Part shown: positions 1 through 64,000 of the stretch, one piece after another
How positions within the stretch are numbered: the first letter of the stretch is position 1
Layout: each line of letters starts with the position of its first letter
From: Bacteriovoracia bacterium
GTDB taxonomy: Bacteria; Bdellovibrionota; UBA1018; CAIPTA01
Assembly (NCBI GenBank): GCA_050246755.1
Contig: JBFWVL010000003.1
Span: 1 to 64,000, forward strand
Direction of reading: 5' to 3'
Length of the DNA: 64,000 bases
The notes under the pieces: generated by a model
What the model was told of the DNA's origin: nothing
Databases searched by the model: none
Seen by the model: the letters and a program-made list of their open reading frames with translations, nothing else
Position numbers and translations under genes: made by a program

Positions 1-2
1 CG

Positions 3-287
3 ATCATTAAGTCAGACAGCAATCCTCACTACCCAAAGGACGTGAAAAAGTTCTTCCCTAAAGCCCGGCATGTGACGTTTAAGGGAAAGCGAGGGGCCAA
101 TACCGGACAGGGGGAGTTAAAGAAGGTCGTCTTTGATCCGCTCTTTAGCCTTAACCATACCTGCGCGATGTTTCGCGCCAACGTGAACCGGCTAATTAGA
201 AAAACCTGGTGCACGACGAAGCAAGCCGATCGCCTTTATGCGCATCTCGTAATCTACGCGCATTTTCATAACGAAAACTTGGTTTAA
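3..287 (+). mobile_element. 3' end of an IS1-like DDE transposase family gene, truncated by the window edge
   Basis: Frame is open from base 3 (IIKSDSNPHYP...). The C-terminal pattern SDxxxxY...NHTCAMFRANVNRLIRKTWCTTK resembles the IS1-family NxxLRxxxxRLxRKTxCFSK signature. No inverted repeat identified. Confidence 0.5.
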
Positions 288-378
288 GGGCCGCTTCTTT
301 GCAAACCCGCCCTCAAAATCAACAATCATGTAGGCCAGTTTGATTGGGTTTCTAGAATCTCCCTGTCATACTAGAAGT

Positions 379-1500
379 ATGACTCCCTCTCGCCTGAATA
401 CGCTCACTAGCCTCCGCTATTTCTTTGCTGTGGGCGCGGTGGCGATTCATCTCATTCCGGTTTGGGCCAACGAAAGCTATAGCCACTGGCCAGCAGCTTT
501 TCATAACTTGCTGAATGCGGCCTATATCGCGTTGCCTTTTTTCTATGCGCTCTCGGGCTTCGTGCTTTTTTATATGTATCGGCAAGATATGCCGCAAAGG
601 AAGAGCCAGCTGCTCTACTTCTGGGGCAAGCGCTTCGCGCGACTTGCGCCAATTTTTTACCTCTCGCTAATGATGGGGCTCAGCGTGCTCGTCGCCGAGA
701 AGGGCTACGGAACCAGCCCCCGTGAAGCGGGAAGCTATCTTCTCGTGAATCTCGCGTTTCTTTCCGCGTGGTTGCCGGAAAGCTTGGTCATCAATTTTCC
801 CACCTGGTCGGTTTCGGTGGAGATGTTCTGCTACTTTCTCTTTCCTTTTTTCCTTCCGCCTATTGCGCGCCTCTCGAAGAGAAGCGCTTGGGCCGGCGTT
901 CTGATATGTGTGGGATTAGGGGCTGCCATACAAGTCACCGCGGCCCTCGCGTATCCCGCGCTCTGGCGCTGGCCCTGGGACATAGCGGGAGTGAGCCCGG
1001 CGGTCACGAATTTCTTTCAGCTCCATCCGCTCGTGCACTTGCCGGAATTTTTATTTGGCATTTTTCTGGCGCGGGCATGGGAGCAGCGCCGTCCCGCGAC
1101 GGATCACGTCGCGGACCTCATCTTACTCTCGGGATTCGCTCTGATCGCCGGGATGCTGCTTAGCGGAATACCCTGGCCCTTCTTGATGCTCACGAGCTTT
1201 CTTTTTCTTCCCGCAATCGGGCTTCTGCTCTGGGGCGGGGCGGGGAAGCGCGGGCGCTATACTCTCTGGCTCGAATTCCCTTTGCTGCTGCTGCTCGGGG
1301 AGGCGAGCTATGCCGTATATGGATTTCATATGCCGCTGAGTTACTGGTTCTCCCGCACCCTCTCCATTAGCGACGCTCCGTACAAAATGTTCTTTTTATT
1401 TTTATCCGTGCTCACGGGAATCGCGATTTTTTTTCACCGCCTCTATGAGCTGCGCGCAAGGGCATGGCTGATGGGCAGGATCGCGGGATGGCGTAGCTGA
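379..1500 (+). CDS. Acyltransferase-3 (OafA/YrhL-like) membrane O-acyltransferase
   Basis: Motifs LTSLRYF, FFYALSGFVL, KRFARLAP, WSVSVEMFCY, LGEASYAVYGFH; about 10 TM segments. ATG at 379 chosen. Confidence 0.9.
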   Translation: MTPSRLNTLTSLRYFFAVGAVAIHLIPVWANESYSHWPAAFHNLLNAAYIALPFFYALSGFVLFYMYRQDMPQRKSQLLYFWGKRFARLAPIFYLSLMMGLSVLVAEKGYGTSPREAGSYLLVNLAFLSAWLPESLVINFPTWSVSVEMFCYFLFPFFLPPIARLSKRSAWAGVLICVGLGAAIQVTAALAYPALWRWPWDIAGVSPAVTNFFQLHPLVHLPEFLFGIFLARAWEQRRPATDHVADLILLSGFALIAGMLLSGIPWPFLMLTSFLFLPAIGLLLWGGAGKRGRYTLWLEFPLLLLLGEASYAVYGFHMPLSYWFSRTLSISDAPYKMFFLFLSVLTGIAIFFHRLYELRARAWLMGRIAGWRS

Positions 1501-2567
1501 TGGACAGGAAGAATCTCTACTTCGTGAATGCGCCGGTGGATGCCTTCTTCATGGGCGGCCTCTCGATCTTGGTATTTCTCTACTACCAATTTTTCTACCG
1601 CGGCTATAGCCATCTTCAGGTGTCCGATACCGCGATTTCGCTCGCGGTTTTTTTTAATTGGATAGTGAACTATCCGCATTTCGCGGCCACGAGCTACCGA
1701 TTTTACCAGTCCAAAGAGCACCGCGAGGAATTTCGGCTCACGGCTATCCTGATTCCATTTTTAATTTTGCTCGGAACCATCGCGTGCTTCGTGTGGCCCG
1801 AAAAATTCGCGCCTGTATGGACCAAGGTGTATATGATGTGGGCAGTATACCACTATAGCGGGCAGAACTATGGGCTCACGCTGATCTACGCAAAGCGCGC
1901 GAACATCGAAGTGCATACATGGTGGCGTTTCGTGCTTGCCGGCTTTCTCTATTCTTGCTTCGTGGCCCAGCTCACGGCGATGGAAGCCTTGGGAGGAACC
2001 GGCTGGGTAGTGGGGATGACGTTCCCTCTCTTGCAGATTCCTCTCTGGGCTTCCACCCTCATGCGCTACGTGAGCTACGGTTTTGCCTTGGCTTTATTTT
2101 TTTACGCAATTCAGTGGAGCCGCCAACACAAGCGGGGTATCCCCTGGATCGTGGCGTTGCCGGTGGTCGCGCAGTATACTTGGACTCTCCTAAGCGCCCA
2201 GACTTTTTCGTTTCAAATCCTCGTGGCGCTTTTTCACGGCCTGCAGTATCTGCTAGTGGCTTGGGCCATGGAGATGCACCGCCAAGCCGCCTCTCCCTCG
2301 GCCGCAGATAGCTGGTGCTTTCTTTCTTCGCGCACCTTGTATTGGGCCGCAATGATCTTGATTACTGGCGCATTTGTCTTTTTCGGATTGCCCTGGCTAG
2401 TATCTCTTTTGGGTTATGAATTGAAATTTCCGCTTGGGGTCTTTTTCGTATCGGTACAGATTCATCACTTCTTCGTGGACGGCGTGATCTGGAAATTACG
2501 GGGAGAGAAGCATCGCTCGCCCTTGTTCACGAATTTCCGGGCGGCCTTTGCCAAGGGGGGCGCGTGA
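1500..2567 (+). CDS. Polytopic membrane protein with four His motifs, function unknown
   Basis: About 9 hydrophobic helices; PHFAAT, YHYSGQ, FHGLQY, IHHFFVDGVIW; start overlaps the upstream stop codon. Confidence 0.8.
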   Translation: MDRKNLYFVNAPVDAFFMGGLSILVFLYYQFFYRGYSHLQVSDTAISLAVFFNWIVNYPHFAATSYRFYQSKEHREEFRLTAILIPFLILLGTIACFVWPEKFAPVWTKVYMMWAVYHYSGQNYGLTLIYAKRANIEVHTWWRFVLAGFLYSCFVAQLTAMEALGGTGWVVGMTFPLLQIPLWASTLMRYVSYGFALALFFYAIQWSRQHKRGIPWIVALPVVAQYTWTLLSAQTFSFQILVALFHGLQYLLVAWAMEMHRQAASPSAADSWCFLSSRTLYWAAMILITGAFVFFGLPWLVSLLGYELKFPLGVFFVSVQIHHFFVDGVIWKLRGEKHRSPLFTNFRAAFAKGGA

Positions 2568-2800
2568 GCCCCATGCTGCTGAGCATCTTGGCGGTGGGAG
2601 TCGCGCTGCTGCTGCTAATCCCATTCTTAAAAAATTCGCGGCAGAAGCGCTCGCTTGCCATTCTCGGCACGGTCGTGTTCGGAATCGCTGGGCTGGCCTT
2701 CGTGCTGGAAGAAGAAAGAAGCCGCGCGGTGAATCTAATCACTTTCGCGGCTATGATAGGGCTATTCTGGCTCGCCGGAAAATTCGAGGCGAAGGACTAA
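2564..2800 (+). CDS. Small 3-TM membrane protein
   Basis: GTGA overlap with the upstream stop; three hydrophobic segments. Confidence 0.6.
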   Translation: MSPMLLSILAVGVALLLLIPFLKNSRQKRSLAILGTVVFGIAGLAFVLEEERSRAVNLITFAAMIGLFWLAGKFEAKD

Positions 2801-4644
2801 AGAGTAGAGTCGCGCTCTCCGAAGAAGTTGATCGTCGACTCCGTGGGCACGATGCGGAGGCCGTTGAGGGCGTCCATGATGCGTTTGTCCTGGCCATAGA
2901 TATCCGGGCCGAAGAGCAGGTTCGATCCCGAGAGGGCGATCGTAGTGCCCATCACGAATACCGGCATGCGGGTCGTGAGCTGGATCTTTTTCGCCACCAC
3001 GGTGGAATCGGCGATCATGCCATCGATCATATTCTTATCGATGCGCTGATCCTGCAGCAAGCGGTCGGCAAGCTCCACCGGCAATTCGAGACGGATGCAG
3101 CCCGAGCTATTGGCGCGCAGGAGGTTGCCGAAGAGCTCACGGTGATTCGTGTCGTGCATATAGATATCGTGCTTGTTCTTGAGCAGCTGGAACTTAATCC
3201 GGCCCAGGGAATTGTTTGGTCCCGGATCCTCACGGAAAGTATAGGGGGGAGGGTTTTGCACGGTGAACTGGCTCCAGTAGTCGGCGTCGAATTCGTAGGG
3301 GTCGAGCTCGCGGCCGTTTTCCAGGATCTTCATACCTAGCTGGCTAAAGTAGGAGGGATCCTGCATTACTTGCGGGAGAATGTCTTTCACCACGATGGAC
3401 CCCGGGGCGAACCAGTAAGGGTTCACGATCAGGTAGCCGATTTCGTCGGGGAAGGAGGGAGTCTGGCGCAGCGTTTGGCCCACGACCGTTTTCATCGATA
3501 GGGTTTCTTGGCCATTCTGCACTAACCGCATGTGCTGGCGGCCGAGGTCCACGAAAATATAATTCTGGCCGAGATCAACGGGCATTAAGCGCCAGCGTTC
3601 GATGTTCACTTGGAGCTGGCGAATGCGGGCATCGATCGAAGTATCGAGGGCGTTGAGGGTATTGGGGCCAACGAGGCCGTCAGCGGATTTTTTTTGTCCG
3701 GTCTGAAAGTTTTTCACGCCGGCTTCGAGTACGGCATCGTAGGTCGGATTTGGATCGTTACGGTCCACGCCTTCAGGCAGCATGCCGAGGTCGAAGAGGC
3801 GTGCGCGGATCGCAGGCACGTTTTTACTCACCGAGCCCACTTTGAGTTGTTTGTCGGAAACGAGCTTGGGCCAGCCGCCTGACTTTTTGGTGGCCTGGAG
3901 GCGGGTAAGCGCGGTTACCATTTTTTGGTAGATGGGATGCTTGGGCTCGAGCGATTGCAGGCCAGCGTAGAGCGCTTCCGGGGAGGCAAGGATTTCGTTC
4001 AGGAAGGCGTAACTGTTGAACGAGCGTTTTTTGTATTCGATGTCCACGATGTTTTGCGAGGCATCCTGGGGATTGGTGCGGCCGGTAGCGGTATCGTTCG
4101 CGTACTGGAGGTAGGCGATCGTCATGAGCAAGTCGAGTTCGCCGAGGGATTTCACATCGCGGAGGGCGAGGCGGGATTCGGCGTCGGAGCTCCAGTAGAA
4201 GGAAGCGGAGAGGCCTTTGTTCGCGGATTCTTCCACGAGAATTTTGCGCATCATCTGGCCCACGGGAGTGAGGCCATTCATATCTACGAATAGGGGCTGG
4301 AAATTGCGCAGGCTATAGAGACGCTGGGCGATGTCTTTCACCACGTACTGGGGTTGTTTACCGATTTTCAGCGACCCTTTTCCTTGCAGCGAAAGGCGCA
4401 GGAGATCGCCGAGGTTGGCGGCATTGGTTACGGAGGAGAAGGGGCCTACTACTACGGGCTTTGGTTTTCCCATTACCACGGGCGGAGCCGGTTCTTCCGG
4501 TTGCGGTTGGGGGTAGGTAGGATAGGAAGGGCGGGAGGGAATCCCGAAAAGATCGTCGAAAAATCCTGCCTGGGCAGAAGGGGCGGCTAGAACGGCGGCC
4601 AGGAGGAAGAGCTGTGAGAGGCGATTTTTTTGAGCGGATGGCAT
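2797..4644 (-). CDS. Murein L,D-transpeptidase, YcbB/LdtD type (scaffold, PG-binding and YkuD domains)
   Basis: Signal peptide; PG-binding segment (VKNFQ...ADGLVGPNT); NIERWR; YkuD catalytic IYMHDT...SSGCIRL. Confidence 0.92.
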   Translation of the reverse strand: MPSAQKNRLSQLFLLAAVLAAPSAQAGFFDDLFGIPSRPSYPTYPQPQPEEPAPPVVMGKPKPVVVGPFSSVTNAANLGDLLRLSLQGKGSLKIGKQPQYVVKDIAQRLYSLRNFQPLFVDMNGLTPVGQMMRKILVEESANKGLSASFYWSSDAESRLALRDVKSLGELDLLMTIAYLQYANDTATGRTNPQDASQNIVDIEYKKRSFNSYAFLNEILASPEALYAGLQSLEPKHPIYQKMVTALTRLQATKKSGGWPKLVSDKQLKVGSVSKNVPAIRARLFDLGMLPEGVDRNDPNPTYDAVLEAGVKNFQTGQKKSADGLVGPNTLNALDTSIDARIRQLQVNIERWRLMPVDLGQNYIFVDLGRQHMRLVQNGQETLSMKTVVGQTLRQTPSFPDEIGYLIVNPYWFAPGSIVVKDILPQVMQDPSYFSQLGMKILENGRELDPYEFDADYWSQFTVQNPPPYTFREDPGPNNSLGRIKFQLLKNKHDIYMHDTNHRELFGNLLRANSSGCIRLELPVELADRLLQDQRIDKNMIDGMIADSTVVAKKIQLTTRMPVFVMGTTIALSGSNLLFGPDIYGQDKRIMDALNGLRIVPTESTINFFGERDSTL

Positions 4645-4684
4645 AACGGGCTCCAACTTCAGCGAATAAGAAATACGTTCGGCC

Positions 4685-4708
4685 TAGTTATAACGCATAT
4701 AGTTATAA
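4685..4708. promoter_or_regulatory. Putative operator (TTATAAC-N7-GTTATAA) in the AT-rich region upstream of the L,D-transpeptidase
   Basis: Inverted repeat 4688-4694/4702-4708; also a direct repeat TAGTTATAA at 4685 and 4700. Confidence 0.3.
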
Positions 4709-4875
4709 GTGGCAATGTAAAATATACAATTTTAGTCAGATATTAAATAAAGAATAAGAAATTTAAGGACTTATCCTTGTGAGGGGGAAAGTTTAGCCAA
4801 AATAGAAGGTCATAAATCAGGCGCCAAGTAGGCTTATATTCGATTTGGCCTAGCTTTCCTCCTATTTTTGGCACG

Positions 4876-4913
4876 AAAAAAGCGCCTACGGTTGTGGTCC
4901 AAAGGCGCCTTTT
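4876..4913 (-). terminator. Rho-independent terminator of the GST gene
   Basis: On the minus strand a GCGCCT...AGGCGC stem followed by TTTTTT, about 40 nt after the GST stop. Confidence 0.6.
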
Positions 4914-4951
4914 GGGAGTTTTTTATTGGGCTCGATGAGCGGCTTAGTTGC

Positions 4952-5587
4952 CTACGCAAAAATTTCTAGCATCTGCTCTTCTTTGAGCACTTTCTGCACG
5001 GCCGGGCGGGCCAGCACGCGTTTCATGAATGCCTGCACGTTTTTGTACTGCTTGGTATCTATCTCCACGAATTTGGTGAAGCCGAGGTTGATGAAGAGCA
5101 GGCAGTCCGCGATCGTGAAGTTTTTGCCGGTAATAAAATCCTTACCCGCCAGATTTTTTTCGATGTGCTCGAGGTAGGCATGAATATCGGTCAGCGTTTT
5201 CGCCTTGATCTCAGCTTTGGCATCATCCGCAACCATCCATTTGCCGCGAATGCGAAAGAGCGGGGCGAAAGATTTTTGAAAATCCGAGCTGCAGAACGAG
5301 AGCCAACTCATAGTCTCGGCGCGCTCCACTGAGCCGGGGGAGGCGAGGAGCTTCGCTTGCGGGCTATTGTCGGCGATGTATTCCATGATCGCGATCGTTT
5401 GGGTGATGGGCTTTCCGTCGATGGTAATGGCGGGAACCGCGTTAAGCGGATTCACCTTTAAGAGTTCGTCCACGTTCACGTTTCTGCTCCAGCTCACCTC
5501 CACGGGAGTGAATGCCAGGCCCGATTCTACGAGCGCGATGTGAGTGGCGGTGGAGCCGGTTACGGTGGAGTAATAAAATTTCAGCAT
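4952..5587 (-). CDS. Glutathione S-transferase (beta/GstA-like)
   Basis: NPLNAVPAI, ITQTIAIMEYI, FTIADCLLF, RVLARPAVQ. Confidence 0.93.
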   Translation of the reverse strand: MLKFYYSTVTGSTATHIALVESGLAFTPVEVSWSRNVNVDELLKVNPLNAVPAITIDGKPITQTIAIMEYIADNSPQAKLLASPGSVERAETMSWLSFCSSDFQKSFAPLFRIRGKWMVADDAKAEIKAKTLTDIHAYLEHIEKNLAGKDFITGKNFTIADCLLFINLGFTKFVEIDTKQYKNVQAFMKRVLARPAVQKVLKEEQMLEIFA

Positions 5588-5692
5588 TGGGATTCCTCAG
5601 ATTTGTTTAGGTTCTCAAGCTATCACGGGCGGGAGAATGGCGGATTGCGTCGAATGCTGACTTCACCTTTCTCTTCCGCTATAGTTCTCGCT

Positions 5693-6877
5693 ATGGACAT
5701 GAGCTTTCATCTCTGGCTCGAATACGTGATTCGATTCTCGCACTTGGTGGCCGGCGTGGCCTGGATCGGAAGCTCGTTCTATTTCATCTGGATGGATTCC
5801 AGTTTCGAAAGCCCCGAGACGGCGCGACGTAACGTGGAGGGAGAGCTCTTCATGGTGCACGGCGGTTTCTACTACCAGGTGGAAAAGCGCAAGATTTTTC
5901 CGGGGGAACTTCCCAAGGTGCTGCACTGGTTTAAGTGGGAGGCTACCCTTACGGTATTTACCGGCTTCCTTCTCCTGTTCGTTCTCTATTATTTGCGGGG
6001 CGCGAGTTTGCTGATCGACGCGCAAGTATACCCGCTCACGCAGTGGCAGGCGATTGGGTATAGCTTCGGCATCATCGTGGGCTCTTGGTTTCTTTACGAT
6101 CTGATGTGGAATGCCAAATTAGTCCCTAGCAAAGCGGTCAGCACGGTTCTTTCGGTTTTCTTTTTTACCGGCCTCATCTATGGGCTCACGCATCTTTTCA
6201 GCGGGCGCGGAGCTTTTATTCTGGCCGGCGCGGTGATGGGTACGATGATGGTGCTGAACGTGTGGGTGAGAATTTTGCCGGGGCAGGCGAAGATGATCCG
6301 CGAAGCACAGGCGGGCCAGGTGCCGGATTATTCCGTGAGCCTGAAATCCAAAACTCGTTCGGTACACAATACGTATTTTATATTTCCGGTGCTATTCATC
6401 ATGCTCAGCAACCACTATCCGGTGGTGTATTCGCATCCTCTGAATTGGCTGCTGCTGATTATCCTCGGCGTATCGGGTGCGCTCACGCGTCACGCGATGG
6501 TAACGAAGAGCCCCGTGCAGCGCTGGACTTTGTTGCCGGCCGCGATCGGTTTGGGGGCGCTAGTGATGATGACGGGAGCGGAGAAGCACTCGGAGCCCGC
6601 CGGGCCTAAAGTGGAGTTTGCCCAATTGCATGGGATCATGGAGAACCGCTGTTTGGCTTGTCATAGCAGTCATCCTACGGATGATGTTTGGAAAACGGCT
6701 CCGAATGGCGTGGTGCTCGAGAGCGAGGCACAGGTTCGTGCGAAGGCGAACCTGATTCACCTCCACGTGGTGATCGCCAAATCGATGCCGCTCGGGAACA
6801 AGACGAATATGACCGAAGAAGAACGTGCGGTATTTGCTAAATGGCTGAAACAAGAAGCCTTGGTTCAGCCATTTTAG
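5693..6877 (+). CDS. puuD: Urate hydroxylase PuuD (membrane domain plus C-terminal cytochrome c)
   Basis: HLVAGVAWIGSSFYFIWMD, VHGGFYY, LHWFKWEA, RSVHNTYF, MLSNHYP; heme motif CLACH; MPLGNKTNMT. Lies in a urate-pathway context. Confidence 0.93.
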   Translation: MDMSFHLWLEYVIRFSHLVAGVAWIGSSFYFIWMDSSFESPETARRNVEGELFMVHGGFYYQVEKRKIFPGELPKVLHWFKWEATLTVFTGFLLLFVLYYLRGASLLIDAQVYPLTQWQAIGYSFGIIVGSWFLYDLMWNAKLVPSKAVSTVLSVFFFTGLIYGLTHLFSGRGAFILAGAVMGTMMVLNVWVRILPGQAKMIREAQAGQVPDYSVSLKSKTRSVHNTYFIFPVLFIMLSNHYPVVYSHPLNWLLLIILGVSGALTRHAMVTKSPVQRWTLLPAAIGLGALVMMTGAEKHSEPAGPKVEFAQLHGIMENRCLACHSSHPTDDVWKTAPNGVVLESEAQVRAKANLIHLHVVIAKSMPLGNKTNMTEEERAVFAKWLKQEALVQPF

Positions 6878-6890
6878 TTTTTCGGAATAA

Positions 6891-7259
6891 CTAACGAACG
6901 GTGCAGTTGGTGGCAATGGAGATATCGCCTTGTTCGCCGCTAGCGTCTACACTGCCGGAATAGATTCCGCGGCCGGCGTAGTTCGTGTTCAAAATAATTT
7001 TTCCGTTGGAGTCCTGGGCGGTGAAGTGCAAGCTCTGGCCCGTAACGAAGCGGCTGCTCGTCACGCGCATATTGAGCTTCTTCAAAACTTCCGCGTCTTT
7101 TGAGATTACCACGCTGGCCCGGCTGGTGAATCGGGCGCCCGCCATTTTCGCGCGTAGCAGAAGATTATAGCCCATAATGCTTCCGGTGCAGGTGAGCTGG
7201 CTGGCTTGTGCGGCCCCGCTCAGTAAAATAGAACCCAGGATAAACGCAGTTTTTACCAT
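6891..7259 (-). CDS. Small secreted beta-rich protein with terminal cysteines
   Basis: GGAGG RBS, signal peptide ending AAQA, LTC at the mature N-terminus and CTVR at the C-terminus. Confidence 0.75.
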   Translation of the reverse strand: MVKTAFILGSILLSGAAQASQLTCTGSIMGYNLLLRAKMAGARFTSRASVVISKDAEVLKKLNMRVTSSRFVTGQSLHFTAQDSNGKIILNTNYAGRGIYSGSVDASGEQGDISIATNCTVR

Positions 7260-7369
7260 GTAACCTCCAAATGTTTTCAACCCTATAGTTAGGGTATATA
7301 GAATAGTTTTAATTTTCTACAAGAACGGTTTAGCCGCAGCAGCTGACACCGCAGCGGAGAAGCGCTGCG

Positions 7370-8375
7370 TTAGGCGAAGATCCGGATGCGATTGATGCCG
7401 CCGTCGGGGTAAGTTTTCACTTGAACGGCGGTGAAAATTTCCGCGTGGGGGAAATGAAATTCCTGCCGATTCCCCGCAAAGGCCTTGGCCTTCGTTTTCG
7501 GCACTAGCTCGATCCATTTATTCCCGCTGAGGCCATGCAGGCTTACATAGAGGGGATTATTGTTCACGAAAAAAGTGTAATCGAGCTCCACGCGGCCGAT
7601 CTGGGTGGGAGCGGCGAGCTCGATGACTACCTCTTCGTGATGGCCTGGATCGCGGGAGCGCGAAGATTCCATTCCGTCGAACATATGAATTGGCGGGTAG
7701 GGGGAGATTACCTGGGCCGCGGGGCCGTAGTGTTCATTGCTGGCGCTCACTAGCTTGGCGCCGAAGGCTTGGCTGGCGAAATCGATCTCGGCGCCGGAAT
7801 GGAAGTTCTTTCTCTTTTCTTCGGCCGAAAACGTATAGGGAATGGTTAGAGGTTTGCGCGTTTTCGGAATGGCTTCGTCAAAACGGAGGCTCTTGGCGCC
7901 CGGGGAAAAATTCCTGGCTTCGGATTCGGGAAGGTCTTGGTAGAGCCCGAGGCGGGAGAAGCCCCCGTCCGGGAACATCTCCACACGAATTTGATCGTAC
8001 ACGGTGGTATTCAAGCCGAGGTCGAAGCGCAGTAGCGAATGGCCTTGCAGAGGAGTTTTCGGCAGGATTTCCCGCCAGGTGCCATGGCTGAGCCCAAAGA
8101 GGGCCACGAACTCGGCTTGATTTCCATCATGGAACTTCGTGGAGAGCGAAGCGTAGCGGATGGAGGACGGCTTCCTCAGTTCCAGCACCAGCGTTTCTTT
8201 GCCGAGCGGGTTATGGCGAGCCGACTCCCAGCTATCCATGACCTTACCCTGATCGCAGAAAAGCTCGGGATTAAATAGGGGGAGGTGGGGGGAGATCAAG
8301 TTCTCGGCGCGCGCGAACTTTTGGTTGGTGCAGGAGAGAATCTTCGCGCCCACCAGAATATTTCGGGAAGCGAGG
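7370..8375 (-). other. Allantoicase domain (two repeats) of the fusion
   Basis: GKVMDSWESAR...FPDGGFSRL and SNEHYG...FDGMESSRSRDPGH...YPDGGINRIR. Boundaries approximate. Confidence 0.88.
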
Positions 8376-11300
8376 GGATCCGGAGGGCCCTTTTCAGGAA
8401 TCTCCGCTGGCAGCGTGGGAAGGAAGGCGTCGAAGAGTAAGGTTTTGTAGCCCAGGTTCACGATCTCTTCTTGTTTCAGATTTTGCGGAGAAAATTTTTC
8501 CTGGAACTTGGTGAAATCAATTCCCTGAATGCGGAGCGTGCGCAAAATTTCCTGGGCGGCTTCGGCGATGAAAGGCACCGCACGATTATCGCCGTTGGCG
8601 AGAATCACGAGGCCCTTGCCTTGGTCTGGCCCGAAGAAACAATGGAGGTAGAGGGCACGGAAACCTTCGTTGGCACCCTGGTGGAGCGCGAATTTGTTGG
8701 GGCCGGCTTCCGCCACGAACACGCCGAGGCCCATCTCGCAGCCCATGAAGGCGCGGCAGCCTTTGTCGGAGCCGTGGAGCATGCGCACGGCCGTATCGTG
8801 GGAAATGCCTTCGCCGCCGTCTAGCTCATGGTAAGCCTCGCTGAGGTTGCGCAGGAAGTGCGCTATATCGCTCGCGGTGCCGAAAGCGCCGGCGGTGAAA
8901 CCAGGAAAGTGGAGGCGGCCTCCGGGAACTTCGTCTCCTGAATCCAGGTAGCCCGTGGCGGAGGGGGACGAGTAATGAAACGTAGTATTTTCGAGGCCAA
9001 ATAATTCCGAGGTATTTACGCCGAGCGATTTGAGGAGATGCTCCACCACCAAGAAACCGCCGCCGGAGTAATGAAATTCCTTTCCGGGCTCGGCCAAGAT
9101 TTTGATTTTCTCGTAGCCATGCTTGCCATCCATTAATTCCAGCAAATCCGGCATTTCCCGTGTGGGAGGCAGGCCCTTCACGTAATGCATGTTCAGGGCG
9201 GAGTGGCCGAGGAGATGCTCGAGAGTAACCTGTTCCGCCCAATTTTTGTGGGGAGAAGAGAGGCGAAAGGGTGATTTAGCGCGCGCGAAAAGCTCGTTTA
9301 CCGGAGTGGCAAGGGGGATATTCAATTCGCGGAAGGCCTCGAGGGCGAGGGCGGCGGCAAAAGTTTTGCTGAGCGAGGCAATTTCGAATCTGGTTTCTTT
9401 TGTTACGGGGATCCCTTTTTTACTTTCGCCATAGCTAAGAGACTGGGTATTGCCGTGAAAATTTAGGGCCACGCCGGCGCCCATAATTCCGTATTTTACC
9501 CGCAAGGACTCAATTTTTTCTTTGAGCTGGTTGAGGGGCTGCGCGGTCATTCGCTTTCGCGTGATCTCCCAGAGGGCGGAACGGGCATTTTCCTGCTCTT
9601 GATCAGGAGAATTGTTGACCCTGGTGGCGAGCGATTCCAGCAATTCTTTCGCGGATTTTCCCTGCGCCGAGATGAGGAACTTAAAGCCGAATTTTTTGCA
9701 GTACGTTTCCCCTAAGGCGCGCAGCTCTTCCTGCACGCTTTCTTCGCCGGCCAGCGCCTGGGCCTGTTCGGCGGCGGCCTTGGCATCGAGGGTTTTTTTG
9801 CTCTGGCCGATATCTCCGTGGAAAGAGGCGGCGGCGAGAATTTCGGCCAGTGAAAAAGAGCGCACGATCCGTTCGGCTTCACCGAAGTCTTCCGCCACCA
9901 GCAGGGCCATGTCTTCAGCGAATCGTTCCGATCCGCAGATTTCAAAGTAATGCTCGAAGCGTTGCACGTATTCGGGCAGCGCGAATTTTCCCGGATCCAG
10001 CTCATTGGCTTTCGCCCACGGGTCTTGGGCGGAGCGAATGGCATCCACGGTAAAGGGCATCAGCAGTTCCGTGGCGAATTCCACGGGCCTTTCGGCCGTC
10101 ATCAGCTGGAGCATGATGCGCATTGAAATCGGGTACCAACGTGCGGTGCGCTCGTCCCACTTCACCTGCACGATCTTTTTTCCGTTGGAGAGATCCCGGC
10201 GGATGAAGTTCATTTCTTCGTGCGCGATGCAGATAAATTCTTCGAGGGAGAAGCGGCCGTGGGCGAGCTCGGCCCAGACCTCCCAGCGTGACCTTTCGGC
10301 GGTGGCCAGATCGTCCATCACGCGCACCGGGATGCCGTCGATGATGGTGGGGAGGGCCACGCAGCCATTCCCCGAGAGCCAGTCGGTTAGGTACTGCAGC
10401 GACTGAAACACGTTGTAGCGGATTTCATCGGGGTGATTATTGGGAATGAAGTCCGACTCCTTGATGTCGGCTACGATCAATGAGCGCACGTAGCTGGGAT
10501 TATCGGTGTCCAGGCCCTCAATATCGGGACCGGAAATAAAGCCCAAAATTTCTTTATGGTATTTTTCATCGAGCAGGGAAGTGACTAAACTCGTGAGCTT
10601 CGATCCGTCGCCCGCTATTTTTTGTTTCCAGGCTTCCACCAAAGCTAGGCCCAGGCGCACGAAATCGGGGTGTGCTACCCAAAATCCCGTCAGGTTCCGC
10701 TTCATCTGGGTGATCACGTCTTTGAGGTAGCCCTTCAGCGTGATTTGCAGCGAATCATGCCCCTGGGCGGGAAGGATTCCGTACATTCCCCCCACCTTGA
10801 TGCCGCCGCGGGATCCTACCGCTTCCGCCAGGAGATTATGGGAAGCCTTAATGTACTTGATCACGATATTCGGATCGGCCTTCACGGGGATGCGGTAGTT
10901 GGCGTCGTTCTTAAAGAGCCGCGCGGTGGAGGCAAGGTAGTCGTGCCAGCCCAGCGAGGCCCCAGCGAAGTAAGGGTACAGAGCATCCATGATCTCGTGC
11001 GCTCGCAGAATGGCGCGAGGATTTTCGAGCACGATCATGAGGCGCACGCTGCCCGGCCGGTACGTATGGTGCTGGGCCTGGATCATGCGCTCCGCCGTGG
11101 CGATCATCAGGTGGATATACGCGGCCTCTTCCTCGTTCTCGAGCTTGGGGACGTAAAAAACGAGAGCCCGCGGGTTATTCCAATTACGGAAGAGGTGGAG
11201 CGCGAAATCATAGAGGTGAAGGGGGAGGGGATTTGCTTGGTAGAAAAGAAAATTGGAAGGCAGAGCCAATCCCGGAAATCTTTTTATCGGCAGGGCGAGA

Positions 11301-11989
11301 TGATCAGCCGCCAGCTCGTAGTTTTTTGTCCCCTCGCTTAATGAAAGCGTGCCTTCAAAGCAGCCGGTGAGATTTACGGCGGCGTCCACGAGATCGGCAC
11401 GGAGCGGGGTCTTGGAGTCTTCGTCGTCGGCCCCCCACATGGGAGAGCCAGCGCTGGACGAAGCCAATAGCTCGGCCACGATCGCGGGCTCGGTGGGCAA
11501 TTTGCGGTGGTAGGAATTCATCGCATTGATCGCCATTTTCGCGGAATCGGGCGGGCCGAAAAGCGTTACGTGTGGGCCCATAAGAAATTCCGGAAGAGGC
11601 GCTACCTTCGCCCCGCCTTGACGGCAGTAATTTTTATTTTTCGGCCCGATCACAATGCGACCCTTCGCGTCTTCAAGGCCGAGCACGGTTTGGTAGTCGG
11701 GGCTCAGCCAGTCGCGGCGCAAGCTTTCATTGAAGGCATGGCAGGCGGTCACTCGTTCATCAATGAATTTACGGTCGAGGATGCGCTGGCGCAGAACTTT
11801 GGCGAGCGTCGGCTTGATTTCTTCGTAGAGCGCGACCAAAAACTTTAGAGACTCCTCGGTTTCGAGCCCGCCGCCCTCTCCCACCTGCGCTAGGCCTTCC
11901 ACGCCCTTTACGGCGCGAGCCTCGGCCAGCAATGCTTTCAGCAAGTTCGGCGAAATATAGTCGTGGTAGTAGGGGATCTCGAAGCTCAC
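7370..11989 (-). CDS. Four-domain purine-catabolism fusion: malate synthase / OHCU decarboxylase / beta-lactamase-fold serine hydrolase / allantoicase
   Basis: Single uninterrupted 1539-aa ORF with a GTG start 5 nt after the uraH stop; domain motifs are listed in the sub-features. Confidence 0.9.
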   Translation of the reverse strand: MSFEIPYYHDYISPNLLKALLAEARAVKGVEGLAQVGEGGGLETEESLKFLVALYEEIKPTLAKVLRQRILDRKFIDERVTACHAFNESLRRDWLSPDYQTVLGLEDAKGRIVIGPKNKNYCRQGGAKVAPLPEFLMGPHVTLFGPPDSAKMAINAMNSYHRKLPTEPAIVAELLASSSAGSPMWGADDEDSKTPLRADLVDAAVNLTGCFEGTLSLSEGTKNYELAADHLALPIKRFPGLALPSNFLFYQANPLPLHLYDFALHLFRNWNNPRALVFYVPKLENEEEAAYIHLMIATAERMIQAQHHTYRPGSVRLMIVLENPRAILRAHEIMDALYPYFAGASLGWHDYLASTARLFKNDANYRIPVKADPNIVIKYIKASHNLLAEAVGSRGGIKVGGMYGILPAQGHDSLQITLKGYLKDVITQMKRNLTGFWVAHPDFVRLGLALVEAWKQKIAGDGSKLTSLVTSLLDEKYHKEILGFISGPDIEGLDTDNPSYVRSLIVADIKESDFIPNNHPDEIRYNVFQSLQYLTDWLSGNGCVALPTIIDGIPVRVMDDLATAERSRWEVWAELAHGRFSLEEFICIAHEEMNFIRRDLSNGKKIVQVKWDERTARWYPISMRIMLQLMTAERPVEFATELLMPFTVDAIRSAQDPWAKANELDPGKFALPEYVQRFEHYFEICGSERFAEDMALLVAEDFGEAERIVRSFSLAEILAAASFHGDIGQSKKTLDAKAAAEQAQALAGEESVQEELRALGETYCKKFGFKFLISAQGKSAKELLESLATRVNNSPDQEQENARSALWEITRKRMTAQPLNQLKEKIESLRVKYGIMGAGVALNFHGNTQSLSYGESKKGIPVTKETRFEIASLSKTFAAALALEAFRELNIPLATPVNELFARAKSPFRLSSPHKNWAEQVTLEHLLGHSALNMHYVKGLPPTREMPDLLELMDGKHGYEKIKILAEPGKEFHYSGGGFLVVEHLLKSLGVNTSELFGLENTTFHYSSPSATGYLDSGDEVPGGRLHFPGFTAGAFGTASDIAHFLRNLSEAYHELDGGEGISHDTAVRMLHGSDKGCRAFMGCEMGLGVFVAEAGPNKFALHQGANEGFRALYLHCFFGPDQGKGLVILANGDNRAVPFIAEAAQEILRTLRIQGIDFTKFQEKFSPQNLKQEEIVNLGYKTLLFDAFLPTLPAEIPEKGPPDPLASRNILVGAKILSCTNQKFARAENLISPHLPLFNPELFCDQGKVMDSWESARHNPLGKETLVLELRKPSSIRYASLSTKFHDGNQAEFVALFGLSHGTWREILPKTPLQGHSLLRFDLGLNTTVYDQIRVEMFPDGGFSRLGLYQDLPESEARNFSPGAKSLRFDEAIPKTRKPLTIPYTFSAEEKRKNFHSGAEIDFASQAFGAKLVSASNEHYGPAAQVISPYPPIHMFDGMESSRSRDPGHHEEVVIELAAPTQIGRVELDYTFFVNNNPLYVSLHGLSGNKWIELVPKTKAKAFAGNRQEFHFPHAEIFTAVQVKTYPDGGINRIRIFA
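8525..9530 (-). other. Serine hydrolase domain of the beta-lactamase class C/AmpC superfamily
   Basis: FEIAS872LSK875 (SxxK), LLGHSA, FHY974SGGGF, H1103QGANEGF. Boundaries approximate. Confidence 0.88.
9545..9975 (-). other. OHCU decarboxylase (UraD) domain of the fusion
   Basis: CGSERF, H724GDIG, AEQA, YCKKFGFKFLISAQGKS, EITRKRM. Confidence 0.88.
10050..11989 (-). other. Malate synthase A-like domain of the fusion
   Basis: GP...KMAINAMN, ADDEDS, R237, DFALHLF, YVPKLE, VLEN, GWHDY, GGM, GFWVAHP, WLSGNGCV, MDD560LATAERSR. Confidence 0.88.
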
Positions 11990-11994
11990 AAAAA

Positions 11995-12318
11995 CTAGCT
12001 GCCCCGGTAGGTGGAATACCCGTAGGGATTGAGGAGAAGGGGCACGTGGTATTTCCGTTTCGTATCGGAAATTTCAAAATGCACGGGCACGATGGTAAAG
12101 AAGGGTTTCACGTTATTTTTCTTAAAGTAATCGTCCACGAAAAATTGTAGACGATAGCCACCGGCTTCTAGGGCGCAGTCGAAAGCGATGCGCCCATCGG
12201 CATTAGTTTTCTCGGTGGCGAGAATGTCCCAGGAACCGCCGTCTTTTTTCTCGAGCTGCACCGTAACTTGGGCGGCCGGGTTTCCGAGACTGGTATCGAG
12301 AATATGGGTGCTGATCAT
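11995..12318 (-). CDS. uraH: 5-hydroxyisourate hydrolase (transthyretin-like)
   Basis: ISTHILDT...G.PA, TNADGR, YHVPLLL, C-terminal YRGS. Confidence 0.97.
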   Translation of the reverse strand: MISTHILDTSLGNPAAQVTVQLEKKDGGSWDILATEKTNADGRIAFDCALEAGGYRLQFFVDDYFKKNNVKPFFTIVPVHFEISDTKRKYHVPLLLNPYGYSTYRGS

Positions 12319-12409
12319 GGGCTAAAGCATAGGGCTAGGTGGGCCTAAAGGCAAACCATGGCGCAACGTGACAACCCACCCAAATCTTGGATTCATGGTA
12401 TAAAGGAGC

Positions 12410-13147
12410 ATGGAAACCAAAACCTATCGGACCAACCTAAACTGTGGAAAATGCCTCGCCACCGTGACCCCCTTTCTCAACGGAGAAAATTCGATTGTAA
12501 GCTGGGAGCTGGATATTCAGGACCAGCGGAAACCACTGACGATCCGCGCGGAAAAGGTGAACGACGGCGCGGTGAGGAGTGCGGTAGAAAAGGCGGGCTT
12601 TAAAGTTTTCGAAGAAATAAAGCCTAAATCTTCCTCCCCGGTGGCTGCTTCGGTGCCTAATGCCCCCTCCCTGAAAACCTATTTTCCCCTGATCTTGATC
12701 TTCGCCTATATCGCAAGCGGCGTGGCGCTGCTCGCCTATCAAACCGGTGATAGGGAAACCGAAACCCTGATGCGCAATTTCATGGGCGGTTTCTTCCTGG
12801 TATTTTCTTTTTTCAAGTTGCTCAACGTAAAGGCATTCGCGGAGGCATACCAAACCTACGACGTCGTGGCTAAGGCCGTCCCAGCCTATGGATTCTTCTA
12901 TCCGTTTATCGAGCTCGGCTTAGGTATCGCGTACCTAGGAAATTTTTCACCGGTGGTGCTCAATTGGATCACGCTCGCGATAATGGGGGTGAGCACGATC
13001 GGCGTGGCGAAAGCTTTGTGGAAAAAGAATCGTATCGAATGCGCCTGTCTCGGCACCGTTTTTAAATTGCCGATGACGAAAGTGACGCTCTTCGAAGATC
13101 TTTTGATGGTGGCCATGGCCACCGTCATGCTGCTGCGGCATCAGTAG
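12410..13147 (+). CDS. HMA-domain / MauE-DoxX family membrane protein
   Basis: N-terminal NLNCGKC; TM region with FSFFKLL, YPFIEL, IECACLG; AAGGAG RBS. Confidence 0.85.
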   Translation: METKTYRTNLNCGKCLATVTPFLNGENSIVSWELDIQDQRKPLTIRAEKVNDGAVRSAVEKAGFKVFEEIKPKSSSPVAASVPNAPSLKTYFPLILIFAYIASGVALLAYQTGDRETETLMRNFMGGFFLVFSFFKLLNVKAFAEAYQTYDVVAKAVPAYGFFYPFIELGLGIAYLGNFSPVVLNWITLAIMGVSTIGVAKALWKKNRIECACLGTVFKLPMTKVTLFEDLLMVAMATVMLLRHQ

Positions 13148-13867
13148 TTACGCGCGGGGCCGCTTCTTCGGGCTCCACTGGCAGAATAGCTTGGGCCGGG
13201 CACCGTAGTCGATCTGCTGCTCCACCATTTGATCGAATACGTAGAGCAAATGATCGTGCTCGCGCTTACCTACATTGAATCCGCGGCTATCGCCCAGGAG
13301 ATCGATCGTGTGGTGGATGGCCTCCACCGTGGAGTGGCAATAGGGTTTGGGCTGGCGGCGTATACGAAACCGAGACGGTGCCGGCGGATCGAAGCAAATC
13401 TTGGGCAAACTCTGGAGATTTTTGCTCAGGCGCAGAATTTTCGGAGCGGTGAACCAGGTTCCGTCGATCACGAAAACCACGAGCGCCTTGGATTCCGGAA
13501 AAAGCGATCCGCGTTCTTTGGGCGAAAAGGTGCTGAGGTTCATGGAGTGTTCTCCCGGGTAGAGAATCACGCAGTGGTTGCGCCCGTCCTGCACGAGTTC
13601 GTTCACGCGGGCATGCCCGGTAAAATCGGTGCCGATGAGCATCTCGGAGCTCGTGAGCATTAAATGAGAAAGGCGGCCCGTACCAATGCGGTTCTGCGCC
13701 TCGCGGAGATGCGTCAAAATCACGAATTTAGTTTTGGGATCAAATGGCTTCAGATGGGCACAAATGCAGGTGACGGGGGAGCGTAGGCACTGGAGGCAGA
13801 GGCCCCGGTCCTCCACGGGTAATGGCGTAACCTTTTTTCGCTTCTTTAGGTAGTCGGCCATTCGCAT
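13148..13867 (-). CDS. DTW-domain tRNA-uridine aminocarboxypropyltransferase (TapT/YfiP-like)
   Basis: CxxC...CIC, H..E...GTGRL, IDGTW, HSTVEA. Start at 13867 or 13861. Confidence 0.88.
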   Translation of the reverse strand: MRMADYLKKRKKVTPLPVEDRGLCLQCLRSPVTCICAHLKPFDPKTKFVILTHLREAQNRIGTGRLSHLMLTSSEMLIGTDFTGHARVNELVQDGRNHCVILYPGEHSMNLSTFSPKERGSLFPESKALVVFVIDGTWFTAPKILRLSKNLQSLPKICFDPPAPSRFRIRRQPKPYCHSTVEAIHHTIDLLGDSRGFNVGKREHDHLLYVFDQMVEQQIDYGARPKLFCQWSPKKRPRA

Positions 13868-13919
13868 GGGGCCAGGTTCGCATAGATCCCAATATATTTT
13901 CCAGAAATTCGGCTCTAAG

Positions 13920-14504
13920 ATGGGGCCTGTGCCAGAAATACTCCCAGACCATCCCGCCGAACTCCTCGAGCGATTGAATCGCCTCATGAAGGGACCATTT
14001 GACTACGAATTTTCCAAGTACGTATACGTACCCCAGAGCACGAAGGACGACCGGGAATACCTGCGCGTGCCTTCATTGGAGGCTGCCGGAAAGGTAGATT
14101 CTTTATTGGGCAGCCTGAAGGCGCATCAGGAGCTAGCCCTGCATTCCCGTCTCTTTCGTGGATCCGAAGTATTGCATATTCCCATGCTGGATTTGGACCA
14201 GGCTTTTTCCGACACTCACCTCGCCGCGCTAAACGATCTGATGAGAGAATTCGGGGTTTCCGAATTTGCCGTCTACAATTCCGGAAGGTCGGCTCACGTG
14301 TATGGCTTAGGGTTATTGTCCGCGGAGCGCTTGAACCAATTTTTTGCCCGGGCCTTGCTTTTGAATTTGCCCGGAAAGAAGCCGATCGTGGATGCGCGTT
14401 GGATCGGCCACCGTCTCTACGCCGGTTATGGTTCTCTGCGATGGTCCTGCAATACGAAGCAGTATTTGGGCGCGCCGAAGGCGATCGGGATTTTTCGAAG
14501 CTGA
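13920..14504 (+). CDS. Stand-alone archaeo-eukaryotic primase (AEP)-like protein
   Basis: HIPMLDLD (DxD motif I), YNSGRSAHVYG (motif II), IVDARW...SLRW. Confidence 0.65.
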   Translation: MGPVPEILPDHPAELLERLNRLMKGPFDYEFSKYVYVPQSTKDDREYLRVPSLEAAGKVDSLLGSLKAHQELALHSRLFRGSEVLHIPMLDLDQAFSDTHLAALNDLMREFGVSEFAVYNSGRSAHVYGLGLLSAERLNQFFARALLLNLPGKKPIVDARWIGHRLYAGYGSLRWSCNTKQYLGAPKAIGIFRS

Positions 14505-14629
14505 CCCATCGCTGCTTTGCTCGAGCTTTCTTCCTATTGCTTGGAAACCTGCTTGCCCATCGTGAGGAGCAGAGTTGCCGAGCTTAGCCAGCCAATCCAG
14601 TCGATTCCGGTATTTTGCACGATCCTGCC

Positions 14630-14667
14630 AAAAATAAAAAATCCCGCTCAGTGAGGGCCGAGCGGGA
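14630..14667 (-). terminator. Rho-independent terminator of the hemerythrin gene
   Basis: Minus strand reads TCCCGCTC-loop-GAGCGGGA then TTTTTTATTTTT. Confidence 0.8.
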
Positions 14668-14692
14668 CCAGAGACAAATCGGCTATCGTTCC

Positions 14693-15217
14693 TTAGGCCG
14701 CGGCCAAAACTTCGCCCGAGAAATCCTGGTAGAGGCGGGAATATTCTTGGCCCATCTCCACGCGCTCTTCGAGGTCGAATTCTTTGCGCACGTCTTTGAA
14801 CATATCTTCTTCTTCCTCTTCGATATGATGCTCCACGAGCTCGGCGAGAACTTTTACGCGGGCACGCCATTCGTCTTTATCGGTGGTGGCTTTGATCTCT
14901 TCGATCAGGCCGTCGGCGATATGGTGCTCGGTATCGCCCTCGAAGCCTTCGGTGCGGATATCACTATCGCGCTCTTTCATTGGTACGTAGAGGGCTTTCT
15001 CTTCGGGTTTTGCGTGATTGAGGAGAAGAGGGGCAAACTCGCTGAATGCTTTGCGTAGTTCCGGAAGGGTGGCTTCCGAGTTCTTCATGGTTTTAATGAG
15101 CTTCTTGAGGGGCTTATGATCCTTCAAGATGATTTCGAGGATATCGTTCTGGTCCGTGGCTTTTTTTACGGCTTTGGTTTTCTTCAATGGTTTTTTGGCT
15201 TTTGCGGATTTTTTCAT
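14693..15217 (-). CDS. Hemerythrin (HHE cation-binding) domain protein with a Lys-rich N-tail
   Basis: [25 protein letters not shown]. Confidence 0.88.
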   Translation of the reverse strand: MKKSAKAKKPLKKTKAVKKATDQNDILEIILKDHKPLKKLIKTMKNSEATLPELRKAFSEFAPLLLNHAKPEEKALYVPMKERDSDIRTEGFEGDTEHHIADGLIEEIKATTDKDEWRARVKVLAELVEHHIEEEEEDMFKDVRKEFDLEERVEMGQEYSRLYQDFSGEVLAAA

Positions 15218-15268
15218 GTGTGTTCCCTTTTCGTTAAAAGATGTGCATCCCGGTGCAGTCCCCCTTTC

Positions 15269-15283
15269 GCAACGTCTGTGCCA
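15269..15283 (-). promoter_or_regulatory. Sigma54 (-24/-12) promoter of the hemerythrin gene
   Basis: Minus strand TGGCACAGACGTTGC (GG-N10-GC), about 50 nt upstream of the start codon. Confidence 0.7.
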
Positions 15284-15438
15284 TTTGATTCTTTACGGTT
15301 GGCGGAAAATGGAGATTGGCAAAAGGGGGAATAGGGGCAATTTGGGCACATTCTTGGTTGGCGACGGGGGAAATAAATCCCCGGATTCCCCGGTTTGCCT
15401 TTGCTCGAGGGTAGCATCGAAGCTAAGCTGGCTGCCTA

Positions 15439-16326
15439 GTGCAGCCCAAAGATCTTTTACTCGGCCTTCTGGTGATGGCTATCTGGGGATTTAACTTCGT
15501 GGCCATCCGTATAGGGCTCCACGATATTCCTCCCATTCTTCTCTGCGCCCTGCGATTCCTGCTTTCTGCCTTGCCCGCGGTATTCTTTTTTCCGCGGCCC
15601 AAGGGAAGCTGGTCCTTGCTCTTTGGCTTCGCCATTTTTACCTTCGCGTTGCAGTTCAGCTTTCTCTTCGTGGGAATGCAGCTCGGGATGCCCGCCGGCT
15701 TAGCTTCGCTCATTGGGCAGTTCCAGGTATTTTTCACGATGGGTTTGGCGCTCTGGTTTTTCGGAGAAAAGCCGAGCCGCTGGAAATTAAGCGGCGCCTT
15801 CATTTCTTTTCTCGGAATCCTGATCGTGGCGGCGAACTTTCACGGCTCGGCCAACCTGATCGGCTTGATGCTGAGCCTGCTGGCCGCGTTGGCGTGGGCC
15901 TTTGGGAATATGTATAGCAAAAAAATTTCGGCGCAGTCCTCGCTTGCGCTGGTGGTGTGGGGGAGCTTGCTGGCCTCGCCGTTTTTAATCGTGCTATCCC
16001 TGCTCGTCGATGGGCCCGCGGCGATTGCCGCGGCCTTTCAGCATCTCACCTGGACGGCGGCGGGAGCGATCGCCTATATCGTTTACCTCTCTACTTACGT
16101 GGGCTATTCGCTATGGGGGTATTTGCTCAATCGCTACCCTACGGCTACGGTGGCGCCGTTTAGCTTGCTCGTGCCGGTTTTCGGTTTTTTAGGCGCTCAC
16201 TTCGCGCTGGGCGAAGAGTTTCCGCTGTGGAAGCTTTTTGCTTCGGCCCTAGTGGTGCTCGGGCTGATGTTCAATCTTTTCGAGGCAAAGATTAGGGCGC
16301 TGCTTGCATCGTTTTACTCAGAATAA
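15439..16326 (+). CDS. eamA: EamA/DMT family exporter (O-acetylserine/cysteine exporter-like)
   Basis: IWGFNFVAI, PPILLCALRF, GMPAGLASL, VAPFSLLVPVFG; 10 TM. Confidence 0.85.
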   Translation: MQPKDLLLGLLVMAIWGFNFVAIRIGLHDIPPILLCALRFLLSALPAVFFFPRPKGSWSLLFGFAIFTFALQFSFLFVGMQLGMPAGLASLIGQFQVFFTMGLALWFFGEKPSRWKLSGAFISFLGILIVAANFHGSANLIGLMLSLLAALAWAFGNMYSKKISAQSSLALVVWGSLLASPFLIVLSLLVDGPAAIAAAFQHLTWTAAGAIAYIVYLSTYVGYSLWGYLLNRYPTATVAPFSLLVPVFGFLGAHFALGEEFPLWKLFASALVVLGLMFNLFEAKIRALLASFYSE

Positions 16327-16927
16327 AGTGCGCGGGCAAAAATAGAACCAACGGCAGCACCACCAGCAAGCCCAAAAACCAAGTGGTGGGGGAAACCCAC
16401 GTCTGGGCCGCGGCGTCGCTCATTCCCCACACGTAGTTGATATTCACGGGCTGGAGTCCGGCGTCGGGATTCGGGCCGGGCATCAGGAAATAGCAGACGA
16501 AAAGCAAGGCCCAGGCAAGGGCCGTCCACGCGGGGAGCCCGCGTTTATTATAGCCCAAGCGGTATACGAGGAAGAGAAGGAGAAAAGGAATCCAGCCGTG
16601 GAAGAGGGAAAGCCCACGCAGAAATAGCGAAGAGTTGGGATTGAACATATAGGCGGTCATCCCGGTGAGCGGAAAGCCAAAAATGCTGGTCAAGAAATCT
16701 GCTACCCAGAGGGCTTGCGGTAAGATGATTCCCACCGCACACATCGAGATCAGGAGGGTGCTCTCCGTCCAGATCCCTACGAGTGTGAGGATGAGGGCGA
16801 CGTCGCAGAAATAGAGAAAATTCGTGGGCCCGTAGTAATGCCAGTAAACAGGGATCAGTATGGCCATGAAGGCGGTATAAGCGAGCTTCAGCGGTAGGGG
16901 AAGGCGTGGGCTGGCGGGGAATAGCAT
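16292..16927 (-). CDS. Conserved integral membrane protein, function unknown
   Basis: About 6 TM; YGPTNFLYFCD, SLFH, NINYVWG; GGAG RBS. Confidence 0.8.
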   Translation of the reverse strand: MLFPASPRLPLPLKLAYTAFMAILIPVYWHYYGPTNFLYFCDVALILTLVGIWTESTLLISMCAVGIILPQALWVADFLTSIFGFPLTGMTAYMFNPNSSLFLRGLSLFHGWIPFLLLFLVYRLGYNKRGLPAWTALAWALLFVCYFLMPGPNPDAGLQPVNINYVWGMSDAAAQTWVSPTTWFLGLLVVLPLVLFLPAHFILSKTMQAAP

Positions 16928-17128
16928 GGGCTCTCCTGCGTGACTGAAATTGAGATTGGCAAAATTGTCACTCTTTTGCCTGGTAATTGCAGTATAAATT
17001 CAAAGCCTTGCAGTTGCTGGGGAAATGGGCTACCGCCCTAGTCCTGACATTTTTCACGAATTATTATCGTTCGAGGACAATTATATTTTTCTTTATGTTT
17101 AGTGCGCCGCGTTGCGAATGATTTGTTC

Positions 17129-17156
17129 TAAAGTTCGCTCTCGCCATTCCCGAAAT
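17129..17156 (+). promoter_or_regulatory. Possible sigma28 (FliA) promoter of cheW-mcp
   Basis: TAAA-N16-CCCGAAAT, an imperfect match, upstream of chemotaxis genes. Confidence 0.35.
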
Positions 17157-17162
17157 GCAGGC

Positions 17163-17657
17163 ATGCAAGAAAACAAAAATGGAAATATCGGGCAAGTGTC
17201 GGATTCCCGCCTGATGGAATTCAAGCTCGGCCACGAAAGTTTCGCCTTGCCGTTGCTAGCGGTGCGCGAAGTGATCGCGCTGGCGAACGTAACCCCCATT
17301 CCGCAAAGCCCCCCTTATTTTTTGGGGATTATGAACTTACGGGGTTTAATCGTTTCGATCGTGGATCTGCGCAAGAAAATAGGCGTCCCAGCGGCCACCA
17401 CCGCGGAAAACGCCGTGGTTATCTGCGCACTCGGTGGTGTGTCGATTGGATTTTTAGTCGATTCCGTGGTGGCGGTGCTTAGTCCCGAGGCCGAGGACCT
17501 TTCGGACGCCTCGGATATTCAGGGAATCAAAAGAGGAGACTTTCTCTCCGGCGTTTACCGTCAGAAGGATCGCATCGTGCTGCTCATCGAACCCACGAAG
17601 CTGATGAATGTATCCGACCAACAATTCGTAAAAAATCTGAATCAAAAAGCAGCTTAA
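17163..17657 (+). CDS. cheW: Chemotaxis coupling protein CheW
   Basis: FALPLLAVREVI, LGIMNLRG..VSIVDLR, GFLVDSV. Confidence 0.93.
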   Translation: MQENKNGNIGQVSDSRLMEFKLGHESFALPLLAVREVIALANVTPIPQSPPYFLGIMNLRGLIVSIVDLRKKIGVPAATTAENAVVICALGGVSIGFLVDSVVAVLSPEAEDLSDASDIQGIKRGDFLSGVYRQKDRIVLLIEPTKLMNVSDQQFVKNLNQKAA

Positions 17658-17677
17658 TTTTTTAGAGAGGCAAATCT

Positions 17678-19336
17678 ATGTTTAAGGGAATGAGTCTGAA
17701 CGCGAAAATGATGCTGGCACCGGTTTCACTGATGCTAGTGATCGCAGTATTGGGAGGAATTGGTTATTCGGCCCTCAACGATACCGCTAAAACGTTCGGG
17801 CGTGTTTCCGACGAAAGCGTTCCTAATATTAGATTTGCCAGCGAGATGTTTTTGAACTACCGCCGTATCCGCATTTCCTTGCGTACCCTGGGGCTTACGG
17901 GAATTTCTAAGGCCGATGCGGAACAGGCCGTGCAAGACACGAAGGATGCGATCGCCGCGTACGAGGCCGCCGATAAAGCCTACGTGGCCGTGGGGTTGGA
18001 TGATCCCGAAGAAAAGGCATTGTACGAAAAGCTGAGCGTTGCCTGGGCGGACTTCAAGGCAACCGGCGGGAAGGTTCTCGGGCTTTATGCTTCCGGAAGG
18101 CCGGAAGACATGGCGAAGGTGTACGATATCTTTTTTGTGGAATGCCCAGCGAAAGCGCAAGTCTATACGGCCGCGATTCATGACCTCAATTCGTATCATA
18201 AAAGGAACGCCGAGCTATGGTCGAAGGAGGCCCACGAAGCCGCGCAAGAGGCGAAATCAAAAATTCTCGTGGCGATCGGCGTCGGCATTTTCGCTGGCTT
18301 GGGCCTGACGATTTTTACTTTGAAGTCCGTCAATGGCCTCATCGGTTCCATTTCGGTGGTAACCGCCGATTTATCCAAGGGCGCGGAAGAAGTTTCGGAA
18401 ATTTCCTCCTCGGTTTCGGAAGCGAGCGAAAAGCTTTCTTCGAGCGCCGCCCAGCAGGCCGCTGCTTTGCAGGAAACCACTGCGGCCGTGGAAGAAACGA
18501 GCGCGATGGTCCGCAAAAACGCCGAAAATGCCCAGAGATCGGCCGAGGCTTCTGTTTCCAGCCAGGCGAACGCCGAAAAGGGGAAAAAGGTAGTAGGCGA
18601 GATGATCGTTTCCATCGAGGAGATTTCGGCGAGCAACCAATCGATCATGCAGCAGATTGAGGCGAGCAATAAAGAAATGAGCGATATCGTGGCCGTGATC
18701 AACGAGATCGGCAATAAGACGAAGGTAATTAACGATATCGTTTTCCAAACCAAGCTCCTTTCCTTTAACGCTTCCGTAGAGGCTGCCCGCGCCGGCGAGC
18801 ACGGAAAAGGATTCGCCGTGGTGGCCGAGGAGGTGGGAAACCTCGCCGCGATGAGCGGGCGTTCGGCGAAGGAAATCACGGATCTGCTCGATTCCAGCAC
18901 TAAACGGGTACAAGAAATCGTGGCGAATACCCAAACCAAGGTGGAAGCCTTGATCGCCAAGGGATCGGAACGAGTGAACGCCGGAATCGCGACCGCGAGA
19001 AACTGCGATACCGTGCTCGACGAAATCGTAGCGGACGTGCAGTCGGTGGGCGCCATGGTTACCGAGATCGCGACGGCCAGCCAAGAGCAGTCTAAGGGAA
19101 TTGCCGAGATCAATAAAGCGATCAACGAGCTCGAAGCGGCGGCCCAGCAGAACTCGGTGACCTCGCAAAACGCCGCGGGATCCTCGGAGCAGCTGACCCA
19201 GCAAGTGAAGAATCTTCGCGGATCGATCGGCGAGCTCGGCGGCCTCGTAAAGGGCGGCAAGAATGCGGCCGCGAACGCGCAGGTGATTCCTTTCGCTAAA
19301 ACCGTTCCCATGCAGGCGGCGAGAAAATCCGCTTAA
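17678..19336 (+). CDS. Methyl-accepting chemotaxis protein with four-helix-bundle sensor
   Basis: Two TM segments; signalling hairpin [30 protein letters not shown]. Confidence 0.95.
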
Positions 19337-19352
19337 GGCTAATTCAGTGAAC

Positions 19353-19400
19353 AAAAAAAGCAGGAAGGCGGCCCGGTGAAGGCCGCCTTCCTGCTTTTTT
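19353..19400. terminator. Bidirectional rho-independent terminator
   Basis: AAAAAAGCAGGAAGGCGGCC-CGGTGAA-GGCCGCCTTCCTGCTTTTTT between convergent genes. Confidence 0.92.
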
Positions 19401-19410
19401 ATACTTACTG

Positions 19411-20265
19411 CTACTGCGCGCGAACGTCGTGGAGGAAATCGGAGAGAACGCGGCTGATGCGGCTGCTCTTCTCGCCTAATTTTCCGGCAATTTTGTTCAC
19501 CACGTGATTGCTGGGCATTTCCAGTTTCACGATGGGCGCGATTTCTTCGGCCCTCAGGCCGAGGGCGCCGAGGAATTTTTCTTTTTCCCGCGATTCCGCG
19601 AGCTGAAGAATTTTCCGTGCCGAGGAGGTGCGGATATTGTAGTCGCGGGCCAACAGCTCGGCGGCATCGCGTTGACGTTTTTTGGTGGGCTCCAGGATGG
19701 TCATGAGGCCTTGTACGCCCGGGCCCTTCCCACCGCGTCCGCGGCCAGGACCGTTACCGTCGCCACGTCCGGAGCCGTTATGATCTCCACCGCCGTGATT
19801 TCCACCACCGCCTTGCCATCCGCCGCCGCCATTGTGATCACCACGGCCAGGACCGTTACCATCGCCACGTCCGGGGCCATTATGATCTCCACCGCCGTGA
19901 TTTCCACCACCGCCTTGCCATCCGCCACCGCCATTGTGATCACCACGGCCAGGACCGTTACCATCGCCACGTCCGGGGCCATTATGATCTCCACCGCCGC
20001 CATGCCAACCGCCGCCGTTCCCAGGATTTGCTGGAGGGGCCGGAGGGGGATTTGGGGCCGGAGGAGTATAAACAGGAGGAGTATACGAAGGGGGGCTCGG
20101 CTGGTCCCAGCCAGAGCTTCCCCCGCTATTCCAGTTATCGCTATTGTCGTAGTCGCGTTGCCAGCCACCGGAGCCGCTGTCGTGGCTATAGGTATAGGAT
20201 TCTTCGCAGCCTGGTAAAAGAGTCAAAGCTCCGAGCGCAAGCCCGAATAAATGTAGATGTTTCAC
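19411..20265 (-). CDS. Lipoprotein with Pro-rich linker, Gly-rich 34-aa repeats and a helical C-terminal domain
   Basis: GGAGG RBS and GTG start; lipobox LLPGC; repeat GGGDHNGPGRGDGNGPGRGDHNGGGGWQGGGGNH. Confidence 0.75.
   Translation of the reverse strand: MKHLHLFGLALGALTLLPGCEESYTYSHDSGSGGWQRDYDNSDNWNSGGSSGWDQPSPPSYTPPVYTPPAPNPPPAPPANPGNGGGWHGGGGDHNGPGRGDGNGPGRGDHNGGGGWQGGGGNHGGGDHNGPGRGDGNGPGRGDHNGGGGWQGGGGNHGGGDHNGSGRGDGNGPGRGRGGKGPGVQGLMTILEPTKKRQRDAAELLARDYNIRTSSARKILQLAESREKEKFLGALGLRAEEIAPIVKLEMPSNHVVNKIAGKLGEKSSRISRVLSDFLHDVRAQ
19742..19999. repeat. Intragenic tandem repeat, 102-bp unit, about 2.5 copies
   Basis: TGATCTCCACCGCC occurs at 19781, 19883 and 19985 (period 102). Confidence 0.92.
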
Positions 20266-20309
20266 GAAACCCTCCAAAAAAGATTGTTGAATAGACCGCG
20301 ACCCGGAGA

Positions 20310-20324
20310 GCAATGGACGTGCCA
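20310..20324 (-). promoter_or_regulatory. Sigma54 promoter of the Gly-rich lipoprotein gene
   Basis: Minus strand TGGCACGTCCATTGC, 45 nt upstream of the GTG start. Confidence 0.7.
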
Positions 20325-20494
20325 CGGCGACTCGTCGATAAAACGCATTTGGAGGTCGCGATCAAATTAGTCGGGGTCAGTATGAGTCCAAGGGTCTAGA
20401 AAAAAATTCCACCGCTATGCGTTATTATTTTGCTCCATTATTTTTCTGAACCATTTTGACCGCATTCCTTGGCCCTGGCATAGTGACCGCACTC

Positions 20495-23400
20495 ATGAGT
20501 CCAGCTCTTCTCTCGGTCCGACGACCGATCTTTATCGCCGCTATCGTAATCCTTTTGCTTTCGCTCGGCCTAATTGCGCTGAAGCGCCTCCCGATCGATC
20601 TCTACCCCGACGTGAATTTTCCTACCGTGCTGGTGATGACCACCTACGATGGTGCCGGCCCTCAAGAGGTGGAAAACGAAATCACGCGCGTGCTTGAAGA
20701 CCAAGTGGCCGCGATCTCGGGCGTGCAAAAGGTAAGCTCGCAGAACCGCGAAGGCGTGAGCATCATCACCGTGGAATTCGATCTGAAGACGAATCTCGAT
20801 TTCGCCGAGCAGCAGGTGCGCGCGAAAGTTTCCAACGCCCTGAAGCTCTTGCCCGACGATGTGGATGCCCCCGTGATCCGACGGATTAGCCCTTCGGACG
20901 CTCCCATTCTCGGGATCGCGCTCGAATCCGATCTTCCCGATGCGAAGCTCTATGATCTGGCGAAAGAAACCGTCTCTCCACAGTTCGAGCAAGTATACCA
21001 AGTGGGCCAGGTGGACATTCTCGGCGGGCGTCGCCGCGAGGTGCACGTCAACCTCGACCGGGATCGCCTGAATCAAGCCGATATTTCGGCCAGCGCCGTG
21101 CAAGCCGCGCTGAAGTCGGGGGGACGTAATATCCCCGCGGGAAAGGTAAATTCTGGAAAGCAGGAATTTACCTTCCGTACCTTCGCCGAGTTCAAAACGA
21201 TTAAAGATATCGAGAATACTTCGCTGCGCCTCGCGAGTGTAAGCTACCCAATCACGATTGCCAGCGTGGGCACGGTGGAAGATGCCCTCCAGGATGAAGC
21301 CACCCGCACGCGTATCAATGGCAAGAAAGCCATCCTCTTCAATATTTTCCGTCAGTCCGGCGCGAACTCGGTGCGGGTGGCCGATCAGGTGAAGCTGCGC
21401 ATGGAAAAGGTGAACAAAGACTTCGAGCGCCAAGGTGTTCACGCCAAGATGACCGTAGTGAGCGATATGACCCGCCGGATCCGCCTCAACGTGGAAGATG
21501 TGCAGGAATCTATCTTCTTCGGGATTGTCCTTACGGTGATCGTGGTCTATTTCTTTCTCGGTAGCCTCAAATCCACGCTCATCACCGGCTTCGCTCTGCC
21601 CAATTCTCTGCTGGGCGCTTGTATCTTCATGCTTTACTTCGATTTCTCCATCAACATCATGAGCCTGCTTGCGATGAGCCTCGTGGTGGGGCTCCTCGTG
21701 GACGACGCCATCGTGGTGAGGGAAAATATTTTCCGACGCCTCGAAGGGGGCATGAGCCCCAAAAGCGCCGCGGTGATTGGCACCAACGAAGTGACCCTCG
21801 CCGTAGTGGCCACCACGCTCACCATTCTCGCCGTGTTCGGCCCGATCGGAAACTTGCAGGGAATCGTGGGCCAATTCTTCAAGCAGTTCGGCCTTACCGT
21901 TTGCTTCGCCATGGCCGTTTCGCTTTTCGACGGTCTCTTCGTGGCGCCGGCCATGAGCGCCTACGTGGGTGGCTCCGCCGGCGACCGCCACGCGGTTCCG
22001 AAGAATCGCCTGCTGCGCTGGAATTGGCAGATGCTGCAGGGATTCGACCGCTTCCAGACCTGGCTCGAGCATAAATATACCGCGCTGCTGCGTTTCTGCC
22101 TGCGCCGCCCTTTGCTCACGATCATGACTTCCATCGGCGTTTTCATCTTCTCGATTTTCATCGCCAAGCACGTGCCGTTCACCTTCTTGCCTCCCCAGGA
22201 CAACGGGGAATTCTTCGTGCAGTACGAGCTGAATGCGGGCGATAGCCTGGATGCCACCGATGAGATCGCGCAGCGGATGGAAACCGAGCTACGCAAGCTT
22301 CCCCAGGTGGAGAATATCTTGACCACCATCGGCTCTGGCCAGGGCGAGGCGCATAAAGGGAATATTTTCGTGAAGCTGGTGGAATCGAAGCGCCGCAAAG
22401 AGAACACTACGCAGATGAAGGAAGTGGTGAAGAAGAATCTCGCTGAGTTCACCGGTCCTTACAAGATGATCGTAACGGATCAATCCAGCGCGGGTGGGCA
22501 GCGTGCCTTCAATTTGAACATTACCGGGCAGGATTTTGAAACGCTCGCGCCCTACGCCGATAAGGTGCTCGGGGTGGTGAAGCAGCATAAGGCGCTCCAG
22601 CAGGCCGACACGAGCTACCGCACCGGGAAACCTGAGTTCCAGGTTTCCATCCGTCCCGAAGTGGCGAAAATTTCCGGCGTTACTCTCACCGGTATCGGGG
22701 AAGAGCTGCGTACGCTGATTTCCGGCATGACCCCTGCGGTATTTCGTGAAAAAGGCGTGGACTACGATGTGCGCGTGCGCCTCAAAGAAAGCCAGCGCGA
22801 CCTGCGGACGCAGTTCCCTTACCTAAAGGTTCCCAACCTTTTGAATCGCCAGGTGCCCCTGCAGAACGTGGCGGTGATGAAAGAAGTGCAAGGCCCCACC
22901 ACGATCTTGCGCGAAAATCGCGCGCGCTATATCCAGATTTCCGCCGATCTCGTGCCGGGAGGCGCGGGTATCGGGGGGGCCATCCAAGATTTCACCAAAA
23001 TGTTTCAGGCCGATCTCAAGCCACCGCCCGGCGTGAATTTCAGCTTCGTAGGGGAGGCCGAGCGCTTCAAAGAGCTGATGACGAACATGCTCGTGTCCCT
23101 CGGCTTGGGGATGATGTTCATCTATCTCGTACTGGCATCGCTTTACGGATCCTTCGTGACGCCGTTCACGATCATGCTCGTGATTCCGCTGGCCGCGTGC
23201 GGAGCCTTTCTCGCGCTCTTCATCACGCGCTCGAGCTTCGATCTCTTCTCGATGATCGGCTGCGTGATGCTGATGGGGCTTGCCACGAAGAATTCCATCT
23301 TGCTCATCGACTATACGATCGAAGAAATGCATAAGGGGACGGACCGGGCCACGGCGCTGATTCGCGCCGGGCAAACCCGGCTACGGCCCATCCTGATGAC

Positions 23401-23623
23401 GACGTTCGCCTTGATCGCGGGCATGATCCCGGTGGCGATCGGCCTGAACGAAGCTTCGAAATCCCGCACCAGTTTGGGCATCGTGGTGATCGGCGGAACG
23501 ATCTCGTCCACCGTGCTTACCCTGGTGGTGATCCCGGCGGCGCATATGTACGTGGATAGATTCCAGGATGCCCTGATCCGTGTCTATCGCCGGATCTTTG
23601 GGCACGACGAGACGGTGGTATAA
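20495..23623 (+). CDS. RND efflux permease, AcrB/AcrD/AcrF family
   Basis: RRPIF, VGLLVDDAIVVREN, KNSILLID, RLRPILMTT. Confidence 0.95.
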   Translation: MSPALLSVRRPIFIAAIVILLLSLGLIALKRLPIDLYPDVNFPTVLVMTTYDGAGPQEVENEITRVLEDQVAAISGVQKVSSQNREGVSIITVEFDLKTNLDFAEQQVRAKVSNALKLLPDDVDAPVIRRISPSDAPILGIALESDLPDAKLYDLAKETVSPQFEQVYQVGQVDILGGRRREVHVNLDRDRLNQADISASAVQAALKSGGRNIPAGKVNSGKQEFTFRTFAEFKTIKDIENTSLRLASVSYPITIASVGTVEDALQDEATRTRINGKKAILFNIFRQSGANSVRVADQVKLRMEKVNKDFERQGVHAKMTVVSDMTRRIRLNVEDVQESIFFGIVLTVIVVYFFLGSLKSTLITGFALPNSLLGACIFMLYFDFSINIMSLLAMSLVVGLLVDDAIVVRENIFRRLEGGMSPKSAAVIGTNEVTLAVVATTLTILAVFGPIGNLQGIVGQFFKQFGLTVCFAMAVSLFDGLFVAPAMSAYVGGSAGDRHAVPKNRLLRWNWQMLQGFDRFQTWLEHKYTALLRFCLRRPLLTIMTSIGVFIFSIFIAKHVPFTFLPPQDNGEFFVQYELNAGDSLDATDEIAQRMETELRKLPQVENILTTIGSGQGEAHKGNIFVKLVESKRRKENTTQMKEVVKKNLAEFTGPYKMIVTDQSSAGGQRAFNLNITGQDFETLAPYADKVLGVVKQHKALQQADTSYRTGKPEFQVSIRPEVAKISGVTLTGIGEELRTLISGMTPAVFREKGVDYDVRVRLKESQRDLRTQFPYLKVPNLLNRQVPLQNVAVMKEVQGPTTILRENRARYIQISADLVPGGAGIGGAIQDFTKMFQADLKPPPGVNFSFVGEAERFKELMTNMLVSLGLGMMFIYLVLASLYGSFVTPFTIMLVIPLAACGAFLALFITRSSFDLFSMIGCVMLMGLATKNSILLIDYTIEEMHKGTDRATALIRAGQTRLRPILMTTFALIAGMIPVAIGLNEASKSRTSLGIVVIGGTISSTVLTLVVIPAAHMYVDRFQDALIRVYRRIFGHDETVV

Positions 23624-23653
23624 ACTTTACCTCCGACGTCGGAGGTAAAGTTT
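23622..23653. repeat. Perfect 32-bp loopless palindrome (terminator or REP-like)
   Basis: AAACTTTACCTCCGAC|GTCGGAGGTAAAGTTT between convergent stop codons. Confidence 0.85.
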
Positions 23654-23670
23654 GCCGTTCGGATTCTCGG

Positions 23671-24126
23671 CTATTTCTTCTTACTTTTCGCCGGAACTTT
23701 TTTTACTGGTTCCGTGCCGGCCGGAATCGTCTCGTCTTCCTTCACCATCGAATCGATTTCCTCCTGGGTAGAAGAGTTCGTGGTGTAGATCGCCTTGCGG
23801 CAGAGCTTGCCCTTGAAATCCTTATCGAGGCCGCGTTCGTCCCAATGAATTTCGGTGGGGGAAATCACCGTTAAGGTCACGGAACGGGAGCCCACGGTGA
23901 ACTCATGGCGATTGCCGGCCGCTTTCTGCACCGTGATTTTCTGGCCCGAATAGGTATTTTGCAAAAAGGCGCCAGTTTGCAGCGAGTCCTTTTTTAAGAT
24001 CACCGGGCTAGGGCAGGCCTCGAATTGCTTGTCGTTGGCGCCCACGAGCAGGAAGTAGGCCTCCTGGGGAACGATATCCGCTGCGAAGGCCGAGCTCACG
24101 AAGCCGAAAAAAAGTAGGTAGCGCAT
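23671..24126 (-). CDS. Secreted hypothetical protein
   Basis: Signal peptide ending SAFA; AGAGG RBS; two Cys. Confidence 0.75.
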   Translation of the reverse strand: MRYLLFFGFVSSAFAADIVPQEAYFLLVGANDKQFEACPSPVILKKDSLQTGAFLQNTYSGQKITVQKAAGNRHEFTVGSRSVTLTVISPTEIHWDERGLDKDFKGKLCRKAIYTTNSSTQEEIDSMVKEDETIPAGTEPVKKVPAKSKKK

Positions 24127-24198
24127 GGGATCCTCTCTCTGTGCGGCCGCTTACCTGTTGGCCGGTATAGCGGGGCCGTCTTTTGCCGATAGGTTAGA

Positions 24199-24987
24199 AT
24201 GAGAATCGTACTACTTCTTTGCGCGCTGGTCATCCTTGCGCCCGCCCAGGCGGAAGCTCTGGTACGCGTAAAATTGAATGCGGAATCGGCGAACGGAAAA
24301 TGTTTACCGCCCGGCAAAGGCACTCCCAAAGAAATTCTGCAACGCAACCAAGTGCAATCCCAAATGGAGGATCGCCGCGCGGTTCCTGCCGATGTGGACA
24401 AGGCCCTTTCCGAGGTGATCGATACGATCGGCCGCATCGGGGATGGGCGTTTTCACTCGCATTGGGGAGTGCTGTACATTTTCGGGAAGAAAAACGGCTT
24501 TTCTTTTCAGCAATCCGATAATAACGAGATCCGGCTCAATCCCGGCAGTGAGAACCGCGCCAAGATCGACGACAAACGCTTCGGTGGGATCATGAACCGC
24601 GGGGTACTCGCGCACGAGCTCGGGCACTATGTTTCGAACCGTGATAACTTTGCGATTTTGCACCAGTACATGGCCGCGGTACCGGCCGCCTGCTACCTCA
24701 CGGACTACGCACGCGATGTATACCGGGATTTCGGCCGGGAATTACGCATGGAAGAATTTGCGGAAGTGTTCGCGGCCTATATTACCAACCCAAGCTTACT
24801 CGCTCGCAAAGGACCAGCCTGCGAAAAGGCCCGGCGTTTTGTGAGTCAGCTGTTTGCGGAAACCGCGAATAAATCGGAATCCTGCGAAAGCCGGCGGGCT
24901 TCGTTGGGGGCGGGGGGCGCGGAGTCCTCGGTTCCATTGCCCAAGCCGCGCCCGGAGAGGGCGCCTAAAGCGATACCAGCCCCGTAA
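24199..24987 (+). CDS. Secreted zinc metallopeptidase-like protein (gluzincin)
   Basis: Signal peptide; AHELGH plus downstream EEFAEVF. Confidence 0.7.
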   Translation: MRIVLLLCALVILAPAQAEALVRVKLNAESANGKCLPPGKGTPKEILQRNQVQSQMEDRRAVPADVDKALSEVIDTIGRIGDGRFHSHWGVLYIFGKKNGFSFQQSDNNEIRLNPGSENRAKIDDKRFGGIMNRGVLAHELGHYVSNRDNFAILHQYMAAVPAACYLTDYARDVYRDFGRELRMEEFAEVFAAYITNPSLLARKGPACEKARRFVSQLFAETANKSESCESRRASLGAGGAESSVPLPKPRPERAPKAIPAP

Positions 24988-25243
24988 TTCCCTTCACTTT
25001 AGCGTAGACCTCGAGCACTTCCCGAGCCGAGCCCATGGCGCAGTGGAAAGTATAGGCCATATAACGGCCTTCAGCGGAAGGGCGGGTTTCGGTTCTCTCG
25101 GCATCCTTCATTATGGTCTCGAGCTCCTTGGCCTTGGCCACGGGTACGATGAATTTAAAAGGATAAATGGAGGGCCACTTATGGCTGGCATCCAAAAGGC
25201 TGAGGAGGCGGGCTTCTTCGGCGTCTTTCATGGCGCCCTTCAT
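24965..25243 (-). CDS. DUF493/YbeD-like ACT-fold protein
   Basis: H.WPSIYPFKFIVP, RPSAEGRY, C-terminal GLVSL. Confidence 0.8.
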   Translation of the reverse strand: MKGAMKDAEEARLLSLLDASHKWPSIYPFKFIVPVAKAKELETIMKDAERTETRPSAEGRYMAYTFHCAMGSAREVLEVYAKVKGITGLVSL

Positions 25244-25425
25244 ACCAGAAATTAGCGGGAGATGGAAGCTGAGACTCGACGATAAAATAAATAGGAAATG
25301 TTTGGTTCGATTTTTTACGTAGGGCCGGAATCAGGGTAATGCTGTCAGTCTTTGACAGGAGAAAATCCTACTTTTCCTTTCCACTTCGGTCGTTTTCTTG
25401 TAACGTTTTCTCGAGTAATAACGCT

Positions 25426-26487
25426 ATGCAGATCGAAATTAAAAAAACGTCTCGGCCGCGTGCGAAAGCTCCCGTAGGGCAGCTTGGCTTCGGAAAATAT
25501 TTTTCCGATCATATGTTTTTGCTCGATTACCAGGACGGGCGCTGGCAGCGCCCCCGGATTGAGCCCTACGGCCCGCTCTCACTCGAGCCCGGGGCCTGCG
25601 TGCTTCACTATTCCCAGTGTCTTTTCGAAGGCCAGAAGGCCTTTCGCGGCGGAAACGGCAAGGTGCGTTTATTTCGGCCGCGCTTCCACGCCGAACGTAT
25701 GGCCAAAGGGGCGCGCCGGCTTTGTATGCCCAGCGTGCCCGAAGAAGATTTCCTGGCGGCGGTTCGTGCTTTAGTGAAACTGGACGCCGACTGGATCCCG
25801 GACAGTAAAGGTTCTTCGCTTTACCTGCGTCCCACGATCATCGGTACCGAGTCTTTCCTCGGCGTGAGGCCGGCCGAGAAATATACTTTCTTCATCATTA
25901 CCAGTCCCGTGGGTGCTTACTATGCCGAGGGCTTCAATCCCGTGAAAATCTGGGTGGAGGAAGAATTCGTGCGGGCGGCCCCGGGGGGGCTCGGCGCGGT
26001 AAAAGCCGGCGCGAATTATGCAGCTTCCATGCAGGCTTCGATGGCCGCTAAAGCTAATGGTTTCTCGCAGGTGCTTTGGCTGGATGCCGTTACCCACAAA
26101 CAAATCGAAGAAGTGGGCACGATGAACGTTTTTTTTCGTTTTAAGAACGAAGTGGTTACGCCTCCGCTCGGTGGTACCATTCTCAACGGCGCCACCCGTG
26201 ACTGCGTGATTCGTTTGCTCCAGGACTGGAATATCAATGTGCGGGAGCGTTCGCTCACGATCGATGAAGTGCTGCAAGCGTATAAGAGCGGCGATCTACT
26301 CGAAGCGTTTGGTACCGGCACCGCCGCCGTGATTTCGCCCATTGGCGAATTATCCACCAAAAATGAAACGATGAAGCTTTGCCCAGACGGAAAAGCGGCG
26401 GAGCTTACGCAACGCCTCTACAACGAAATCACCGCCATTCAATACGGGGAAAAAGCTGATCCCTACGGCTGGATCGAAGAGCTCTAG
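25426..26487 (+). CDS. ilvE: Branched-chain amino acid aminotransferase
   Basis: LHYSQCLFEGQKA, LYLRP, KAGANYA, EEVGTMN, GTGTAAVISP. Confidence 0.95.
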   Translation: MQIEIKKTSRPRAKAPVGQLGFGKYFSDHMFLLDYQDGRWQRPRIEPYGPLSLEPGACVLHYSQCLFEGQKAFRGGNGKVRLFRPRFHAERMAKGARRLCMPSVPEEDFLAAVRALVKLDADWIPDSKGSSLYLRPTIIGTESFLGVRPAEKYTFFIITSPVGAYYAEGFNPVKIWVEEEFVRAAPGGLGAVKAGANYAASMQASMAAKANGFSQVLWLDAVTHKQIEEVGTMNVFFRFKNEVVTPPLGGTILNGATRDCVIRLLQDWNINVRERSLTIDEVLQAYKSGDLLEAFGTGTAAVISPIGELSTKNETMKLCPDGKAAELTQRLYNEITAIQYGEKADPYGWIEEL

Positions 26488-26493
26488 GCGCAA

Positions 26494-26817
26494 ATGGAAG
26501 CCTGGCGTAAATGCAGTTCCTGCAAAAAAGACGTCGGCTTCGAATCGAATTATTGGGCTTGCAACGTGTCCACCTGCAACCGCTCCCGCACTTTTCTGGT
26601 TTTCTGCACCGTCAGCTGCTGGGATGCCCACCTCGGCATGCTTCGCCACCGCGATTCCTGGGCACTCGAGATGAAATCTCCCTCGAAGGATTTTTGGGAA
26701 AAAGTTCAGGCGGGCCAGGAAAATTGGCCGCCCCGGGAAACAAAGGCGAAAGAAGAAAAAGCCCCCGCGCCCAAGCCGGCCAGCAGCGGGCCTAAAGTAA
26801 TCCGCCGCCGTTCTTAG
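26494..26817 (+). CDS. Small Cys/His-rich putative zinc-binding protein
   Basis: CSSC...CNVSTC...FCTVSCWDAH...H. Confidence 0.75.
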   Translation: MEAWRKCSSCKKDVGFESNYWACNVSTCNRSRTFLVFCTVSCWDAHLGMLRHRDSWALEMKSPSKDFWEKVQAGQENWPPRETKAKEEKAPAPKPASSGPKVIRRRS

Positions 26818-27506
26818 CCGCGTGCGCCTGAGTAGAAATCTTCGAGAAAATGAAAAAACTGGGACGTGAGCAGGGGCAAATGCACCGGTAGCAGCGCCGC
26901 GCATTCCGAATGCGACTGCACGTGGGGCTCCGTGCTGGGGGCAAGCTCGCCGAATGCTTCCTGAATCCAGTGCGCCGTGGATTCAGGGTGGAATTGCAGC
27001 CCGAGCGTTTTTTTATTCAGGGAGAATGCCTGATGCTCGCAGATTTCGTTAGTGAGCAGGGATTTACATCCTTGGGGCAGAGTGAAGCGGTCTTCGTGGT
27101 ACTGGAATACCCGCATTTTTTCCGGCCAGCGGGAAAGGGCGGGATGCTTCTCACCCGTGCGACGTACTTCGTGGAAGCCGATTTCGCGGGCGCGATTCTT
27201 CTCCACGCGGCCGCCGAGAACCTGGGCGAGCATTTGCCCACCGAGGCAGATGCCGAGAATGGCTTTATCTTTTTTCAGCCAGTCGGCCACAAATTGCTTT
27301 TCGTTTTTCAGCCAGGGATGCTTGCTCTCCTCATCGATATTCATCGGGCCGCCCAGCACCACGAGCGCTTCGTAGGCAGCGGCATCGGGAAATTTTTGGC
27401 CCGAATAGCTGTGGTGAATATGGTAGGCGTGGTCGGATTGCCCGAGCCAGTCCACGAGGGTGCCGGGGACTTCGTCCTTGGTATGCTGAAAGATGAGCGT
27501 CTTCAT
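26814..27506 (-). CDS. Class I glutamine amidotransferase-like protein
   Basis: LGGPM, GICLGGQ, QFHPE catalytic triad. Confidence 0.92.
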   Translation of the reverse strand: MKTLIFQHTKDEVPGTLVDWLGQSDHAYHIHHSYSGQKFPDAAAYEALVVLGGPMNIDEESKHPWLKNEKQFVADWLKKDKAILGICLGGQMLAQVLGGRVEKNRAREIGFHEVRRTGEKHPALSRWPEKMRVFQYHEDRFTLPQGCKSLLTNEICEHQAFSLNKKTLGLQFHPESTAHWIQEAFGELAPSTEPHVQSHSECAALLPVHLPLLTSQFFHFLEDFYSGARG

Positions 27507-27539
27507 TAGGGCGAGTATAAATCAGCCGGGGCCCTTAGC

Positions 27540-28202
27540 TCAAGAGCTGGGAGGTGGGGTTTCGGCGGGAGCCGGCAGATCGAAAAAGTCTTCTGCTTTG
27601 ATGAGGCGCTCCTCTTCGGCCGATTTGAGGCGTAGTTTGTCCCAATTTGGGGCATCTCCCTCGAGCAGGAGGTTCACGCCCTTATAGCGAAGCAAGAATT
27701 CCGGGAATCGCCAGGTGCCGGAGCGAAAAATGCGATCTTTCCCGAACGAAAGACTTTTGGCAACTACGCGCACTTTTCCTTTTTTATTGGGTTTACCCGT
27801 TTCGCAGAAGAAAACCATGCGGGTGGAAGAGAGCTGCACTTTGGTAAAAACCGGGCAGTCCACCTTGCCGATTTTTTTCCATTCGTTCTTCTTCTGGTCG
27901 AAGAGGTGGAGCATTGGCCCATCGCCTTTCTCACCGCTGCCGTTGGTAAGCACGAATAATTTTTGGCGGTCGGGGATGAGACCGACCACGTCGCGATGCT
28001 TTACTTCTTCGGGCAAAGGAATTTTCGTGCGCGTTCCCATAGGGGGAAAGGGGAAGCTAACGACCTGCGATTCGGTGGTCGTGTCCCCATGCTTGAGACC
28101 TACGTAGGCTACGCCGCCGTCGTCGTAAAAAACGGTGGTGAAGGTGGTATTGGCGGCGAAGGCCGAAGTGGTGAGCGCGAAGAAAAGAGTCAGAAGTTTC
28201 AT
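27540..28202 (-). CDS. Secreted hypothetical protein
   Basis: Signal peptide MKLLTLFFALTTSAFA; beta-rich mature region. Confidence 0.75.
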   Translation of the reverse strand: MKLLTLFFALTTSAFAANTTFTTVFYDDGGVAYVGLKHGDTTTESQVVSFPFPPMGTRTKIPLPEEVKHRDVVGLIPDRQKLFVLTNGSGEKGDGPMLHLFDQKKNEWKKIGKVDCPVFTKVQLSSTRMVFFCETGKPNKKGKVRVVAKSLSFGKDRIFRSGTWRFPEFLLRYKGVNLLLEGDAPNWDKLRLKSAEEERLIKAEDFFDLPAPAETPPPSS

Positions 28203-28276
28203 GGCCAAAAAACTATAGCAGGGATGCGGGGCGCCTTACCAGAAACCAGTGCGGTGGAGAAACAACACGCCAGCGG

Positions 28277-29332
28277 CTAGCGGTTCTGGGCACGCAATCC
28301 TTGGGAGGCGAGCGTCCAGGCGGTGAGCTTATAGAGCAGGCGCGCGGCCACGTTGGCGTCCCACTCGTCTTTGCCGGGGGCAACTTCGTTGAGGTCAAAA
28401 CCCACGATGGTGCGGCCCGAGCGCGCTACTTCGCCGATCAGAAAAACCACCTCGTGGTAGTCGAGGCCCCCCGGCACCGGCGTGCCGGTATTAGGGCAAA
28501 GGCGAGGATCGAGGCCGTCGATGTCGAAGCTGATCCAAACCTTTTGCGGAAGTTTGGCCACGATGGTCTTCACGATCGCGAGCCAGTTTTCCCCGCCGGC
28601 CTTGCGCTTGGCGAGCTGCGCGTCGAAGAACGTGGCGATGCGGGCGGGATTGGCTTTGATATAGTCCCATTCCTCTTCGCAGAAATCGCGGATGCCCACT
28701 TGCACCAGTTTTTTCACCTGCGGAAGGGTTTCCATCACGTTGTACATGATCGAGGCGTGGCTCCACACGAAGCCTTCGTAGGCCTTGCGCGTGTCGGAGT
28801 GGGCATCGATATGCAAAATACCAAAATCATTTTCACGCTCGGCCATCGCCGCGATGGCGCCGTAGGGAGAGGCGTGATCGCCGCCCACGAGGCCCACGAT
28901 TTTCCCGGCAGCCATTTCTTTTCTCGCGGCCAGAAGCACCTCCGCATTCACTTTGTAGGAAAGCTCGTTCACCAGCGTTAAAGCGGCGGCCAAGGGCTTG
29001 CTCTTGCCGATATGGCCTCCGGCCTTAATGATTTTTTGTGCGGCCACCTTGGCCTGTTTGTTCCAGGCGCGGATTTTTTTATTTTCCGGAAGCATGAAGA
29101 GCCCGGCTTCGTAAGGTTTGCTCACTTCGAAATCGAAAAGATCCACTTGGTAGCTGGCTTCGAGGATCGCGGCCGGCCCATTCGAAGTGCCGCCACCATA
29201 CGAGGTAGTGGCTTCCCAAGGCACGGGTAAGTACACGAGCTTGGCTTCTTTATGAGTATGGGGAAGGCCGAAAATTCCCTCGTGGGCCGAAGCGGAGTTG
29301 GGGTCAAACTGGTTCGAGGAGCTTTCTTTCAT
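28277..29332 (-). CDS. speB: Agmatinase / arginase-family ureohydrolase
   Basis: GGDH, DAHSD, SFDIDGLDP, TGTPVPGG, EVAP. Confidence 0.88.
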   Translation of the reverse strand: MKESSSNQFDPNSASAHEGIFGLPHTHKEAKLVYLPVPWEATTSYGGGTSNGPAAILEASYQVDLFDFEVSKPYEAGLFMLPENKKIRAWNKQAKVAAQKIIKAGGHIGKSKPLAAALTLVNELSYKVNAEVLLAARKEMAAGKIVGLVGGDHASPYGAIAAMAERENDFGILHIDAHSDTRKAYEGFVWSHASIMYNVMETLPQVKKLVQVGIRDFCEEEWDYIKANPARIATFFDAQLAKRKAGGENWLAIVKTIVAKLPQKVWISFDIDGLDPRLCPNTGTPVPGGLDYHEVVFLIGEVARSGRTIVGFDLNEVAPGKDEWDANVAARLLYKLTAWTLASQGLRAQNR

Positions 29333-29993
29333 ACAGCAGTGGTAACGCAGAAGGGGCGAGGGTGGCAAAAACTTTCGCGCCAAAATCGCGGGCTTCTTCC
29401 CACTGCAGGGCCAGCAACCGCGGGCTTCCCGGGCTGGGAACCAGGGCAATTCCGCGATGGAAAAAGGTATAAGAAGCCGTGCCGGCATGGGAGTAGAAGC
29501 GGGTTTCTTTCTGGTGAATTTTGGTGAACGAAACGAGGCTCGGCTCTTTCGCCGCCGGATTATCGCTCTGGGCGAAGGCCACCATCCACTCCTGAAGATC
29601 GGGAGTGGAGCTGCCTTGGCCAGCCATGGGAAAGGGAGAGTTTTTTCCTATGGGAGCGGCGTGCACGGCCTGAGTTTTCGTTTCCTTAAAGCGAGACCCG
29701 AGAAAGGCGGTCAAGCTGGGATCGGTGGCCGGGCAGATCCAATACGAAGCCGCGCGCTCTTTCTTTTGGTAAAACTTTTCGATCATCTCGAAGTCGCTGT
29801 TTTCGATATAGCCGTCGAGCCCTAGGCCGAATACGCCGTGCACCGAAGAAAAAGAACCAGTGAAAACCGCGCGCGCCGTTCCAAGCTCCAGCGATTCGGC
29901 TTCCGACAGATGGTTCAGATCGAAGGTGGCGCGTGCGTGCGCCGCGGCTTCGGCCGCGATCGCCGCTTCGATTTGGGGCACGAGGTCCTGCAT
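29304..29993 (-). CDS. Hypothetical protein, possibly a degenerate GNAT fold
   Basis: Coupled to the upstream M3 peptidase gene; N-half resembles tandem GNAT proteins (FGLGL...IEKFY); no clear acetyl-CoA loop. Confidence 0.55.
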   Translation of the reverse strand: MQDLVPQIEAAIAAEAAAHARATFDLNHLSEAESLELGTARAVFTGSFSSVHGVFGLGLDGYIENSDFEMIEKFYQKKERAASYWICPATDPSLTAFLGSRFKETKTQAVHAAPIGKNSPFPMAGQGSSTPDLQEWMVAFAQSDNPAAKEPSLVSFTKIHQKETRFYSHAGTASYTFFHRGIALVPSPGSPRLLALQWEEARDFGAKVFATLAPSALPLLYERKLLEPV

Positions 29994-32032
29994 TAGGCGG
30001 GAATCAAACCGTCGCGGCGGAGCAGGGCTTTGGGATCTGGTTCCCGGCCACGGAATTTTTTATAAAGCTCCATCGGGTGCTCGGTGCCGCCACGGGAGAG
30101 GATGAATTTACGGAAGAGATCGGCCACTTCGCGGCTGAAAATTCCTTTTTGCTTAAAGAACTCGAAGGCATCGGCGTCGAGCACCTCGGCCCACTTATAG
30201 CTGTAGTACCCGGCCGAATAGCCGCCGGCAAAGATATGCGAGAAGGCCGCCGACACGGAAGTCCCGGGCTGGGCCGGGAAAAAGCGCATGCTGGCGAGCT
30301 CGGTTTGCTCAAACGCTTCGATATCGATGATCTCGCTGGGATCGCGGGCGTGCCAGGCCATGTCGAGGGTGGCGAGCGAGAGCTGACGCAGGCTCATCCA
30401 TCCCGATTGGAAGGTGGAGCTTGCCTTGATTTTTTCGATCAGCTCTTTGGGCATCGGCGCGCCCGTTTGGTAGTGGTGCGCGAAAAGCTCCAGGCCGCTC
30501 TGCTCGGTGGCCCAGTTCTCCATGATCTGGGAAGGAAGCTCCACGAAATCCCAGAACACGTTGGTGCCGGCGAGGGAAACGTAGGTGCAATCGGTTAGCA
30601 AGGAGTGCAGCCCATGGCCGAATTCATGAAACAGGGTTCGCACTTCATCGAGCGTCAGCAGCGAGGGCTGGGTGGCGGTGGGCTTGGTGAAGTTGCAGAC
30701 GATGCTCACGTGGGGGCGGCGCACTTTTCCGTCCCACATTCCTTGTTCGAGGTAGTTCGTCATCCAGGCCCCGGCACGCTTAGAGGCCCGGGGGAAAAAA
30801 TCGGCGTAGAAATAACCCACCAGGCGATCACTGCCTTCCTCGGTTACCTCGAAGGCCTTTACGTCGGGATGGTATACGGGAATATCGGCGCGTTCCTTGA
30901 ATTTGATGCCGTATAAAATTCTCGCGTGCTCGAATACGCCCTTGATCACGTTCTCGAGCTGAAAGTAGGGGCGCAGCTCTTCGGAGCTGAAGTCGAATTT
31001 CGCTTTTTTGAGGCGCTCGGAATAAAACGCCACGTCCCAAGGGTTGATATCGTTCTGCCCCGTCATTTTTTTCTTCAGCTGGCGCAGCTCGGCTAGATCT
31101 TTTTCCGCCGCCGGGCGGGAATGGCTGGCCAGCTCGCGAAGGAAGGATTCCACTTTTTCGGGCTTGGCGGCCATTCTTTCTTCGAGCACGAAATCGGCGT
31201 GGTGCTTGTACCCGAGGAGCTCGGCCCGTTCGAAGCGAAGCTTGGCAATATCCCGCAAGATCTGGCGGTTATCGTGCGGGCCGCTCATGCATTTGCTAGC
31301 GGTGGCGAGGGAAAGCTCCTTGCGCAGGTCCTCGCGGGTACAATGCTGCATGAAGGGCAGGGTGCTAGGATACTGCATCGTGAAGGCCCAGGCTTCGCCG
31401 CGATTCTTTTCTTTGGCGAGCTCCTTGGCTTCTTCCAGGGCGTTGGCCGGAAGCTCTTTCAGGGCCGCTTCGTCTTCCACGAAGAGAATATATTCGTTCG
31501 TGGCCTTCAGGATATGATCGGAATACTCGTGCGCCAGGCGGGCGAGGTCGCCGTCGATTTTCCGCAGCTTGTTTTTTCCCGCTTCGTCGAGCAAGGCGCC
31601 GTTGCGGCGGAACGCTTTATAGGTTTTCTCGAGGAGCTGGGCCTGCTCCGGGCTGAGCTTTTCCTGGGCGCGATTGTCGTAAGCGGCCTTCACGCGGGCG
31701 AAAATTTTCCCGTCGAGCAAAAGATCGTTCGATAGCGCCGATAGCTGGGGCGAAATTTCTTTCGCCAGGGCCTGGAGCGTATCGTTGGTGTTCGCGCCCA
31801 CGAGATTCATGAAGATCAGCGCGATGCGCTCGATGTCTTCCTTGTGGAACTCGATGGCCTCGATGGTATTTTTAAAATTCGGGGCGCTCTGGTCGGCCGA
31901 GATTTTCGCGATCGCGGCTTTGGCGCGCTGGATGCCTTCTTCAAGTGCCGGGGCGAAATGCTCATCCTTGATTTCGTCAAAAGGAATGAGGTGGGTATCG
32001 TCGACTAAGGGCTTCTTTAAAAGTGGATTCAT
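29993..32032 (-). CDS. M3 family metallopeptidase (peptidyl-dipeptidase Dcp/oligopeptidase A-like)
   Basis: KRAGAWM, LFHEFGHGLH, WDFVELPSQ, GYSAGYYSYKWAE. Confidence 0.95.
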   Translation of the reverse strand: MNPLLKKPLVDDTHLIPFDEIKDEHFAPALEEGIQRAKAAIAKISADQSAPNFKNTIEAIEFHKEDIERIALIFMNLVGANTNDTLQALAKEISPQLSALSNDLLLDGKIFARVKAAYDNRAQEKLSPEQAQLLEKTYKAFRRNGALLDEAGKNKLRKIDGDLARLAHEYSDHILKATNEYILFVEDEAALKELPANALEEAKELAKEKNRGEAWAFTMQYPSTLPFMQHCTREDLRKELSLATASKCMSGPHDNRQILRDIAKLRFERAELLGYKHHADFVLEERMAAKPEKVESFLRELASHSRPAAEKDLAELRQLKKKMTGQNDINPWDVAFYSERLKKAKFDFSSEELRPYFQLENVIKGVFEHARILYGIKFKERADIPVYHPDVKAFEVTEEGSDRLVGYFYADFFPRASKRAGAWMTNYLEQGMWDGKVRRPHVSIVCNFTKPTATQPSLLTLDEVRTLFHEFGHGLHSLLTDCTYVSLAGTNVFWDFVELPSQIMENWATEQSGLELFAHHYQTGAPMPKELIEKIKASSTFQSGWMSLRQLSLATLDMAWHARDPSEIIDIEAFEQTELASMRFFPAQPGTSVSAAFSHIFAGGYSAGYYSYKWAEVLDADAFEFFKQKGIFSREVADLFRKFILSRGGTEHPMELYKKFRGREPDPKALLRRDGLIPA

Positions 32033-32080
32033 AGTGGAATAAGTTACCACATTCCCCCAGGAACAGTCACCCGTGTGTGA

Positions 32081-32809
32081 CTAGCGTTTTAGGGCCTTGT
32101 TTTTGCTGTTTTTCGAGGCATGGGCATGGATGATCGCCGCGGCTTCTTCGGCGGAATCGACTAGGCTCAGCAAATCCAGATCTTGCACGTCAATTGTTTT
32201 CGAGGCCACGAACATGGCGCGCATCCAATCCAGGAACCCGATCCAATACTCGCGTCCCACGAGAATCACGGGGAAGCGCACGCTTTTGCCGGTTTGGATC
32301 AGCACGAGGGCTTCAGTGAGCTCGTCGAGGGTGCCGAAGCCGCCGGGAAAAATCACGTAGGCCGAGGAATACTTCATGAGCATCACCTTGCGCACGAAGA
32401 AATAGTAGAAGTTCATCGTTTTGGTGAGGTAGCGATTCGGTTTCTGCTCGTGCGGCAAAACGATATTGCAGCCCACGCTGACGCCGTTGGCCTCGAAGGC
32501 GCCGCGGTTGGCGGCCTCCATGATTCCGCCGCCTCCCCCGGTAAGCACGGCGAAATTGTCTTTGGTGAGCAAGGCGCCCAGTTTGTGCGCTTCTTGGTAG
32601 GATTTGGTTTCTGCGGTGAGGCGAGCGGAACCGAAAACGGTTACCGCTGGGCCGAGAAAATGCAGGTGACGGAAGCCGCGGATGAATTCCACGTTAATGC
32701 GAAGCACACGGAGGAATTCCATGAGCCGGGTGGAGCGTTCGCGCAGGAAGGTTTCCTCACGCAGGCTTTTGATGGGTGGCGATGGGGACTTGGGTTCTAC
32801 GTTATCCAT
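32081..32809 (-). CDS. LOG family nucleotide phosphoribohydrolase
   Basis: VFGSAR, TGGGGGIMEAANRGA, RKVML, PGGFGTLDE. Confidence 0.93.
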   Translation of the reverse strand: MDNVEPKSPSPPIKSLREETFLRERSTRLMEFLRVLRINVEFIRGFRHLHFLGPAVTVFGSARLTAETKSYQEAHKLGALLTKDNFAVLTGGGGGIMEAANRGAFEANGVSVGCNIVLPHEQKPNRYLTKTMNFYYFFVRKVMLMKYSSAYVIFPGGFGTLDELTEALVLIQTGKSVRFPVILVGREYWIGFLDWMRAMFVASKTIDVQDLDLLSLVDSAEEAAAIIHAHASKNSKNKALKR

Positions 32810-32898
32810 AGGATAAACCTAGCTTAGCGTCTCCGTCGCCGGCTAAGCGCTGCGTCAAGTTCCTTGCAAATTAGCGGGATTAAGCCTATCTCCGGAGG

Positions 32899-33525
32899 AT
32901 GCCAAAACCCCGCTGCGAACGATGTTTCCTCCACACGGAGCTTTGCCTCTGCGCGGACATTCCCTCGTTCGCACTCAGTACCCGGGTGGTTTTGCTCATG
33001 CACGCGCAGGAAGCTGAGAAGCCTACCAATACGGGGCGGCTCGCCCATCTCTGCCTTCCCAATAGTGAAATTCGCCTGCGTGGTTTACGGATGGGCCCGC
33101 CGCTTAGCCTGGAAGGCTTGGTGGACGATACCCACGAGAGCTGGATGCTTTATTTAAGCCCCGAAAGCGAAGCGCTCACCCCGGAATTAGTGGCTCGTAC
33201 TGCGAAACCCATCCGCTTATTAGTTCCCGACGGAACCTGGAGCCAGGCCAGCAGCCTGGGCGCCAAGCTTGTGAAAAAACTACCGGGCGTGAAGCATATC
33301 AAGCTTATTTCCGCGAAGCCCTCGATGTACCGGCTCCGCTCTGAGCATCACCCCGATGGCATGGCCACGTTCGAAGCTATCGCGCGCACGCTCGGCGTGA
33401 TCCACGGCGCAGCCGTGCAGGAAAAAATGGAGCATATTTTCCGCGTGATGACGGACCGTATGCTCTGGACCCGCGGGCAGTTGCCGGCGCGCGAAGTGGT
33501 GGGCGGGATTCCGGGGAAGAAGTAG
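32899..33525 (+). CDS. Second DTW-domain protein
   Basis: CERC...CLC, EKPTNTGRL, PDGTW, ATFEA; GGAGG RBS. Confidence 0.9.
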   Translation: MPKPRCERCFLHTELCLCADIPSFALSTRVVLLMHAQEAEKPTNTGRLAHLCLPNSEIRLRGLRMGPPLSLEGLVDDTHESWMLYLSPESEALTPELVARTAKPIRLLVPDGTWSQASSLGAKLVKKLPGVKHIKLISAKPSMYRLRSEHHPDGMATFEAIARTLGVIHGAAVQEKMEHIFRVMTDRMLWTRGQLPAREVVGGIPGKK

Positions 33526-33870
33526 TTACGCCTTCTTCACCCAAGAAGAACACCAGCCGTGGCCGGGAACGGTATTCTTGGTCATCAGCATGCATTTGCC
33601 GATGGCCGCTTTTCCGTCTCCGCTCGTCTTCGTGAAGAGCTGGCAATTGTGGCAATATTCGTCTTTTTTCTCGGCCTTCTTGCGATCCGGGCAAGATTTC
33701 GACGGCTTATCGGCATCGAGACAAAACTTCAGCGATTTGGGCATGGGATCGGTTTCTTTGGCCATGGGCAGATCGGCGGCGAAGGCCACCGAAGGGATTT
33801 TTCCGAGCAGGGGAACGCTGGCGATTCCGAGACCAAGGTATTTGAGAAAAGAACGACGATTGAAATGCAT
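33526..33870 (-). CDS. High-potential iron-sulfur protein (HiPIP), Tat-exported
   Basis: NRRSFLK Tat motif; CHNC...C...GWCSSW. Confidence 0.9.
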   Translation of the reverse strand: MHFNRRSFLKYLGLGIASVPLLGKIPSVAFAADLPMAKETDPMPKSLKFCLDADKPSKSCPDRKKAEKKDEYCHNCQLFTKTSGDGKAAIGKCMLMTKNTVPGHGWCSSWVKKA

Positions 33871-33929
33871 AGCAATGCCTCCAAGAAGGGGATGTGTGTT
33901 GAGGCTATGATACGCCGAAAGAAAAAAAA

Positions 33930-35174
33930 CTAAAGGACTGGATCCATTTGCGGTAATGACGCATGGAAGAAGAGAACGTCCACGTCGGCACGGATGGAAC
34001 GTTCATCCCAGCTATCGAGAAACAGACGATCGGGATGCGGTACTCGGGAAAGAGCTACGTAGGCCTGGCCCGCTTCCCAGAGGCCCGCCAAACGCATGCG
34101 CACCGTATCGAGAGTGGCGCCCTGCGCTTTGTGAATGGTGGAACCATAGGCGAGGTTGAGCGGAAAGTTTTTCGCGGTAGCGGTTACTTCCCCTTCGGCG
34201 CTGAGCAGTTCAAACTTCATGGGCTCGAGGTCTACGGTATTTCCGCCGTCAATGAGCTCCACCGTCACGCGGTCTTTGCGGTAGGAGCGTACTTTAGCGA
34301 GGCTCCCGTTCACGTACAGCCCGTTAGTTTCATTTTTGCGGATCATCACGAGCGCGTCGGTTTTCAGCACGAGCACATCGGGCACGGGGCTATAGCGCTT
34401 GAGCTGCGCAATTGAGCCGGGATCTCCGCGGTAGTCGGTGGTATAGGCAATCGGCTCATCGGGAAGGGCGGCGAGGCGTTCCTGGTTATAGCGCTCGGCT
34501 TCGTCGCGGCGGCCGAAGAGGCGGGTGAGCTCATCGGGGCTTTCGCGGTTCATGCGGCCGTTGAGGATTTTCTTTACGGCTTCGGAGCAAATCCCGTCCC
34601 GTACGTCATTGAGGGCCTGGGTCCACTCGGGAGATTTGGAGCGGTGGACGATATCGAGGGCCACGGAAGTAAAATTCGTGCGCGCCCATACTTCATGTTG
34701 GAAGGCCCAGTCGGTGGTATTGCGGTCGCGGGAAATAGGTGGGAGCTGGGCAAAATCGCCGACGGCGATGAAGCGGAGCCCGCCCCAGGGCTCGGCGCTT
34801 TTCCGGGCGGATCTGGCGATTTCTTCCGCGCAGGCGAGGGTATCTCCGCTCAGCATCGAAATTTCGTCTACGATTACGGTGGAGGTACGCTTCAAGCGTC
34901 GCTTTAAGTGTGGGTTCTTTAGCGCGCGCTCTACGGTCTTCGCGATGCCGCCTTCCATGATGCCAAGGCCGAAAAAAGAGTGGAAGGTTCTTCCTCCCAC
35001 GAGCACGGCGGCGGCACCGGTGGAGGCGAGCACCACGATCTCTTCGGGATCGGCGGAGGCGATGAAGGCTCTCAGGACGGTGGATTTTCCGGTTCCCGCG
35101 CGGCCCGTGAGGTAAACGTTCCCTTTGCCCCTGAGCGCTTCGAGGGCTTTTTCTTGGTCGCGGGAGAGTTGCAT
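33930..35174 (-). CDS. Pif1-family SF1B DNA helicase
   Basis: GRAGTGKS, GGRTFHSFFG, VDEISML, GDFAQLPP, TIHKAQG, GQAYVALSR. Confidence 0.92.
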   Translation of the reverse strand: MQLSRDQEKALEALRGKGNVYLTGRAGTGKSTVLRAFIASADPEEIVVLASTGAAAVLVGGRTFHSFFGLGIMEGGIAKTVERALKNPHLKRRLKRTSTVIVDEISMLSGDTLACAEEIARSARKSAEPWGGLRFIAVGDFAQLPPISRDRNTTDWAFQHEVWARTNFTSVALDIVHRSKSPEWTQALNDVRDGICSEAVKKILNGRMNRESPDELTRLFGRRDEAERYNQERLAALPDEPIAYTTDYRGDPGSIAQLKRYSPVPDVLVLKTDALVMIRKNETNGLYVNGSLAKVRSYRKDRVTVELIDGGNTVDLEPMKFELLSAEGEVTATAKNFPLNLAYGSTIHKAQGATLDTVRMRLAGLWEAGQAYVALSRVPHPDRLFLDSWDERSIRADVDVLFFHASLPQMDPVL

Positions 35175-35320
35175 GGGGGGAGCTTAGCCTAGATCGCGAG
35201 TCAGTTCCCGGTAAGAAATTGACGCGGTGGTTATTCGGAGCGGGCTTTTTGCGCGCCGCTTCTCTGCTGAGTGGTTGCCCTTGAGTTTTTCGCCCTGCGG
35301 CGATAGTCTCGGCGCCATCC

Positions 35321-37327
35321 ATGAGTCGCCTGAACTTTAAGCTAGAAAATACCGCGAAAGATTCCCGCGCCCGTGCCGGAAGATTCAAAACCCTGCATAA
35401 CGAAGTGCTGACTCCGCTCTTCATGCCGGTAGGCACCCATGCCACGGTGCGGGGCCAGCGTTTCGATTGCCTGCTCGAATCGGGCTCCCAGATTTTGCTC
35501 GCGAATACCTACCACCTGCTACTGCGTCCGGGCCCCAAGATCTTCGAAAAGCTCGGCGGCATCCACGGTTTCATGAAATGGCCTAAATCCGTGCTCACCG
35601 ATTCGGGTGGCTTCCAGATTTTTGCCATGCCCAACGACCGGCAGATGAGCGAAGAGGGCGCGCGCTTCCTTTCCTACGTAGACGGTAAACACATTTTACT
35701 TACTCCCGAACTCAGCATCTCGATGCAGCGCTCGATCGGCTCGGATATCATGATGGTGCTCGATCAGTGCGTCCCTTCCACTGTACCGCACAAAGATGCC
35801 GAGCACGCGATGGAGCTCTCCAACCGCTGGGCCCTGCGCAGCCTTGCGGCCCGCGAAGATTCCCCGCAGTCGATGTTCGCGATCGTGCAGGGCGCTTGCT
35901 ACGAAGACCTCCGCGTGCGCAGCGCGGGCTTTCTCTCGCAGCACCCCTTCGACGGTTTCGCGCTCGGCGGCCTGGCGGTGGGCGAATCCAAGAACGAACG
36001 GGAAGATACGGTGGAATTCGCGGCCGAGTTATTGCCGCGCCACACTCCGCGCTATTTGATGGGCGTGGGCACCCCGATCGATTTGCTCGAGGCCGTGCAC
36101 CGCGGGATCGATATGTTCGATTGCATCATTCCCACGGCCCACGCCGAGCAGGGCTGCGCCTATACCTGGCGCGGGAAAGTTTTGCTGCGCCGGGGAGTAT
36201 ATAAAGAAATCGACGCGCCGATCGATTCCACCTGCGCTTGCGCCACTTGCCGCACTTATTCGCGTGCCTACCTTCACCACCTCACCAAGACGGAAGAGCC
36301 ACTCGGGCGCCAGCTCATTGCTGCGCACAATATCCATTTCTACCATGATCTGATGCGCACGATGCGGGAACGCATTCTCGACAATACCTTCGTGGGATTC
36401 TATAAAAATGCCCGTGAGTTGCTGGCCGGATCCGACGAAGAATTTCCGATCAAGCGCGCGAAGCCCAAGAAAATAAAGTCCACCACGCTCGGCGAATATA
36501 CCCTGGAAAATTCGCCGCAAGGCTTCACCAGCATCAAGCACGTGAATTCCGGCGAAGTGATGCATTCCGTGATCCCGCCCGAGCAAGAGGCGCGTGAACT
36601 CTACGTGAATCAAAGCCGCCTCGCGAAGCGCCTGCAGGAGCCCGGCGAAATCGTGATCTGGGATATCGGTATGGGGGCCGCGGCTAACGCGATGGCCGCC
36701 ATCACCACCTTTGAGGAATTAGCCGAGGCGGGAAAAGTGCAAGCCTCACTCAAGATCATCAGCTTCGAACGCGATTTGGATTCGCTTCGTCTGGCGAATC
36801 TGCACCTGGATAAATTTCAGTACCTCCGGCACGGGGCGCCGAACGGCATCCTTCTGCAGGGAGAGTGGCGCGCGAAAAAGCATCCGGTCAGCTGGAAACT
36901 GCTCGAAGGCGATTTTTTCGCTCACTTCGGCCGCGCGGCGGCGCCGAATATTCTTTTCTTCGATCCATTTTCTTCCAAGACGAACCGAGATTTCTGGTGT
37001 GTGGAAACACTGGAAAAAATCTTCGCCCATATCGGAGATCAGGCGGCGGAGGTGTTCACCTACTCTTCGTCCACCTCGGTGCGCGCCGCTTTTCTCGCGG
37101 CCGGTTTCCACGTGGCCAAGGGAATACCTACCGGGCCTAAGGGCGAGACCACGATCGCCCTGAACCGCGCCGCATTGCCGGGAAGAAAAGACCAGCTGCT
37201 GGGCCGCGAATGGCTCGAGCGCTGGGAACGCAGCGATGCGCGCTGGCCGCTTTCGCTCGACGAAAAGAAGGAAGACAAAATGCTCGAGCGCGTGCGTTCT
37301 CATCCTCAATTTGCGGGCACGAAATGA
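35321..37327 (+). CDS. tgt: tRNA-guanine(34) transglycosylase fused to a C-terminal MnmC/MnmD-type SAM methyltransferase
   Basis: TGT: MPVGT, TDSGGFQ, LDQC, GGLAVGE, YLMGVG, CACATC...HN. Methyltransferase from about 36490: MHS, WDIGMGAAAN, FDPFSSKTN..FW, TYS. Confidence 0.92.
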   Translation: MSRLNFKLENTAKDSRARAGRFKTLHNEVLTPLFMPVGTHATVRGQRFDCLLESGSQILLANTYHLLLRPGPKIFEKLGGIHGFMKWPKSVLTDSGGFQIFAMPNDRQMSEEGARFLSYVDGKHILLTPELSISMQRSIGSDIMMVLDQCVPSTVPHKDAEHAMELSNRWALRSLAAREDSPQSMFAIVQGACYEDLRVRSAGFLSQHPFDGFALGGLAVGESKNEREDTVEFAAELLPRHTPRYLMGVGTPIDLLEAVHRGIDMFDCIIPTAHAEQGCAYTWRGKVLLRRGVYKEIDAPIDSTCACATCRTYSRAYLHHLTKTEEPLGRQLIAAHNIHFYHDLMRTMRERILDNTFVGFYKNARELLAGSDEEFPIKRAKPKKIKSTTLGEYTLENSPQGFTSIKHVNSGEVMHSVIPPEQEARELYVNQSRLAKRLQEPGEIVIWDIGMGAAANAMAAITTFEELAEAGKVQASLKIISFERDLDSLRLANLHLDKFQYLRHGAPNGILLQGEWRAKKHPVSWKLLEGDFFAHFGRAAAPNILFFDPFSSKTNRDFWCVETLEKIFAHIGDQAAEVFTYSSSTSVRAAFLAAGFHVAKGIPTGPKGETTIALNRAALPGRKDQLLGREWLERWERSDARWPLSLDEKKEDKMLERVRSHPQFAGTK

Positions 37328-38103
37328 TTTTTCTTCTGTTTTTCTCTTTGCAGGCTTTGGCCGGTCCGCTCACCGAAAAATGGTCGGCCACCGTTTCCGG
37401 ATCTCCCGTGGCGGCATTTTTCGATGCGGGGAGCGCGAGCGTGTTCGTGAGCGTGGCGGAAGGCCGGGATTCCCGAGTAGATAAATTCGATCTCAGCGGA
37501 AAATTGGTGAAACAGGAGATAGTTTCCGCGAAGGGGGCGGCCGGCCCCTTGCGGGCGCATTTCGGCAAGCTCTATTGGGTGGCAGGAGATACCCTCTGGC
37601 GTTTTGATCCGGAGGCGGGAAAAAAGGAAAAACTGGGCCAGTTCCCGGAGAGTCTCGGCAAGCCGGCCGATATCGCCGTAGCGAGGAACGGGAGCGTTTA
37701 CCTTGGCCTCAGCGGAGGAACCCTCTACGAGATCCACGCCGGAAACGGCAGCATAGTCTCCCAAGGCTCGCCGATCAGCGGCCTTTTCTTGCTGGATACC
37801 GCGCTCTATATTCTGCGTGAACGGAAGCTCGAGACCTACTCATTGGACGGCAAAAAGGTGGGATTTCAGCGGCCATTCTGCCAGGCCAAATGCAGCGGGC
37901 TGGAGAAAAGCTCGGGTGGTTCCTGGATCACTTCCGAGGGAATGTCGCTACGCGAGTTCTCCACGAATAGGAACCGTGTATTGCTTCAGATCAAAGAGGT
38001 TCCTGGGCGTTTTGCGTATGTCTACGACCGCGAACCGAGTCAAGATTTCTTAATAGTGCCGTTCCCTGCCGGAAAAATTCTTCGCGCGTACCGCTTTCGA
38101 TAA
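37324..38103 (+). CDS. Secreted beta-propeller-like hypothetical protein
   Basis: ATGA overlap with the tgt stop; signal peptide; repeated beta-strand pattern. Confidence 0.7.
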   Translation: MIFLLFFSLQALAGPLTEKWSATVSGSPVAAFFDAGSASVFVSVAEGRDSRVDKFDLSGKLVKQEIVSAKGAAGPLRAHFGKLYWVAGDTLWRFDPEAGKKEKLGQFPESLGKPADIAVARNGSVYLGLSGGTLYEIHAGNGSIVSQGSPISGLFLLDTALYILRERKLETYSLDGKKVGFQRPFCQAKCSGLEKSSGGSWITSEGMSLREFSTNRNRVLLQIKEVPGRFAYVYDREPSQDFLIVPFPAGKILRAYRFR

Positions 38104-38180
38104 AAAATTCTTACCCCACTCAATTCCCCCCTTTGTTTTCTTCTCGTTTTTGCCGAAATAACAGTATTCGGAGGTTCTCT

Positions 38181-38990
38181 ATGTTTCGCTTCCTCGCTTT
38201 ACTCGCCCTTATTCCTGCCGCTTACGCCAACGACCACGCGATCCAGTCCATGAGCGGCTGGGATGCTTTCTCGGCCCTGCAAAATGGAAATATGCGTTTC
38301 TACGAAGGTAAAGCTCTGCACCAACACCAAGACGCGGTCCGAAGAGACGAGTTGTTCACTGGCCAGAAGCCGCATACGATCGTGCTTTCCTGCAGCGATT
38401 CCCGAGTGGGACCCGAAGTGATTTTTGACCAGGGCCTCGGCGATCTCTTCGTGATTCGCGTGGCCGGAAACGTGGTGGGTGCGGAAGCCATCGCCAGCGT
38501 GGAATATGCCATCGAGCATCTAGGGGCTCGCCTCCTGCTCGTGATGGGCCACGAAAGCTGCGGAGCCGTGAAGGCGGCTATCAGCTCTAAGCCCGGAGTA
38601 TCGAATGGATCCGAGAGCCTCGATGTGCTCGTGGAGCATATTCGTGGCCACCTCACTTCTCTCTCGCTTACTTCCGCCGCTACGGATTCTAGTTTGCGCC
38701 AGCCAGTGAAAGAAAACGTTTCGGCCACGCTGAAAGAAATACTCCGCAAATCAGACATCGTAACGGAGGCCGTGCGAAAAAAAGGCCTCGTGCTGGCCCA
38801 AGGCGTTTATAGCCTCAAGACCGGCCGCGTAGAATTTTGGGATGTGGGCGTGAAGAACCAGATCGTGAGCGCAGTTGGATCCGCTATCGACGCGCCCAAA
38901 ATTCAGGAACAAAGCGTCCACGAAGAAATCATTCCCGACCAAGTGCCGCCTCCGGCGAAAAAGTTGAAGCTAAAAGCGACAGCGCCCTGA
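38181..38990 (+). CDS. Beta-class carbonic anhydrase with signal peptide
   Basis: CSDSRV, GDLFVIRVAGN, GHESCGAV; GGAGG RBS. Confidence 0.93.
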   Translation: MFRFLALLALIPAAYANDHAIQSMSGWDAFSALQNGNMRFYEGKALHQHQDAVRRDELFTGQKPHTIVLSCSDSRVGPEVIFDQGLGDLFVIRVAGNVVGAEAIASVEYAIEHLGARLLLVMGHESCGAVKAAISSKPGVSNGSESLDVLVEHIRGHLTSLSLTSAATDSSLRQPVKENVSATLKEILRKSDIVTEAVRKKGLVLAQGVYSLKTGRVEFWDVGVKNQIVSAVGSAIDAPKIQEQSVHEEIIPDQVPPPAKKLKLKATAP

Positions 38991-39011
38991 ATTTACGGTA
39001 GTCTCGGGCTT

Positions 39012-39374
39012 ATGCCGGGACTCTTTCATCGCGCCGAACACCTGCTCAAGCATCCCGAAGAGCTGCTCTCCATGCTCGGCGCTGCGGGCAAAAAGGCTTA
39101 CGCCAAACGCTCGGTGCTCGTGCATATCTTCGAAGAGCTGCTGCTGCTCTTTCGCTTCGTGAAATCCTGGGTTAGCGGCGAATACCGCGATGTGCCCACG
39201 CGCTCGGTGTTCTGGGCGGTACTGGCCATTCTCTATTTTCTGAGCCCGCTCGATCTGGTGCCCGATTTATTTCCCGGCGGTTACTTCGACGATATCGCCC
39301 TGATCACGTTCGTGCTGAAGAAGATCCGGGCCGACCTGGATACCTTTCGCTTATGGGAAAAGGATAAAAAATGA
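39012..39374 (+). CDS. YkvA/DUF1232 family protein
   Basis: YFLSPLDLVPD...GYFDD. Confidence 0.9.
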   Translation: MPGLFHRAEHLLKHPEELLSMLGAAGKKAYAKRSVLVHIFEELLLLFRFVKSWVSGEYRDVPTRSVFWAVLAILYFLSPLDLVPDLFPGGYFDDIALITFVLKKIRADLDTFRLWEKDKK

Positions 39375-39796
39375 GCAAGCAATGGTGGAGCGAGGGCATA
39401 CGTTTTGAGTGCCAGGGTTCAGGGAAATGCTGCGTCTCGCGGGGAGACTACGGGTACGTGTACGTGACCCTAAAAGACCGCCGCGCGCTCGCCAAGCATT
39501 TTGGTCTCTCCACCGCCGCGTTCACCAAAAAATATTGCGAAAAAGACGAAGGTATCTGGAAGCTGCGGGATTTCACGAAAGCCTGCGTTTTTCTCAAGGA
39601 GAAAATGTGCTCGGTATATGAGGCACGGCCCACGCAGTGCCGAACCTGGCCGTTCTGGCCGGAGAATATGAGCGCGAAGGCCTGGGACAAAGAAGTAACC
39701 TCCTTTTGCCCGGGAGTGAATAAGGGCAAGGTATGGTCGGCGGCGGAAATTAAAAAGAACCTAAACGCGCAAGAGCGCAGCGAAGAGCAATACTAA
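39371..39796 (+). CDS. YkgJ family Cys-cluster (CxxCxxCC-like) protein
   Basis: FECQGSGKCC, CVFL, CSVYEARPTQCRTWPFW. Confidence 0.9.
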   Translation: MSKQWWSEGIRFECQGSGKCCVSRGDYGYVYVTLKDRRALAKHFGLSTAAFTKKYCEKDEGIWKLRDFTKACVFLKEKMCSVYEARPTQCRTWPFWPENMSAKAWDKEVTSFCPGVNKGKVWSAAEIKKNLNAQERSEEQY

Positions 39797-40245
39797 TGGA
39801 ACCAATCAGTTTAAAGCCCGCCACTCCGGCCGATGAAGCAGCCGTGCTGGAAATGGCCACCGCATTTCACCTCGAGGATGGCCATCCCCTGAAGCCTTCT
39901 TCGCCCGATGCTATCCGCAGTTTACTGCGCGGAAGCGAGCTGGGCTCGATCTTCGTCATCCAGCGTCTCGGTGAGAGCATCGGCTACTGCGCGCTTTGTT
40001 TCACGATGAGCCTGGAGTTCGGCGGGCTCGTGGTGATTCTCGATGATTTCTTCGTGCAGCGATTGCACCGTGGGCAGGGGGCGGGGCGGGCGGCGCTCAA
40101 GCAGATCGAGCAAATCGCAAAAGATAAAAAAGCCGTGCAGCTTTTTCTCGAAGTGGAAAATACCAACGGCCGCGCACTGAATTTCTACGAGGGATTTGGA
40201 TTCAAACAGCGGCATCGCCGGATGATGGATAAGCGCTTTAGTTAA
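39796..40245 (+). CDS. GNAT family N-acetyltransferase
   Basis: HRGQGAG, N..ALNFYEGFGF. Confidence 0.9.
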   Translation: MEPISLKPATPADEAAVLEMATAFHLEDGHPLKPSSPDAIRSLLRGSELGSIFVIQRLGESIGYCALCFTMSLEFGGLVVILDDFFVQRLHRGQGAGRAALKQIEQIAKDKKAVQLFLEVENTNGRALNFYEGFGFKQRHRRMMDKRFS

Positions 40246-40600
40246 TTTCGCAGGTCATCACCGCATCCACCGGTAGAGCTCCGTCGAAAGAGAACTGCAC
40301 TTTCAGGGCGCCCTGATAATTTTTGTCGGGGGCCCAATAATCTGCGCCAGCTTTGATGCTCATGCCGCCGCTTTTGCCCGCGTACCGGATGGATTTTCCG
40401 GGAAGGATTTCTTCCTCTACGGTTTTCATTTTAGCCACTAAATCCAGGCCATCGCTCGTGACGTAGGCGAATTCCAAGTTGCCCACGATCTGGTTCTTCT
40501 CCACCTTACCGAGAAGCTGGTAGTAGCTGGAATCGTCGAAGGGGGCCAGGCACTTGAGTTCCGCGGCTTGTGCCATCACGGCGAATAGTAAAAACAGCAT
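40238..40600 (-). CDS. Small secreted beta-rich protein with terminal cysteines
   Basis: Signal peptide ending AQA; LKC...TCEIN; coupled to the srkA stop. Confidence 0.72.
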   Translation of the reverse strand: MLFLLFAVMAQAAELKCLAPFDDSSYYQLLGKVEKNQIVGNLEFAYVTSDGLDLVAKMKTVEEEILPGKSIRYAGKSGGMSIKAGADYWAPDKNYQGALKVQFSFDGALPVDAVMTCEIN

Positions 40601-41583
40601 CAGTATTCACTCCCGATTGCCTGCATCTCCTGCAGGGCCTGAATTTCTTCCTCCCAGTATCGCGGAGTTGCGAAGAGGGGGAAAGCTTTTTTGAAGGCGG
40701 GATCGTCCCAGCGGCGCGCGATCCAGGCCGAATAGTGGATCATGCGCAGGGCGCGGAGGGGCTCGATCAGGGAAAGGGTGGAGCGATCGAAAGGCCTAAA
40801 GGCTTCGTAGCCTTCGAGCAGGAAATCGCGGTCACGCTCGGCATCCTCGCCGCGCCCGCGCACCACCATCCAGATATCCTGCACGGCGGGCGCGGTCATG
40901 GCGTCGTCAAAATCGAGGAAGAAAGGGGAATCGAGCTGCCAGAGCGTATTGCCGAGGTGGCAGTCTCCGTGGAGAGCCAGCGCGGGCACTTCTTCTAGGG
41001 CGTCTTGGGCCTGGCCGATCAAATTCTCGCAGACCATCTCGAATCGTTTGCGGTATTCCTCGTTCACCAATCCCGAATCCAATAAATAATCCAACGGCTG
41101 CCAGCCCCAATTTTCGGCGTTCATGTGGAGGCGATGCCGGAACTCAAAACGTTCGCCCACGTTGTGGATGCGCCCGATATAGCGGCCGAGGGTTTTCAGG
41201 CGCTCGGGATCCAGTTCATCGAGGAGGCGGCCTTTTACCTTAGGAAAAATAGTGAACCACATTCCCTCTTCTGAGAGAAATAGACTCTCGTCGTCGAGAT
41301 TCCAGGGGGCCACCACCGGAATTTCGGCTTCTTCCAGCGCAAAAAGAAAGGCATGTTCTTCCCGTATCTGCTCGGGGGTCCAGCGGCCGGGGCGATAGAA
41401 TTTCGTCACGATATGGGAATTATCCTCGAGCTCAACGTCGTATACGCGGTTCTCCAAGCTGTTCAGGGCGAGGGCGCGGCCCGTAGCGCGCAGCCCGGGG
41501 TGTCGCCGTTGCACCACGGCTTCCACCGCATCGAGGATGGCTTCCGGGGTGAGGCGGAAAAAATCATTGAGGCTATTTTTCAT
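40600..41583 (-). CDS. srkA: Stress response Ser/Thr kinase SrkA (RdoA/YihE)
   Basis: LNSLENRVY, KFYRPGRW, EEH, HGDCHLGN, DFDD, RRWDDPAF. Confidence 0.93.
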   Translation of the reverse strand: MKNSLNDFFRLTPEAILDAVEAVVQRRHPGLRATGRALALNSLENRVYDVELEDNSHIVTKFYRPGRWTPEQIREEHAFLFALEEAEIPVVAPWNLDDESLFLSEEGMWFTIFPKVKGRLLDELDPERLKTLGRYIGRIHNVGERFEFRHRLHMNAENWGWQPLDYLLDSGLVNEEYRKRFEMVCENLIGQAQDALEEVPALALHGDCHLGNTLWQLDSPFFLDFDDAMTAPAVQDIWMVVRGRGEDAERDRDFLLEGYEAFRPFDRSTLSLIEPLRALRMIHYSAWIARRWDDPAFKKAFPLFATPRYWEEEIQALQEMQAIGSEY

Positions 41584-42407
41584 TTCAGTGCCTTCTCGAT
41601 CCGCGCCAAAAATCTCTCGCGGATGCCTTTGTGCTGGAAGAGGTCGGTATGGTAGCCGCCGTCGATTTTCCAGAATTCTTTAGGCTCGCCGGCTTCGGCA
41701 AAAAGCTCTTCTCCGCTCGCGAAGGGGACGATTTGGTCGATATCGCCATGAATCACCAGCAACGGGGTAGGGGCGATGCGCGCGATTTCTCCCCGCGGCG
41801 CATAGCCATCACTCAGCACTAGCCAGGGCATCCACTGGAAGGGCCAGGTGAACCAAAGGCCGGCAAGTTTTTTTCTCGCGATGCGTTTATAGGAAGAGAA
41901 AGTGGAGTCCACGATCACGAGTGGAATGGGATATTTTTCCTTGAGATCGATCATGTTTCGGAGAGCGATGATTCCACCCAGGCTTTGGCCGAAAACCACG
42001 ATCGGTAATTTAGGCTCGCGTGCATGAAGCCAGGCAAGAGCGGCGGCGCCGTCGCGCACGGTATTTTCGGGTGAAGGGGATCCCGTGGATTTTCCGTAGC
42101 CCTCGTAGTCGAAAATAAAGAAGTCGTAGGGAGAGTTCAGGATCCAGTGAAGGTAAGAAAACTGGCTGGAAATATTCTGGCCATTGCCGTGGTAAAAAAG
42201 AATCACCGCCCTAGTTTTCTTGCCGGTATTTTGGCGAAAGTACCACCCATGCAGCTTTTCCCCGCCTCCGGCGGTGAAGAAAATATCTTCCGGCGCCGGG
42301 TTCAGCTTCGCCGCGTCCACGTAGGTATTGCGATCTGGGTAATAAAATAACGAGCTGCATCCGCAGAGCGAGAAAATCAAAAGTCCGGAAATTAACAGCG
42401 CTCTCAT
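41580..42407 (-). CDS. Alpha/beta hydrolase lipoprotein (YfhR-like)
   Basis: Lipobox LCGC; HGNGQN, GQSLGG, IHGDID, C-terminal His. Confidence 0.9.
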   Translation of the reverse strand: MRALLISGLLIFSLCGCSSLFYYPDRNTYVDAAKLNPAPEDIFFTAGGGEKLHGWYFRQNTGKKTRAVILFYHGNGQNISSQFSYLHWILNSPYDFFIFDYEGYGKSTGSPSPENTVRDGAAALAWLHAREPKLPIVVFGQSLGGIIALRNMIDLKEKYPIPLVIVDSTFSSYKRIARKKLAGLWFTWPFQWMPWLVLSDGYAPRGEIARIAPTPLLVIHGDIDQIVPFASGEELFAEAGEPKEFWKIDGGYHTDLFQHKGIRERFLARIEKALK

Positions 42408-42421
42408 GCTAAGCTTTCCCC

Positions 42422-43807
42422 ATGGAAGACAAAGTATATGTGAACCGCACTTTGAACCTAAGAAAAATCCGTTACCTCGGATTTGATATGGATCATACCT
42501 TGGTGCGCTATAATAGCAGCGCCTTCGAGCAAACCACCCACGAGCTCGTGCTGGACCGAATGCTGGCCCGCGGCTATCCCGCCGACGTGAAAAAGCTCCC
42601 CTTCGATTACGATCTCGCCATCCGCGGCCTCGTGATCGACAAACAGAAGGGCAATTTGCTGAAAGTAAGCCGCCATGGCGGTATTCGTGCCGCCTACCAT
42701 GGCGTGAAGCCCGTGGATTTCGCCACGCAGAAAAAAGAATACGATTCCACCTATATCGACCTTCGCGATTCCTCGCGTTATTCCTCGATCGATACCGCTT
42801 TTTCGATTTCGCTCGCCAATCTTTTCATGCAGATCGTAGACCTGAAAGACAGCCAGCCCCAGCTCGAGCTTCCCGATTATGCCACCATGGCCGGGGATCT
42901 CATCGCCTCCGTGGATCTCGCCCACCGCGACGGCAGCCTCAAGAGCCGCGTGCGCGCCGATCTAGCACGCTATATCGTGAAGGACGAAAGCCTGGTGCGG
43001 GACCTCGAGCGCTACCGACGCCACGACAAAAAACTTTTCATCCTCACCAATTCCGATTTTCACTACACGAAGCTCCTGCTCGACTACGCGATCAATCCTT
43101 TTCTCAAAGAGCACAAAGACTGGAGCGAGCTCTTCGAGATCGTGATCACCGCCGCGCAGAAACCGAGGTTCTTCTTCGATAATCTGAAGTTCCTGAAAGT
43201 AAATCCCAGAGACGGTTCCATGACCAACGTGGACGGTAAGCTCGAGGCGGGTATTTACCAGGGGGGTTGCGCTTCCACATTCACGAACGACCTCGGCCTC
43301 GACGGGGACGATATTCTCTATATCGGCGATCATATTTACGGCGATATCCTTCGCTTAAAAAAGGACTGCAATTGGCGCACGGCCATGGTGGTGGAAGACC
43401 TAGAAGAAGAAGTGGAGCAGTACCGCGAGGTGGCTCCGATTCAGGAAAAAATAGAAGACCTGATGGAGCAGAAGGAGCCCTTCGAGCACGAGCAGGTGGA
43501 GTTGGTTTCCGAGCACGTGGAGAAGGGCGAGAGCCTGCGCGACGCGCGCGTGAAGGAGCTTCAGGAAAAAATCGCGGAACTGGACCGGCAGATCGGCGAA
43601 CTCATTCGCAAGCACCAATCTCACTTTAATAAGTATTGGGGTGAGGTGATGCGCGCCGGGAACGAAGAAAGTTACTTTGCGCACCAGACCGAGCGCTTTG
43701 CCTGCATCTATATGGCGAAACTCGGGGATCTTTTGGCTTATTCTCCGCGTACGTATTTCCGCGCTCCGCGCCGCCCGATGGCGCATGAGATTCAAGCGCG
43801 GGGCTAG
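42422..43807 (+). CDS. HAD-IG family 5'-nucleotidase (cN-II-like)
   Basis: GFDMDHTLVRY, LTNS, KPRFF, YIGDHIYGDI. Confidence 0.93.
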   Translation: MEDKVYVNRTLNLRKIRYLGFDMDHTLVRYNSSAFEQTTHELVLDRMLARGYPADVKKLPFDYDLAIRGLVIDKQKGNLLKVSRHGGIRAAYHGVKPVDFATQKKEYDSTYIDLRDSSRYSSIDTAFSISLANLFMQIVDLKDSQPQLELPDYATMAGDLIASVDLAHRDGSLKSRVRADLARYIVKDESLVRDLERYRRHDKKLFILTNSDFHYTKLLLDYAINPFLKEHKDWSELFEIVITAAQKPRFFFDNLKFLKVNPRDGSMTNVDGKLEAGIYQGGCASTFTNDLGLDGDDILYIGDHIYGDILRLKKDCNWRTAMVVEDLEEEVEQYREVAPIQEKIEDLMEQKEPFEHEQVELVSEHVEKGESLRDARVKELQEKIAELDRQIGELIRKHQSHFNKYWGEVMRAGNEESYFAHQTERFACIYMAKLGDLLAYSPRTYFRAPRRPMAHEIQARG

Positions 43808-43875
43808 CGAACACGGTAGCGTTAGCTTGTGCCTAACTAACTAAGCGAAAACCCGCTTTTTCCCGATACATAGCC

Positions 43876-45585
43876 ATGCATTCAATGAAAATTATTGTAT
43901 CGGTATTGCTGCTATCCGCCCCGCAGGCTTACGCCAAAGACTACTGCGTGGCGATCCGCGGAAACGGCGAGAATGCCGCCGCCCACTGGGCCGGATTGGC
44001 CCGAATGGTGGAAGAGCAGGGGATGCCGGCGGGCGCGGCGGGCGGTAGCTCGGCCACGGTTTCGATGTTTTTCCTCGATAGCATCGCGGGCAATCCAGCG
44101 GTGACCGCCGAAAAAAATGCGAAGAAGAAGCGTCAGATGCAAGCGCTGCTGTTAAAGTCCCTCCCCCAATTCGTGACCACCATGGGGGAGCGCGACAATA
44201 TTGCCGGCGCCTATAATTTCATCGGTGAGCTGAGCAAAAATAAGTCGGACCTGAAGGCCTCGGCCGCGAAAGTATTCGAAGGCGCCGGCAAGCTGGATTC
44301 GAAACAGGTGAAAAAAGCCTTTCATAAATACGGTCCGCTCGTGAATCCCGAGATGCTTCAGGGCCTGGCCAAGAGCCCGAACTTTTTCCGTAAAGAAGCC
44401 CAGGAAGGCCTGGCGGTATTCGGGAAATTTGATGCTTCGAAGGATGAGAAATTATTTTTCCGCCCCGGCCTGGTGGATTTCAAATCATTCTCCGTGATTC
44501 TCGGCACGATCGCCGATTTCTACGCGGGCAATACGGATCCGAAAACGCAACGGGCCCTCGATGCCTATACCCGGCGCTGCGCCGGTGATTCTTTCGGGAA
44601 GGCCTGGCAGAAATCTCGGGAAGCTTGCAAAAAGCGTTTTGAAAAAATCGTGGGCGATTATCTGGACCGCGGAAAATTTCAGAATAAGGCGCTCTTCTCC
44701 CCGGTGGGAAATCATATCTCGGCGCTGCCCACCACTTCTCTCGTGAAGGGCGAAGGCATGGCGAAGTATGAGGAACTAAAGGCCGCTTACAATAATGGCG
44801 AGAAGCGGGACTACGGAAAATTCTCGGTGAACTTCGATCGCGACGTGGAATTCGGCTATTGGGGAAAGAAGCGCGATCTTGCCAGGGCGGATCGAGGCCT
44901 CGAATCCGACCGCCGCGCCGGCGATTTGAAGGCACAAAAATTTAAGGCGCTTGGGGGCGCGAACTGGTTCGAGGTGCTCGCCGTTTCTCCCGCCGAACCG
45001 GGCCTCGCCAATCTCCAGGCAATCCCCCAAAAAACTTCCCGCGAGCAAGTCCTGGCTGAATTAAAAAAACCGGTGCTCGATCGCTGGAAAGGCTTGAACT
45101 ACCGCTCCGATATGCTTTCGGCGGGCGGGTGGTCGGACCTCGCGCCCGTGGGCGTGCTTAAAGCCATGGGCTGTAATTCCGTTACCTACCTCACGCGCAA
45201 GGGCGGCGACACGATCTTCGGCCAGCAAGTTTTGATCAAGCTCGCCGGCGACAAAGAAAATGTTCCCTTCTGGATGAATATCAAAGACCAGAACGCGGAG
45301 GGCTGGAACACCGCCGGCACGGCCGCCGAGAAAACGGCCTGGAATCGCCTTTCGAACCGAGGGAACCTAAACAGTTCCCTGCAGAATTCCATGCGCAAAG
45401 CGGATTCTTTTTATTGCACCGACTGGGACGCCTACGAGGTTTTCGGCGGGCAGATGTGGCCGATGGTGGACGAAGCCTACGCGGCCGGATTGAATTCGCG
45501 TAAAACCGAAGCCGGTTGCCACGGCATGAAACTGCCGCAGGCGGAGGCCGTGGCTGAAGATGTGATGGAAAAAAGCGCGCTTTAG
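43876..45585 (+). CDS. Secreted protein, possibly a patatin-like hydrolase
   Basis: Signal peptide; AIRGNG loop, AGGSSA elbow, AGGWSD. ORF is solid; function uncertain. Confidence 0.55.
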   Translation: MHSMKIIVSVLLLSAPQAYAKDYCVAIRGNGENAAAHWAGLARMVEEQGMPAGAAGGSSATVSMFFLDSIAGNPAVTAEKNAKKKRQMQALLLKSLPQFVTTMGERDNIAGAYNFIGELSKNKSDLKASAAKVFEGAGKLDSKQVKKAFHKYGPLVNPEMLQGLAKSPNFFRKEAQEGLAVFGKFDASKDEKLFFRPGLVDFKSFSVILGTIADFYAGNTDPKTQRALDAYTRRCAGDSFGKAWQKSREACKKRFEKIVGDYLDRGKFQNKALFSPVGNHISALPTTSLVKGEGMAKYEELKAAYNNGEKRDYGKFSVNFDRDVEFGYWGKKRDLARADRGLESDRRAGDLKAQKFKALGGANWFEVLAVSPAEPGLANLQAIPQKTSREQVLAELKKPVLDRWKGLNYRSDMLSAGGWSDLAPVGVLKAMGCNSVTYLTRKGGDTIFGQQVLIKLAGDKENVPFWMNIKDQNAEGWNTAGTAAEKTAWNRLSNRGNLNSSLQNSMRKADSFYCTDWDAYEVFGGQMWPMVDEAYAAGLNSRKTEAGCHGMKLPQAEAVAEDVMEKSAL

Positions 45586-46223
45586 TGGCGGGTATGGGCC
45601 GAGCAAATTTCGGGCAATAGGCCTTCGATCACGTAGGCTTCGAGCTGGGCGAGCATCTCGTCGGGCTCTTGGGTCACGGAAAGCTCGTCGTAATAAAAAC
45701 AAAGAAGATTTCCGTATTTTTGCACTAGGCCGCTGATCACGTGGGCCCGCAGGCGCGCCTCGTTCGCGCTGAGGCGATAACCGGAAGCGCGCTGTACCAG
45801 CGCCGTAAGCCGATCATGAAAGGGATGCCAGAGATTCGCCGTGATGCGTTTCTTGAGTGCCGGCTCTTCGAGCAGCGTGCGCTGGGCGAGGAGATGAAAG
45901 CTTTGGTCGTTGCGCACGAAGGCGAAGAGACCGCGGACGAGCTCCTGCACGTCCTTCAGGGAAAGCGGGCCGGCCTTTTTCGATGGAGGAGCGAGCAATT
46001 CGTCGAGGCTATCGAGTTTCTCGTCGAGCACGGCATCCCAGAGGCCTTCCTTACCGCCAAAATAATAGGAAACCAGCGCCCCATTCGCCCCGCTCTTGGC
46101 CGAAATCTGGCGCAGCGTGGTGGCCTGGAATCCCTGCTTGGCAAAAAGCTTTTCCGCCACCCGCAGGATGGTGGAGCGGCTTTTGCGGCTCTGGGATTTG
46201 GCTAGAGGCTGAACTTGGGCCAT
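45582..46223 (-). CDS. TetR/AcrR family transcriptional regulator
   Basis: LFAKQGFQATTLRQI...LVSYYFGGKEGL helix-turn-helix. Confidence 0.92.
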   Translation of the reverse strand: MAQVQPLAKSQSRKSRSTILRVAEKLFAKQGFQATTLRQISAKSGANGALVSYYFGGKEGLWDAVLDEKLDSLDELLAPPSKKAGPLSLKDVQELVRGLFAFVRNDQSFHLLAQRTLLEEPALKKRITANLWHPFHDRLTALVQRASGYRLSANEARLRAHVISGLVQKYGNLLCFYYDELSVTQEPDEMLAQLEAYVIEGLLPEICSAHTRH

Positions 46224-46227
46224 TGGT

Positions 46228-46752
46228 TTAGTTTCCGCGTACTACGCGCAGCTGGCCGTCGATCGTGTCGCCGATCGTGAAAACAATGGGACCTTCGATC
46301 ACGCCGTTACGCATGGTGCCCGACATCTGCACCACCCCTTGATTGGGAGTGGGGGAAACGATCTTGTCGATATTTTCCATGGCAACGGTTCCCGGCTCTT
46401 CGTAGTAGCGGACGCGCACGGGGCGCCGGGCCGCGGGAGTGATGCTAAGGTAATCGGTGCGGATGAAAAATCCACGGAGTTCGGGATGGAACGTAACTTC
46501 CCGGCTATCGTTCGTGGTTCCGTCGGCTACGTCTACCACGCTAAGGCGTACTTCTACCGGGATCGGGCGGCGGTCACCCGAGTTGGGCACCACGGTGCCG
46601 CGGTAGGTTCCGTTGAATTGCGAAAGCCTGGCTCTCAACCTGTCTATGTCCTGCAATTCCTTCGCGTTGGTGGAATCGGTCTCTTTTGGGCCACAGCCAG
46701 CGAGCAATAAGAGCGCGGAAAGGAGGAAAAAGCAGTATTTTGACGTCGACAT
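46228..46752 (-). CDS. Hypothetical lipoprotein
   Basis: Lipobox LLAGC; ATG at 46752; ends 4 nt upstream of tetR. Confidence 0.75.
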   Translation of the reverse strand: MSTSKYCFFLLSALLLLAGCGPKETDSTNAKELQDIDRLRARLSQFNGTYRGTVVPNSGDRRPIPVEVRLSVVDVADGTTNDSREVTFHPELRGFFIRTDYLSITPAARRPVRVRYYEEPGTVAMENIDKIVSPTPNQGVVQMSGTMRNGVIEGPIVFTIGDTIDGQLRVVRGN

Positions 46753-46788
46753 AGGCACCCCGGGGCGATTTCTCGTTTTCGGCTTGAA

Positions 46789-46810
46789 TTTAATCAACCA
46801 ATTAACTAAA
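46789..46810. promoter_or_regulatory. Putative TetR operator between divergent lipoprotein operons
   Basis: Imperfect palindrome TTTAATCAA-CCAA-TTAACTAAA in an AT-rich intergenic region. Confidence 0.4.
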
Positions 46811-46861
46811 TAAAGGGAACAAACGAAGCTGTCAACGTGATTCCGAAACGGTCGGGGGCCT

Positions 46862-48064
46862 ATGAAAAACAGATTTTTGCTTTTGGGCGTATTTTTGCTC
46901 GTATCTTGCGGATCCAAAGACAACGTGGCTACCGATGGCGACCTCGCTTTGATCGGCGGCGGCGGCCAGGGACAAATCGACCAACCCATCGACGGTGGTG
47001 GCAGACCCAGCACCGGCACTTTGATTCAGATCGCTTGCCAGTCCACTCCCGAGCTAGGCATCACGCTGCCCAACTCTCAGATGCCAAGCGGCCAGCGTTT
47101 CGTGGATGCCATTCCTCGCCTTGGTTCCAACGAGAGCCGCGCTCCAACCGTGCTCGGCGTGCAAAATAATGTCCTCTCGGCGCTCTTCGTGTCCGGGGCA
47201 AAAGTGTACTCGGTTCGCTACGATTTATCCCAGCACCAGCAGCTCGAAAAACCAGTGTCTCTAGGCAGCGCAGGTGGCGGCAGCTCCGAGGTCTATCGCA
47301 AGCTTGGCTTCTCGCAGCCTCGTTTGGCGGCCACCTCCCCAAACGGGCGTTCATTCGTTCTTTCCAGCGGCGGAAATTTAAGCCTTCGCTCGGTGGCCAA
47401 CCCCGAGGATTCTTCTCGCGGCTGGAAACTCGGTGGCGGCTTCCAGCAGCCTCGCTGGGACGGCAACGAAATTTTCGTGGACCGCATCAGCGGCGGGCGG
47501 CTCGCTCAGTCGGTGATTTTCGTGGACCAAAATGGCAATCAGCAGGGCGTGAAATCCGCCCCCGGTGCGCTTTCCGGACTTAACCAAATCGGCTTGCGCC
47601 GCTACGACGCTAAATCCTATATTTGGCTCGAGCACGGCTCCAGCCGCGCCGTACTGCGTGTTTGGAATGCGGAAAATGGCAGCGTAAAAAACTTTGAGCT
47701 GCCCAATGGAAAAGTTTTCGGTCCCGGTTTCGCTTTGTTGCGCTCTTCGCCCGAAGCGGGCGCCCGGGCCGTGTTGAACTCGCGTGAGGGTATTTTCTAT
47801 TTTACCCTGAGTGAAGATGGGCAAGTATCCGCCGATTCTTATCCTTACCCTGACGATACGCAGCGCTTGATTGATAAGAAAGAATATCCGATCGATTGGA
47901 ATCCGGGCGCAATCTATTCCGCCGCGGGCGATACCCAGTTATTCGCGATCCTCCCTTCCACCTTCGGCAACCGGATGCTGATGGCGATCGACAATGAATA
48001 CTCCTACCGTTTGCTCGGTTTCGAAGCCTGCGCCAATCCCGATTTCTACCGCACGAGGAACTAG
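46862..48064 (+). CDS. Hypothetical lipoprotein, beta-propeller-like
   Basis: Lipobox LVSC; beta-rich; Cys residues near both ends of the domain. Confidence 0.75.
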   Translation: MKNRFLLLGVFLLVSCGSKDNVATDGDLALIGGGGQGQIDQPIDGGGRPSTGTLIQIACQSTPELGITLPNSQMPSGQRFVDAIPRLGSNESRAPTVLGVQNNVLSALFVSGAKVYSVRYDLSQHQQLEKPVSLGSAGGGSSEVYRKLGFSQPRLAATSPNGRSFVLSSGGNLSLRSVANPEDSSRGWKLGGGFQQPRWDGNEIFVDRISGGRLAQSVIFVDQNGNQQGVKSAPGALSGLNQIGLRRYDAKSYIWLEHGSSRAVLRVWNAENGSVKNFELPNGKVFGPGFALLRSSPEAGARAVLNSREGIFYFTLSEDGQVSADSYPYPDDTQRLIDKKEYPIDWNPGAIYSAAGDTQLFAILPSTFGNRMLMAIDNEYSYRLLGFEACANPDFYRTRN

Positions 48065-48868
48065 ATGAAGACCTGCATGTTTTTTTTATTTCTGTTGATC
48101 GCGATGCCCTTGGCAGAAGCGAAGCCGAAAAAAAATTCCGCCAAGCCGGATCCGAGGCAAATGTCGGAAATAGAGCTTAGAAATACGGCCGAGAGCGAAT
48201 TGCGCAGTGTTGATCTACCGAAAGAAAAAGCGGCTCCCCTCCAAACTCCTTCCTACGATTCCGGTCTAGTTTCGACCTCCGAGATCCTGCGCGAAGACGA
48301 GAAAGAGCCTTTGCCCGCTTCCGAAATGGACTTGGGTGCCCAGGCTTTTCGCCCGGTTGGAACGGGCCGGGTTTCTTCGGGAGAGACTTATTCTTTCGAC
48401 GGCCTCAGTGCCAAGCCCATGATTCTCCTCGGCGGAAGGCATTGGCTTTACCAAGGTTTGCGCACCAGCGTTCCCGCACGCGTGGGCTTGGGCCTGCAAG
48501 TAGGGGTGAGTTCTAGTACCCTGCGTATCCAAACCAACCGCGGCTTCGTGTACGACAATGTGCGCCTCAATTCTTTTCTGGCCATGGTCGGACCCGACGC
48601 GGAATACTTTTTAGACCGCCGCCGCCGATTGGCAGTGGGGGCTCGCGTAGCCGCCGGCCGCATGCTTTTGAGTCAGTCCGCGCCAAACTCCTCGATCACT
48701 CAGAGCCGTTCGGTGGGGGCCTGGGAAGCGGGTGGTCATCTGCGGTACCAGCCCACGCGTTCTTTTTTCGTGAACGCGGCCTACGCGCGTCGCGCTACGA
48801 TAGGCGCTGGGCAAGGACTGGGAATCCAGCAAAATAATTACGAGGCATTAATCGGCTTTGGAATGTAG
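48065..48868 (+). CDS. Putative outer-membrane beta-barrel protein
   Basis: Signal peptide; amphipathic strands; C-terminal YEALIGFGM. Confidence 0.65.
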   Translation: MKTCMFFLFLLIAMPLAEAKPKKNSAKPDPRQMSEIELRNTAESELRSVDLPKEKAAPLQTPSYDSGLVSTSEILREDEKEPLPASEMDLGAQAFRPVGTGRVSSGETYSFDGLSAKPMILLGGRHWLYQGLRTSVPARVGLGLQVGVSSSTLRIQTNRGFVYDNVRLNSFLAMVGPDAEYFLDRRRRLAVGARVAAGRMLLSQSAPNSSITQSRSVGAWEAGGHLRYQPTRSFFVNAAYARRATIGAGQGLGIQQNNYEALIGFGM

Positions 48869-48878
48869 AGTGGTGTTC

Positions 48879-50303
48879 GTGCGATTTTTATCGGCTTTAG
48901 TTTTTCTTTTTTCTCTTTCCGCCCATGCCGAGATCCAGGTGGATCCCCAATTCGTGGTGGATAAAGTTCTTGGTGACGGACGCCAGGCCAAACAAATCGA
49001 GCTCGAGGCGCAGCAGGCCTTTACCGGCTACTACACGAATTACTCGATCTACGATTGGCGCCTCGGCTCCACTCTTTCTGTGGAAGACAGCCGTCGCCAG
49101 CTTCTGTCCGGCGGGGGAAATCTTCGTGAGCGCACCGGTATCTGGGATATCTTGGTTTCGAAACGGATTCCCACCGGTACGAATTTCGACATCGGCTTTT
49201 CCCGCACTAAGCAAAATACTATCTATCGCCCGGGAGTGATCAATACTTACCGCGGGGCCTATGCTGTTTATGACGTAGGGGAGTTAACCATCACGCAGGA
49301 CTTGCTCGGAAATTTTTTCGGTATCGCCGAGCGCAAGGCCAATAAGGCCGCCGATTCGCTCCTTCGTGCCGCGGAACTTCAGAAGAAAGAGAAGCAAGAA
49401 GGCCTCGTACTCGATGCGCTGAAGCTGTTCTGGGACACCTTCGTGGCCCGCGAATCCTTGCGCGAAGCGATCGCGCAGCGGGACCGCTACGAAGCTCTCG
49501 TGAAGGACGTGGAAAATAAGAACCGTCTCGGCTTCGCCAGCCCTGGCGACTTGCCTAAATCCCGCGCCGAGCTCAATGCGCAAGTTCGCAATGTGAAGCT
49601 GGCCTCTTTTACCTACCTGAAAAATTTGGATCTTCTGCTCACCGCGATGCGCTTACAAGACGTGAATGACCGCGACGTGCGCTTCGTGTTGAAAGAGGAA
49701 ATGCCCGCCGTGCCGGCGATGATGATGCCCGACGTGGAGTCCTTGCGCGTGATTGACATCGCCAAGATGACCCTCGATTCTGCGGAGCTCACCAAAACGG
49801 CCGCCACGCTCGCTTCCGACTGGCCGGAGCTGAAGCTGGTCGGTAAATCGACTTTTACCGGGCTCGAGGCCAATCAAAATCGCTCCTTCGCTGCCATGAC
49901 TTCTGGCGATCATCCTGATTACTACGTAGCCCTCACCCTAAACTATCGCTTTTTCTCCGATAAGGTGAAGGCCGACAAAAATCAGGCCGGAGTGGCGTTC
50001 GAGATCGCTTCCAATGCCTACCTCAAGTTTCGGGAAGACCTTCGCCAGGAAATCGGCACCGCGATGGAAAACGTGCGCTATACCTACGCCGCCGCGATCT
50101 CGGCTACCGAGGAGTTAAAGCAGTGGGAAGCCGCCATCAAGGCGCAAGAAACCAGCTACCGCCAGGGCCGCCTAGATTTTTCGCAATTCATTCTCGACTA
50201 TAATTCGTATTTCCGCGCTCGTTCCAATCGCCTGCGCGCGATTGGCGACTACCATATCGCGCTCCACGCCTACGCGGCGGCGATCGATCAGCTCGTAAAA
50301 TAA
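48879..50303 (+). CDS. TolC family outer membrane protein
   Basis: Signal peptide; two OEP-like repeats (ITQDLLGN, RLGFAS, SYRQGR.D). Start uncertain (48870-48879). Confidence 0.8.
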   Translation: MRFLSALVFLFSLSAHAEIQVDPQFVVDKVLGDGRQAKQIELEAQQAFTGYYTNYSIYDWRLGSTLSVEDSRRQLLSGGGNLRERTGIWDILVSKRIPTGTNFDIGFSRTKQNTIYRPGVINTYRGAYAVYDVGELTITQDLLGNFFGIAERKANKAADSLLRAAELQKKEKQEGLVLDALKLFWDTFVARESLREAIAQRDRYEALVKDVENKNRLGFASPGDLPKSRAELNAQVRNVKLASFTYLKNLDLLLTAMRLQDVNDRDVRFVLKEEMPAVPAMMMPDVESLRVIDIAKMTLDSAELTKTAATLASDWPELKLVGKSTFTGLEANQNRSFAAMTSGDHPDYYVALTLNYRFFSDKVKADKNQAGVAFEIASNAYLKFREDLRQEIGTAMENVRYTYAAAISATEELKQWEAAIKAQETSYRQGRLDFSQFILDYNSYFRARSNRLRAIGDYHIALHAYAAAIDQLVK

Positions 50304-51572
50304 CTATCGCTCTAGGATCGCCGTAACGCCCATGCCGCCGCCGGTGCAGATGGAGATCAGGCCGCGTCCGCTGCCTTTTTTCTCCAGGAGCTTTCCGAGA
50401 TTGGCGATGATCCGCCCGCCGGTGGCGCCGAAGGGATGGCCGAGCGCCACGCTTCCGCCCACCACGTTCATTTTCGCGCGGTCGATGCTGCCGAGCTTGC
50501 CGGGAAGGCCGAGGCGATTGCGGCAGAAATCTTCCGATTCCCAGGCCTTCAGGGTGCAGAGCACCTGAGCGGCGAAAGCCTCGTGGATTTCGTAGAAGTC
50601 GAAATCCTGAAGCTTGATCCCTTTGCGCATCAGCATCTTCGGCACGGCGTAGGCCGGAGCCATGAGCAGTCCTTCTTTTTTCACGGTGAAGTCCACCGCG
50701 CTCACTTCGCAGTCCACGAAATAGGCCTGGATGGGGAGATTATGGCGGCGGGCGTAGTCTTCGCTGCAGAGGAGCACCGCGGAAGCGCCATCGGTGAGGG
50801 GAGTGCTATTGCCGGCCGTAAGCGTTCCCTTCCCGCTGCGGTCGAAAGCGGGTTTCAGTTTAGCGAGTTTTTCGAGGGTGGTGTCTCCGCGCACGTTATT
50901 GTCTTTGGTGGCACCGGAAAAAGGGAATACTAGGTCATCATAAAAGCCTTCGGCCCAAGCCTTGGCGGCGTTTTTATGGCTCGTGAGAGCGAGCTCGTCT
51001 TGTTCCTTCTGCGTGAGCTTCCATTCCTGCGCCATTAGCTCGCAGTGTTCGCCCATGGAGAGGCCGGTGCGGGGCTCGGTAACGGCGGGAAATCTGGGTT
51101 TTAAGTCGGCGGCGCGCAGCGAGAACCAAGGCTTGATCTTGTCCACGAAAGTGCGGCCCTTGGCGCTGGTCACAAGAGTTTTCGAAAGTTTGGCGCTGTA
51201 GGCGATTGGCACGTCGCTCATCATGTCGAATCCGCCTGCGATGCCCACCTCGATTTGCCCGAGGGCGATTTTATTCCCAATTTGGATCGCCGCTTCGAGG
51301 CCGGTGCCGCAGGCGCGCTGCACGCCCACGCCGGGAGTCTCGTTGGCGAGGCCGATGCCGAGGGCCACTTCGCGGGCCAAGTTCCAATCCGCCGAGTGGT
51401 TCATCACTCCGCCGAGGGCGATATCGCCGAGCACTTTCCCGTTTAAATTAAACTTAGTTACCAGAGCCTTGGCCGCGGCCGTCATGAGTTCCTGGTTGTT
51501 ATTGTTGGCGTAGTTGCTATTGGCCCGGCAAAAGGGAATCCGGGCTCCGCCTACTAGTACAACTTTTTTCAT
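50304..51572 (-). CDS. Acetyl-CoA C-acyltransferase (thiolase, FadI-like)
   Basis: RACGTG, TAGNSTPLTDGA, EIHEAFAAQ, GHPFGATG, ICTGGG. Confidence 0.93.
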   Translation of the reverse strand: MKKVVLVGGARIPFCRANSNYANNNNQELMTAAAKALVTKFNLNGKVLGDIALGGVMNHSADWNLAREVALGIGLANETPGVGVQRACGTGLEAAIQIGNKIALGQIEVGIAGGFDMMSDVPIAYSAKLSKTLVTSAKGRTFVDKIKPWFSLRAADLKPRFPAVTEPRTGLSMGEHCELMAQEWKLTQKEQDELALTSHKNAAKAWAEGFYDDLVFPFSGATKDNNVRGDTTLEKLAKLKPAFDRSGKGTLTAGNSTPLTDGASAVLLCSEDYARRHNLPIQAYFVDCEVSAVDFTVKKEGLLMAPAYAVPKMLMRKGIKLQDFDFYEIHEAFAAQVLCTLKAWESEDFCRNRLGLPGKLGSIDRAKMNVVGGSVALGHPFGATGGRIIANLGKLLEKKGSGRGLISICTGGGMGVTAILER

Positions 51573-51579
51573 AAATTCC

Positions 51580-52353
51580 TCACACGATCGGTTGGTAATG
51601 GCTTTGGATGGCCTGGTATGCAGTTTGGGCTATTGTATCCCGGTCCGAATCGGCGGCAACCGGGATTTCCGGGAGTACACTGAGCCGGATACGGATTCGG
51701 TTATAGCTTAGCAGCCTTAGCGAATGCGAGAAGAAGGGCATATCGCCGTACCAACAGAGGATCTGGTGGCTAGCGCGGGTCACTTTCCTCCCGTCGATCT
51801 TTTCGTACTGGATCACGATCGGCAGAACGGGCTTCCCACCAAGGATGGCCGCCGCGAAGAGCGGGCGTTTGAAGGGCAGGATTTTTGATCCGTCCGTGGA
51901 GGTGGCTTCGGGAAAAACGCCCACCGGAAAGCCTTGCTTCAAGGCATTTTCCACCTCTCCCACCTCGCCGCGAATATTAGAGCGGGATCTCCTCTCCACG
52001 AAGAAAGAGCCGGCGAGCTTGGTGAAAGTGCCGAGAAAAAAAGCATCGCGCATTTCCACCGAAGTCACGAAGGCCATGGGCGTGAGGGCGGAGAGCAGCA
52101 GGGGGTCAAGGTAGGAAAGGTGGTTGGCCACCACGAAATAATTCTCACCGGCGCGGATATTCTCCCTTCCCTCCACGGTAATTTTTATGCCCATCACCGC
52201 CAGCAAAACACGGCACATGCGGCTGAGGAAATGGAGTAGAAAAAGTTTTTGGTCGTGGGGATTACGAATCAGCAGCCGGCCCAAGGAGGCGAAGATCACG
52301 TAGATCACGAGGAGCGCCGCGAACACGAAGGTTTTCCAAATCCGGTGAATCAA
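51580..52353 (-). CDS. Lysophospholipid acyltransferase (PlsC/OlsA family)
   Basis: NHLSYLD, FVER, FPEATS. Confidence 0.92.
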   Translation of the reverse strand: MIHRIWKTFVFAALLVIYVIFASLGRLLIRNPHDQKLFLLHFLSRMCRVLLAVMGIKITVEGRENIRAGENYFVVANHLSYLDPLLLSALTPMAFVTSVEMRDAFFLGTFTKLAGSFFVERRSRSNIRGEVGEVENALKQGFPVGVFPEATSTDGSKILPFKRPLFAAAILGGKPVLPIVIQYEKIDGRKVTRASHQILCWYGDMPFFSHSLRLLSYNRIRIRLSVLPEIPVAADSDRDTIAQTAYQAIQSHYQPIV

Positions 52354-52856
52354 GGTTTTCCCCGTTTCAAGGAAAGGGTGAGAGTGAATTCCGCCACTTT
52401 CTCCTTAGGATTTTTGGCCAACACGGCGTAAGCCGGCACCGCAAGATTTTTACGGTCGGGGCTGGCGATGGCCTCGTCCACAACTTTGGCCACCATCTCG
52501 CCCGCTTCGCACACGAAGAGCACGTCTCCTTCGGGCCGTTTAATGAAGTTGGCGTGGAAATCCTTGAACGCAAACTGCACCTTCGCTTTGCGTTTCCGCA
52601 CGTGGTGCACGGCCAGGAGCCCCACCACGCAGTCGGCGCCCATCGCGAGCGTTCCGAAATACATCGATTTGAGGTGGTTGCGGGTCCAGCGGTTGAGCGC
52701 GATTTTTACTTCCACGCGTTCGTCGGTGATTTCGGTAACTGAAGGCCGCACCGAAAGCAGGAGCGGTACGTGCAGGAGGCCGAAGCCCCGGAGAAGAGCC
52801 GTGGCGCGAAAGGAGGCGGGTAGGTGAGATGCCAGTTTTGCGAAATCGGGAATCAT
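52350..52856 (-). CDS. Hotdog-fold thioesterase-like protein (DUF4442/PaaI-like)
   Basis: TRNHLKSMYFGTLAMGAD. Confidence 0.85.
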   Translation of the reverse strand: MIPDFAKLASHLPASFRATALLRGFGLLHVPLLLSVRPSVTEITDERVEVKIALNRWTRNHLKSMYFGTLAMGADCVVGLLAVHHVRKRKAKVQFAFKDFHANFIKRPEGDVLFVCEAGEMVAKVVDEAIASPDRKNLAVPAYAVLAKNPKEKVAEFTLTLSLKRGKP

Positions 52857-52874
52857 GGCAAGATTCTAGTGCGA

Positions 52875-53675
52875 ATGAACCTTCTGCTCAATTTTTTGTT
52901 GGGAATTGGCATCGGCTGCTACGGTACCTTGGTTGGGGCGGGCGGTGGATTTCTGCTCGTTCCACTTTTTCTCCTGCTCTACCAGTTTCCTCACCAAATG
53001 GCGGTAGGCACCTCATTGGCCATCGTGGCCTTCAATGCGTTCTCTGGCGCACTGGGTTACGTGAAGGACGGAAAAGTCGATTTCCGTGCGGGGATCACCT
53101 TTGCGGTAGCCACGGTTCCTGGCGCCATCGGTGGGGCCTATCTCACCGGTATGATGTCCGGGCCTTTATTTCTCCGCATCTTCGGAGTTTTTCTGATCTG
53201 TGTTTCGCTCTACTTATTTTTGCGTAAAGAGCGCAAGGAAGTGGTCGTGATTCACGGGAAGCGCGGCTGGGGTTGGATCACGAGAAAGACCCAAACGGCT
53301 CATGGCGAGGTGGAATACGAATACTTTGAGCCGCTCGGCTTAAGCATCAGCGTGGTAGTAGGGGCGGTTTCGAGCTGGCTCGGCATCGGCGGAGGAATCC
53401 TCCACGTGCCGGCGATGACGGAGGTTCTGCGTTTTCCGGTGCACGTGGCGGTGGCCACTTCGCATTTTGTGCTGGCATGGACGGCACTCGTGGGGGCAGT
53501 GATGCACGCGAGGGCCGGGCACTGGGATCCCACGGTGGCACTCTCGGTGGGGGCGGGCGCCGTGTTGGGAGCGCAGATCGGCGTGCGGTTTTCGCGCCAG
53601 GCGAAGGGCTCGGCTATTTTACGGTATCTTTCGCTGGCGTTATTACTGGTGGGACTGCGGCTGTTAGTTGGGTAG
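52875..53675 (+). CDS. TSUP (TauE/SafE) family transporter
   Basis: GAGGGFLLVP...AVGTSL and GIGGGILHVP...AVATS. Confidence 0.92.
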   Translation: MNLLLNFLLGIGIGCYGTLVGAGGGFLLVPLFLLLYQFPHQMAVGTSLAIVAFNAFSGALGYVKDGKVDFRAGITFAVATVPGAIGGAYLTGMMSGPLFLRIFGVFLICVSLYLFLRKERKEVVVIHGKRGWGWITRKTQTAHGEVEYEYFEPLGLSISVVVGAVSSWLGIGGGILHVPAMTEVLRFPVHVAVATSHFVLAWTALVGAVMHARAGHWDPTVALSVGAGAVLGAQIGVRFSRQAKGSAILRYLSLALLLVGLRLLVG

Positions 53676-53683
53676 GGGCTTAC

Positions 53684-53701
53684 TTTCGCGGCGCCGCGAA
53701 A
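53684..53701. terminator. Loopless 18-bp palindrome between convergent genes, probable terminator
   Basis: TTTCGCGGC|GCCGCGAAA, flanked by TAC and AGTA. Confidence 0.55.
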
Positions 53702-53750
53702 AGTATTCGAAAAACGAACGCGGCGTTACTTCAGCAGTGGAAGTAAAGAC

Positions 53751-54110
53751 CTAACGGAACTTCCATGCGCTCCACGCCAGCGAGAGCCAGCCTACGATAA
53801 ATAATAATCCGCCCATTGGCGTGATCGCACCGAGCCATTTGGTGCCAGTGAGGGCCAATAAGTAGAGGCTTCCCGAGAAAAAGAAAATTCCGAGCCCGAA
53901 TCCCCAATGCGAAACGGGAAGACGCGATTGAAACTGACGTTCGCAGATCCCTAGCAGCACGAGGGCCAGGGCATGGCTTAAATGGTAGGCGGCGGCGGTA
54001 TGCCAGATTTTGAGCCCGTATTCGTCGAGCACTTTCTCGAGACCGTGGGCACCGAACGCCCCCATCACCACCGCGAGAAAAGCCTGGAGGGCGCCATGCA
54101 CGATCGTCAT
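53751..54110 (-). CDS. DUF423 (YgdD/TMEM256) membrane protein
   Basis: GAFGAHGL, TAAAYH..H, FSGSLY, GAITPMGG. Confidence 0.93.
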   Translation of the reverse strand: MTIVHGALQAFLAVVMGAFGAHGLEKVLDEYGLKIWHTAAAYHLSHALALVLLGICERQFQSRLPVSHWGFGLGIFFFSGSLYLLALTGTKWLGAITPMGGLLFIVGWLSLAWSAWKFR

Positions 54111-55507
54111 TTGCCTTTCCCCTGTTTCTTCTCGGGAGTCGGAGCTGGCTTGCCGCCATTTTTGCGAAAGGCGTGGAAGAAGAAGCCGTCGCTGGGGCCG
54201 GGGCCGAAAAATCCGCCGCCGATGCTGGTGAAATCGGGGTTAGCCTGGAGGAATTTGTCCACCTGCGCCTGCGTTTCGTTCTTGCGGAAGGTGCATACGC
54301 CGTAGGTGAGCGTGCCACCCGGCTTCACGAGTTTCGAATAGGTAGAGAGTAAGCGGGCCTGGAGCTCTTCAAGACGAGGAAGCTCATCGGGCTTCTGGCG
54401 CCATTTTACATCGGGATTGCGGCGGAGCACGCCCCAGCCCGAGCAGGGGGCATCGACCAAAACCATATCGGCTTTTTCTTTGAACTTCGTGGCCACGGGC
54501 TCGCCGGAATCGTCTACCTTCGCGGTTTTAATATTGAAGAGATTGGCGCGGGTAGCCCGCTTGCGGAGCGCTTCGAGCTTTTTCTCGGACACGTCGTAGG
54601 CGTATACCGAGCCTTTACCGAGCAAAGCATCGGCGATGGCGAGGGTTTTTCCGCCCGCGCCCGCGCAAGCATCGATCGCCACGAAATTACCTTTGATCAC
54701 CGGCAATTCTTTATCGCGGGGCCATTCGCGGCAGGCGCCGGGAACTTTGCGCAGCATCGGAATAAAAATCTCCGGCCAGAGCGCGAACAAGCTCATGATC
54801 TGGGAGCCCTCATCCTGGATTTCGTAATTTCCTTTTTTGAAAAGCTCGTGGCCCATCACGGCCGTATAAACGGGATAGTAAAAGCCGAAGGGCGTGTGCG
54901 CGGAAGAGCGGGCGCGGATCGGCATTTCGCGGGAATCGTTCACGGCGGAGAGCACTTCGTCGCGTCCCTTGGAACGGGTGGCGCGGAGGCTGAGGGGCGC
55001 GCGGCGGCCTAGGGCATCCACGAGATCCTTCGTTACCTTATCGCCAAAGTCTTTACGCCATTCGTTGATGATCCATGGCGGATAATCTTCCACCACGGGA
55101 TGGCCTTCGTTGGCGAACTCGGGATCGCGGCTCCAGGTGAGGAATAGGCGATGCGCCATCGCGCGCACGGTGGGCCAATTGGCGAGGGCCTCACCTTCGA
55201 GGCCCCAGGGCTCGTCGTCGTTCAGTTGGAAGCGGAGGTATTTGCCGAGGGAGCGAGGCCGCTGCAGGAGCAAAGGGGTAAGTTCCGCGAGCGCGGATTT
55301 TTGCGAGGGCGGGCTTTTCGAAAGCGCCGAATCCAGGTGGATGGGAGAGGAAAAAATCAGCTCCCAGAGAATATCGAAAGCGTCCCGGAATAGCATCGGG
55401 CGTCCACGGTGAACTTCTCGGGAATTAGGAGTGCGGACATTACGAGCATGGCTACGGCCTGATTCGCGTGCAGGGGCTCGTTTTTGTGGGTTTTTCTTGG
55501 TTTTCAT
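54107..55507 (-). CDS. RsmB/NOP family RNA m5C methyltransferase
   Basis: EIQDEGSQ, DACAGAGGKT, VDAPCSG, YGVCT. Confidence 0.92.
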   Translation of the reverse strand: MKTKKNPQKRAPARESGRSHARNVRTPNSREVHRGRPMLFRDAFDILWELIFSSPIHLDSALSKSPPSQKSALAELTPLLLQRPRSLGKYLRFQLNDDEPWGLEGEALANWPTVRAMAHRLFLTWSRDPEFANEGHPVVEDYPPWIINEWRKDFGDKVTKDLVDALGRRAPLSLRATRSKGRDEVLSAVNDSREMPIRARSSAHTPFGFYYPVYTAVMGHELFKKGNYEIQDEGSQIMSLFALWPEIFIPMLRKVPGACREWPRDKELPVIKGNFVAIDACAGAGGKTLAIADALLGKGSVYAYDVSEKKLEALRKRATRANLFNIKTAKVDDSGEPVATKFKEKADMVLVDAPCSGWGVLRRNPDVKWRQKPDELPRLEELQARLLSTYSKLVKPGGTLTYGVCTFRKNETQAQVDKFLQANPDFTSIGGGFFGPGPSDGFFFHAFRKNGGKPAPTPEKKQGKGK

Positions 55508-55582
55508 GGTGGTGCAACGCTTATATGCTGAAATGCAGCAAAACTCCTTAAAAAAGGGGCTTTGGGGAAGGATTCAGGAGGA

Positions 55583-56215
55583 CTAAGGGACTTCCTTCTC
55601 CACGAGCTCGAGTTCCTTCTTATGCGACCACCAGCTCTTGAGTACAATCACGGCCACGATCAGCAAAATGGTTCCAAGTACGCCGAACTGCACGCGCTTT
55701 ACCACGCGCACTACCTTGTCCACGTGGTTGCCAAAATAATAGGTGGCGTACACGATCGTGGGCACGCTCACGAGGGCGGCCAGGCCGTCGAAAAATAGAA
55801 ATACCCGGAAGGGGAGATGCAAGGTGCCGGCGCTGAAGAAGATCGGCGTGCGAAAGCCGGGCATGAAGCGAGCGGCGAAGATCACTTTGTTTCCTTGCTC
55901 GTGCAATTTGTGCCGCACGATTTTTAGCCGCTTGGGCGGAAGGAGCCTTCTCATGAAGGGGCGTTTCCGCAATTTCCTCCCGTATAGAGCGCCGATGGTG
56001 AAAACGGCGGAATCCCCGAGCATTACACCTACGAAACAAACCAAGATCATGAGACGTACGTCGGTGGCACCGTAGTAGCTCATCAGGCCAGCGGCAAAAA
56101 GGATGATGTCTTCGGGCATGGGTAGGCCGAAGCCGCAGGCCACGAGCAAAAAAAACACGATGAAGTAGGGCGTAGGGCCCGAATGAGTCATCAGTGTATT
56201 GAGCAAGGTTTGCAC
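55583..56215 (-). CDS. DedA family membrane protein
   Basis: GLPMPED, GD, ARFMPGFR. Confidence 0.93.
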   Translation of the reverse strand: MQTLLNTLMTHSGPTPYFIVFFLLVACGFGLPMPEDIILFAAGLMSYYGATDVRLMILVCFVGVMLGDSAVFTIGALYGRKLRKRPFMRRLLPPKRLKIVRHKLHEQGNKVIFAARFMPGFRTPIFFSAGTLHLPFRVFLFFDGLAALVSVPTIVYATYYFGNHVDKVVRVVKRVQFGVLGTILLIVAVIVLKSWWSHKKELELVEKEVP

Positions 56216-56330
56216 GGCTTCAAAGAATACAAGAAATCCTGGGATGACATAGCGTATAAACGGTGAAAATCCCTTTGGATTTGGCCCAGTACCCGGGAGA
56301 ATAGGGGCTTCATTTCAAAAGGGAGAAAAA

Positions 56331-56753
56331 ATGGCCTCTACCAATAAAGAAATTCTCAAAACCTTGGACGATATTCTTGAAAGCGAAGTTTCGGGTATTG
56401 TGCGTTATCTACATTATTCTCTGATGATCAAAGGACCGAACCGTATCCCGATCGTAAAGTTTTTCCGTGACCAAGCAACCGAAGCGTTCGATCACGCCGC
56501 CGTGATCGGGGAAAAAATTACGGCTTTGGGCGGACACCCTTCCCTGAAAGTAAACCCCATCAAAGAATCCAATAAGCATGATGTGATGGATATTTTGCGG
56601 GAGAGCTTGGAGCACGAAAAGCAGGCCGTGGCGCTCTATAGTAAATTACTTACTCTCGCCGGCGACAACGTGGCCCTCGAAGAGCTTGCCCGCCAGATGG
56701 TGCGCCTCGAAGTGGAGCATATCGAAGAAGTGGAGAAGATGCTCACGCGATGA
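56331..56753 (+). CDS. Bacterioferritin-like ferritin-family protein
   Basis: E...RYLH, E..HA, EKITALGGHP, E, EVEH. Confidence 0.85.
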   Translation: MASTNKEILKTLDDILESEVSGIVRYLHYSLMIKGPNRIPIVKFFRDQATEAFDHAAVIGEKITALGGHPSLKVNPIKESNKHDVMDILRESLEHEKQAVALYSKLLTLAGDNVALEELARQMVRLEVEHIEEVEKMLTR

Positions 56754-57667
56754 AGGATTCCTTCTTCGTTCGCATCTCCGTAAAAGGGCTGGGGCACGCT
56801 CCGCGGGAGGCCCTCTCCACCTTGGTTATCCGTTTGGCCGCAAGATTTTCTTTCCGCGGCCTTGAGGACTGGACCGTGGATCTCGCTTCCTCCACCAAAA
56901 TATTGGGGGCCGAGCGGGAGTTTCACGATTTGCAAGGCCGAGGCAAAACCAGCGATCAGCTAGTGGTATACTTCGGCACGAAGGCCGACGCGCTTTCCTT
57001 CGGAAATATTTTGCGGAACGCCTTCGCGGATCTCTCTGTCTCCAAACCCATGCGTCAGGCAAAACGCGATTGGATGAAGACCTGGCGCAAATACTATAAA
57101 CCAGTACGCTTGAAGGAGGTCGGCACCTCGCTCGTGATCACCCCGGCCTGGAAAGCGGCGCCCAAGGGCATGGCGAGCGTGAGGATTTATCCGGGGCAGG
57201 CCTTTGGTACCGGCACCCACCCCACCACGCGCTTGTGTTTGCGGCTGTATTTGAAGCATCGCTCGGCACCTAAGAAAATTTTAGATTTCGGCGCCGGCAC
57301 GGGGATTCTCGTGCTGGCGGCGCTAGCCTTGGATAAGGGGGTGCAGGCGCTCGCGGTGGAAAGCGACCCCGAGGCGCTGGATCAGGCCCGAAAAAACGCG
57401 CGGATCAATAAAGCGAAGCTAAGATTTGCCCTGAAAATGGGCGCGGGATCTTACGATTTGGTTTTCGCGAACGTGCTCGCGCCGGTTTTGGTGGCGCAGA
57501 AGAAAGCACTGGCACGTGCGGTGAAAAAGGGAGGGATAATTATTCTTTCGGGAATTCTCCGCGCGGAAGGAAAGAAGTTCCTGCGCGATTTCCGAACGCC
57601 CGATTTGAAGTTCGTGGAAGAGCTTGGTGAAGGCGACTGGGCGGCTTTTGCGATGCGGAAGGTATAA
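56750..57667 (+). CDS. prmA: 50S ribosomal protein L11 methyltransferase
   Basis: DW..TWRKYYKP, PGQAFGTGTHPTT, DFGAGTGIL, ANVLA. Confidence 0.92.
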   Translation: MKDSFFVRISVKGLGHAPREALSTLVIRLAARFSFRGLEDWTVDLASSTKILGAEREFHDLQGRGKTSDQLVVYFGTKADALSFGNILRNAFADLSVSKPMRQAKRDWMKTWRKYYKPVRLKEVGTSLVITPAWKAAPKGMASVRIYPGQAFGTGTHPTTRLCLRLYLKHRSAPKKILDFGAGTGILVLAALALDKGVQALAVESDPEALDQARKNARINKAKLRFALKMGAGSYDLVFANVLAPVLVAQKKALARAVKKGGIIILSGILRAEGKKFLRDFRTPDLKFVEELGEGDWAAFAMRKV

Positions 57668-57693
57668 AACCGTGGGGTTTTTCGTTAAATACC

Positions 57694-58620
57694 TTAACAG
57701 CCCTTGGTGCTAGCCGTCTTACGCTTGGCCTTCTGGGCCTTTTTCAGGCAATTGCTCATGCGCAAGATGCGGGTTACATAGGCGCGGTCGCGGTTATAAT
57801 GAAAGAGCGCGGCTTCGTGGGATTCTCGATCCTTCTTGGTCCAGCCGTTCGAAGACAAATAATTCGCCACGCTGAGAATGGAATCGTCGGCTTTGAATAG
57901 ATTCGGTTCGAGCTTCTTGCCTTTCGCCCAGGTGAGGTAGCTAGAGGGCAGGAACTGCGCCATGCCAAAAGCTCCGGAAAAGGAGCCCGAGAGTTTTGTT
58001 ACGTCTTTAAGGCCGCGGCGGTGCACCTCTTGGAGGGCCACGAGCTCGCTGACGGCCCAAGTCGATTTGGCGCGCGAGCGGTCGATTATTTTGGCCTCGA
58101 TCACGGGCGTGAATTCGGATGTTTTTTTCCGGGCCGAATCGAGCGTTTGGTCGAGAATGGTAGGGTAATCAGCTTCTACTAGGCTGAGGAACGCGCTGCC
58201 CACGTGGAAGGTGCCGAGGTCTTTGCCGTGCTTGGTTTCCACCCATAGGAGGGAGGCGATCACTTCTTTGGGAACAGGGTACTTTTTTTCCGCCCGCATA
58301 AATTCTTTGCGGTGGGCACGGATGAACTTTTCCACCCTTCCCAGTTCCCAGCCGGGAATTTTTTCGTCGCCGGTGGCCTTAGAAGAACGTAAGAATCCCA
58401 GGAGATTCAGGTCGAGCACTTTGGCGCGCTGGTCGTCGCGGTAATTATTGAAAAGTAGCTGAAGGAAATCTTCGTTGAGGCCGGCGGCGCGGAGTTTTTC
58501 GGAAGCGTATTCTCTCGGGCCGATCGAGCTGATCTGACGGTTCGAATGCACGGATCCACCCGAGCAGGCGCCGAAGGCGAGAACTAAGATAAGAAGGCTA
58601 AGGCGGGGGACACGCGGCAT
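57694..58620 (-). CDS. Lytic murein transglycosylase B-like lipoprotein
   Basis: Lipobox FGAC; VETKHG, GSFSGAFGMAQFLPSS, SVANYL..NGW, YNR..Y. Confidence 0.9.
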   Translation of the reverse strand: MPRVPRLSLLILVLAFGACSGGSVHSNRQISSIGPREYASEKLRAAGLNEDFLQLLFNNYRDDQRAKVLDLNLLGFLRSSKATGDEKIPGWELGRVEKFIRAHRKEFMRAEKKYPVPKEVIASLLWVETKHGKDLGTFHVGSAFLSLVEADYPTILDQTLDSARKKTSEFTPVIEAKIIDRSRAKSTWAVSELVALQEVHRRGLKDVTKLSGSFSGAFGMAQFLPSSYLTWAKGKKLEPNLFKADDSILSVANYLSSNGWTKKDRESHEAALFHYNRDRAYVTRILRMSNCLKKAQKAKRKTASTKGC

Positions 58621-58704
58621 GCTACGTCCTTGTGAAAGGCTGGAGAGGATTCATTCCCGTCCTAAGCAATATTTTGCCTTATTCGCGGCGGGAGGGGAAT
58701 ACCG

Positions 58705-59034
58705 CTACCATTTTTTAAACATCACGAAGGCCGCAGCCACTAATAGCCCGAAACCCAAGGCGTAATTCCAGCGGAATTCTTCCTTCAAGTATACCACCGA
58801 GAAGATGGCGAAAACGGCCAGGGAAATAACCTCCTGGATCGTTTTAAGCTGGGCAGCATTAAATTGTCCGTGACCAATGCGGTTAGCGGGCACCTGGAAA
58901 CAGTATTCGAAGAAGGCAATGCCCCAGGCCACGAAAATCACCACGATGAGCGGCGAAGATTTGAATTTGAGGTGGCCATACCAGGCGATCGTCATGAACA
59001 CATTGGAGACGGTAAGGAGCGCGATGGTCCACAT
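58705..59034 (-). CDS. Small DMT family protein (DUF486)
   Basis: SNVFMTIAWYGHLK, EYCFQVPANRIG, LKTIQEVI. Confidence 0.92.
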   Translation of the reverse strand: MWTIALLTVSNVFMTIAWYGHLKFKSSPLIVVIFVAWGIAFFEYCFQVPANRIGHGQFNAAQLKTIQEVISLAVFAIFSVVYLKEEFRWNYALGFGLLVAAAFVMFKKW

Positions 59035-60216
59035 CTATCGACCCAGGGCATACTCGAGGTCGGTCCAGAGGTCTTCGATACTTTCTACGCCCACGGAGAT
59101 ACGGATGAGGCCGTCGTCGATACCGAGGGCTTTGCGATTTTCTGGCGGAACGGAGGCGTGGGTCATCACCGCCGGATGCTCGATCAGGCTTTCCACTCCG
59201 CCGAGCGATTCGGCGAGCGCGAAGATCTTGGTGCCTTCCACCACTTTGCGGGCTTTTTCCAGTCCGCCCTTCACCACGAAGGTGATCATGCCACCGAAGC
59301 CGCTCATCTGTTTGGCCGCCAGAGCATGCTGGGGATGAGATTTCAGCCCGGGATAAATCACTTTAGCCACCTCGGAATGTTCCGATAGCTTTTGCGCGAT
59401 GGTGCGGCCGTTGGAATCATGGCGCTGCATGCGCAGGGGAAGGGTTTTCAGGCCGCGCATCGCGAGCCAGGAATCCATCGGTCCCGCCACGCCGCCCAAA
59501 GATTTTTGCAGGAAATAAATTCTGTCGGCGAGGCCTTTGTCTTTCGCCACCGTTACTCCGCTGACCACGTCGGAGTGGCCGTTGAGGAATTTGGTGGCGG
59601 AGTGGAGCACGATATCGGCGCCGAAACGGAAGGGGCGCTGAAAAATCGGGCTCATGAACGTATTGTCCACCACCGTAAGAATTTTCTTCTTATTGGCGAA
59701 TCCGATCACTTGCTCGAGGTCGATCACCTTGAGCATCGGGTTGGTGGGCGTTTCGATCCAAACCATTTTTGTATTGGGGCGGAAGGCCGCTTCGTATGCG
59801 GCTTGGTTCGTCATGTCCACGTAGGTGAACTGGATGCCCTTGCCGCCGGCGGCGAAAACTTTATCGAACATGCGGAAGGTGCCGCCGTACACGTCGTCGG
59901 AAACCACCATGTGGTCGCCCGGCTCCAGCAAATGCACGATCGTGGTTTCGGCGGCGCAACCGGAGGCAAACGCCGCGCCAAAGCCGGCGCCGTCTTGTTC
60001 ACACTCGAGCGCGGCTACGCAGGCTTCAAAGGCCGAGCGGGTTGGGTTTTTCGTGCGGGCGTATTCGTAGCCGGCTCGTACGGGTTTGCCGAGACCATTC
60101 TGCACGTAGGTGGACGTCTGGTAGATCGGGGTCATGATGGCGCCGGTGGAGGGATCGGGAGTTTGGCCGGCGTGGATGGCTAGGGTATCGAGCGAGAGTT
60201 TGCGATCTACTTTCAT
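59035..60216 (-). CDS. Cystathionine gamma-lyase/synthase (Cys/Met PLP family)
   Basis: PIYQTSTY, YAR..NPTR, YGGT, ETPTNP, DNTF, HSATKFLNGHSD, AESLGGVESL. Confidence 0.93.
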   Translation of the reverse strand: MKVDRKLSLDTLAIHAGQTPDPSTGAIMTPIYQTSTYVQNGLGKPVRAGYEYARTKNPTRSAFEACVAALECEQDGAGFGAAFASGCAAETTIVHLLEPGDHMVVSDDVYGGTFRMFDKVFAAGGKGIQFTYVDMTNQAAYEAAFRPNTKMVWIETPTNPMLKVIDLEQVIGFANKKKILTVVDNTFMSPIFQRPFRFGADIVLHSATKFLNGHSDVVSGVTVAKDKGLADRIYFLQKSLGGVAGPMDSWLAMRGLKTLPLRMQRHDSNGRTIAQKLSEHSEVAKVIYPGLKSHPQHALAAKQMSGFGGMITFVVKGGLEKARKVVEGTKIFALAESLGGVESLIEHPAVMTHASVPPENRKALGIDDGLIRISVGVESIEDLWTDLEYALGR

Positions 60217-61187
60217 ACGCTGATCCCCTTCTCTTTCAGCCAGGCGTCGTTGTAGAACTTGCCCAAATATTTCGAGCCGCTGTCGGGAAGGATCACGAGC
60301 ATTCTTCCGCCGTTGAGTTTTTTCGCCGCCTGAATGGCGCCCGCTACGGCCATGCCGCAGCTCGAACCGGCAAAAATTCCTTCTTGTTTGGCGAGGCGAT
60401 GAAGCATCGTGATGGCGTCCTGGTCATTCACCTGCTCGAACTCATCGATATAGTTAAAGCGCACGTTATCGGGAATGATGTCTTCGCCCACGCCCTCGAT
60501 GAGGTAGCTTTTTGCTTCCACGATTTTTCCGGTGCGCTTGAAATCGGTGAGAATAGAGCCGACGGGATCTACGCCGATGGTCACGAGCTTAGGATTTTTT
60601 TCTTTCAAAAATTTGGAGGTGCCGGAAACGGTACCGCCCGTGCCCACGCCGGCCACGTAGTAGTCGATTTTGCCTTCCATCTGTTCCCAGATTTCAGGGC
60701 CGGTTTTGGTGTAGTGGGCTTCGAAATTCGCGGGATTATTGTACTGGTTGCCTAAGAACGCGTTGGGAATTTCGTTGGCGAGGCGCTTAGCCACCGAATA
60801 GTAGGAGCGAGGATCTTCCGGACCTACTTCGGAAGGGCAAACTACCACTTCCACGCCCACGGCCCTCAAGGCATTCACTTTGTCTTGCGATTGCTTGGAG
60901 CTCATCACGCAAACACATTTATAGCCTTTCACTACCGCCACCATGGCGAGGCCCATACCGGTATTTCCGCTCGTGGCTTCCACGATGGTGCCACCCGGCT
61001 TCAACTGCCCGGATTTTTCGGCCGCTTCGATAATGAAGGGCGCGATACGGTCTTTGATCGATCCGCCTGGATTCGTGAACTCGAGCTTCGCGAATATTTC
61101 GGTTTTCAAACCCTTGGTGATGTTGTTGAGGCGAACGATGGGAGTGTCGCCGATGGCTTCCAGGACGTTATTACAGATCTTGCGCAT
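60213..61187 (-). CDS. Cystathionine beta-synthase / cysteine synthase family (CBS-like)
   Basis: NPGGSIKDR, EATSGNTG, SYYSVAKRL, NQYNNP, GTGGT, YLIEGVGED, KFYNDAW; ATGA-coupled to the gamma-lyase. Confidence 0.9.
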   Translation of the reverse strand: MRKICNNVLEAIGDTPIVRLNNITKGLKTEIFAKLEFTNPGGSIKDRIAPFIIEAAEKSGQLKPGGTIVEATSGNTGMGLAMVAVVKGYKCVCVMSSKQSQDKVNALRAVGVEVVVCPSEVGPEDPRSYYSVAKRLANEIPNAFLGNQYNNPANFEAHYTKTGPEIWEQMEGKIDYYVAGVGTGGTVSGTSKFLKEKNPKLVTIGVDPVGSILTDFKRTGKIVEAKSYLIEGVGEDIIPDNVRFNYIDEFEQVNDQDAITMLHRLAKQEGIFAGSSCGMAVAGAIQAAKKLNGGRMLVILPDSGSKYLGKFYNDAWLKEKGISV

Positions 61188-61229
61188 GCGGGGGAGATTA
61201 CTGCGCCGCGGAGGAAAAGGGAACCCTAA

Positions 61230-62504
61230 CTAGCGTCCAATTATTTCCCGGCCATTAGCCAAAGTCGACAGTCGACCCAGTGCCCCATAGAGTTTCTCGA
61301 GAATTACGTTTTCTCGATTTGGGCTGCGGAAAAGATTCGCAAAGCAGAGAGGCTTAAAGTGAGCTCCGGGAGAATTCAAATTACTCTCCGCGTCGCGATT
61401 GGGATTCAGGCGCAAAAATCCCCCGATCGGATCGGTGCCCGCTAGATAAATCACTGGTTCCGCGGTTTCATCGTCTTCTTTCAGGTCGGTGGGAATGCCT
61501 TCCATGATGATCACGCTGGAAACCTGCACTCCGCCTTTGCCGACGTTCATTTTATTTTTATCGCGGCGATTTAGCGCGAGCAATTCTTGGCCCGAGCGGG
61601 CCGTCATGATGCTGCGGCCGTAGGTACCGGAATTATGCTTGATGAAAACGTGAGGATCTTTGGCGATCCCGCGGGCTTTGTAGTCGGCACGGATTTGGGA
61701 GAGCACTAAGTCGGCGCCTTCGGCGAGTTTTTCCATGCCGATTCCGTTATCGAAATCGAGGCCGTCTACCGAAGTGTAGCGGGTGGTGATGAGCCAGGGA
61801 TCGAAATCGAGCAGGTTGGCGAAACCGGTGGCGAGCTCCGTATAGTGGCGAAGGTGCTCGCTCTTGAGGCGGCGGTGCCAGCCGACGGAAGGGTCAGGGG
61901 CAAGCGTTTGCTCGATGCCTTCGAGCTCAGGCGGAACGCCCGAGGAGAGGTCATTATTGAGTAATACGAAATCGGTTTTGGTAAAGGGCACGCGCTCTGT
62001 GCGGAGGAGGTTTCCGGCGCGCAGGATACGTTCAAGCACGATGGTGCGGCCAGTGGCGGTTTTCACGGAGGTGCAGCCCTTGGGCAGGTTGGGTTCAAAG
62101 GCCGGATTTAGATGACCAAGCACCACTTCAAACTTCGCGAGGGAGAGGATCTCTTTCAGGGCCCAGAGGTTTTCGAAGTAAAATAAATTATTCGTATGGT
62201 TTTCGGCCACTACCAGCACGCGCTCGGGCCTAAGGCCGCGGTTCTGGGCGGTAAGGGTTTTTTCAAACGTAGCGGCGGCGAGCGCCCAATCGTCTACGCA
62301 GATATTATTATGGCCGCCGGGAAAGATATTGGAGTCCACCGGACTTACCTTGAAGCCGGAATCTCTTAGGTCGATACTCGTATAGGGGGGGGCAGGGGCC
62401 ATGCGCCCTTGTTCGGTGAACCATTTTTCTAGTTCTTCGTGCTTGGCAAAAATACGGTCTACTAGATCACAACGAAACTCGCGGGCGTTTTCACAGGGGT
62501 TCAC
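61230..62504 (-). CDS. gshA: Glutamate-cysteine ligase (Acidithiobacillus/Bordetella-type GshA)
   Basis: YTSIDLRDSGFKVSPVDSNIFPGG.NN, ENHTNN..Y, LNNDLSSG, GWH.R.KS, GTYG, EPVIY. Confidence 0.88.
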   Translation of the reverse strand: MNPCENAREFRCDLVDRIFAKHEELEKWFTEQGRMAPAPPYTSIDLRDSGFKVSPVDSNIFPGGHNNICVDDWALAAATFEKTLTAQNRGLRPERVLVVAENHTNNLFYFENLWALKEILSLAKFEVVLGHLNPAFEPNLPKGCTSVKTATGRTIVLERILRAGNLLRTERVPFTKTDFVLLNNDLSSGVPPELEGIEQTLAPDPSVGWHRRLKSEHLRHYTELATGFANLLDFDPWLITTRYTSVDGLDFDNGIGMEKLAEGADLVLSQIRADYKARGIAKDPHVFIKHNSGTYGRSIMTARSGQELLALNRRDKNKMNVGKGGVQVSSVIIMEGIPTDLKEDDETAEPVIYLAGTDPIGGFLRLNPNRDAESNLNSPGAHFKPLCFANLFRSPNRENVILEKLYGALGRLSTLANGREIIGR

Positions 62505-62533
62505 GGGGATTCCTCAGAATTCTAGGTTCTGTT

Positions 62534-63631
62534 TTAAGATGGGCGCGATAAGGAAACAAGCAAGAGATCCACGCGCTTTCTGATTAACTCTAAGGGTGCC
62601 GAGCTAACGCCTCGATTTTTAAAGGATTTTATGTTTTTATCCAGTTCGGTTAAGAGTCGGTAGAGTTGCCCCTGCGCGGCGCGCTCCAGGGCTTGGCGGT
62701 TCTTCAGCGATTTCCCTTCGGCCGCTAAATACTGACGAAGCTTAGCGGCCAGGCCATCGATATTACGGTTGAGGGAGTTGGATACTTGAGGGGACCAAAT
62801 GCTTTCCCGGGAAAATACCTCGTTGCTGGCCAGGGTGATCGCTGCCCGCAGGCATTCGGTGAAGCCCTCTAGCCAATTTGCGTACAAGGTTTTGCTGCCC
62901 TTCCCAGCCGCGATCTTTTGCGGATTCATGGCCAAGCATTCCCGTTCGCTCACGAGCAGCGAAGTATAATAGTAGCGTCCCCACACGTCGCGCTCCGCTT
63001 CTTTCAAGATGGAACGATCTTCTCCGGAAGTGAGATCGAGGTATTGGGTGGCATCTTTCAGCTGACCCTTGGCGCCCATGGTTTCATTGTTTTCGATCAG
63101 CGCCCGCGCCCACAGGAGCTTGAGCAACGCGCGATTATTCTGGAAGAGCGTTACGTTTTCGGTTTCTGCGGCTAAGCCTAGGAGCCTGGGCCAATCGGAC
63201 AGCCGTTCGTAAATCAGGAGAAGCGCCATGCGGGCATCCTGGCTTTCCCGACGGGCCTTGCCCACCTGCAAAAACTTTTCGAGGTAGCCGGCGGCTTCCC
63301 GGTTATTGCCGCTATTGAAGTGGCTCATGCCAAGATAATAAGGAATGAGATCAAAGTCCGGTACGCTGGGGCCGGTTTTCTCCAACTGGCGAAATTGAGA
63401 AATGGCGCGAGGATAATCACCGGCTTCATAGCTTTGCACGGCCCACTCAAACTGGTTCGCACGAATGCGATTGTATGATCGTTCCCGCGTAGGACTACTC
63501 ACCGTTTCTTTACCCAAATCGGATTCCGGCGTGCCATTGAATATAGAGCAGGCGGGCAATACCGCAACAACGGCAAGAGCCAGGAGGCTATTCCAGGTAG
63601 CGCGCGAGCTGCAGAAGGGAAGGCAGGTCAT
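62534..63631 (-). CDS. TPR-repeat lipoprotein
   Basis: Lipobox LPAC; TPR-like helices (YYLGMSHF, A..YLEKFL). Start uncertain. Confidence 0.72.
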   Translation of the reverse strand: MTCLPFCSSRATWNSLLALAVVAVLPACSIFNGTPESDLGKETVSSPTRERSYNRIRANQFEWAVQSYEAGDYPRAISQFRQLEKTGPSVPDFDLIPYYLGMSHFNSGNNREAAGYLEKFLQVGKARRESQDARMALLLIYERLSDWPRLLGLAAETENVTLFQNNRALLKLLWARALIENNETMGAKGQLKDATQYLDLTSGEDRSILKEAERDVWGRYYYTSLLVSERECLAMNPQKIAAGKGSKTLYANWLEGFTECLRAAITLASNEVFSRESIWSPQVSNSLNRNIDGLAAKLRQYLAAEGKSLKNRQALERAAQGQLYRLLTELDKNIKSFKNRGVSSAPLELIRKRVDLLLVSLSRPS

Positions 63632-64000
63632 GTACGTCTTTTTCCAATTCCGGAACACGTAGTACCGGGCAAGTTTTGCCCGCTAGCTCCTTAACAAGTT
63701 TAAGGTTTTTTTCCTCTTCTTCCACCACAAAGCGCAAGCGCCGGTAGTTTTCGGCCACCACCTCCGGGGCGGAAGCAAGCCCGCGGGGACTTTCTTCGGG
63801 GGCTAAGTGGCTGAGGCTGCGGTTCACCACGAAGGCGAGGATATCGATGCCTTGTTTTTTCGCATCGGCGAGGAAAGGCTTTGCTTCCCCGCGGGAAATA
63901 TCCGAAGGGCTCGTGATAAAAAGCGCCCCGGCCTGTTTGCTCGTGAGCAGTTCCCGGATTTTTTCCTGCCGCGCCACGAAAGCCGATTTCACCTTTTGGA
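63588..64000 (-). CDS. C-terminal part of an ArsA/GET3-like ATPase, truncated by the window edge
   Basis: ITSP...E, FVVNR, VPELEKDVHDLPSL, typical of the ArsA-family C-terminus. Confidence 0.65.
   Translation of the reverse strand, partial: QKVKSAFVARQEKIRELLTSKQAGALFITSPSDISRGEAKPFLADAKKQGIDILAFVVNRSLSHLAPEESPRGLASAPEVVAENYRRLRFVVEEEEKNLKLVKELAGKTCPVLRVPELEKDVHDLPSLLQLARYLE

What the first reader, a model, noticed from the sequence alone, without database searches (positions are those of the whole stretch)
7370..11989. 1539-aa four-domain purine-degradation mega-enzyme
Seen: one continuous ORF holding malate synthase (aa ~1-650), OHCU decarboxylase (~670-815), serine hydrolase (~820-1155) and allantoicase (~1205-1539), each with recognisable motifs. 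Known: two-domain fusions such as UraD-UraH exist, and malate synthase clusters with allantoin genes (yeast DAL7). I do not know of a described protein with this four-domain architecture. Inference: the fusion channels unstable or reactive intermediates (OHCU, ureidoglycolate, glyoxylate) from OHCU to malate in one polypeptide.
Basis: partly seen in the sequence, partly recalled or inferred. Interest (0 to 1): 0.92.

Follow-up and report, generated by a model that had tools for sequence, protein, structure and literature searches.

The report
Four-enzyme purine-breakdown fusion protein
A predatory-type bacterium carries one giant protein that joins four enzymes of uric-acid breakdown, and one of its parts looks like a so far undescribed kind of allantoinase built on the beta-lactamase fold.

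Summary
Window 7370..11989 (minus strand) is one uninterrupted 1539-aa ORF with four domains: malate-synthase-like (MSL), OHCU decarboxylase, beta-lactamase-fold serine hydrolase (Blac) and allantoicase. It is not an assembly artefact. An independent contig from another study covers it without gaps, and 49 of 401 sampled Bdellovibrionota genomes carry it full-length.

The context is purine catabolism. uraH ends 5 nt upstream, a PuuD urate oxidase lies convergent downstream, and xdhABC is adjacent in some relatives.

The Blac domain probably replaces allantoinase. AllB is present in 32 of 35 genomes with stand-alone allantoicase and in 0 of 45 genomes with the fusion; PuuE is in 0 of 80. The same Blac subfamily is fused to allantoicase in other bacteria and in protists. 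In a dinoflagellate it is fused to allantoicase plus AllA ureidoglycolate lyase.

MSL, DUF6986 and AllA exclude each other among allantoicase genomes. MSL is therefore probably the ureidoglycolate lyase step. It keeps malate synthase's catalytic and acetyl-CoA residues, so it may also make malate.

No biochemistry exists, and my searches found no paper describing this.

The parts
7370..11989 (-). 1539-aa four-domain ORF (stop codon 7370-7372; GTG start at 11989)
   Evidence: Homologues align from residue 2-8 onward, which supports this start.
9995..11989 (-). Malate-synthase-like (MSL) domain, aa 1-~665. Keeps R237, E322, D350, D560 (= E. coli AceB R166, E250, D278, D447) and CoA-site G145, P146, M402, P441. 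Has W348-H349 in place of R276-W277.
   Evidence: Pfam. PDB hit 3cuz_A at 1.9e-31. MAFFT alignment with E. coli AceB. hhalign probability 100%, E 2.8e-52 over AceB 19-525. Motif positions.
9545..9952 (-). OHCU decarboxylase domain, aa ~680-815, with H724 (HGDIG), E741, FLISAQGKS 771-779 and an Arg in ITRKRM 809-814
   Evidence: Pfam 79.8 bits. Alignments to 5uou, 2q37 and 3o7h at about 1e-8. Positions. The catalytic roles of the His/Glu/Arg are recalled from the literature, not taken from a call.
8429..9541 (-). Beta-lactamase-fold serine hydrolase domain (Blac), aa 817-1187: S872-x-x-K875, Y974-S-G, H1103-Q-G. Proposed allantoinase.
   Evidence: Pfam 80 bits. Subfamily invariants. Only 90 representatives at E<=1e-30 among 1.84 billion. 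Functional inference.
7373..8377 (-). Allantoicase domain, aa 1205-1539, two repeats
   Evidence: Pfam 165.3 bits with 2 stretches. Yeast allantoicase 1sg3_A at 9e-28, both repeats aligned.
11995..12318 (-). uraH, 5-hydroxyisourate hydrolase (107 aa). Its TAG stop is followed by TTTTT and then the GTG start of the fusion, so they are probably co-transcribed.
   Evidence: TIGR02962 136.1 bits against a cut-off of 87.45. PF00576. Junction sequence read. uraH found in 70 of 80 related loci L021-L100.
5540..6877 (+). puuD-type membrane cytochrome c urate oxidase, convergent with the fusion. The true start is probably downstream of 5540, because the Pfam match begins at residue 57.
   Evidence: PF06181 Urate_ox_N 311.8 bits. 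CLACH haem motif in the translation. PuuD found in 60 of 80 related loci L021-L100. Family function from PMC4562309 (abstract and passages).

Best explanation
The ORF encodes a cytoplasmic multi-enzyme of urate catabolism in a member of the Bdellovibrionota. PuuD oxidises urate and UraH hydrolyses 5-hydroxyisourate. The fusion protein then takes over.
(1) The OHCU decarboxylase domain makes (S)-allantoin.
(2) The beta-lactamase-fold domain opens the hydantoin ring through its Ser872/Lys875/Tyr974 triad. It acts as a third, non-homologous type of allantoinase, in place of AllB or PuuE.
(3) The allantoicase domain releases urea and (S)-ureidoglycolate.
(4) The malate-synthase-like domain handles ureidoglycolate, releasing the second urea and glyoxylate. 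This is the role played by AllA in other bacteria and by an MS-like protein in fish. Because MSL keeps the catalytic Asp/Arg, the Mg ligands and most acetyl-CoA contacts of malate synthase A, it may also condense the glyoxylate with acetyl-CoA to malate.

Shown here: the domain content, the conservation of the fusion, the gene context and the complementary gene distributions. Inferred: every catalytic assignment for Blac and MSL, and any channelling.
For: CONTEXT. uraH lies 5 nt upstream and puuD lies beside the fusion. In 80 related loci (L021-L100) the only recurrent neighbours are PuuD (62 loci by ORF clustering), UraH (58), then xdhC, xdhB and xdhA in 16, 15 and 12 loci. By tblastn, UraH is in 70 of 80 and PuuD in 60 of 80.

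MISSING STEPS IN THE OWN GENOME (95.7% complete). No AllB over the cut-off; the best hit, 208 bits, is PyrC. No PuuE (16), no AllA (17), no other malate synthase (18), no isocitrate lyase (19, 100), no DUF6986 (90).

BLAC AS ALLANTOINASE.
- Among 80 allantoicase-bearing genomes of the phylum, AllB over the cut-off is in 32 of 35 with stand-alone allantoicase and 0 of 45 with the fusion. PuuE is in 0 of 80.
- A genome of the same genus (G215) has puuD-allB-alc-uraD-uraH, with AllB at 521 bits, where this genome has the fusion.
- Across 171 loci, a Blac hit and an AllB of the canonical kind (45-57% identical to G215's AllB) never share a locus. The one weaker AllB-like hit in a fusion locus (L085, 30% identity) is listed in the Against line.
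- Independent fusions of the same subfamily exist: Blac+allantoicase in bacteria (P0379; G270) and in a eukaryote (P0216), and Blac+AllA ureidoglycolate lyase+allantoicase in the dinoflagellate Polykrikos kofoidii (P0396).
- SxxK, YSG and HQ(G/A) are invariant or nearly so in 113 sequences.

MSL AS THE LYASE STEP.
- In the same 80 genomes, AllA (4), DUF6986 (29) and MSL (45 fusions plus G270) exclude each other. Only G386 (74% complete) has none.
- No AllA or DUF6986 occurs in 171 MSL loci.
- Stand-alone MSL sits in canonical clusters such as MSL-puuD-allB-alc-uraD-uraH (L121).
- Canonical malate synthase A is spread independently of cluster type: 15 of 35 against 15 of 45.
- Precedent: zebrafish MS-like protein is a ureidoglycolate lyase with Arg276 replaced (PMC10120013, sections 10-11). 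MSL has Trp and DUF6986 has Thr at that position, while all 7 canonical MSA aligned have Arg.

MSL MAY STILL MAKE MALATE. R166, E250, D278, D447, G96, P97, M330, W365 and P369 are kept in all 13 MSL sequences aligned, and M102 is M or L. The residue roles come from PMC3112382 passages. G000 shows no other glyoxylate sink among those tested: MSA, ICL, Gcl and a class-V aminotransferase.
Against: - There are no enzyme data for any member.
- Every domain scores below NCBIfam equivalog cut-offs.
- The closest solved structures to Blac are class C beta-lactamases, matched only over about 80 residues at E about 1e-6, so substrate cannot be read from homology.
- Fusion-type genomes still hold AllB-like amidohydrolases below the cut-off (243-300 bits in 16 of the 45) that could moonlight as allantoinase. 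One fusion locus (L085) also holds a weak AllB-like hit (30% identity, 130 bits).
- Unlike the fish lyase, MSL keeps Trp365 and the acetyl-CoA site. That fits a true malate synthase better than a pure lyase.
- Most stand-alone MSL loci show no purine gene in the flanks (44 of 57). Several of these have 10 kb on each side (L119, L140, L156, L158).
- The genomes compared are relatives, so the counts overstate independence.
- 14 fusion genomes were left out of the profile tests.
- Two lineages (G107, G372) carry a broken, degenerate OHCU domain, so that step can be lost.
Confidence: 0.62

Rival explanations
1. The N-terminal domain is simply a dedicated malate synthase, like yeast DAL7. The serine hydrolase has some side role. 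Ureidoglycolate decays spontaneously or is split by the allantoicase domain. The protein therefore runs OHCU to malate with one or two steps supplied elsewhere.
For: MSL is a full-length homologue of malate synthase A (hhalign probability 100%). It has all four catalytic/Mg residues and most acetyl-CoA contacts. It is the only malate-synthase homologue in G000. No other glyoxylate sink was found among those tested. No urease or urea carboxylase was found over the cut-offs, so the carbon of glyoxylate would be the main gain. PMC10120013 (discussion passage) notes malate synthase genes in bacterial purine operons.
Against: It leaves allantoinase and ureidoglycolate lyase unassigned in 45 of 45 fusion genomes. 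It does not explain why MSL excludes AllA and DUF6986. It does not explain why a third of fusion genomes also keep a canonical malate synthase A. It does not explain why a dinoflagellate fuses AllA, not malate synthase, to Blac+allantoicase. MSL scores 122 bits against the 594.5 cut-off of the malate synthase A model.
Confidence: 0.22
2. The beta-lactamase-fold domain is not an allantoinase. It hydrolyses another amide of the pathway or an unrelated substrate, or it is a structural spacer. Allantoin is opened by a promiscuous cyclic amidohydrolase elsewhere in the genome.
For: There is no homology to any known allantoinase. PDB matches are weak and cover only the N-terminal 80 residues. AllB-like amidohydrolases of 243-300 bits exist in 16 of the 45 fusion genomes. 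G000 has two such paralogues, one of which is PyrC.
Against: In G000 the best AllB-like hit is a dihydroorotase over its own cut-off (320 against 279). The catalytic SxxK, Tyr and HQ motifs are invariant or nearly so across bacteria and protists, so the domain is not a spacer. Every other step from OHCU to ureidoglycolate has its own domain, and allantoinase is the only gap between the two flanking domains. The Blac subfamily recurs fused with allantoicase, and with allantoicase plus AllA. It never shares a locus with an AllB of the canonical kind.
Confidence: 0.2
3. The long ORF is an assembly or gene-calling artefact, or a decaying pseudogene.
For: The window comes from a metagenome-type assembly, and run X1 is a landfill metagenome that may be its source. 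A few relatives carry split or frameshifted copies: G107, G372, G399 and G329.
Against: An independent contig from another study covers the whole stretch without gaps. 49 of 401 genomes carry an uninterrupted full-length frame at 54-63% identity. Closed genomes of cultured strains carry it. Catalytic motifs are intact in all four domains.
Confidence: 0.01

Closest known systems
AllB (cyclic amidohydrolase) and PuuE (polysaccharide-deacetylase fold), the two known allantoinase types
   Same: The proposed reaction of the Blac domain. It also holds the same place in the gene cluster or fusion, between OHCU decarboxylase and allantoicase. NCBIfam names the PuuE model 'uraD_N-term-dom'. From recall, not from a call: that name reflects known PuuE-UraD fusions, which would be a parallel to OHCU-Blac here.
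   Different: There is no sequence or fold relation. Blac is a serine (SxxK) hydrolase of Pfam PF00144. AllB and PuuE are absent from the fusion genomes.
Zebrafish malate synthase-like ureidoglycolate lyase (DrMSL; PMC10120013, sections 10-11 read)
   Same: [quoted passage not shown] The glyoxylate/Mg site is kept, and Arg276 of E. coli malate synthase A is replaced.
   Different: DrMSL has Arg276Ile and Trp365Met and no conserved acetyl-CoA site. MSL has Arg276Trp and keeps Trp365 and the CoA contacts. The paper says its lyase group holds only eukaryotic sequences. I could not fetch a DrMSL sequence, so no direct tree or alignment was made.
Malate synthase A (E. coli AceB, PDB 3CUZ) and yeast DAL7 (recalled)
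   Same: The whole three-part architecture aligns (hhalign E 2.8e-52). Catalytic Arg, Glu, Asp and Asp are kept. DAL7 is a malate synthase regulated with the allantoin genes (recalled).
   Different: About 25% identity. The score is 122 against the 594.5-bit cut-off. There is a roughly 21-aa insert after INAMN, an 8-13-aa insert before the catalytic Asp, and R276W/W277H. A very long branch separates MSL from MSA in a quick tree.
UraH-UraD fusion 'allantoin synthase' (reviewed in PMC13751858; passages read)
   Same: A natural fusion of consecutive uricolytic enzymes around unstable intermediates.
   Different: It has two domains, not four. Here UraH stays a separate gene. That 2026 review has 0 occurrences of 'lactamase' and 1 of 'malate synthase'.
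DUF6986 (PF22484) proteins of canonical Bdellovibrionota purine clusters
   Same: A malate-synthase/HpcH-superfamily TIM-barrel protein in the purine cluster. The Mg-ligand motifs are kept and Arg276 is replaced by Thr. It is mutually exclusive with MSL and AllA.
   Different: It is a different family of about 430-490 aa. Only a 73-column local match to malate synthase A was found. It is never fused. No paper or NCBIfam model was found.

Membership tests
Malate synthase A (TIGR01344 / PF01274+PF20659) | Scores over the curated family cut-off | tested here: not met
   TIGR01344 gives 122 bits against a 594.5 cut-off. The Pfam domain models do pass: MS_TIM-barrel 64.6 against 26.4, MS_C 37 against 23.1.
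Malate synthase A (TIGR01344 / PF01274+PF20659) | Catalytic Arg166, Mg ligands Glu250 and Asp278, catalytic base Asp447 (E. coli numbering) | tested here: met
   R237, E322, D350 and D560 are conserved in all 13 MSL sequences aligned with AceB. Asp447 as the base comes from PMC3112382 passages. The other residue roles are recalled.
Malate synthase A (TIGR01344 / PF01274+PF20659) | Acetyl-CoA contacts Ile94, Thr95, Gly96, Met102, Met330, Pro369 | tested here: inconclusive
   G96, M330 and P369 are kept. M102 is M or L. I94 is replaced by L and T95 by F (residue list). This is compatible with CoA binding but does not prove it.
Malate synthase A (TIGR01344 / PF01274+PF20659) | Glyoxylate + acetyl-CoA to malate activity | not testable with these tools
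   Needs an enzyme assay.
MS-like ureidoglycolate lyase (DrMSL group, PMC10120013) | Arg276 and Trp365 replaced, and acetyl-CoA site not conserved | tested here: not met
   Arg276 is replaced, but by Trp rather than Ile. Trp365 and the CoA site are kept. MSL is therefore not a member of that group, though it may work like one.
MS-like ureidoglycolate lyase (DrMSL group, PMC10120013) | Branches with the eukaryotic lyase clade | not tested
   No DrMSL-type sequence could be fetched.
OHCU decarboxylase (PF09349 / TIGR03180) | Family score and the conserved His, Glu and C-terminal Arg | tested here: met
   PF09349 gives 79.8 bits against 24. TIGR03180 is below its cut-off at 70.9 against 139.4. 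H724, E741 and the Arg in ITRKRM align with 5uou and 2q37. The catalytic roles are recalled.
Serine beta-lactamase / PBP-like hydrolases (PF00144) | SxxK, a second-motif Tyr, and a third motif (KTG-like) | tested here: met
   PF00144 gives 80 bits against 27. S872-L-S-K875, Y974-S-G and H1103-Q-G are present. Y, S, G, H and others are invariant, and SxxK is at least 90% conserved, in 113 sequences.
Class C beta-lactamase (resistance enzyme) | Scores over the family cut-off | tested here: not met
   NF033085 gives 43.4 bits against 415, and only over the first ~85 residues. This is not a resistance beta-lactamase.
Allantoinase AllB (TIGR03178) or PuuE (TIGR03212) | Homology to either family | tested here: not met
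   P0001 matches neither (one search lists no such family). G000 has no member over the cut-off. The claim is 'works like', not 'is a member of'.
Allantoicase (PF03561 / TIGR02961) | Two allantoicase repeats | tested here: met
   PF03561 gives 165.3 bits with 2 stretches. Both repeats align to yeast 1sg3. The equivalog cut-off is not reached: 167 against 278. The repeats score 75-106 bits each, against 140-190 in stand-alone enzymes of the phylum.

The most novel reading that the evidence does not exclude
The beta-lactamase-fold subfamily is a third, serine-nucleophile class of allantoinase. It is shared by Bdellovibrionota and diverse protists: dinoflagellate, haptophyte, pelagophyte, chlorarachniophyte and ichthyosporean. 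In addition, bacterial malate-synthase-like proteins (MSL, and separately DUF6986) are the long-missing ureidoglycolate lyases of bacteria that lack AllA. The 1539-aa protein would then be a complete four-step line from OHCU to glyoxylate, possibly on to malate.
Probability: 0.42. Interest if true: 0.88.

Novelty: new variant of a known kind. Interest (0 to 1): 0.8.

Why it matters
Purine degradation is a textbook pathway whose gene set has been 'completed' several times by finding non-homologous replacements (PuuE, PuuD, the fish MS-like lyase). If the readings here hold, they add three things.

- A third allantoinase type on a fold known mainly for antibiotic resistance and cell-wall enzymes.
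- Candidate ureidoglycolate lyases (MSL, DUF6986) for the many bacteria that have allantoicase but no AllA.
- The longest natural fusion of uricolytic steps, which is a ready-made test bed for whether fusion channels unstable ureides.

The same Blac family stands alone in marine protists that use organic nitrogen, so it may fill an annotation gap there too. Thousands of database entries now named 'serine hydrolase', 'beta-lactamase' or 'malate synthase' would need renaming. Some could be mistaken for resistance genes.

Tried and rejected
- Downstream gene as the allantoinase. In Bdellovibrio sp. HCB337 the gene after the fusion is a polysaccharide deacetylase. It does not match the PuuE model and occurs in no other locus. 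Rejected as coincidence.
- AllB-like hit in G000 (208 bits). It is dihydroorotase PyrC (TIGR00857 320 against 279).
- AllA presence as a discriminator between cluster types. AllA was in only 4 of 35 against 0 of 45 genomes. This was uninformative alone and became meaningful only together with DUF6986.
- Canonical malate synthase A as the counterpart of MSL. It is spread equally in both sets. Rejected.
- 'OHCU+Blac' two-domain proteins (P0149, P0133, P0138) as independent fusions. They begin inside MS_C or inside the OHCU domain. They are fragments or split forms and were not counted. Proteins of about 1000 aa with OHCU+Blac+Alc are suspect for the same reason: P0362 clusters with a 1580-aa member and P0371 starts in MS_C.
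- ORF 6891..7280 (129 aa, downstream). It has no family and no tblastn hit in 91 loci. It is probably not a gene.
- Promoter/terminator scan. It found fewer sites than the shuffles and nothing usable.
- RNA evidence. No RNA holder was listed, so nothing can be said on expression. Runs X2 and X4 gave only short pieces.
- ESM Atlas. The window's sequence is not held. The homologue P0170 returned only generic PF00144 clusters.
- The genome-contig scan returned only fused Bdellovibrionota loci. Named genomes with stand-alone MSL (Persicimonas, Desulfogranum, Mariniblastus) could not be inspected for context. Metagenome loci were used instead.
- Supplements of PMC10120013 (alignments S14 and S17, listing active-site residues) were not seen. 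They may bear on the MSL comparison.
- The tree is the quick version. The careful search did not finish.
- 14 fusion genomes were dropped from the profile tests because of the 80-handle limit: G266, G293, G323, G326, G329, G353, G362, G383, G045, G090, G366, G387, G393, G399.
- The 91 loci include duplicates of the same genome (for example L010 = L030). Counts are therefore given for L021-L100.

Full report
OBSERVATION. Window 7370..11989 holds one ORF of 1539 codons on the minus strand, with a GTG start and no internal stop. Pfam places four kinds of domain on it, all above the gathering scores:
- MS_TIM-barrel (aa 237-449, 64.6 bits) with MS_C (521-640, 37 bits);
- OHCU_decarbox (705-814, 79.8 bits);
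- Beta-lactamase (824-1144, 80 bits);
- two Allantoicase repeats (165.3 bits).

NCBIfam sees the same families, but each lies far below its equivalog cut-off. Malate synthase A scores 122 against 594.5, allantoicase 167 against 278, UraD 71 against 139 and class C beta-lactamase 43 against 415.

IS THE FUSION REAL? The window is contig C3 of a 3.55-Mb, 10-contig genome that is 95.7% complete. A search of 5.8 billion protein clusters gave 630 hits. The best 120 listed (the first being the window's own protein) are all 1504-1656 aa, the 119 others 57-75% identical over at least 99% of the query, and all carry the same Pfam set. Where sources give a name, it is Bdellovibrio, Bacteriovorax, Oligoflexus or Bdellovibrionota, with automatic labels such as 'serine hydrolase' or 'allantoicase/malate synthase/CubicO group peptidase'.

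In a sample of 401 genomes of the window's phylum, 49 (G000 included) have an uninterrupted frame covering residues about 3-1538. The genome-contig scan found 407 relatives, among them the closed chromosomes of Bdellovibrio sp. HCB337 and Peredibacter sp. HCB2-198. Logan contigs from a different study (run X3, wastewater) include a 34.9-kb contig that covers 7350-12398 with 332 substitutions and no gap. Run X1 is identical and is probably the source. The artefact explanation is refuted.

CONTEXT. Directly upstream on the same strand lies uraH (11995..12318; TIGR02962 136 bits against 87). Its TAG is separated from the GTG of the fusion by five T. Convergent downstream lies a PuuD-type membrane cytochrome c urate oxidase (PF06181 311.8 bits, CLACH motif). 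The family was characterised in PMC4562309 (passages).

In the 80 related loci L021-L100, tblastn finds UraH in 70 and PuuD in 60. The Blac and allantoicase parts are missing only where contigs end. Clustering all flank ORFs shows that only the fusion (80 loci), PuuD (62) and UraH (58) recur. Next come xdhC, xdhB and xdhA in 16, 15 and 12 loci. G000 has xdhABC elsewhere, at C1:1187827-1192489. The module is therefore xanthine dehydrogenase, urate oxidase, HIU hydrolase and the fusion, with no other recurrent partner.

WHICH STEPS ARE UNACCOUNTED FOR? From OHCU to glyoxylate the known route needs four enzymes: OHCU decarboxylase, allantoinase, allantoicase and ureidoglycolate lyase. In G000 I found:
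- no AllB over the cut-off (the best hit, 208 bits, is dihydroorotase PyrC);
- no PuuE;
- no AllA-type lyase;
- no malate synthase other than this domain;
- no isocitrate lyase;
- no urease alpha subunit, no urea carboxylase over the cut-off and no glyoxylate carboligase.

THE BETA-LACTAMASE-FOLD DOMAIN. Its subfamily is small and sharply bounded. Among 1.84 billion representatives, 3506 match at E<=1e-3 but only 90 at E<=1e-30. Across 113 members the motifs ASLSK, H..MHYV.G, PG..F.YSGGGF, FP..AAG and HQ(G/A)AN.GFR are invariant or nearly so. In P0001 these give S872, K875, Y974 and H1103. Solved structures match only weakly (class C beta-lactamases, about 1e-6, first 80 residues). Four lines of evidence point to allantoinase.

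(a) Position. The domain lies between the OHCU decarboxylase and allantoicase domains.

(b) Displacement in situ. G215, a genome of the same genus, has xdhA-xdhB-xdhC-?-puuD-allB-alc-uraD-uraH-DUF6986, with AllB at 521 bits. G278 is similar (AllB 547 bits).

(c) Profile. I divided the 94 allantoicase-bearing genomes of the sample by allantoicase type: 35 stand-alone and 59 fused. I tested all 35 and 45 of the 59, because of the 80-handle limit. AllB over the cut-off is in 32 of 35 against 0 of 45. The three misses are G335, G371 and a truncated copy in G163. PuuE is in 0 of 80. In 171 loci, a Blac hit and an AllB of the canonical kind never coincide: in the metagenome set Blac is in 21 loci, AllB in 7 and both in 0, and among the fusion loci the only AllB-like hit is the weak one in L085 (30% identity).

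(d) Independent fusions. Blac+allantoicase without any OHCU remnant occurs in bacteria (P0379, 747 aa; the 774-aa ORF of G270) and in a eukaryote (P0216). The transcript-derived protein P0396 of the dinoflagellate Polykrikos kofoidii is Blac + Ureidogly_lyase (PF04115, 114 bits) + allantoicase (275 bits). Stand-alone members occur in Amorphochlora, Sphaeroforma, Prymnesium, Aureococcus and Symbiodinium.

Hydrolysis of a cyclic amide through an acyl-enzyme is the hallmark chemistry of this fold (established knowledge), so opening a hydantoin ring is plausible. I put this reading at about 0.7.

THE MALATE-SYNTHASE-LIKE DOMAIN. MSL aligns with E. coli AceB over its whole length (hhalign probability 100%, E 2.8e-52) but forms a clade separated by a very long branch (quick tree). 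Stand-alone MSL proteins of about 680 aa exist in Desulfobulbales, Bradymonadales, Myxococcota and Planctomycetes, and the fused copies nest among them.

All 13 MSL sequences aligned keep Arg166, Glu250, Asp278, Asp447, Gly96, Pro97, Met330, Trp365 and Pro369 (E. coli numbering). Met102 is Met or Leu. Ile94 becomes Leu, Thr95 becomes Phe and Arg276-Trp277 become Trp-His. The CoA-site residues are those named in PMC3112382 (passages).

A paper I found in passing changes the question. Dembech et al. (PMC10120013; sections 10 and 11 read) showed that the zebrafish 'malate synthase-like' protein is a ureidoglycolate lyase without malate synthase activity. It is marked by Arg276Ile, Trp365Met and a non-conserved acetyl-CoA site. 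The authors state that their lyase group holds only eukaryotic sequences. MSL shares the loss of Arg276 but not the other two marks, so it is not a member of that group.

The distribution nevertheless points to the lyase step. Among the 80 genomes tested:
- AllA is in 4 (G278, G245, G335, G041);
- DUF6986, a 430-490-aa protein of the same superfamily that sits in the canonical clusters, is in 29;
- MSL is in the 45 fusion genomes and in G270.

The three never overlap, and only G386 (74% complete) has none. No AllA or DUF6986 occurs in 171 MSL loci. Stand-alone MSL is found in otherwise canonical clusters, for example L121: MSL-puuD-allB-alc-uraD-uraH. DUF6986 also lacks Arg276 (it has GTYDY), while all 7 canonical malate synthases aligned have GRWDY. 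Canonical malate synthase A is spread independently of cluster type, 15 of 35 against 15 of 45.

On the other side, the conserved CoA pocket and the lack of any other glyoxylate sink or urea-using enzyme in G000 argue that MSL still condenses glyoxylate with acetyl-CoA. My estimates are: lyase activity present about 0.65, synthase activity present about 0.45, both about 0.25.

Against a strict link to purines, 44 of 57 stand-alone MSL loci show no purine gene in their flanks, several with 10 kb on either side.

OTHER DOMAINS. The OHCU domain aligns with 5uou, 2q37 and 3o7h at about 1e-8, with the His (HGDIG), Glu (EQ), FLIxAxGKS and C-terminal Arg in place. The allantoicase part aligns with both repeats of yeast 1sg3 at 9e-28. 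It is a divergent type: 75-106 bits per repeat against 140-190 in the stand-alone enzymes of the phylum.

LITERATURE. The following searches found no paper on this architecture, on a beta-lactamase-fold allantoinase, or on DUF6986:
- Bdellovibrio + allantoicase;
- allantoinase / beta-lactamase / allantoicase / OHCU;
- allantoinase + serine-hydrolase terms (none of the 15 listed papers holds 'allantoinase');
- phrases for a new or third allantoinase (the hits are citations of the PuuE paper);
- DUF6986 / PF22484 (0 papers);
- 'ureidoglycolate lyase' + 'malate synthase-like' (only PMC10120013);
- Bdellovibrio / urate / allantoin.

A review of October 2026 on uricolytic enzymes and their fusions has 0 occurrences of 'lactamase'. 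The library lacks most subscription journals, and supplements were closed.

VERDICT. The 'serine hydrolase' is most likely the allantoinase. The 'malate synthase' most likely covers the ureidoglycolate lyase step, with malate synthesis possible but unproven. Channelling is untested.

I class it as a new variant of a known kind: a known pathway with probable non-homologous replacements for two steps, joined in an undescribed four-domain fusion.

Noticed in passing
L107 9791-11257 (G215:C33:18976-20235) and 28 other genomes: DUF6986 (PF22484, 605 bits) is a 430-490-aa protein of the malate-synthase/HpcH superfamily. It sits at the end of canonical puuD-allB-alc-uraD-uraH clusters. It is in 29 of 35 stand-alone-allantoicase genomes and 0 of 45 fusion genomes, and it excludes AllA and MSL. 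It is a candidate bacterial ureidoglycolate lyase. No paper and no NCBIfam model were found.
   Followed up: partly
L104 4699-9191 (G107) and L105 7607-12257 (G372): In two genera the fusion is split into two overlapping ORFs inside the OHCU domain, between the HG motif and the EQ motif. In G107 about 17 residues of that loop are missing. P0133 equals the second ORF of G107. This is either a degenerate OHCU step or a real two-piece form.
   Followed up: partly
L101 1-16000 (G270:C12); the same arrangement in metagenome locus L167: Variant cluster: puuD, then a Blac+allantoicase protein of 774 aa, a class-V aminotransferase (best match aspartate-glyoxylate aminotransferase BhcA, 207 bits, below cut-off), a 166-aa single allantoicase-like repeat, a stand-alone MSL on the other strand, and a second aminotransferase. 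This suggests glyoxylate goes to glycine there. G270 also has a canonical allantoicase and AllB on other contigs.
   Followed up: partly
L030 7974-9641 (Bdellovibrio sp. HCB337): The PuuD upstream of uraH in many loci is a 555-aa form with a C-terminal CarboxypepD_reg-like domain. It is only 35-40% identical to the window's PuuD. The window's type (58-70% identity) lies convergent downstream. There are two PuuD subtypes with two fixed positions.
   Followed up: no
G000 whole genome: No urease alpha subunit and no urea carboxylase over the cut-offs were found (genome 95.7% complete). The two ureas released per urate may therefore not be assimilated.
   Followed up: no
window 19411-20325 (-): A 304-aa ORF is rich in Gly/Asn/His/Pro with a long internal repeat (the GGG-DHNGPGRGDGNGPGRGDHNGGGGWQGGGGNHGG unit appears twice). 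It was seen only in the ORF translation.
   Followed up: no
window 2797-4656 (-): A 619-aa L,D-transpeptidase (YkuD) with Scaffold and PG_binding_1 domains. The other neighbours (GST, MauE-like, DTW, hemerythrin) are unrelated to the purine module and are not conserved beside it.
   Followed up: no

Follow-up and report, generated by a model that had tools for sequence, protein, structure and literature searches.

The opening of the allantoin ring is the committed step of purine nitrogen recovery, and two enzyme folds have been described for this reaction. How the step is accomplished is the question raised by a gene cluster on a 64,000-nucleotide stretch of Bacteriovoracia DNA, referred to here as the window. 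The genome that contains the window is 95.7% complete and encodes the urate oxidase PuuD, 5-hydroxyisourate hydrolase (HIUase), OHCU decarboxylase (UraD), and allantoicase. In profile searches of this genome, AllB did not reach the cut-off and neither PuuE nor an ATP-dependent hydantoinase was found; its two best AllB-like matches are dihydroorotases (TIGR00857, 320 and 270 bits). A preliminary description of this DNA proposed that the missing allantoinase is a beta-lactamase-fold domain carried by a large fusion protein. We consider it probable that this domain (aa 815–1196, hereafter the serine hydrolase domain) is a metal-independent allantoinase that acts via a covalent intermediate, an assignment that is supported by comparative genomics rather than by biochemistry.

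A four-domain fusion gene in a urate degradation cluster

The fusion gene (Table 1) is one uninterrupted ORF of 1539 amino acids, and its GTG start codon lies 5 nt past the stop codon of the upstream HIUase gene. The puuD gene is adjacent and convergent. Pfam matches to the translated ORF are, in order, MS_TIM-barrel (aa 237–449), MS_C (aa 521–640), OHCU_decarbox (aa 705–814), Beta-lactamase PF00144 (aa 824–1144), and two Allantoicase repeats from aa 1214. The ORF and the Pfam matches thus bear out the original placement of an internal beta-lactamase-fold domain between UraD and allantoicase. A scan of window positions 6800–12700 for promoters and terminators gave none above shuffled expectation.

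Table 1. Features of the fusion locus, with positions in the window.
Feature	Position	Strand	Basis
PuuD-type membrane urate oxidase (urate to 5-hydroxyisourate)	5540..6877	+	Pfam Urate_ox_N, 311.8 bits
Four-domain fusion gene (malate-synthase-like, UraD, beta-lactamase-fold, allantoicase)	7370..11989	-	Pfam, ORF
Allantoicase domain, two repeats (aa 1200–1539)	7373..8389	-	PF03561, 165 bits
Beta-lactamase/DD-peptidase-fold serine hydrolase domain (aa 815–1196), candidate allantoinase	8402..9547	-	PF00144, invariant motifs
H1103-Q-G-A-N1107-E-G-F-R1111, third active-site motif	8657..8683	-	H, N, G, F, and R invariant in alignments
Y974-S-G, within invariant YSGGGF	9062..9070	-	Profile alignment onto class C Y-S-N
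S872-L-S-K875, predicted nucleophile Ser and general-base Lys	9365..9376	-	Translation; aligns to class C SxSK
OHCU decarboxylase (UraD) domain (aa 650–814), producing (S)-allantoin	9548..10042	-	PF09349, 79.8 bits
Malate-synthase-like domain (aa 1–649)	10043..11989	-	PF01274, PF20659, 3cuz match
5-hydroxyisourate hydrolase (HIUase), C-terminal YRGS	11995..12318	-	PF00576, 121 bits, over cut-off

The four-domain order is kept at 74 of 80 related genome loci, and the remaining six are interrupted by contig ends. All four families also occur in 114 of 120 database homologues, among the matches listed. A homologue of HIUase is located directly upstream at 57 of the 80 loci, and many related loci carry a PuuD homologue near the fusion gene.

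Each of the four domains scores below its NCBIfam equivalog cut-off. The UraD domain aligns with the solved OHCU decarboxylases 5uou, 2q37, and 3o7h (~2e-8), and the aligned regions include H-x-x-I-G, EQ, FGFxFLIxAxGxS, and ITxxR. The malate-synthase-like domain, with matches of 64.6 bits to PF01274 and 37 bits to PF20659, reaches 122–127 bits against TIGR01344, for which the cut-off is 594.5. It matches E. coli malate synthase A (3cuz, 1.9e-31) in an alignment that covers ADxEDS, PK..E, lEN, D-Y, and MDDxATAE. The allantoicase domain belongs, as judged by its tree, to a very divergent clade found with the serine hydrolase domain. It scores 167 bits against TIGR02961 (cut-off 277.9), and the tree places 15 of 16 allantoicases linked to such a domain in a single clade, with a branch length of 3.71. 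Because of this divergence, and because all four domains fall below equivalog cut-offs, a modified substrate is conceivable.

Catalytic motifs and extent of the serine hydrolase domain

The serine hydrolase domain matches PF00144 with 80 bits (cut-off 27) over profile positions 3–321 of 329, and with 84.3 bits in a genome-wide profile search. It carries an SxxK motif, a second motif with tyrosine, and an H-Q-G third motif, and it is predicted to adopt the fold of this family, in which an alpha/beta domain is combined with an all-alpha domain and the Ser lies at the N-terminus of a helix. A script run on the translation located S872-x-x-K875, Y974-S-G, and H1103-Q-G exactly where they had first been reported, with codons at 9374–9376 (S872), 9365–9367 (K875), 9068–9070 (Y974), and 8681–8683 (H1103). 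In the third motif Q takes the place of the usual T or S, and Y-S is followed by G instead of the customary N. In class C enzymes the Tyr and Asn of the second motif are numbered Tyr150 and Asn152, and the third motif of R61 is H-T-G.

These residues are strongly retained. In an alignment of 43 homologues with 39–59% identity to the domain of the window, the equivalent positions S58, K61, Y160-S-G, and H289-Q are invariant in all 43. Across five domain architectures, S, K, S-G, and H are likewise invariant and Y974 is nearly so (≥90%). Since the PF00144 motifs S, K, Y-S-G, and H persist at such identities and across these architectures, their presence in the fusion protein is not due to chance. 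The H, N, G, F, and R residues of the third motif are also invariant across architectures, and its Asn and Arg (N1107 and R1111) join H929 and H935-Y936 as invariant residues specific to this clade. Median identity over the 80 loci is 49% for the serine hydrolase domain compared to 50% for both UraD and allantoicase, a pattern of purifying selection on sequences conserved to the same degree.

The interval originally assigned to the domain (8525–9530, aa 821–1155) covers the Pfam core and stops before the end of the conserved region, which reaches approximately aa 1196 (window position 8402) and ends in a helix-like segment, KQEEIVNxGxKxLxFDAF. Stand-alone homologues stop at this same C-terminal motif. 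As first described, the domain lacks a separate export signal, being internal to the 1539-aa protein. It is probably cytoplasmic or peroxisomal rather than exported, unlike its PF00144 relatives.

Distribution of the serine hydrolase domain, AllB, and PuuE

A sample of 301 genomes from the phylum includes 60 with allantoicase, of which 33 (hereafter carriers) have the serine hydrolase domain. AllB is absent from 32 of the 33 carriers, the sole exception being one genome (G270). It scores over the cut-off in 27 of the 60 allantoicase genomes, namely G270 and all but one of the 27 non-carriers. It adjoins allantoicase in all 27 non-carriers if the remaining one, G163, whose AllB is split at contig ends, is counted. 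AllB-like matches of 250–286 bits in other carriers represent a separate paralogue and not AllB, because they are also the second matches in AllB-positive genomes. No PuuE scores over the cut-off in any of the 60 allantoicase genomes (0 of 33 carriers). Neither enzyme was found in four planctomycete MAGs and Bdellovibrio sp. HCB337 (AllB 0/5, PuuE 0/5) or in 50 further carrier genomes (AllB 0/50, PuuE 0/50); these 55 genomes may overlap the 33, and most carriers are MAGs. Carriers thus do not routinely encode either known allantoinase (AllB in 1/33 and 0/55, PuuE in 0/33 and 0/55), as the preliminary proposal had anticipated. These counts come from related genomes and are not independent, and contrasts between carriers and non-carriers also occur inside families f1, f4, and f21 and genera g1 and g13.

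This distribution carries the genomic signature of isofunctional replacement, in which a pathway hole is filled by a candidate that is exclusive with the known forms, G270 excepted, and linked to the neighbouring steps. The exclusivity is not absolute, because G270 has both AllB and a gene encoding a fusion of the serine hydrolase domain with allantoicase.

The two types of gene cluster differ as a whole. Non-carriers have a PuuD-AllB-allantoicase-UraD-HIUase cluster plus DUF6986 or AllA, and carriers have PuuD and HIUase together with the four-domain fusion. Within one genus, the PuuD and HIUase proteins of the two cluster types are only 45–46% identical, and the two types are, by these sequence comparisons, xenologous. 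No synteny of the flanks was found between the window and an AllB-type genome of the same genus. For this reason we rejected the idea that the serine hydrolase domain simply took over the position of AllB within a cluster, and we favour alternative whole clusters. In the phylum sample, the serine hydrolase and malate-synthase-like domains always co-occur. Given this co-occurrence and the xenologous clusters, phyletic data alone cannot name the replacement for AllB. The choice of the serine hydrolase domain rests on the chemistry of its fold and on the shorter architectures described below.

Shorter fusions, stand-alone proteins, and eukaryotic forms

The serine hydrolase domain precedes allantoicase in five architectures. 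Among 19 multi-domain representatives examined, 18 have it directly N-terminal to allantoicase. Where UraD is present, the serine hydrolase domain lies directly C-terminal to it. PF00144 is found in all 120 long allantoicase fusions, among the matches listed. A fusion of UraD with AllB is present in G270, and the NCBIfam model for PuuE is named uraD_N-term-dom; UraD therefore recurrently fuses with an allantoinase.

In the protein encoded by a transcript from the dinoflagellate Polykrikos kofoidii (P0315, EukProt), a serine hydrolase domain with intact motifs comes first, then a PF04115 ureidoglycolate lyase, and last a canonical allantoicase (275 bits); the C-terminus of this protein is SKL. 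Other eukaryotic carriers are Oithona nana and MMETSP sources. Stand-alone forms, eukaryotic ones among them, are 384–493 aa in length, and four of 17 have an SKL or ARL C-terminus, presumably peroxisomal according to the PTS1 consensus. At six of eight metagenome loci encoding stand-alone forms or fusions with allantoicase only, the neighbouring genes are of eukaryotic type. Of the other two, one is uninformative (L159) and one is bacterial (L157), because its neighbours encode an ECF sigma factor and an anti-sigma factor. Gene context is uninformative at these loci. Homologues outside the four-domain fusion are tied to purine genes, through their position before allantoicase (18/19) and the SKL/ARL termini of stand-alone forms (4/17). 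Together with the exclusivity towards AllB, this linkage favours the original proposal that the domain is the allantoinase filling the pathway hole.

Proposed mechanism

In the proposed route, whose substrate, acyl-enzyme mechanism, and possible channelling from domain to domain are inferred, PuuD would convert urate to 5-hydroxyisourate, HIUase would convert this compound to OHCU, and the UraD domain would yield (S)-allantoin. Ser872, activated by Lys875 and Tyr974, would then attack the hydantoin ring at its C4 carbonyl. Opening of the N3-C4 amide would give an allantoyl-enzyme ester, from which water would free allantoate directly beside the allantoicase domain. Allantoicase would produce urea and ureidoglycolate, and the malate-synthase-like domain would dispose of the glyoxylate carbon. 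For this last domain we propose condensation of glyoxylate (with acetyl-CoA) to malate, the handling of ureidoglycolate, or both. Hydantoin opening is not known for any PF00144 enzyme.

A full-text literature search found no description of a beta-lactamase-fold or serine allantoinase. Beta-lactamase-like proteins with a PTS1 could be among the entries of the supplementary peroxisomal inventories that accompany PMC8919083 and PMC9244630. The accessible portions of PMC13751858, PMC8919083, and PMC9244630 draw no link between this fold and allantoinase, and the 'beta-lactamase' that appears in the accessible part of PMC8919083 is the metallo-protein LACTB2.

Alternative functions and the ureidoglycolate step

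The alternative that survives best, which we nevertheless regard as unlikely, is that the domain hydrolyses another amide or ester from the pathway or its side products, and that the actual allantoinase, encoded elsewhere, has escaped recognition. The substrate could then be (R)-allantoin, a racemic product of HIU or OHCU breakdown, oxalurate, or a carbamoylated intermediate from the divergent allantoicase-like domain. The strong divergence of the partner allantoicase clade, the scores of all fusion domains below equivalog cut-offs, and the retention of AllB in G270 are consistent with such a role. However, it requires an additional allantoinase of unknown type in approximately 90 genomes. Furthermore, the P. 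kofoidii protein, with its canonical allantoicase and ureidoglycolate lyase, needs only an allantoinase for a complete three-step route.

A second possibility, raised in the preliminary description and in our estimation improbable, is that the domain acts on ureidoglycolate, as an amidohydrolase or hydrolase that cleaves the linear ureido amide of this allantoicase product, and that allantoin is opened by something else. A serine amidase could in principle be carbamoylated by a ureide, and ureidoglycolate lyase (PF04115) is absent from all 33 carriers, including the genome of the window, as it is from the Pfam matches of the fusion protein. However, this absence does not single out the carriers, because 24 of the 27 AllB-type genomes also lack PF04115. 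Those 24 have DUF6986 in its place and carriers have the malate-synthase-like domain; AllA, DUF6986, and the malate-synthase-like domain are mutually exclusive, occurring in 3, 24, and 33 of the 60 allantoicase genomes, respectively. This exclusive set and the P. kofoidii transcript, whose single polypeptide unites the serine hydrolase domain with a genuine PF04115 domain, both disfavour the ureidoglycolate assignment, which would also leave allantoicase without a source of allantoate. In addition, ureidoglycolate decays spontaneously, and allantoicase has a reported side activity on it.

The sole trace of a possible kinship between DUF6986 and the malate-synthase-like domain is their weak shared Pfam matches to PF01274 and PF03328; a pairwise BLASTP comparison was not significant (E = 1.5). 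A literature search returned no mention of DUF6986. Malate synthase has been placed at the end of purine degradation (PMC6320678, accessible portion).

Finally, it is very improbable that the domain plays no part in catalysis and was passed on with the fusion as a scaffold or a regulatory module. Nothing specific favours this reading beyond the occasional degeneration of internal domains in megaproteins. It is opposed by the invariance of S, K, Y-S-G, and H in the 43 aligned sequences, in bacterial proteins and eukaryotic stand-alone forms alike, by the existence of stand-alone versions, and by a degree of conservation equal to that seen in UraD and allantoicase, which are catalytic.

The allantoinase assignment can be extended to a broader scenario, to which we give somewhat less than even weight. 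The domain would represent a third allantoinase of independent evolutionary origin, in which the penicillin-binding fold forms a covalent acyl-enzyme. It would serve in peroxisomes across a range of marine eukaryotes, as fusions in a dinoflagellate and a copepod and as stand-alone proteins with an SKL end. It would have been joined to allantoicase at least two times, built in Bdellovibrionota into a three-to-five-enzyme urate-to-malate megaenzyme, and later transferred horizontally to Planctomycetota. In the same scenario, the enzyme that handles ureidoglycolate in place of AllA in AllB-type clusters would be DUF6986, so far unrecognised in this role.

If the allantoinase assignment is correct, a third, serine-based, and unrelated fold would be added to the known allantoinases, and the chemistry of the beta-lactamase/PBP fold would extend to five-membered cyclic ureides. 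Annotation gaps ('serine hydrolase', 'malate synthase') would be closed in the genomes of approximately 200 species and in numerous metagenomic proteins, and ureide catabolism would be rescored in marine eukaryote transcriptomes and predatory bacteria. The fusions offer natural three-to-five-step uricolytic megaenzymes for structural work on substrate hand-over, and the exclusivity of AllA, DUF6986, and the malate-synthase-like domain provides a second testable assignment, for the uncharacterised family DUF6986. Carriers include the isolates Oligoflexus tunisiensis and Bdellovibrio sp. HCB337, in which the allantoinase assignment is testable by a simple assay.

Comparison with known systems

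AllB/DAL1 (TIGR03178) shares with the serine hydrolase domain the proposed reaction and the genomic niche, since AllB in sister genomes adjoins allantoicase, UraD, HIUase, and PuuD, and it too can be fused to UraD, as in G270. In contrast, AllB/DAL1 is a TIM-barrel enzyme of the amidohydrolase superfamily, with a binuclear metal centre and a metal-activated water. PuuE/HpxB (TIGR03212) is, as proposed for the serine hydrolase domain, a non-homologous and metal-independent replacement for AllB, and its model names it the N-terminal partner of UraD. The original PuuE paper reportedly recognised that enzyme by the same logic of pathway hole and fusion. However, PuuE/HpxB differs in its polysaccharide-deacetylase fold and lacks a serine nucleophile, and none of the carrier genomes searched contains it. 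The fusion protein (P0001) has no match to the AllB and PuuE families in either Pfam (6 families) or NCBIfam, among the matches listed (25 of 41).

Other PF00144 enzymes, including class C beta-lactamases, the Streptomyces R61 DD-peptidase, Pab87, Flp, alkaline D-peptidase, and family VIII esterases, share the SxxK motif, the catalytic Tyr, and H-x-G. The best solved relatives are 2qz6, 6k8x, 2qmi, 1cef, 4gdn, and 4y7p, although the serine hydrolase domain scores no more than 58 bits to any solved chain. Against the class C model NF033085 it reaches 43.4 bits, compared to a cut-off of 415, and over aa 821–903 only. Class C enzymes have Y-x-N and are exported, whereas the serine hydrolase domain has YSGGG within a larger protein. 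It is further distinguished from its PF00144 relatives by its clade-specific residues and extra C-terminal motif, and a branch of length 1.47 separates its clade from the nearest of them.

A chemical precedent for serine attack comes from cyanuric acid hydrolase and barbiturase, which open a cyclic ureide ring by a metal-free Ser-Lys mechanism. Their fold is unrelated, and the likeness is one of chemistry. A 2026 review names only Zn-dependent allantoinases and the metal-independent PuuE, and the word 'lactamase' has no occurrence in its accessible text (PMC13751858). HIUase-UraD fusions of plants, diatoms, and bacteria are also covered in the same portion of this review. Such 'allantoin synthase' proteins likewise join consecutive uricolytic enzymes in one chain, whereas the fusions described here join three to five activities, including a domain of previously unassigned function.

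A fused urate-degradation gene and a gap in its pathway

The fusion protein of the window joins a malate-synthase-like (MS-like) domain, the OHCU decarboxylase UraD, a PF00144 serine hydrolase (Bla) and allantoicase. All four modules are also recognized by NCBIfam, each under its equivalog cut-off, and the class C beta-lactamase models match only the SxxK region (43 bits versus 415). The module order agrees with the preliminary description, which had set Bla between UraD and allantoicase, and the motifs that it named (S872-L-S-K875, Y974-S-G and H1103-Q-G) stand at exactly those residues in the translation. Its interval for the domain, 8525-9530, does equal aa 821-1155, but the conserved domain extends to approximately aa 1196 (window 8402), where stand-alone homologues also end.

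Because PuuD-type urate oxidase and 5-hydroxyisourate (HIU) hydrolase are present alongside UraD and allantoicase, the locus covers the steps from urate through HIU and OHCU to (S)-allantoin, and from allantoate to ureidoglycolate. No recognizable gene at the locus accounts for the conversion of allantoin to allantoate. Furthermore, in the genome assembly that includes the window (3.55 Mb, 10 contigs, 95.7% complete), the metal-dependent allantoinase AllB is not found over its cut-off, nor are there genes for the allantoinase PuuE, PF04115 ureidoglycolate lyase, cofactor-less uricase or Hydantoinase_A. The two best AllB-like genes were rejected as allantoinases since they are dihydroorotases (TIGR00857, 320 and 270 bits). 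The sole other PF00144 gene of this genome lies outside the window (C3:196168-197178, plus strand, 359-aa frame, 123.5 bits); it is not recovered at E <= 1e-20 with the Bla domain as query, and the fusion is the only match in the genome. Just past the urate locus (window 13148-14504), a gene for a DTW-domain protein (13148-13987, minus strand) overlaps the 5' part of an archaeo-eukaryotic-primase-like ORF (13866-14504, plus strand).

Features of the urate locus, related loci and architectures among 19 multi-domain representatives
Feature	Position or representatives	Strand	Remarks
Fusion ORF	7370..11989	-	Uninterrupted, 1539 codons
MS-like TIM barrel and C-terminal plug	aa 237-449 and 521-640		Pfam
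OHCU decarboxylase	aa 705-814		Pfam
PF00144 beta-lactamase	aa 824-1144		Pfam, 80 bits versus cut-off of 27
Allantoicase, two repeats	from aa 1214		Pfam
PuuD-type urate oxidase	5540-6877		Convergent with fusion
HIU hydrolase, 107 aa			C-terminus YRGS; stop 5 nt ahead of the fusion's GTG start
DUF6986 (PF22484, ~450 aa), closing AllB-type urate clusters	L100:11872-13260 (G215), L101:11583-12977, L103:11588-12937		
Loci of carrier G270	L106:8383-10236 (-) and L104:621-8728		
Bla-allantoicase	P0275, P0284, P0301, P0319, P0324, P0354, P0421, P0285, P0298, P0322		10
UraD-Bla-allantoicase	P0277, P0279, P0280, P0292, P0305, P0310		6
Four-domain form	P0345		1
Bla-ureidoglycolate lyase-allantoicase	P0315		1

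Bla and known allantoinases replace one another

Among 301 genomes sampled from the phylum of the window, Bla is found in 33 (carriers) and allantoicase in 60, the latter comprising the 33 carriers and 27 genomes whose sole allantoicase is a canonical stand-alone one. PuuE does not exceed its cut-off in any of the 60. AllB does so in 27, namely 26 of the 27 non-carriers and carrier G270; in the other non-carrier, G163, AllB is broken across two contig ends and adjoins the allantoicase gene. In all 27 non-carriers, AllB lies directly beside allantoicase on the same contig. A known allantoinase is thus present in 27 of 27 non-carriers and, as the preliminary description had anticipated, both AllB and PuuE are missing from 32 of 33 carriers (the exception, G270, has AllB), although relatives are not independent in these counts and the carriers are mostly MAGs. 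Both states are found, in alternation, inside single families (f1, f4 and f21) and single genera (g1 and g13), and G215, from the same genus as the window's genome, belongs to the AllB type. Beyond the sample, AllB and PuuE are each absent from four planctomycete MAGs and Bdellovibrio sp. HCB337 (0/5) and from fifty more carrier genomes (0/50), a set of 55 that may overlap the 33 sampled carriers.

Only G270 has both systems. The first is a 617-aa AllB-UraD fusion with HIU hydrolase, located elsewhere in the genome than the Bla-allantoicase cluster. The second groups PuuD and Bla-allantoicase (763 aa) with a class-V aminotransferase, a single-repeat allantoicase and an unfused MS-like gene.

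Gene order in the AllB-type clusters of G215, G066 and G004 is PuuD-AllB-allantoicase-UraD-HIU hydrolase followed by a DUF6986 protein, whose place is taken in G041 by a gene for the ureidoglycolate lyase AllA. The carrier cluster is composed of PuuD and of HIU hydrolase followed by MS-like-UraD-Bla-allantoicase, and the two types differ only in AllB versus Bla and in DUF6986 or AllA versus the MS-like domain. Between the window's genome and G215, PuuD and HIU hydrolase are 45-46% identical and the flanks have nothing in common. Judged from these sequences, the two cluster types are xenologous, which makes this a comparison between whole alternative cassettes.

The preliminary description had offered as an alternative that Bla is a ureidoglycolate hydrolase. 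This possibility is disfavoured by the distribution of the remaining genes. PF04115 occurs in three of the 60 allantoicase genomes, all of the AllB type, and DUF6986 in precisely the other 24 of that type and in 0/33 carriers. The MS-like domain is present in 33 of 33 carriers, 12 of which also have a canonical malate synthase (258-370 bits). AllA, DUF6986 and the MS-like domain are therefore mutually exclusive, such that the ureidoglycolate/glyoxylate end of the pathway has its own trio and the serine hydrolase is left opposite AllB. When the MS-like domain is aligned with E. coli malate synthase A (1.9e-31), the metal-binding and catalytic segments match in position, and PMC6320678 provides precedent for purine degradation that finishes with malate synthase. 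DUF6986 proteins show weak matches to the PF01274 and PF03328 core that the MS-like domain also matches, and pairwise BLAST between the two is not significant. DUF6986, for which no mention was found in the literature searched, is a candidate substitute for the lyase that acts on ureidoglycolate.

Conservation and spread of the fusion

The fusion is a conserved gene rather than an assembly accident. With Bla as query, 404 long proteins were recovered; among the 120 listed, 114 contain all four Pfam families and the other six are shorter UraD-Bla-allantoicase forms. With the allantoicase part as query, PF00144 is present in 120 of the 120 long proteins listed. Scanning a single genome for each species yielded 198 relatives. 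Of the best 80 loci, 74 show the four modules in colinear order (the other six are interrupted by contig ends) and 57 have HIU hydrolase directly upstream; median identity across the 80 is 49% for Bla and 50% for UraD and allantoicase. In G107, the fusion is split inside the UraD part into ORFs of 712 aa and 729 aa (L107:4753-9194), owing either to a frameshift or to misassembly.

The relatives are labelled as Bdellovibrionota (Bdellovibrio, Bacteriovorax, Oligoflexia and Halobacteriovoraceae) and a few Planctomycetota. Isolates that carry the fusion include Oligoflexus tunisiensis and Bdellovibrio sp. HCB337, with 'serine hydrolase' as its only annotation. Four planctomycete-labelled MAGs (L038, L067, L093 and L099) carry the whole four-domain gene with HIU hydrolase divergently upstream; PuuD is not near the gene in these loci. 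Since the planctomycete domains fall within the Bdellovibrionota clade, with Bdellovibrio sp. HCB337 as their neighbour (support 98-99), the domain tree suggests that the megaenzyme reached Planctomycetota by horizontal transfer.

Other architectures and eukaryotic forms

An HMM search of 1.84 billion representatives returned 981 proteins at E <= 1e-30 in discrete length classes, of which 19 multi-domain representatives were scanned with Pfam. One of the 19, P0355, was set aside as an unrelated protein with triple PF00144. Locus L111 holds a complete 979-aa UraD-Bla-allantoicase ORF, and P0120 (1940 aa) has five modules, with a cofactor-less uricase (PF01014) in front of MS-UraD-Bla-allantoicase. 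In L135 and L136, approximately 1 kb of additional sequence separates the MS part from the UraD part. Bla always lies N-terminal to allantoicase, immediately so except in P0315 (where ureidoglycolate lyase stands between them), and, where UraD is present, immediately downstream of it; the order UraD-hydrolase-allantoicase is that of the pathway. The Bla-linked allantoicases (window 7373-8389; the corresponding parts of P0275, P0211, P0239 and others) fall in one highly divergent clade (branch 3.71, SH-aLRT 100), scoring 60-100 bits per repeat versus 150-190 for canonical ones. L157 (3467-6519) lies on a seawater contig that neighbouring ECF sigma and anti-sigma genes mark as bacterial; there, Bla occurs with an EF-hand pair, then two allantoicase repeats in shifted frames, which may be errors given the low contig coverage.

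The dinoflagellate Polykrikos kofoidii is the source of P0315, a EukProt transcript with intact motifs and a C-terminal SKL. Its allantoicase is canonical (275 bits) and falls outside the divergent clade of 15 other Bla-linked allantoicases, and therefore at least two events have linked the hydrolase to allantoicase. A 926-aa Bla-allantoicase protein of the copepod Oithona nana belongs to the P0319 cluster. EukProt, MMETSP and short contigs supplied the stand-alone forms (384-493 aa); of the 17 that were aligned, four have SKL or ARL at the C-terminus, and P0354 likewise terminates in SKL. In a metagenome scan, Bla is alone in 39 of 80 loci, and eukaryote-type neighbour genes are found at six of eight stand-alone or Bla-allantoicase loci inspected. 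In the outgroup-rooted domain tree, eukaryote-type sequences form a basal grade and all bacterial copies one clade (support 100).

Proposed activity and comparison with known enzymes

Bla is probably an allantoinase. Several independent comparative lines of evidence support this putative activity, which the preliminary description had put forward. Across 43 aligned bacterial fused and eukaryote-type stand-alone domains, 39-59% identical to that of the window, S-L-S-K, H929, H935-Y936, Y974-S-G, H1103-Q, N1107 and G-F-R1111 are invariant. The residues still invariant over five architectures are S, K, S-G, H, N and R, with Y974 at least 90% conserved.

We propose a mechanism in which Ser872, with Lys875 and Tyr974 as acid/base, would attack hydantoin C4 of (S)-allantoin handed over by the adjoining UraD. 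Breakage of the N3-C4 bond would leave an ester-linked allantoyl-enzyme, whose hydrolysis would release allantoate to the adjoining allantoicase. The invariant H929, H935, Y936, N1107 and R1111 are candidate holders of the ring carbonyls, ureido tail and nascent carboxylate. The allantoinase assignment is directly testable in available isolates.

A PDB profile search placed Bla nearest to class C beta-lactamases, Pab87, R61 DD-peptidase, Flp and alkaline D-peptidase (best score 58 bits), with the Y-S-N of class C beta-lactamases aligned with YSGGG of Bla. A branch of 1.47 (SH-aLRT 100) sets the Bla clade apart from its nearest PF00144 relatives. In the openly available full-text literature searched, no allantoinase was found linked to a beta-lactamase-fold or serine enzyme. 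The allantoinases told apart in a 2026 review on uricolytic enzymes are of just two types, the Zn-dependent and a single metal-independent one, and the word lactamase is absent from it. Bla would give a known fold a new class of substrate and a known activity its third fold.
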